A model generated the notes under the pieces. That model did not search any database. It worked only from the letters and a program-made list of their open reading frames with translations, and was not told the DNA's origin. From IMG/VR virus record IMGVR_UViG_2675903650_000020, positions 1 through 4,469 of that record: DNA of 4,469 bases, one strand, 5' to 3'. Below, piece after piece: positions 1 through 4,469 of the stretch. The position numbers and the translations under genes were made by a program. This stretch comes from a virus. Lineage: Duplodnaviria; Heunggongvirae; Uroviricota; Caudoviricetes. How positions within the stretch are numbered: the stretch's first letter is position 1; each line of letters opens with the position of its first letter.

Positions 1-122
1 GCATCACCTGATGAATAAATGTCATAGTTTATTACCGTTATGGTTGACAATGAGAACTGTTTTCATTTAAAAGACCGATATACGAAAGCATCTTTTCTTT
101 ACATTCTCCATTGGGATTACCT

Positions 123-159
123 CCGCCAGCTTCCATTCCTGCCGCTGGCGGCTTTTTTT
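123..159 (+). terminator. Terminator-like hairpin on the + strand: 8-bp GC-rich stem (CCGCCAGC 123-130 / GCTGGCGG 144-151), 13-nt loop, then T7 (153-159)
   Basis: Perfect inverted repeat followed directly by TTTTTTT on the + strand. On the minus strand the same hairpin is preceded by A7 and has no U tract after it, so it is only an intrinsic terminator in the + orientation. It abuts the nanS-p stop codon (161-163). Confidence 0.4.
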
Positions 160-160
160 A

Positions 161-2122
161 TCATGCCGCGGCATCCGCGTTGTTCACTTCCACCTTCACA
201 CTGTCAATCAGCAGCGTATATGTCGCCGCCTTTAATATGCCTGTCAGTTGCAGTTTGTCCGCCGCCCCTGATGCCGGAGATTTCACCAGTGTGAACGGCG
301 TCCCCCGTTTCTCATCCAGTACCGGCGTCACCTGAATGCTGTTGTTTCCGGCAAACTCAAAAGCCAGTGTGTGCCATCCGTTATCAAAGACCCCGAACGT
401 ATCCAGCTTCGCATTCGGCTTCTTGTGGTACATCGCGTTCAGGTTCGTCGCATCCGTCTGCAGGAAGAAGGACATCAGCATGTCGTTGCCTTCCTCTGCC
501 AGCGTCACTCCCTCCGGCAGGGACGACAACTGCCAGTAAATGCCCATGGCAAACCGATTCGGCACCAGTGAACCCGGCAACTTAAACCGTACGCTCACAC
601 GTCCCCCCTTCTTCAGTAACTCCACTCCCTGTCCGGCTGCATCATGCTCCAGAAACCAGATGTGGTTTTCCGGTTTATTCAGTTGCAGGGCCTTACCTCC
701 CGTAGCCCCCGCATCACTGACCACCGCTTCAGCAATGTTTTTGTTAACATTGTCTCCGCTCGCCGGTTTGTGATAATAGCGCCAGCCCTGTGATGCCAGG
801 TCTTCGCCGGACGCCAGCAGACTCATCAGGGTTCGGTTACTGACCGGGGCTTCCGGCTCTCTCTCCGTACCTTCACCGGAAGGTCCGGTGGGCTTCACCG
901 TATCAGGCTGTTTTCCGGTAATGAATTCAGCGGTTCTCCCGGCATGCACAAGAATCGCCGTTGCCAGACGGTCGGAAATAATCCCACGACGTGCCCATGA
1001 TCCAAAATGCGTTTTACGGTCGGCCGTCGTCCAGGTTTTGGCGTCCGTTCGACCACCGGCTCCGTAATACCCAATATCCGCAACATCCGGATCTTCTGAC
1101 GGCTCGTTGGTACCCACATTTCGCCCGTTTTCATCCGTCATAAACGGCACAAAGAAGATTTTTTTTGCGGATTTCGTCTTGTATGCACCATACACCGCAT
1201 CGTATTGCGAAGAATAAGTCTGCTTCCAGTAGTAGGTCGTGTCGCCACAAATCCAGGGAACCGATGACGGAGAGCCCCCGAGACACTGACCTCCGAATTC
1301 CGACAGGTCAGAACGATATTTTTCCACCATGGAATCAAACAGCCCCGGCTGAGTGGCGTATGCACCCTGTTTCAAATCAAACTCGCCCTGCATCCAGACC
1401 ACTGCAAGCAGAATATTTTTAGGGTTGGCCTTCAGTGCGGCCTGAGTACGGGTAAGCAGGTCCTTGTACAGTGGCTTATCTACACCCCAACGTGCCGAGG
1501 TCTCGCTTGCGCCGGTGGATTCGCTGAAGGTACCTTCATCGCCCGCCAAAAATGCAGAACCACCACGGCAGCACGGAACCAGAAGAATACCGGCATTCGC
1601 CGGAATAAACGGCAACAATTTCTTCGCGATATGTAATCCCTGCCCCACGCATCCATACTGAGCTGCGCTGGCTTTCGGGTGTGAAAACTTACTCAAATCC
1701 TGAACATCATGCAGGCAGTGGTCCGCAGGAATAATGTCATTGTAGTTACAGGACGCACCACCCGGCGTGACAGTGCTGCGACGCGCCAGCTGTTTAATAC
1801 GCGGGTCCGGACGGTCATATGTCTCCGGCAGCGGAAGCCCTTCACCATACGCCATACCGTTTGACTGCCCGGCCAGGGCAACAACAAAGTAATACTCCGG
1901 TTCGCTGGTGGTGCTGATAACTGTGCCTTCTCCATCCGACGGCTTCACCACCACAGGTGTGGTGACATCACCTTCCGCCGCAATGGCCTGCATCAGGGTA
2001 TAGGGCGTGATGGCCACCGGACTGCCAAATGGCTGCCACCCCTCCTTCAGTTTTTGTGTCAGTCGTTTCGCAAGGTCTGACGGCGATGCCGCCCTGACAA
2101 CATCATAGTGTTTAAATGCCAT
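161..2122 (-). CDS. nanS: Prophage NanS-p-type sialate (9-O-acetyl-neuraminate) O-acetylesterase: DUF1737-like N-terminus, SGNH/SASA esterase core, C-terminal putative carbohydrate-binding domain
   Basis: Long ORF with TGA stop at 161-163. N-terminal segment KHYDVVRAASPSDLAKRLTQKLKEGWQPFGSPVAITPY matches what I recall of DUF1737. Catalytic-serine block FVVALAGQSNGMAYGEG (GQSN) is typical of SGNH/SASA sialate O-acetylesterases. A Pro/Glu-rich linker (PTGPSGEGTEREPEAP) is followed by a ~230-residue C-terminal domain. The track ORF starts at ATG 2137 (MVERTMAFK...); I prefer ATG 2122 (MAFKHYD...) because GGTGGAAAG lies 4-9 nt upstream, whereas 2137 has no SD. Confidence 0.85.
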   Translation of the reverse strand: MAFKHYDVVRAASPSDLAKRLTQKLKEGWQPFGSPVAITPYTLMQAIAAEGDVTTPVVVKPSDGEGTVISTTSEPEYYFVVALAGQSNGMAYGEGLPLPETYDRPDPRIKQLARRSTVTPGGASCNYNDIIPADHCLHDVQDLSKFSHPKASAAQYGCVGQGLHIAKKLLPFIPANAGILLVPCCRGGSAFLAGDEGTFSESTGASETSARWGVDKPLYKDLLTRTQAALKANPKNILLAVVWMQGEFDLKQGAYATQPGLFDSMVEKYRSDLSEFGGQCLGGSPSSVPWICGDTTYYWKQTYSSQYDAVYGAYKTKSAKKIFFVPFMTDENGRNVGTNEPSEDPDVADIGYYGAGGRTDAKTWTTADRKTHFGSWARRGIISDRLATAILVHAGRTAEFITGKQPDTVKPTGPSGEGTEREPEAPVSNRTLMSLLASGEDLASQGWRYYHKPASGDNVNKNIAEAVVSDAGATGGKALQLNKPENHIWFLEHDAAGQGVELLKKGGRVSVRFKLPGSLVPNRFAMGIYWQLSSLPEGVTLAEEGNDMLMSFFLQTDATNLNAMYHKKPNAKLDTFGVFDNGWHTLAFEFAGNNSIQVTPVLDEKRGTPFTLVKSPASGAADKLQLTGILKAATYTLLIDSVKVEVNNADAAA

Positions 2123-2315
2123 GGTTCTTTCCACCATCTGAAAAATAATTCTTTAAAATACCTGACATGTAATACAGAAAAAACACAAAACCATACCTTA
2201 AATAAAAACCTCATCATCAAGCAGATATGCATGGGTAAACTACAAGACGAGATATAAACCACCCTGCATTTAAATAAACAATAAACAACATCAGAAAAAT
2301 AATTCTGCTCTATGG

Positions 2316-2342
2316 TTTACATTCAAAAATATCATTTATACT
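2316..2342 (+). promoter_or_regulatory. Candidate sigma70-type promoter for the 111-codon ORF (-35 TTTACA 2316-2321, -10 TATACT 2337-2342)
   Basis: Both hexamers match consensus at 5 of 6 positions, but the spacer is only 15 nt (suboptimal). Located about 40 nt upstream of ATG 2383. Purely a sequence-pattern call. Confidence 0.25.
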
Positions 2343-2382
2343 TTTCAGAACATCACCAGCAAGACATAAACAAGGAAACTAA

Positions 2383-2718
2383 ATGAAGTGGATTGTGATT
2401 GATACAGTTATCCAGCCATCATGCGGAATATCTTTTTCAGTCATATGGAGTAAAATAAAATTAATAATCTGGTATCAATCGGATGCTTTCTTACCTCCTG
2501 AAAGTATATTTACACTGACTCACACAGGTATCATGCTCAATAACAAAGTGCTACCTGTAACCATTTACAACGTAGTACCATTCAATAAAACATTCTGGAA
2601 TTTAATCAAAAACAGCCAGGAATGCCCTACAAATACAGATAACGTATTGAATGAATGCTTTAATAACCGTTGCACTCTGCAAATATGTCCTTATGGACTA
2701 AAACAACAAAGTCCATAA
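2383..2718 (+). CDS. Hypothetical small protein (111 aa), opposite strand to the phage late genes, inside the AT-rich insert; function unknown
   Basis: ATG 2383 is preceded by AAGGAA (2372-2377) with 5-nt spacing. 111 open codons in strongly AT-rich DNA, where stop codons should be frequent. The ORF ends inside a perfect 12-bp hairpin (2688-2721). I recognise no homolog. The protein is Ile/Asn-rich with 6 Cys. Confidence 0.45.
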
Positions 2719-2721
2719 GGA
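2688..2721 (+). other. Perfect 12-bp inverted repeat (TCCTTATGGACT / AGTCCATAAGGA) with 10-nt loop, spanning the stop codon of the 111-codon ORF
   Basis: Arms at 2688-2699 and 2710-2721 are exact reverse complements. The following + strand sequence GTTTACTCA is only weakly U-rich, so this is either a weak terminator or an RNA-stability or regulatory hairpin. Confidence 0.3.
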
Positions 2722-2734
2722 GTTTACTCACATC

Positions 2735-2773
2735 TGACAAAATCAATATAAACAGCCCCTCCGGAGAGGGGCT
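2735..2773 (-). terminator. Second minus-strand hairpin (8-bp stem AGCCCCTC/GAGGGGCT, 4-nt loop) followed by a moderately U-rich tract
   Basis: Perfect GC-rich stem 2754-2761 / 2766-2773. On the minus strand it is followed by GUUUAUAUUGAUUUUG (2753-2738). The U tract is interrupted, so it is weaker than the terminator at 2970-2995. Confidence 0.35.
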
Positions 2774-2969
2774 GGAGAGTGGCGCTATGTGCCATTGCAT
2801 GGTGCCGGGTGCCTCCCGGTGAATTCAGTACCAGCACCTGAATCCGCGATTATCCCATATACCTACTCGCTGATTGCCCCTCCGCACAGGGGGATTCACC
2901 ATGCCAGTTTCTTTTAACAAATTCCCCGCAAAACAGACAACTGTCAACCGTCTGAATTGTGAGACATTT

Positions 2970-2995
2970 AAAAAAAAGGCCCGCCGAAGCGAGCC
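2970..2995 (-). terminator. Rho-independent terminator downstream of the tRNA array (minus-strand RNA: GGCUCGC-UUCG-GCGGGCC + U8)
   Basis: Stem 2978-2984 / 2989-2995 has 6 pairs and one internal mismatch, with a UUCG tetraloop. It is followed on the minus strand by eight U (+ strand A-run 2970-2977). It lies 12 nt past the 3' end of the last tRNA. Confidence 0.7.
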
Positions 2996-3007
2996 TGATA
3001 ATAAATC

Positions 3008-3082
3008 TGGAGCGGGTAGCAGGAATCGAACCCGCATCATCAGACTGGAAGGCTGAGGTAATAGCCATTATACGGTACCCGC
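3008..3082 (-). tRNA. tRNA-Gly (anticodon UCC)-like, 75 nt, encoded CCA
   Basis: Manual fold of the reverse complement gives a 7-bp acceptor stem GCGGGTA/TACCCGC, T-arm GCGGG-TTCGATT-CCTGC, anticodon loop CTTCCAG (UCC), discriminator U and CCA. It closely resembles host glyT as I recall it, with a compensatory acceptor change and a C:U mismatch at the 31:39 closing pair. Confidence 0.8.
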
Positions 3083-3085
3083 ATA

Positions 3086-3161
3086 TGGTGCCGGCTACCG
3101 GAATCGAACTGGCGACCTGATGATTACAAGTCAGTTGCTCTACCATTGGAGCTAAACCAGC
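3086..3161 (-). tRNA. tRNA-Thr (anticodon UGU)-like, 76 nt, structurally degenerate (possible pseudo-tRNA)
   Basis: Acceptor stem GCTGGTT/AGCCGGC (two G.U pairs), D-arm GCTC-CAATGGTA-GAGC, anticodon loop CTTGTAA (UGU), variable loop AGGTC, T-loop TTCGATT, discriminator A and CCA. The overall layout aligns with E. coli tRNA-Thr, but the anticodon stem (ACTGA/TCATC) pairs at only 3 of 5 positions and the T-stem has one A:C mismatch. Confidence 0.6.
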
Positions 3162-3166
3162 ATGTT

Positions 3167-3241
3167 TGGCGGGACAGCGTGGACTCGAACCACGATAAGA
3201 AGGTTAACAGCCTTCCGTAATGACCTTTATACGACTGACCC
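3167..3241 (-). tRNA. tRNA-Asn (anticodon GUU)-like, 75 nt, encoded CCA
   Basis: Perfect anticodon stem GAAGG/CCTTC with loop CTGTTAA (GUU), T-arm CGTGG-TTCGAGT-CCACG, discriminator G and CCA, U8 present. The T-loop, anticodon loop and discriminator all match host tRNA-Asn as I recall it. The acceptor stem GGGTCAG/CTGTCCC has one U:U mismatch at 4:68. Confidence 0.8.
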
Positions 3242-3289
3242 AAATAAAAAAAGCCACCGTTGCAACTTAAGAGTCACTAACGGCAGCTT

Positions 3290-3326
3290 ATGCCAATAGT
3301 GTTGCTCATTTGCTCAATGATGTCAA
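3290..3326 (-). promoter_or_regulatory. Candidate late promoter (pR'-equivalent) between Q and the tRNA array; perfect -35 TTGACA at 3326..3321 (minus strand), -10 element unclear
   Basis: The Q stop codon to first tRNA gap is only about 90 nt and contains a consensus TTGACA. The best -10 candidates 17-20 nt downstream (AACACT / ACTATT) are weak. The position matches where lambdoid phages place pR' and the Q-utilisation site, which is established knowledge rather than something read from this sequence. Confidence 0.3.
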
Positions 3327-3332
3327 CACGTT

Positions 3333-3821
3333 CTATGCTACATGTTTAATTTTCTCTACACGTTTCCGGTTTTTAAACGCACTATCCAGAACCGGGTAAA
3401 TCATAAACAACGAGGCATTAAGGATTTCGTCAACTTCCCGTCGACAGGTTGCGAGCGATGGTTTTTGAATGCGCCCGCCGCCCCGGCATAACATCTTGCG
3501 AGGTCTTGCGACGCGATGATAGTAAGATGCAATAGCGTGCCTGGAAGAACCATGAGCGTAGTAGCTGAGGAGGATGCCGAAGGCTTTCTTGTCAATGTAC
3601 ATGACGGAATCGACGACCTGAGAAATCAACATTCCATCATCATCATTGCACATTGGTCTTGTCATAACTCTTCCCGGCTCTACGCTCTCCATGAACTTCG
3701 CTATTACGCTGCTCATGCGCTTTTCCAGACGACCTGAATAAACCCATGCGCCCCACAGTTCAAGCCAGCCATTCAGCCAATCGTGCTGTTCTTTGGTGAG
3801 GTTTAGTTCTCTTATGCCCAT
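3333..3821 (-). CDS. Q: Phage late-gene antitermination protein Q (Q21/QuuD-like family)
   Basis: 162-aa ORF with SD AGGGAG 7 nt upstream of ATG 3821. Motifs LELWGAW, SSVIAKF, TRPMCNDDDGMLI and LLSYYAHG parallel those I recall in DLP12 QuuD (LERWGAW, SSIAAGF, SRPQCCDDDAMII, LLVDYYVVG). Its position immediately downstream of ninG and upstream of the tRNAs and late genes fits the lambdoid layout. Confidence 0.85.
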   Translation of the reverse strand: MGIRELNLTKEQHDWLNGWLELWGAWVYSGRLEKRMSSVIAKFMESVEPGRVMTRPMCNDDDGMLISQVVDSVMYIDKKAFGILLSYYAHGSSRHAIASYYHRVARPRKMLCRGGGRIQKPSLATCRREVDEILNASLFMIYPVLDSAFKNRKRVEKIKHVA

Positions 3822-3864
3822 GCGACTTCTCCCTTGTTATCTGGAATGGTTTTTACTGAGAGCG

Positions 3865-4443
3865 TCATGTGGCCTCACTTCTGCTGTTTCTCAGATCTTT
3901 GAGTTTCTGTTGGTACTCTGCCTTGATGGCCCTGCACTCTTCGACAGTCCAGCGATGGCGGTTATGGTTTGATTCGATTTCATCTACTGCTTCCTGCCCG
4001 ATGCGGCTAATCAGTTCGACGCGATACGGAACGAGATTTCCGCTTTTGTGCTGGTTGCACACCACGCATTGCTTGTGAATATTGCGTTCATCAAATCGGA
4101 GTTGAGGTGCCGCAGCAGTTGTCCGGTAATGCCCGGCATCCCACTGAGCAGACGTGAGCGTTCCGCACGAGATACATGGTAAGTCGCGGTCTCTTTCTCT
4201 GATGAAGGCGTTTACGGCTTGTTGGGCTTGTTTAATCCAGTAACTGCGGGGCTTTAAGGCGAGTTTTCGAATCTTAAGTTTATCTTTCTGTTTCTGCTCC
4301 TCTCGTCGTCGTTTCTTCTCTGCTGCTTTTTCCGCTTTTTCTCGTTCTTTGCTTCGTCGTTCGAGTGCTAATTGAGTTCCGTGTTCCGGGCAGCACCACC
4401 ACTGATTTGAGAATGCCGGGTGAAACCATTCCTTGCATATTTG
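3865..4443 (-). CDS. ninG: NinG/Rap-family protein, C-terminal ~190 codons; the reading frame meets an in-frame TGA at 4444-4446 and has no canonical start codon before codon ~127, so the gene is N-terminally disrupted or continues beyond the window
   Basis: Translation of the minus strand gives ...[188 protein letters not shown], which is near-identical to what I recall of lambda NinG. The 66-aa track ORF 3865..4065 is just the part after the first in-frame GTG. Confidence 0.8.
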
Positions 4444-4469
4444 TCAACGACGGATGAAAAGTGATCCAC

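Follow-up and report, generated by a model that had tools for sequence, protein, structure and literature searches.

The only long open reading frame (ORF) of the AT-rich block in the window, the whole 4,469-nt stretch of Caudoviricetes DNA analysed here, is almost certainly iraL, a prophage-borne paralog of iraM that encodes an RssB anti-adaptor stabilising RpoS and is expressed from its own promoter in the uninduced, growing host. It is an already known and experimentally characterised gene in its usual prophage context (Table 1). The protein is identical in 111 of 111 amino acids to IraL of the uropathogenic Escherichia coli strain CFT073 (c1429, WP_000871291.1), which was described by Hryckowian et al. 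in 2014 in mBio (PMC4045071) and for which the locus name c1429 is given in PMC12890032; over the 336 nt of the coding sequence there is a single difference between the two, and it is synonymous. The NCBIfam profile of the anti-adapter protein IraM (NF007393) matched with 162 bits against a cut-off of 121 (E = 4.7e-48), residues 1-110 of the protein aligning with positions 1-113 of the 114 in the profile. Also chain A of the PDB structure 8TWD, IraM 1-78 bound to RssB, could be aligned with residues 1-78 of the window protein by sequence and without gaps (E = 9e-32). RefSeq names the product 'anti-adapter protein IraM' in every copy inspected, which for the iraL copies is a family-level name.

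Hryckowian et al. (PMC4045071) count a gene as iraL when it is at least 95% identical in nucleotide sequence to CFT073 iraL across the whole coding region, and when its promoter and upstream region are at least 96% identical to those of CFT073 and include the mapped transcription start. With its single synonymous difference the window ORF lies above the first of these thresholds, and with six substitutions relative to CFT073 in the upstream region 2140-2349 (about 97% identity) it lies above the second. The genomic context is likewise that of iraL, the late region of a lambdoid prophage with the gene on the opposite strand, as in the potB island of CFT073. Assignment to IraM proper, the K-12 ortholog, was rejected: it would call for at least 95% identity and for the flanks and promoter of iraM, whereas the similarity to K-12 iraM amounts to 71% of the nucleotides (window 2381-2702) and 62% of the amino acids over 107 residues and is confined to the coding sequence, the flanks and the promoter being unrelated.

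A preliminary description of this DNA, made from the sequence alone, had presented the gene as unrecognised and without a homolog, a view contradicted by the complete identity to CFT073 IraL, the NF007393 match and the RefSeq annotation. Pfam assigned no family to the ORF and holds no model for the IraM/IraL family, and the PHROGs match of the ORF, phrog_4407, is labelled 'unknown function'; these two circumstances probably explain why iraL can look unrecognised, and neither speaks against the assignment. No feature of the sequence contradicts the identification as iraL.

Table 1. Positions of the iraL cassette, its parts and the neighbouring elements in the window.
Feature	Position	Strand	Basis or remark
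iraL cassette	2124..2753	.	replaces the 217-232 bp, 49% G+C spacer (terminator to nanS-p start codon) of iraL-less lambdoid phages
21-bp direct repeats	2132-2152 CACCATCTGAAAAATAATTCT, 2286-2306 CAACATCAGAAAAATAATTCT	+	19/21 identical, 154 bp apart
Candidate sigma-70 promoter of iraL	2316..2344	+	TTTACA 2316-2321; TATACT 2337-2342 (15-bp spacer) or TACTTT 2339-2344 (17-bp spacer)
iraL transcription start	2350	+	homology to published 5'-RACE; 33-nt 5' UTR
iraL ribosome-binding site AAGGAA	2372-2377	+	5 nt before ATG
iraL coding sequence	2383..2718	+	RssB anti-adaptor, IraM/IraL/RssC family; CFT073 IraL identity, NF007393, 8TWD, dN/dS
Perfect 12-bp hairpin	2688..2721	+	arms 2688-2699 and 2710-2721, 12/12 complementary, 10-nt loop, spans TAA 2716-2718
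nanS-p-type prophage esterase	161..2122 (ORF from 2137)	-	DUF1737 + SASA + DUF6645; first late gene downstream of cassette
STnc100-family prophage sRNA	2744..2933	-	Rfam RF02076, 136 bits vs gathering score 47, full length
Terminator-like hairpin	2996..2977	-	terminator scan
Three-tRNA array downstream of Q	3008..3241	-	Rfam: 3241..3170, 3161..3089, 3082..3011
Q-type late antiterminator, 162 aa	3333..3821	-	Pfam PF06530, E = 3.6e-24

The activity of the protein has been reported for the identical gene. According to PMC4045071, His6-IraL and CBP-RssB copurify, and in two-hybrid assays IraL contacts only the N-terminal (receiver) domain of RssB. [quoted passage not shown] In transcriptome studies, PMC12890032 among them, iraL mRNA is reported to increase when fur is mutated and when the temperature is shifted to 37 °C. 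The crystal structure of IraM(1-78) with RssB (8TWD) is described as showing that IraM occludes the sigma-S-binding face of the receiver domain (PMC10844676).

In the mechanism proposed for the window, iraL would be transcribed from its own sigma-70 promoter, with the start at 2350, in the uninduced growing host, and the 111-aa IraL would bind the adaptor RssB at its receiver (N-terminal) domain. So bound, RssB would not hand over sigma-S (RpoS) to the protease ClpXP, and the longer-lived sigma-S would keep the general stress regulon partly on even in the logarithmic phase. The promoter, the coding sequence and the 3' hairpin would form a compact AT-rich unit that travels among lambdoid prophages. 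Because the gene is expressed in uninduced, growing CFT073 and alters the physiology of the host (PMC4045071), iraL behaves like a lysogenic-conversion gene, and the earlier suggestion that the ORF is expressed in the lysogen and changes the host agrees with what is reported there for the identical gene.

The 5'-RACE sequence published for CFT073 iraL matched window positions 2350-2381 in 30 of 32 bases, and no match was obtained in 200 shuffles. The length of the resulting leader agrees with the '-100 to +33' promoter fragment used in PMC4045071. Candidate promoter hexamers are found immediately before the start site that this homology gives, and for iraL both a dependence on sigma-70 and predicted elements at -10 and -35 have been reported (PMC4045071). 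As the iraL promoter was missed by the generic promoter scan, we infer its position from the published start site and a reading of the hexamers, the choice between which is indicated in Table 1. The 5' UTR has two substitutions relative to CFT073, and an expression level equal to that of CFT073 is therefore not guaranteed. The ribosome-binding site and the perfect hairpin over the stop codon, both pointed out in the preliminary description, are present as described, and its proposal that the gene has a promoter of its own is supported by the published RACE start, mapping to 2350, and by the sigma-70 dependence reported for CFT073 iraL.

The hairpin over the stop codon has a folding energy of -17.5 kcal/mol (z = -5.4) and is not followed by a proper U-tract. 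The iraL mRNA may end at this hairpin, or may be stabilised or protected by it. In the divergent iraL allele of OkiPb01705 (89% nucleotide identity) conservation of the hairpin was not found, both arms having uncompensated changes and the fold a z-score of +0.9, so the hairpin is probably dispensable. IraL has four C-terminal residues (QQSP) beyond the end of K-12 IraM. In the right arm of the hairpin (AGTCCATAAGGA), at window positions 2711-2719, the sequence GTCCATAAG is shared with the backbone sequence TTTGTCCATAAGAAAGCCCC, which stands directly before the terminator stem in iraL-less Stx phages (positions 4500-4512 of the Stx1 phage locus L006 and 5000-5012 of the Stx2a phage locus L004). 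Judged from this similarity, the four extra C-terminal codons may derive from the phage backbone at the original junction, the alternative of a chance match being put by rough estimate at about 1%.

The AT-rich block comprises 630 bp at window positions 2124-2753 and has a G+C content of 32% (0.322) between flanks of 49-55%. In 200-nt windows the G+C content is 0.305-0.345 over 2101-2700, as against 0.52-0.59 on the left side and about 0.48-0.53 on the right side; the nanS-p gene has 0.548 and the region 2754-4469 has 0.492. The iraL ORF is intact from its ATG, with 111 codons and a stop, and runs against the late genes of the phage on the other strand. The block had been placed by eye at 2140-2780, and both its AT-richness and the opposite-strand ORF of 111 codons at 2383..2718 were thus described correctly.

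Limits of the block were obtained by comparison with lambdoid phages that lack iraL, namely those of strain EC100 (L005), the Stx1 phage (L006) and the Stx2a phage (L004). Homology to all three stops at 2123 on the esterase side, one base before the conserved ATG 2122..2120, and sets in again at 2748-2754, where the terminator stem has its base. A permissive local alignment of the cassette with the 217-232-bp spacers of these phages aligned only the terminator stem, and the cassette has therefore taken the place of the spacer rather than being inserted into one that can still be recognised. It fills the entire intergenic space from the STnc100 terminator of the late region to the nanS-p esterase gene. 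As expected of a moron, it is present or absent between conserved phage genes, has a G+C content of 0.32 against about 0.5, and carries its own promoter and a 3' hairpin. The interpretation of the block as a horizontally acquired, moron-type cassette in a lambdoid late region is thereby upheld, as it swaps with the spacer at identical junctions.

The edges of the cassette also bear on its neighbours. The esterase ORF (2137..161 on the minus strand) has 658 codons when its start is set mechanically at 2137 (MVERTMAFKHYD...), five codons before the ATG 2122..2120. The latter is probably the real start, because homology to the esterases of other phages begins only there, and the ribosome-binding region of the esterase (GGTGGAAAG) comes from the iraL cassette. 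On the other side, the terminator scan placed the intrinsic terminator of STnc100, a G+C-rich stem at 2774..2753 followed by a U-run, at the right-hand edge of the cassette. A 126-bp plus-strand pseudogene, which RefSeq annotates as 'hypothetical protein' in related loci, lies inside STnc100 and is likely to be spurious. STnc100 is linked to the PasD sRNAs of Stx-type prophages in a 2026 preprint.

The first of the two 21-bp direct repeats (2132-2152) is at the left end of the long cassette, and the second (2286-2306) coincides with the left edge of the shorter form found in OkiPb01705; the repeat may have been left behind by recombination or may be a site of regulation. In OkiPb01705 the divergent allele, with 89% nucleotide identity, stands between a DUF3927 gene and the holin gene, without an esterase gene. 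Its homology to the window starts only at about 2288, about 62 bp upstream of the transcription start, which leaves the promoter, the coding sequence and the 3' region as the portable core. A TerB-family gene and a DUF3927 gene lie between the tRNAs (or Q) and STnc100 in related prophages (L005:3125-3556, L008:4354-4779), the former being intact in OkiPb01705 and having an internal stop in EC100. They form a further swappable accessory set at the late-region hot spot and are absent from the window.

Beyond the cassette the window is composite. ARAGORN found only two tRNAs in the array, Gly(tcc) and Asn(gtt). The iraL-bearing prophages of CFT073 and AF14 have Ile-Arg-Arg at the tRNA position. 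Homology to these two prophages breaks at 3032, inside the first tRNA, and the array is therefore a different or a recombinant set. A 98.7%-identical copy of Q in strain EC100 is annotated in RefSeq as 'antiterminator Q family protein'. Positions 1-3032 match iraL-bearing prophages with 98.5-99% identity and positions 3169-4442, with Q and NinG, match the iraL-less prophage of EC100 with 98.7% identity. At least 80% cover of the whole window in one place was found in none of the 5426 complete E. coli genomes and in none of the 96 loci compared. With the junction around 3032-3169, these split matches make the window a mosaic that is not represented in these collections.

The gene itself is common. 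At least 1431 of the 5426 complete E. coli genomes, about a quarter, carry at least 80% of window positions 2100-2850, and the cassette region is present in four deposited phage records. In IMG/VR 241 matches were confirmed, and the 80 retained among them are all 100% identical at the protein level. Among species-representative genomes, Escherichia albertii and one genome deposited under the name E. coli strain ECMA0423 encode the identical protein, and Shigella flexneri and one genome deposited under the name E. coli strain ECDA1023 have copies of the IraM type. More distant relatives were found in Citrobacter sp. ANG330 (L015; 54% identity) and in the deposited E. coli strain ECGI0523 (L016; 32% over 107 residues). 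In 2014 the family was reported only in Escherichia, Shigella and, as RssC, Salmonella (PMC4045071).

Seven copies of the gene were compared, and none is disrupted. The dN/dS ratio is 0.17 when the reference is iraM and 0.41 when it is the 89%-identical variant; judged from these comparisons, iraL is a real gene under purifying selection. A comparison of the same locus across related prophages had been proposed as a check, and in the seven copies the frame was intact. Altogether 75 loci share a collinear block reaching from 1965 to 2974 or 3032.

The closest known counterpart is the potB prophage of CFT073, which has the same order of Q, tRNAs, STnc100, opposite-strand iraL, a remnant of the esterase (DUF1737) and holin. 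The two loci share the identical protein, 30 of the 32 bases of the 5' UTR and start site, the AT-rich upstream region, the 12-bp hairpin, STnc100 and the placement on the opposite strand of the late region. They differ in that CFT073 has a truncated DUF1737 esterase pseudogene and the window a full-length nanS-p, and in that the antitermination protein of CFT073 is another one (an 822-bp gene, about 273 codons), while Q of the window has 162 aa. CFT073 also has another tRNA array and, in addition, a DUF3927 gene, which stands between the tRNAs and iraL, and an IS200, both absent from the window.

K-12 IraM (YcgW/ElbA) belongs to the same NF007393 family and has the same target, RssB. Its N-terminal domain (1-78), a PmrD-like antiparallel beta-barrel that contacts RssB, aligns in sequence with the window protein without gaps. 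[quoted passage not shown] They differ also in location, K-12 iraM adjoining the e14 element and iraL standing in a lambdoid late region. In PMC4045071 iraM is described as being 'on the e14 prophage'. In the K-12 record NC_000913.3 (L002, 1211413-1213107) RefSeq ends e14 at 1211412 and iraM lies just outside it (1211680-1212003), after the icdC pseudogene and adjoining ycgX (DUF1398). The iraL prophage of CFT073 likewise contains a DUF1398 gene (ydfO), which hints that the iraM-ycgX stretch may be the remnant of another lambdoid prophage. RssC of Salmonella belongs to the same family as IraL and is reported to have about 49% identity to iraL (PMC4045071).

With stxAB and other morons of lambdoid late regions iraL shares the hot spot between Q/tRNAs and the nanS-p/lysis genes, an atypical composition, its own promoter and an action on host physiology. 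The difference from stxAB is in orientation and exact site: stxAB is co-oriented with the late operon and lies upstream of the STnc100-like terminator, while iraL is anti-oriented and lies one element downstream. The preliminary description had put the block where Stx phages carry stxAB. This is right as to the hot spot, but not as to the position, stxAB being on the Q side of STnc100 and its terminator.

The orientation of iraL leaves room for another reading, in which the gene would chiefly serve the phage, being on in the lysogen and shut off by transcriptional interference when Q-modified polymerase reads through the terminator at 2774..2753. Silencing by the antisense Q-dependent late transcript had already been suggested in the preliminary description. 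We consider this reading, drawn from the arrangement of the genes, rather unlikely. The arrangement is consistent with it: Q, the tRNAs, STnc100 with its terminator, nanS-p and, in related loci, the holin and lysozyme genes are all on the minus strand and iraL alone between them is on the plus strand, and all loci compared, the divergent variant without nanS-p included, have iraL pointing against the late genes in this way. The generic scan found no minus-strand promoter in 2050-3350; candidate places for the active late promoter are the stretch right after Q (about 3330-3245) and the one shortly before STnc100 (about 2970-2934). Literature passages on iraL, which were not searched specifically for antisense transcription or prophage induction, mention no such coupling. 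In CFT073 iraL functions beside a truncated esterase pseudogene, and the phage context is therefore not needed for the activity of IraL. It is similarly doubtful, though conceivable, that the antisense placement is functional, so that induction would silence iraL and destabilise sigma-S at the onset of lytic growth, and that in the lysogen the sigma-S raised by IraL would feed back on prophage stability. Such antisense silencing would be a layer added to the anti-adaptor activity and would not replace it.

The anti-adaptor activity might also be accompanied by a second one, with IraL acting as a PmrD-like connector on another response regulator besides RssB. The fold of IraM 1-78 is reported to resemble only PmrD and to superpose on E. 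coli PmrD (PDB 4HN7) with an r.m.s.d. of about 1 A (PMC10844676), and the part of RssB bound by IraL, the receiver domain, is of a type common to all response regulators. The sequence searches returned IraM alone, and a connector role of this kind seems very improbable.

Defence or exclusion functions are often found in genes that have their own promoter and lie on the opposite strand of a prophage late region, and a role in anti-phage defence or superinfection exclusion had been among those suggested for the ORF. Beyond this general rule nothing pointed to such a role: no PADLOC-DB model matched (0 families at E ≤ 1), the 630-bp cassette contains no partner gene, and the protein is identical to one with a different, demonstrated activity, the inhibition of RssB. 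The suggestion was accordingly not sustained, and a defence gene is even less probable than a second connector target. Finally, the view that the ORF arose by chance or is what decay has left of an opposite-strand gene, to which the AT-richness would be the one pointer, is refuted and has practically no probability left, as an ORF of at least 111 codons turned up only 32 times in 20000 mononucleotide shuffles of the cassette and 87 times in 20000 first-order Markov ones (0.16-0.44%, in line with the earlier remark that such a length is unlikely by chance), dN/dS is 0.17-0.41, the frame is intact in all copies, the longest minus-strand ORFs within the block have 36-67 aa, and experiments at the protein level have been published.

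The preferred reading, that the ORF is iraL and its product an anti-adaptor of RssB, is biology published in 2014 and since extended by the IraM-RssB structure and by transcriptome studies. To this the present analysis adds the exact limits of the cassette (2124-2753), the replacement of the whole spacer and the frequency of about one in four among complete E. coli genomes. For genome scans the case carries a lesson, since a missing Pfam model together with a PHROG label of 'unknown function' makes a characterised gene seem novel. If the antisense reading were true, iraL would be a regulator coupled to the state of lysogeny rather than a simple passenger gene, and the stability of sigma-S in the host would be tied to the state of lysogeny or lysis. 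By means of IraL some pathogenic E. coli and Shigella keep their stress sigma factor high during growth, and it is prophages that spread iraL.

Follow-up and report, generated by a model that had tools for sequence, protein, structure and literature searches.

What are three tandem tRNA genes doing at the head of a lambdoid phage late operon, where were they acquired, and do they form a set of their own? The stretch of viral DNA in which we studied this question (4,469 nucleotides in total, hereafter called the window) had been described in an earlier note made from the sequence without database searches. This note read the trio as Asn(GUU)-Thr(UGU)-Gly(UCC), placed it exactly where the Stx phage 933W carries ileZ-argN-argO, and took it to point to a different, possibly host-derived tRNA set.

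Positions 3008-3241 of the window hold three head-to-tail tRNA genes on the minus strand, each of them with an encoded CCA end, that are separated by spacers of 5 nt (AACAT, between Asn and Thr) and 3 nt (TAT, between Thr and Gly):

3167-3241, minus strand: tRNA-Asn(GUU) of the phage 21 type (ARAGORN and Rfam; anticodon loop CTGTTAA)
3086-3161, minus strand: chimeric tRNA-Thr(UGU) (Rfam; anticodon loop CTTGTAA)
3008-3082, minus strand: tRNA-Gly(UCC), from host glyT (ARAGORN and Rfam; anticodon loop CTTCCAG)

Run on the window, ARAGORN called the Asn(gtt) and Gly(tcc) genes and missed the Thr gene in the middle. All three genes score above the curated threshold of 29 bits of the Rfam tRNA covariance model (RF00005), with 55.3 bits for Asn, 49.0 bits for Thr, and 45.9 bits for Gly. 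The anticodon loops of all three carry U33 and A37 and their T-arms carry the G53-C61 pair. Departures are found in Gly (C8 for U8, G38 opposite C32, and a C31.U39 mismatch) and in Thr (A27.C43 and C28.U42 mismatches), while the A52.C62 mismatch in the T-stem of Thr is already present in K-12 thrU and is thus inherited, not a defect. The cognate synthetases identify tRNA-Asn by G34, U35, U36, and G73, tRNA-Thr by G1-C72, C2-G71, G35, and U36, and tRNA-Gly by C2-G71, G3-C70, C35, C36, and U73; read from the sequence, these identity elements are complete in the respective genes of the window. In RefSeq and GenBank, loci with a Thr gene identical to that of the window carry tRNA-Asn, tRNA-Thr, and tRNA-Gly annotation, and this Thr gene is annotated as tRNA-Thr in CP027325 and JQ347801. 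The trio is therefore confirmed as three real tRNA genes reading Asn-Thr-Gly, and the anticodons, isotypes, and coordinates given in the earlier note were correct by Rfam, by ARAGORN for Asn and Gly, and by these annotations. Single-sequence folding was dropped as a test of function since not even host thrU takes a cloverleaf shape in its minimum-energy fold. An origin of the trio as the remnant of an integration site is ruled out, because all three are complete genes within the late operon, away from the prophage ends.

Upstream of the trio, the window carries a late regulatory region of the phage 21 type, for which the coordinates of the regulatory features were carried over from the annotated phage 21 record OL657228 (window position = L003 position + 583):

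3333-3821, minus strand: Q21-type late antiterminator gene, 162 aa (identity to phage 21 Q, Pfam, and PDB match)
3242-3332, minus strand: late promoter pR' region (transferred from the phage 21 record)
3321-3326, minus strand: -35 element of pR' (phage 21 transfer)
3303-3318, minus strand: Q-binding element (phage 21 transfer)
3298-3303, minus strand: -10 element of pR' (phage 21 transfer)
about 3291, minus strand: transcription start site (phage 21 transfer)
3284-3290, minus strand: sigma-dependent pause element (phage 21 transfer)
3242-3289, minus strand: tR' terminator (phage 21 transfer)

The Q protein of the window is identical to phage 21 Q at 160 of 162 amino acids (99%), belongs to the Pfam family Phage_antitermQ (E 3.6e-24), and matches the solved Q21 structures 6P18 and 6JNX over its full length (E about 1e-108). 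The 91 nt from Q to tRNA-Asn align to phage 21 with a single differing base and no gaps, and it is this near-identity that allowed us to transfer the curated features. A simple sigma-70 promoter scan of positions 2700-3400 picked up nothing, the known pR' included. The end of tR' is 3 nt away from tRNA-Asn. From the phage 21 module, we infer that expression of the trio depends on Q: Transcripts from pR' would halt at tR' unless RNA polymerase is modified by Q21, so that the trio would be the first product of the late transcript in lytic growth, and host tRNA-processing enzymes would then excise the three tRNAs. In a trio-bearing prophage of E. coli UTME-3, an HNH endonuclease gene (L013, positions 2824-3336) sits between Q and tRNA-Asn and puts the late promoter region apart from the tRNAs. 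A prophage of E. coli EC100 (L005) has a Q21-type Q and no tRNA genes between Q and its TerB and esterase genes, which indicates that the cassette is dispensable for this type of module.

Downstream of the trio, the tRNA-Gly gene is followed by a terminator, a small RNA gene, an ORF on the opposite strand, and the esterase gene:

2969-2996, minus strand: hairpin resembling an intrinsic terminator, with a T8 run, directly behind Gly (terminator scan; stem 2996-2977, 8 pairs)
2744-2933, minus strand: STnc100-family prophage sRNA, outside the tRNA cassette (Rfam RF02076, 136.2 bits, E 5e-31)
2383-2718, plus strand, antisense to the late operon: iraM-like ORF, 111 aa (RefSeq annotation of relatives)
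161-2137, minus strand: NanS-p-like SASA carbohydrate esterase, with which the long downstream genes of the late operon begin (Pfam DUF1737, SASA, and DUF6645)

The STnc100 sRNA has its own terminator at 2753-2774 according to the terminator scan, and STnc100 has been related to the PasD prophage sRNAs (2026 preprint). The 111-aa ORF has no Pfam hits and is named anti-adapter protein IraM by RefSeq in near-identical prophages. For comparison, the annotated order in 933W is Q, pR', terminators, ileZ-argN-argO, a terminator, stx2AB, a SASA esterase gene, and then S and R. The 933W gene order thus bears out the position assigned to the trio by the earlier note, and the same holds for the prophage of strain AF14. 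Both clusters consist of three tandem tRNA genes that follow the Q-dependent terminator and precede the stx or esterase genes, and the trailer and terminator behind the Gly gene of the window are homologous to those behind argO, the last tRNA gene, in 933W and AF14. The AF14 prophage, with a cluster of the ileZ-argN-argO type (cat, tcg, and tct by ARAGORN), further shares the downstream module of the window with its STnc100, iraM, and esterase genes at 98.5% identity. Unlike this similar framework, the tRNAs themselves are different, as the note had said: Their anticodons are GUU, UGU, and UCC rather than CAU, UCG, and UCU, their bodies are unrelated, and the types of Q and promoter differ. 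The window therefore lacks the anticodons that define the 933W type (CAU of Ile2, a UCG/CCG-reading Arg, and UCU of Arg). Among the papers that could be searched, none turned up on ileZ/argN/argO.

The terminator behind Gly marks the mosaic junction with the downstream module. Beyond it, the window tracks AF14-type prophages, while phage JLK-2012, which has the same trio, tracks 933W-like sequence. From Q to the tRNAs, the window resembles strain 2013C-4830 most (99.5%), and in its downstream part AF14-type prophages (98.5-99%); the window itself is a further mosaic. Near the nin region of JLK-2012 (L001, positions 11005-11203), Rfam also recognizes isrK as well as a C4 antisense RNA together with its a1/b1 target.

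Neither the trio nor its first two members are new. Annotated records of phage 21, Sf6, SfI, BTP1, and many P22-like phages show an Asn+Thr pair behind Q, and this pair has been described in print for SfI, Sf6, ST64T, PS3, and phage 21 (PMC3636060). Among 5,426 complete E. coli genomes, the phage 21-type stretch from pR' through Asn and Thr is present at 80% coverage or more in 265 and the full trio, otherwise found in phage JLK-2012, in 13 (mostly O55:H7 and a few STEC), while the whole window reaches 80% coverage in none of these 5,426 genomes. Among the papers that could be searched, none describes the trio or the capture of thrU-glyT. The trio is a rare recombinant of two known sets that had already been annotated. 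The proposal of a different tRNA set is thus right in relation to ileZ-argN-argO, but the set is not new, given that Asn+Thr is standard in phage 21, Sf6, SfI, ST64T, and PS3 and that the trio is annotated in JLK-2012 and RefSeq. The refuting condition named in the note, that the trio be the standard set of well-characterised lambdoid phages, therefore applies in part.

How these two sets were joined can be read from the Thr gene. When aligned to phage 21, the late promoter/tR' region is one base off and Asn as well as Thr nt 1-26 are identical, after which the sequences diverge. The Asn gene matches phage 21 at 75/75 positions, and the Asn gene of JLK-2012 is 100% identical to it as well. Over its first 26 nt, Thr agrees with phage 21 at 26/26 positions and with thrU at 19/26, whereas nt 27-76 match thrU at 46/50 (92%) and phage 21 at 31/50, with G42U, U43C, A49G, and U68C as the differences from thrU. 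Both parents have GGTAGAGCA at Thr nt 18-26, and the crossover therefore lies inside this 9-nt stretch. In comparison with phage 21, the window thus has a late region with 99% identical Q, only one differing base in the promoter, Q-binding element, and terminator, and identical Asn, AACAT spacer, and Thr nt 1-26. It differs from phage 21, where a holin gene comes next after the Thr gene, by the thrU-type nt 27-76 of Thr and by the added Gly gene and argO-type terminator.

The second parent can be recognized in other lambdoid phages in which a fused Thr-TAT-Gly pair sits behind Q or stx genes. This pair is identical to K-12 thrU (76/76) and glyT (75/75) in phi467 and slightly diverged in vB_EcoS-683R6 and SerU-LTIIb. 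It shares with the window the TAT spacer and near-identical host-type sequences of Thr nt 27-76 and Gly; the pairs of these three phages differ by a retained thrU 5' part, a usually wild-type anticodon arm, the absence of Asn upstream, and other trailers. The order of the host operon is thrU-tyrU-glyT-thrT, and its capture must therefore have entailed the loss of tyrU and the spacers. This fused host thrU-glyT pair circulating in lambdoid phages is the source of Gly, of Thr nt 27-76, and of the TAT spacer between them. A count of fused Thr-Gly pairs across E. coli genomes turned out to be unusable because pieces of the host operon were merged to one place per genome, and the about 1,100 extra places found in this search are only a hint of prophage copies. 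In SerU-LTIIb, the gene annotated as tRNA-Arg(TCT) beside the glyT copy (L010, positions 2588-2660) is a thrU derivative with its anticodon changed from TGT to TCT and thus appears to be a captured host tRNA with switched anticodon.

Sequence comparison thereby shows the cassette to be a three-part mosaic composed of a phage 21 part, a thrU-glyT part, and an argO-type trailer and terminator. This also settles to which genes the suggested host origin applies. The Gly gene is indeed close to K-12 glyT (69/75, 92%) with a compensatory acceptor-stem change (C6U+G67A) besides U8C, A38G, G39U, and C63U, and Thr nt 27-76 are host-derived too. The Asn gene does share its GGTTCGAGTCC T-arm and G73 with host asnT, but the two agree at only 48/76 positions overall, and neither Asn nor the phage 21-derived Thr nt 1-26 fit a host origin.

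In the anticodon arm of the chimeric Thr gene, ACUGA/UCAGU of thrU has become ACUGA/UCAUC through G42U and U43C. These two changes unpair 27-43 and 28-42 and leave the anticodon stem with 3 of its 5 pairs, for which reason ARAGORN missed the gene. They also remove the CNG motif at 40-42 (CAG to CAU), while C28-U29-G30 is kept. A complete scan of IMG/VR found the TCATC arm in 28 contigs, with 16 chimeric copies and 12 non-chimeric copies of the thrU type. At least 8 sequence backgrounds carry it, and two copies differ from thrU by nothing but G42U/U43C; this change predates the chimera. Among the thrU-like viral-contig matches listed, TCATC is the sole recurrent variant of the anticodon arm, at roughly 5% and next to at least 111 wild-type copies, and frequencies drawn from these listed matches are rough. 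A broader search pattern for viral contigs was useless because it matched unrelated phages. In bacteria, the TCATC arm is found in 25 of the 5,426 complete E. coli genomes and, among species representatives, in E. albertii only, besides hits in metagenome-assembled genomes of Victivallaceae/Verrucomicrobia that we take to be unrelated. The Thr gene of the O55:H7 CB9615 type has U68 (G5.U68) and is left unannotated by RefSeq. In the window type, C68 (G5-C68) improves this pair and was acquired after the chimera had formed.

A stem of three pairs may just cripple tRNA-Thr, given that ARAGORN rejects the gene and that its Rfam score is the lowest of all Thr variants, and this raises the wider question of whether most or all of the trio are non-functional relics that are decaying and only kept because they are flanked by essential modules for regulation and lysis in a prophage that may be defective. 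The three genes give different answers. The Asn gene is nearly invariant, with 72 of 84 related viral-contig copies being identical, and in two relatives at 84% identity both sides have changed at pairs 5-68, 6-67, 29-41, 30-40, and 49-65. Such covariation argues that phage tRNA-Asn is under structural constraint. An acceptor-stem mismatch of Asn, U4.U69, is kept in most variants including the covarying diverged relatives (three have U69C and one has U69G).

The Gly gene of the trio shows the opposite pattern. Phage copies of glyT outside the trio have structure-preserving changes only, with 0 of 7 stem changes breaking a pair and with three independent compensatory doubles (C6U+G67A, G5U+C68A, and G49A+C65U), whereas 4 of 5 stem changes break pairs in the trio lineage (Fisher p = 0.01). 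All Gly copies linked to the chimeric Thr have A38G, which is able to pair with C32, and they vary further by U8C, G10A, G39U, G53C, or U66C. The Rfam score falls from 64.9 bits for host glyT to 55.4 bits for JLK-2012 and 45.9 bits for the window, which adds G39U and C63U, is the most derived copy, and has the lowest score of all Gly variants. Gly therefore looks like a decaying passenger in this lineage. Another glyT-derived copy on a viral contig reads TAC in place of the TCC anticodon, carries A38G, and has lost part of its 3' acceptor strand by deletion; it is either decayed or anticodon-changed.

For Gly alone, decay is the preferred reading. Extended to the whole trio, it could also call on the U68 variant of Thr being skipped by RefSeq annotation and on Q21-type prophages that do without any tRNAs, but it conflicts with the invariance and covariation of Asn, with the pair-improving U68C that the Thr acceptor stem gained after the chimera had formed, and with the low number of other damaging changes in the TCATC class across its various backgrounds. 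In addition, the Thr of phage 21 is active in experiments (PMC12445682). We thus consider it improbable that the trio as a whole is a relic, though the prophage behind the window may be defective, with drift in all three genes.

What the altered arm of Thr could be good for is suggested by recent work on Old, a nuclease of prophage P2 that cleaves host tRNA-ThrU(UGU) and thereby blocks lambda (Govande et al. 2025, PMC12445682). Old cuts after C28 and C40 at CNG motifs of the paired anticodon stem, with tRNA-ThrU as its main target and host tRNA-Asn(GUU) as a slower substrate (PMC12445682). Phage-encoded tRNA-Thr(UGU), including that of phage 21, rescue cells because they resist cleavage, and this resistance requires that the CNG motif is altered and that the stem is shortened as well, since neither change is sufficient alone (PMC12445682). 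Host tRNA-Thr species including tRNA-ThrU, by contrast, gave little or no protection (PMC12445682).

The Thr of the window fits the sequence criteria for Old resistance from that study (PMC12445682), with the UGU anticodon, an altered CNG motif, and 3 of 5 stem positions paired. Similar to the resistant tRNA-Thr6 and tRNA-Thr21 (PMC12445682), it combines UGU and a thrU-like body with a changed motif and a shorter stem. The changes behind it are different, namely G42U+U43C here and G30C/C40G+U43A in Thr6, and unlike the resistant phage tRNAs it keeps the 5'-strand motif and loses two pairs instead of one. The combination G42U/U43C is absent from the mutant set of PMC12445682, and the resistance of the arm is putative. 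P2 Old is triggered by Gam, which JLK-2012 encodes in addition to the same trio. The phage Asn has no CNG motif on either strand, and together with the slow cleavage of host tRNA-Asn this is no more than a hint that Asn may have a replacement role as well. A shared Old motif of the three host counterparts was rejected as evidence, because 12 of the 27 K-12 anticodon arms sampled have a paired CNG, so that its presence is uninformative and its lack in Asn counts for little. Four random substitutions in 50 nt would hit both the stem end and a motif position with a chance of about 3.6%, a figure calculated post hoc. The rarity of TCATC and the Old-sensitive wild-type arm of most phage copies speak against a general benefit, so any advantage of the variant is not general. 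Overall, we see an anti-Old role of the window's tRNA-Thr as possible at somewhat below even chances. Similarly, we only tentatively propose that the chimeric Thr is a natural replacement tRNA protected from P2 Old or from a related Toprim nuclease, that it arose from captured thrU by the two adjacent substitutions G42U and U43C, and that the Q21 cassette would serve mainly in anti-defence.

A more classical view of phage tRNAs is codon supplementation, by which the cassette would supply tRNAs for codons that are rare in the host and frequent in late genes (ACA, GGA/GGG, and AAU/AAC). The codon-usage check suggested by the earlier note has a mixed outcome in this regard. In the late genes of JLK-2012, ACA (10.6 versus 5.4 per thousand) and GGA (11.2 versus 6.0 per thousand) are about twice as frequent as in a sample of 42 K-12 genes, GGA reaches 24.3 per thousand in the esterase gene of the window, and an ACA bias of 17.3% versus 7.1% has been described for SfI (PMC3636060). 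Asn codons, however, are not enriched in the late genes of JLK-2012 (odds ratio 0.97), and the authors of the SfI study likewise saw no Asn bias (PMC3636060). Moreover, AGA/AGG (4.6-fold) and ATA (2.8-fold) are enriched more strongly, yet JLK-2012 has no tRNAs for them, which makes the bias look like the general codon usage of AT-rich foreign DNA. Also against codon supplementation, host tRNA-Thr is hardly protective against Old (PMC12445682), so that an extra dose of tRNA was not the cause of rescue in that assay. Codon supplementation thus remains weakly supported and, as an explanation of the set, unlikely; it is possible for Thr, where it would be compatible with the explanation that we favor below, but it is not specific to this set.

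Taken together, we consider it reasonably probable that the trio is a tRNA cassette in the late-operon leader of a phage 21-type lambdoid prophage, with a mosaic structure and with Thr as an Old-resistant stand-in. As the sequences show, phage 21 supplied pR', tR', Asn, and Thr nt 1-26, the crossover occurred in GGTAGAGCA, and the thrU-glyT pair supplied the rest of Thr, the TAT spacer, and Gly, followed by the argO-type trailer and terminator. The chimeric Thr(UGU) would provide decoding of ACA late in infection, most likely as a nuclease-resistant stand-in for tRNA-ThrU in which G42U/U43C removed the CNG motif of the 3' strand and shortened the stem. Asn is a conserved and constrained phage tRNA that may also act as a replacement tRNA, and Gly would be a passenger that is decaying in this lineage.

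For the biology of lambdoid phages, these results correct the impression of a new tRNA set, since Asn-Thr is the classical set of phage 21 and the trio has been annotated since JLK-2012. They show how such cassettes are built, by capture of host tRNA genes (thrU and glyT, fused with loss of tyrU) and by recombination inside a tRNA gene over a stretch of 9 nt, with terminators reused as module borders. The two-base variant of thrU that recurs on several phage backgrounds is a possible minimal escape allele in natural prophage populations, and gene finders such as ARAGORN and, for one variant, the RefSeq pipeline miss tRNAs of this kind through features that may be adaptive. If the anti-defence reading is true, the late-leader cassette of Q21-type phages would not be a codon-usage aid but mainly an anti-defence function, made available as late transcription begins.

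Follow-up and report, generated by a model that had tools for sequence, protein, structure and literature searches.

A mosaic tRNA-Thr(UGU) gene in a phage 21-like lambdoid prophage with an anticodon-stem change that may favour escape from P2 Old

The window analysed here is a stretch of 4,469 nucleotides from a Caudoviricetes virus record (IMGVR_UViG_2675903650_000020) and the host element is a phage 21-like lambdoid prophage, in which three tRNA genes, for asparagine, threonine and glycine, follow the gene of the Q antiterminator (Table 1). Q and tRNA-Asn are separated by 110 bases that match the corresponding annotated stretch of phage 21 (OL657228) at 98% identity, and since the Asn-Thr-Gly cluster lies just downstream of pR', the Q-binding element (QBE) and tR', it heads the Q-dependent late transcript. 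A partial TarB match in the window proved to be the hairpin of the intrinsic terminator that closes the cluster. Among complete phages the nearest is JLK-2012, which has exo, bet and gam.

Table 1. Features of the window, with tRNA positions converted as window position = 3162 - p
Feature	Window position	Strand	Remarks
658-aa ORF	161-2137		relatives annotated as SASA-family esterase
STnc100-family sRNA	2744-2933		beyond the terminator
Intrinsic terminator	2977-2996	-	hairpin and U-run, directly 3' of tRNA-Gly
tRNA-Gly(UCC)	3008-3082	-	glyT-derived; C8, G38, U39 (C31.U39), U63
Mosaic tRNA-Thr(UGU)	3086-3161	-	76 nt, CCA encoded; RF00005 match and annotated identical copies
thrU-derived segment, tRNA 27-76	3086-3135	-	from alignment
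C68	3094	-	restores G5-C68; U68 (G5.U68) in the O55:H7 CB9615-type sister allele, which has no PGAP annotation
G42U/U43C dinucleotide	3119-3120	-	'TCATC', TC or UC allele; from alignment
Anticodon UGU, tRNA 34-36	3126-3128	-	reads ACA; loop CUUGUAA the same as in thrU
Crossover interval GGUAGAGCA, tRNA 18-26	3136-3144	-	common to both parents
Phage 21/P22-like segment, tRNA 1-26	3136-3161	-	acceptor 5' strand GCUGGUU and D-arm
tRNA-Asn(GUU)	3167-3241	-	identical to that of phage 21
Late promoter region	3242-3326	-	mapped from the phage 21 annotation
tR' terminator	3289-3242	-
Start site	3291	-
-10 element	3303-3298	-
Q-binding element	3318-3303	-
-35 element	3326-3321	-
Q antiterminator gene	3333-3821	-	phage 21 type, 162 aa

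The middle element of the cluster is a genuine tRNA-Thr(UGU) gene, phage-encoded within the late operon of a lambdoid prophage. Read on the minus strand, its 5' part is GCUGGUU UA GCUC CAAUGGUA GAGC A ACUGA CUUGUAA and its 3' part is UCAUC AGGUC GCCAG UUCGAUU CCGGU AGCCGGC A CCA. The covariance score, which the initial annotation had named as a check on a pseudo-tRNA reading, speaks against that reading, as the gene aligns to all positions (1-71/71) of Rfam RF00005 with 49.0 bits (E = 1.3e-8) where the gathering score is 29 bits. For comparison, the E. coli chromosomal gene thrU scores 73.8 bits, thrU carrying the dinucleotide change described below 63.6, the phage 21 type 61.5, a chimera with an intact anticodon stem 58.6, a sister allele with U68 47.0 and the neighbouring tRNA-Gly, below the middle tRNA, 45.9. 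Retained are U8, A14, G18G19, U33, A73, the CCA end, the G53-C61 pair and the T-loop UUCGA, with A37 following the UGU anticodon. The acceptor stem is paired at 7/7 positions (two of them G.U), the D stem at 4/4 and the T stem at 4/5; the anticodon stem has 3/5 standard pairs in place of the full five, closing a normal 7-nt loop. The identity elements for ThrRS are G1-C72, C2-G71, G35 and U36, all of which are found in the sequence.

Existing annotations treat the gene unevenly. An identical tRNA is annotated as tRNA-Thr in phage JLK-2012, and PGAP calls tRNA-Thr in 7 of the 13 complete E. coli genomes with the cluster, the fetched copies being identical to that of the window. In the remaining six, all of them O55:H7, the copy has U68 in place of C68 as its sole difference and PGAP annotates nothing; PGAP also omits an allele that combines the dinucleotide change with G24A. 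Run on the window, ARAGORN called the Asn and Gly genes and missed the middle one. The same program finds the dinucleotide allele in every thrU background as well as the intact chimera, and misses only the combination of both; because each change alone is still called, the miss was not taken as evidence for a pseudogene. Annotation pipelines may thus systematically under-call tRNAs that are important in phage-defence conflicts.

Gapless alignment divides the gene into two parts of different parentage. The first 26 positions match the tRNA-Thr of phage 21 and P22-like phages without a difference, and positions 27-76 are those of thrU except for G42U, U43C, A49G and U68C. Position 17 is the last base specific to the phage 21 type and position 27 the first specific to thrU. 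Upstream, the spacer, tRNA-Asn and pR'/tR' are of phage 21 type; downstream, the UAU spacer and tRNA-Gly match the Thr-Gly modules of phage vB_EcoS-683R6 and strain SW07164, in which a thrU-identical tRNA-Thr is followed by a glyT-like tRNA-Gly. Sequence comparison thus shows the gene to be a recombinant: a crossover in the D-arm stretch GGUAGAGCA fused the 5' 26 nt of a phage 21-type gene with the last 50 nt of a prophage tRNA-Thr of thrU descent. A chimera of this kind is also found on the viral contig L016, where the anticodon stem is wild-type and tRNA-Gly is of another allele; since that chimera is a separate one, crossovers at GGUAGAGCA occurred more than once, and recombination within the prophage tRNA genes of this region is demonstrably frequent.

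The mosaic history explains two of the three 'defects' from which the gene had initially been described as degenerate, both of which are real features of the sequence. The A:C mismatch of the T stem, A52.C62, is inherited from the host gene thrU (of the operon thrU-tyrU-glyT-thrT-tufB) and occurs in 16 of 17 distinct alleles. The two G.U pairs of the acceptor stem, U3.G70 and U6.G67, are the footprint of the crossover, since the 5' strand GCUGGUU and the thrU-type 3' strand AGUCGGC come from different parents; the differences between the parental strands are transitions, three wobble pairs are present in the U68 allele, and no allele has an unpaired position in the acceptor stem. The RF00005 score is 47.0 bits with U68 and 49.0 with C68, and the cloverleaf gains in stability from -8.7 to -14.3 kcal/mol. 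In the comparison with related copies, which had been proposed as a search for compensatory changes, C68 does restore a pair relative to the U68 sister, although it may have been imported by recombination from a thrU-family allele with G5-C68 rather than have arisen by compensatory mutation.

The third feature is the anticodon stem, and here the initial reading of three pairs out of five is borne out: A27.C43 and C28.U42, exactly the positions flagged by Infernal as non-canonical, are mismatched, while U29-A41, G30-C40 and A31-U39 are paired. The G42U/U43C dinucleotide breaks the 28-42 and 27-43 pairs of thrU and converts the 3' CNG motif C40-A41-G42 to C-A-U. Its cost in RF00005 score is ~10 bits when present alone in thrU, against ~15 bits for chimerism alone. 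Nearest-neighbour energies, which leave out modifications and tertiary structure, assign -4.3 kcal/mol to the canonical anticodon stem of thrU, ~0 to that of the UC allele and -2.7 to the shifted helix considered below. Two hairpins, 28-31/42-45 and 29-35/43-49, compete with the canonical stem and exceed its stability in unmodified RNA; the second is latent in thrU, of which it is the minimum-energy fold, and is strengthened in the UC allele. Given the weak stem and the competing hairpins, modelling suggests that decoding efficiency may be poor. Among Thr codons, ACA accounts for 8 of 48 in the esterase ORF and for 1 of 3 in Q, with no evident enrichment in these two ORFs that would point to codon compensation. 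A template switch at a quasi-palindrome was considered as the origin of the GU to UC change and set aside, as the 29-35/43-49 hairpin fits U43C (through G35-C43) and not G42U.

The alternative pairing that had been noticed initially also exists. A shifted CUGA/UCAG stem (C28-G45, U29-A44, G30-C43, A31-U42) would open a 10-nt loop and is favoured by 2.9 kcal/mol over the canonical 3-bp stem, and it could be read as the mark of a recoding tRNA, for example one that suppresses frameshifts. In known suppressors of that type, sufJ among them, the loop has an additional nucleotide. The window tRNA aligns to thrU without gap or insertion, its 7-nt loop is that of thrU and its variable loop AGGUC has the standard 5 nt; from established tRNA architecture, the shifted helix would moreover be expected to take A44 and G45 from the tertiary core. 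Selection for this helix likewise found no support, its partner columns being invariant and a second allele at 42-43, CC, breaking its A31-U42 pair. A recoding function is therefore highly improbable. What stands of the suggestion of a non-canonical anticodon arm is a functional tRNA with an unusual arm, with a short stem and an altered CNG motif as in Old-resistant tRNAs; the expanded loop does not.

The dinucleotide change is not private to this gene. The UC allele (UCAUC at 39-43) was found at 28 IMG/VR loci, 12 of them without the phage 21-type 5' half, on at least 9 distinct sequences that include an otherwise-thrU tRNA, D- and T-loop variants and two chimeric forms. It occurs in 30 of 5,426 complete E. 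coli genomes and in one GenBank phage, makes up ~5/115 (~4-5%) of the viral copies of thrU descent when these are sampled with little bias and, in a scan of species-representative genomes, was found in E. albertii and two MAG contigs only, a yield too small to build on. Among non-wild-type states of 42-43, exhaustive scanning of IMG/VR returned UC at 28 loci and CC at 2 loci on two backgrounds, with no single-step intermediates among thrU-derived copies; the CC allele again leaves 27-43 and 28-42 broken. Other recurrent variation in the thrU-derived family is confined to the neutral sites 16, 20 and 59 or leaves wobble pairing intact; no recurrent variant of the family other than G42U/U43C breaks a pair. 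The majority of thrU-derived prophage copies have the sequence of the host gene and keep the host-type arm. The 42-43 allele is thus shared across many prophage backgrounds rather than being the product of private decay, and had already circulated in thrU-derived prophage tRNAs. One origin followed by recombination, without selection, could account for its spread over several backgrounds.

Decay is more apparent next door. The initial annotation set the middle gene against neighbours that stay intact, which is not what the sequences bear out: tRNA-Asn has a U4.U69 mismatch, and tRNA-Gly combines its low score with C8 where U8 is near-universal, a C31.U39 mismatch and G51.U63. Across 22 chimeric UC copies, no site varies in tRNA-Asn, a gene found invariant in 23 copies; tRNA-Thr has a single variable site, position 68, where the change improves a pair, and tRNA-Gly has ~7. 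Five of the changes in tRNA-Gly break structure (U8C, G10A, G39U, G53C and U66C), and two more are C63U, a wobble change, and A38G, a fixed change in the loop. Were damaging events to strike three equally long genes at random, the chance of all five hitting one named gene would be ~0.004, or ~0.03 in comparison with tRNA-Thr alone. The gene that looks decayed in this lineage is tRNA-Gly, not the middle tRNA-Thr. The damaged tRNA-Gly also indicates that constraint on the module is not uniformly strong.

These observations bear on the proposal that the middle gene is a decaying pseudo-tRNA, its acceptor misfit and its anticodon stem broken, which misfolds and is not processed, charged or used. 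The absent ARAGORN call, the omission of the U68 sister by PGAP, the fall from the score of thrU to 49.0 bits, the stem at ~0 kcal/mol and a minimum-energy fold that is not a cloverleaf would all be expected of such a gene. The last of these says nothing on function, however, because the genuine thrU, which also has A52.C62, folds into a non-cloverleaf as well; the score lies above the threshold and above that of tRNA-Gly, the universal nucleotides and identity elements are kept, and the UC allele is conserved over many backgrounds. With only structure-preserving change in tRNA-Thr against ~5 damaging changes in tRNA-Gly, we consider the pseudo-tRNA reading improbable, though less so than recoding.

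A more specific context for the change is offered by the Toprim nuclease Old of phage P2, which cuts host tRNA-ThrU after C28 and C40 and thereby disables translation (Govande et al., NAR 2025, PMC12445682). The target is the paired motif C28-U29-G30/C40-A41-G42 (C28-N-G30/C40-N-G42), in a numbering that fits the thrU sequence used here; thrU is the preferred substrate, and overexpressing it gives no rescue; phage tRNA-Thr(UGU), that of phage 21 included, do rescue, through resistance to cutting (PMC12445682). Resistance requires both an altered CNG motif and loss of the 27-43 pair, as G30C/C40G alone, U43A alone and C28U/G42A alone give no protection (PMC12445682). In an independent preprint host-sequence Thr(UGU) gave no rescue, versions from T4, Bas32, Bas33 and HK446 rescued, and of the five tRNAs listed there with a depletion of more than 2-fold, Thr(UGU) and Gly(UCC) come first (bioRxiv 10.64898/2026.07.10.737580). 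Old is triggered by Gam.

The closest characterized relative of the window tRNA is the tRNA-Thr(UGU) of phage 21 (tRNA-Thr21), which protects against Old and resists its cleavage (PMC12445682) and whose type is also found in the P22-like Sf6, BTP1, HK446 and Kapi1. The order of the locus, from a Q21-type pR'/tR' through tRNA-Asn to tRNA-Thr, is the same, the first 26 nt and the upstream DNA are identical, and both tRNAs read with UGU and have a stem shortened by a 27.43 mismatch. They differ in the anticodon stem itself (ACUGA/UCAUC in the window, GUCGC/GCGAA in tRNA-Thr21), in the variable loop, the T-arm and the 3' acceptor strand, which in the window are thrU-derived from position 27, and in the number of unpaired stem positions, two in the window against one in tRNA-Thr21; C28 is kept in the window tRNA and not in tRNA-Thr21. 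From thrU and its prophage copies (such as that of vB_EcoS-683R6), with which it shares the anticodon loop and A52.C62, the window tRNA differs in the lineage of its 5' 26 nt and in the loss of two anticodon-stem pairs and the 3' CNG. The phage UGU isoacceptor tRNA-Thr6, which like other library phage tRNA-Thr(UGU) rescues cells from Old toxicity, lies 12 nt from thrU and has its resistance in the anticodon arm (PMC12445682), offers a different solution: G30C/C40G and U43A, all pairs being kept apart from 27-43, in contrast to G42U and U43C, with two pairs lost and the middle pair untouched, in the window. Other UGU relatives are the Thr(UGU) of Bas32, T4 and HK446 (bioRxiv 10.64898/2026.07.10.737580).

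Set against these determinants, the middle tRNA has a partly altered motif, with CAG changed to CAU and C28 unpaired and the 5' CUG kept, and a shortened stem, with A27.C43 through U43C and the 28-42 pair lost in addition. Partial alteration of the CNG is also seen in published rescue tRNAs. Because G42U ends the 3' motif and U43C removes 27-43, one dinucleotide supplies both of the published factors. Metagenomic phage tRNA-Thr(UGU) genes of unrelated origin share this arm and have lost 27-43 through U43A or U43G. The G42U/U43C allele is absent from the main text of PMC12445682.

By analogy with these systems, we propose, at about an even level of confidence, that the allele is maintained as a poor Old substrate that still decodes ACA, in a mosaic replacement tRNA. 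Old would cut the host tRNA-ThrU, the phage tRNA, expressed late, would survive, and ACA codons would be kept readable by it while the host tRNA is destroyed. Several observations weigh against this reading: the 5' CUG and the cytosine of the first cleavage site are intact, the working mutants altered the 30-40 pair and not position 42 alone (PMC12445682), the allele is rare and most prophage copies keep the Old-sensitive arm, and the canonical stem is left at ~0 kcal/mol. A wider form of the proposal, held more tentatively and somewhat below even, is that UC and CC are natural minimal two-nucleotide escape variants of thrU, selected in lambdoid prophages for preventing cleavage by Toprim nucleases of the P2 Old type without loss of ACA decoding, within a captured piece of the host thrU-tyrU-glyT-thrT operon that would act as an anti-Old module. 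If so, a Thr(UGU)+Gly(UCC) module would be shuffled between phages by crossovers inside tRNA genes.

The main competitor is a functional or partly functional tRNA-Thr in which the 42-43 change is tolerated as neutral to mildly harmful, with no nuclease evasion; redundancy with host thrU would let the weak stem drift and recombination would spread it. The small minority formed by the allele, the predominance of host-identical sequences among thrU-derived prophage copies, damaging singletons in both wild-type and UC backgrounds, the damaging changes of tRNA-Gly in the same module and the frequent recombination inside these genes are all consistent with such drift. Less easily reconciled with it are the standing of the change as the only recurrent pair-breaking variant of the family, its position exactly on two published Old determinants, the lack of single-step intermediates among thrU-derived copies, the repeated loss of both pairs in the CC allele, and the independent phage Thr(UGU) lineages that also break 27-43. 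We hold a tolerated variant to be less likely than the escape reading, but a more serious contender than either a pseudo-tRNA or a recoding tRNA.

Current work recasts phage tRNAs as counter-defences against immune nucleases that cleave tRNAs, and the rule for escape from Old rests on a few engineered and library tRNAs (PMC12445682). The locus described here provides a natural test, as its anticodon arm equals that of the host target bar one dinucleotide that hits both determinants, and the sister alleles (wild-type, UC and CC, chimeric and non-chimeric) form built-in controls. Should the allele prove Old-sensitive or non-functional, the finding would be that of an ordinary recombinant prophage tRNA. 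More generally, features that make a tRNA appear 'degenerate' can be host quirks, recombination scars or adaptive escape changes.

Other tRNA-directed nucleases were also considered. The Gifsy-1 protein HepS also targets Thr tRNAs. AriB of the PARIS system has its cut site between positions 40 and 41 of Thr(UGU) and Asn(GUU), with resistance mapping to positions 39 and 41, and the tRNA-Lys/Thr/Asn of phage T5 follow the same concept as that proposed here, in which viral cut-site variants replace the cleaved host tRNAs (PMC11464382, PMC12409363). The T5 variants counter AriB through 39/41, whereas the window tRNA-Thr is unchanged at these positions and keeps the AriB site U36AAUC|A41, which tRNA-Thr21 does not. 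Escape from PARIS by the middle tRNA-Thr was rejected at the level of the site, positions 36-41 being unchanged. The tRNA-Asn of the window does differ at this site, having C39, and its anticodon stem GAAGG/CCUUC contains no CNG on either strand.

The tRNA-Thr gene appears to have been remodelled more than once. An independent chimera with the Asn-Thr-Gly order (locus L016) shares the D-arm junction of the window tRNA-Thr, while its thrU anticodon stem is wild type and its tRNA-Gly allele differs from that of the window cluster, a combination which indicates, on sequence comparison, recurrent crossovers within the tRNA-Thr gene. In the common prophage Thr-Gly module, a 3-nt UAU spacer links two genes that are almost exact copies of thrU and glyT from the host, where both belong to a single operon, thrU-tyrU-glyT-thrT-tufB; judged by its sequence, the module looks like a captured piece of this operon without tyrU. 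The host-type anticodon arm, which is Old-sensitive, is kept in 109 of approximately 115 viral copies of the module tRNA-Thr.

Stem shortening is also found in five metagenomic phage tRNA-Thr(UGU) which have no relation to thrU beyond the anticodon arm. These share ACUGA-CUUGUAA-UCAG and carry A43 or G43, giving A27.A43 or A27.G43; the same position is altered in the published Old-resistant tRNA-Thr6 (U43A; PMC12445682).

The window tRNA-Thr, initially flagged as degenerate, is less so than the adjoining tRNA-Gly(UCC), whose score is 45.9 bits where related copies reach 63-65. The latter presents C8 where U8 is near-universal, C31.U39 and G38 in the anticodon arm, and G51.U63, with further changes (G10A, G53C, U66C) across the lineage. 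Since the CNG motif is present in paired form (CAG/CUG) in Gly(UCC), and this tRNA is reported to be depleted by Old (bioRxiv 10.64898/2026.07.10.737580), these changes may reflect either decay or nuclease-driven change. Val(UAC) is likewise listed among the Old-depleted tRNAs (bioRxiv 10.64898/2026.07.10.737580), and in the glyT-derived tRNA of locus L031 C35A creates the anticodon UAC; this tRNA also carries G38, and its 3′ acceptor strand is one nucleotide shorter. Two other prophage clusters with the UC allele (L032 and L037) each contain a candidate tRNA with an abnormal anticodon loop, reported by ARAGORN with a two-base anticodon (cg) and giving no Rfam tRNA match at the gathering threshold. 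At the M19 and CB9615 UC-allele tRNAs the RefSeq locus-tag numbering skips exactly, suggesting that the annotation pipeline filtered them out.

The window tRNA-Asn(GUU) is identical to that of phage 21 and, despite its U4.U69 and U13.U22 mismatches, shows no variation among the 23 copies of the chimeric cluster. Neither strand of its anticodon stem contains CNG, and position 39, which is U in the AriB site of E. coli tRNA-Asn, is C here. Strain UTME-3 has the same tRNA cluster, preceded by an HNH endonuclease gene that has inserted between Q and tRNA-Asn. Directly downstream of the window cluster and its terminator lies a match to the STnc100 sRNA family, which also occurs near the L032 and L037 clusters.

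Coordinates of the features compared
Feature	Locus	Position	Strand	Remark
STnc100 sRNA (RF02076)	window	2744-2933	-	full-length, 136 bits, E = 5e-31
tRNA-Gly(UCC)	window	3008-3082	-	adjoins flagged tRNA-Thr
tRNA-Asn(GUU)	window	3167-3241	-	
HNH endonuclease gene	L004	983-1495		UTME-3
'tRNA-???'	L032	10454-10527	-	ARAGORN
'tRNA-???'	L037	3220-3293	+	ARAGORN
glyT-derived tRNA	L031	2795-2866	-	called tRNA-Val; adjoins UC-allele tRNA-Thr
Asn-Thr-Gly chimera	L016	1279-1512		
Phage tRNA-Thr(UGU)	L161	548-623		metagenomic
Phage tRNA-Thr(UGU)	L166	372-447		metagenomic
Phage tRNA-Thr(UGU)	L164, L165, L162			metagenomic
UC-allele tRNA	L158	1484-1559		M19; extra weakening change G24A
UC-allele tRNA	L003	1630-1705		CB9615; extra weakening change U68
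Thr-Gly module	L007, L008	2503-2656 (each)		thrU- and glyT-like copies
Thr-Gly module	L006	603-962		thrU- and glyT-like copies

Follow-up and report, generated by a model that had tools for sequence, protein, structure and literature searches.

The window analysed here, a stretch of 4,469 nt, carries a fragment of ninG (rap) upstream of an intact gene for the antiterminator Q, and beyond Q lie two tRNA genes, a short ORF and a long esterase gene. Q (162 aa; 3333..3821, minus strand) matches Pfam PF06530 with E = 3.6e-24, starts 44 nt downstream of the ninG stop codon and has a good ribosome-binding site. In the assembly collection, 476 blocks list exactly this Q protein, and looking it up in public assemblies yielded the complete chromosome, the uninterrupted prophage and the draft contigs that are compared with the window below. 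In related loci the genes are arranged in the order NinB-Dam-NinE-...-NinG-Q, and the position of ninG upstream of Q in the window fits this order. Here ninG is followed directly by Q across 3822-3864, whereas an O55:H7 prophage (L001) and a prophage of E. coli 14EC007 (L003) have a Ser/Thr phosphatase gene between the two, a difference that illustrates the mosaic nature of the nin region.

Genes for tRNA-Asn (GTT; 3167-3241) and tRNA-Gly (TCC; 3008-3082) lie just downstream of Q, both on the minus strand, and the O55:H7 prophage has the same tRNA pair after its own Q. Stx-converting phages carry tRNAs together with stx at this post-Q site; the window has no stx genes. Between the tRNAs and the esterase gene, an ORF of 111 aa (2383-2718, plus strand) has no Pfam hit at E <= 0.001 in our own scan. 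Matching RefSeq records call its product 'anti-adapter protein IraM', and the assembly collection assigns it to PF11183 PmrD; it has the look of a moron-type gene of the late-promoter region. The remaining ORF, of 658 aa (653 aa as called in assemblies; 161-2137, minus strand), contains DUF1737, SASA carbohydrate-esterase and DUF6645 domains, and it sits where Stx and lambdoid prophages have NanS-p-type sialate O-acetylesterases. No record among the complete RefSeq E. coli genomes covers >=80% of the whole window, and the combination of modules is therefore uncommon.

The reading frame of ninG is open over most of its length and broken near its start. The minus-strand frame that ends ...RNSRSEAT* at the stop codon TGA 3867..3865 contains 192 open codons from 4443, and an internal TGA stands immediately before them at 4446..4444. 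A preliminary description of this DNA had pointed to this TGA, to a NinG frame that stays open between 4443 and the stop at 3865, and to the lack of ATG, GTG or TTG until about codon 127. Translation and a codon-by-codon check confirmed each of these observations: the first such codon in frame after the internal TGA is GTG at 4065, which is codon 127 counted from 4443 and the point at which the mechanical ORF list begins its ORF, and ahead of it ATA, ATT and ATC are the only start-like codons. The assignment to NinG was likewise correct, as the fragment matches PF05766 with 286 bits (cutoff 25.4) and E = 1.7e-85 over profile positions 12-192 of 193. The ninG (rap) 3′ fragment itself occupies 3865..4440 (minus strand) and comprises codons 11-201 plus the stop, without a start codon or a Shine-Dalgarno sequence. 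As an ORF it is incomplete, with no initiation codon and only part of the N-terminal Cys-rich region.

Homology to ninG begins abruptly at 4442/4441. We aligned ninG homologues from >1,000 E. coli genomes and >300 phage records, at 95-99% identity, and every alignment starts at query base 28, which is window 4442; in these genomes and phage records the intact homologues bear the annotation 'recombination protein NinG'. Upstream of 4440 the sequence reads ...CCGTCGTTGACAA, and a 30-nt query (4469..4440) has 100% matches in 5,811 E. coli records, at up to 26 places per genome, on chromosomes as well as plasmids and beside unrelated genes. Such a spread of matches is typical of the end of a mobile element. 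Records with annotation place the match ~38 nt past the stop codon of istB in 'IS21-like element IS100 / IS100kyp', which encodes istA-istB. Moreover, all 28 nt are identical to the right ends of the IS100 copies in a plasmid (L002), in the 14EC007 prophage and in a complete chromosome, CP061272.1 (L004). The ends of IS100 are of the TG...CA type, with TGTCACGAACGG... on the left and ...CGTCGTTGACA on the right; the copies in L002 and L003 each measure 1954 bp, run from TGTCACGAACGG... to ...CCGTCGTTGACA and are flanked by 5-bp target duplications. Because of the multi-copy 100% matches, the annotated IS100 copies and the ends in L002 and L003, we assign window 4469..4442 to the right end of IS100.

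Thus the window is cut inside an IS21-family element, of which it retains the last 28 nt of the right terminal inverted repeat (4442..4469, minus strand; GTGGATCACTTTTCATCCGTCGTTGACA). The right-hand copy of the target-site duplication, AATATG, follows at 4436..4441 (minus strand) and corresponds to ninG nt 30-35. The in-frame TGA (4444..4446, minus strand) belongs to TTGACA (4447..4442), the terminal hexamer of the IS100 repeat; it did not arise by mutation of a ninG codon. The ninG frame seems to run back into non-homologous sequence and to meet this TGA because the window ends 28 nt inside the repeat. We also considered a recoded TGA, either a selenocysteine codon or a site of programmed readthrough, and rejected it, since the 5′ side is non-coding IS100 terminal repeat without NinG homology.

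The window itself holds only 28 nt of IS100, and the presence of the full element is inferred from the near-identical chromosome CP061272.1. This complete chromosome of 4.98 Mb is 99.955% identical to the whole window, junction included. Its order is the ninG ATG + 35 nt, then IS100 (istA-istB, in the same direction as ninG), then the remaining ninG, and it reads ...TTAATGGCTAAACCAGCGCGAAGGAAATGCAAAATATG / TGTCACGAACGG...(IS100)...CGTCGTTGACA / AATATGCAAGGAATGG..., with a left junction of ...GCAAAATATG/TGTCACG and a right junction of ...GTTGACA/AATATGCAAGG. A 6-bp direct repeat, AATATG, is present on both sides of the element, and no target sequence is lost. IstB (PF01695) is called just upstream of the junction on the same strand, and the element aligns along its length with annotated IS100 copies, although its istA is frameshifted in that assembly. 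This copy spans 1959 bp (L004 7422-9380) as against 1954 bp in L002 and L003; relative to those copies, its istA is thrown out of frame by +9/-1 indels and 3 nt are deleted from its istB region, differences that may be long-read or assembly errors or may be real decay. At about L004 7355, just upstream, the antirepressor gene has a 1-nt deletion relative to another locus, L005, which again may be an assembly error or decay. The 5′ stub of ninG reads into the element and encodes a 35-aa peptide, MAKPARRKCKICVTNGAIVIHTQRLKSDPGGNLLS.

An uninterrupted form of the gene is found in a prophage (L006) that matches the window over 4442 nt with 2 substitutions. This prophage has the empty site GCAAAATATGCAAGG and an intact NinG of 201 aa, and L005 also carries the empty site. 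The intact NinG covers PF05766 positions 1-192, and positions 1-11 are missing from the window fragment; the protein of the fragment is identical to it from I11 to the end. What took place is a simple insertion: IS100 entered after ninG nt 35, the 6 bp AATATG were duplicated and no bases were removed. The preliminary description was right to propose an N-terminal lesion and a pseudogene. The mechanism that it offered, a small deletion plus a nonsense codon, has to be replaced: nothing was deleted, and IS100 was inserted. It had further suggested that upstream sequence might restore an ATG-initiated full-length frame, but when the window is extended via L004 the ATG and codons 1-11 lie ~1.96 kb away, beyond the IS.

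We conclude, with a probability of roughly 95%, that the window comes from an E. coli-type lambdoid prophage, of which it covers the Q-proximal part, and that the ninG (rap) of this prophage is interrupted by IS100. The proposed course of events is that IS100 (IS21 family, istA-istB) transposed into ninG after nucleotide 35 and in doing so duplicated the 6 bp AATATG; the 3′ piece of ninG was thereby cut off from its ATG and ribosome-binding site, presumably with loss of the Rap junction-specific endonuclease as the result. The element resembles IS100/IS100kyp, which encodes the transposase IstA and the helper ATPase IstB, in its identical 28-nt right repeat and TG...CA ends, in the full-length copy between the ninG halves of L004 and in its short target duplication. 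It differs in that the window contains 28 nt only, in that the duplication at ninG in L004 is 6 bp whereas it is 5 bp at the two other copies examined, and in the indels within istA and istB of L004. In L003, a different prophage, IS100 interrupts ninB (1879-4248) and is flanked by a 5-bp duplication, AAACC. Insertions of IS100 into the lambdoid nin region have therefore occurred independently at least twice.

What does the insertion mean for NinG? Rap is predicted to consist of an N-terminal zinc finger, an HTH-like domain and a C-terminal His-Me finger nuclease (PMC5714182). In L004, the ATG and C9, the first Cys of the N-terminal CxxC, sit across the IS from the rest of the gene. The window fragment shares with lambda NinG/Rap, a structure-specific endonuclease that acts on Holliday junctions and D-loops, a strong match to PF05766 and the same location within the nin region, immediately before Q, and it is 100% identical to the intact 201-aa prophage NinG from residue 11. 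Unlike lambda NinG/Rap, it is without codons 1-10 and has neither a start codon nor a ribosome-binding site; its zinc-finger CxxC is split. Judged by its sequence, the window NinG is a pseudogene fragment and not a functional member of the family. The downstream piece (codons 11-201) is not expected to be translated because the ATG, the ribosome-binding site and the first CxxC cysteine have been lost, and with the start codon missing the junction-specific endonuclease activity of Rap has probably been lost as well. The phage need not be dead as a consequence. The nin region is dispensable for growth of lambda, as the nin5 deletion demonstrates, and for this reason we infer that the consequences for the phage would be only mild.

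Any polar or promoter effect of the insertion would fall mainly on Q. With the gene order of L004, transcription from pR must now cross ~2 kb of IS100 in the same orientation to reach Q. A simple terminator scan of the IS in L004 detected no convincing terminator on the strand so transcribed; its only find was a weak plus-strand terminator-like site in istA, which is not above the expectation from shuffled sequence.

Of the other readings, the one that survives best is that the truncated ninG is still expressed, either by non-canonical initiation, for example at ATA 4440, or from an IS100 fusion promoter, and that this yields a shortened Rap, altered transcription of Q or both. At the right ends of IS21-family elements lies an outward -35 from which junction or fusion promoters can arise (PMC9330008). 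The IS100 end resembles these in having a perfect consensus -35, TTGACA (4447..4442), at the tip of the IS and directed at ninG and Q, and a TG at 4428..4427 stands just before the hexamer 16 nt past this -35. In contrast to the known fusion promoters, however, the ninG target offers no acceptable -10 at the correct spacing. The candidates at spacings of 16, 17 and 18 nt (TTTCAC, TTCACC and TCACCC) are poor, with 3, 2 and 1 of 6 consensus matches, respectively, and all lack the key A2 and T6; moreover, a promoter scan of 3700-4469 returned no minus-strand promoter that uses the IS -35. A further point against this reading is that the fragment is missing the first cysteine of the zinc finger predicted at the N-terminus. 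The unusual initiation that the preliminary description had entertained finds no footing either: there is no Shine-Dalgarno sequence and no ATG, GTG or TTG before codon 127, and the TGA belongs to the IS terminus. We consider continued expression very unlikely. Activation by the IS is not predicted from the sequence, and a weak TG-extended promoter is unlikely. That TTGACA and the TG-preceded TTTCAC, 16 nt into ninG, act as a low-level fusion promoter and transcribe Q from the repressed prophage is extremely doubtful; if they did, such a promoter would alter expression of the late region (esterase and lysis genes) or the stability of the prophage in this lineage.

Could the junction instead be an artefact of assembly, in which 28 nt of IS were misjoined at a contig end and the real ninG is intact? 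Like many draft contigs, the window breaks off within a repeat, and among 5,426 complete RefSeq E. coli genomes no record covers >=80% of a 65-nt query spanning the junction. Against such an artefact, the finished chromosome L004, which lies outside the RefSeq complete-genome collection searched, has the two halves of ninG on either side of a complete element; the 6-bp duplication is clean and the target sequence is fully preserved. In addition, no fewer than seven further draft contigs (L009-L015) break at this very base, each having window 4440 as its first nucleotide; several NCBI draft contigs of this kind are 100% identical to the window. Contig starts at 4440 are as expected of short-read assemblies that break at a repeat, which suggests that the window itself is a repeat-bounded draft contig. 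We regard a misjoin as extremely improbable. The weakest reading is a point lesion in an otherwise unbroken ninG, due either to a nonsense codon accompanied by a small deletion or to miscalled bases at 4444-4446. It can appeal to a frame that is otherwise intact and to an 'RR' before the stop that is superficially like the ARRK of NinG and had been taken for a NinG motif, but it has next to no probability: this 'RR' is translated IS100 terminal repeat, the 28 consecutive bases upstream of 4441 are similar to no ninG and identical to the right end of IS100, which also disposes of the sequencing error that the preliminary description had raised, the same junction recurs in a complete chromosome and at contig breaks of several independent assemblies, and L004 together with the empty site of L006 refutes it.

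The interruption of ninG by IS100 is thus the reading that we retain, and the allele has a narrow distribution. The exact 31-nt junction is absent from the GTDB representative genomes and from the JGI metagenomes. Together with its absence from the complete RefSeq E. coli genomes, this marks the junction as a rare allele. The ninG::IS100 junction appears to be confined to a small lineage and is probably clonal.

ninG::IS100 is an ordinary transposon-made pseudogene, the product of a kind of event that is already known, and it raises no new biological question. Its main value lies in annotation: what appears to be recoding or an odd start is a transposon boundary at the end of a contig, and ninG should therefore be annotated here as an IS-interrupted pseudogene. 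Beyond this, the insertion marks a small E. coli sublineage and adds one more case of prophage decay by insertion sequences.
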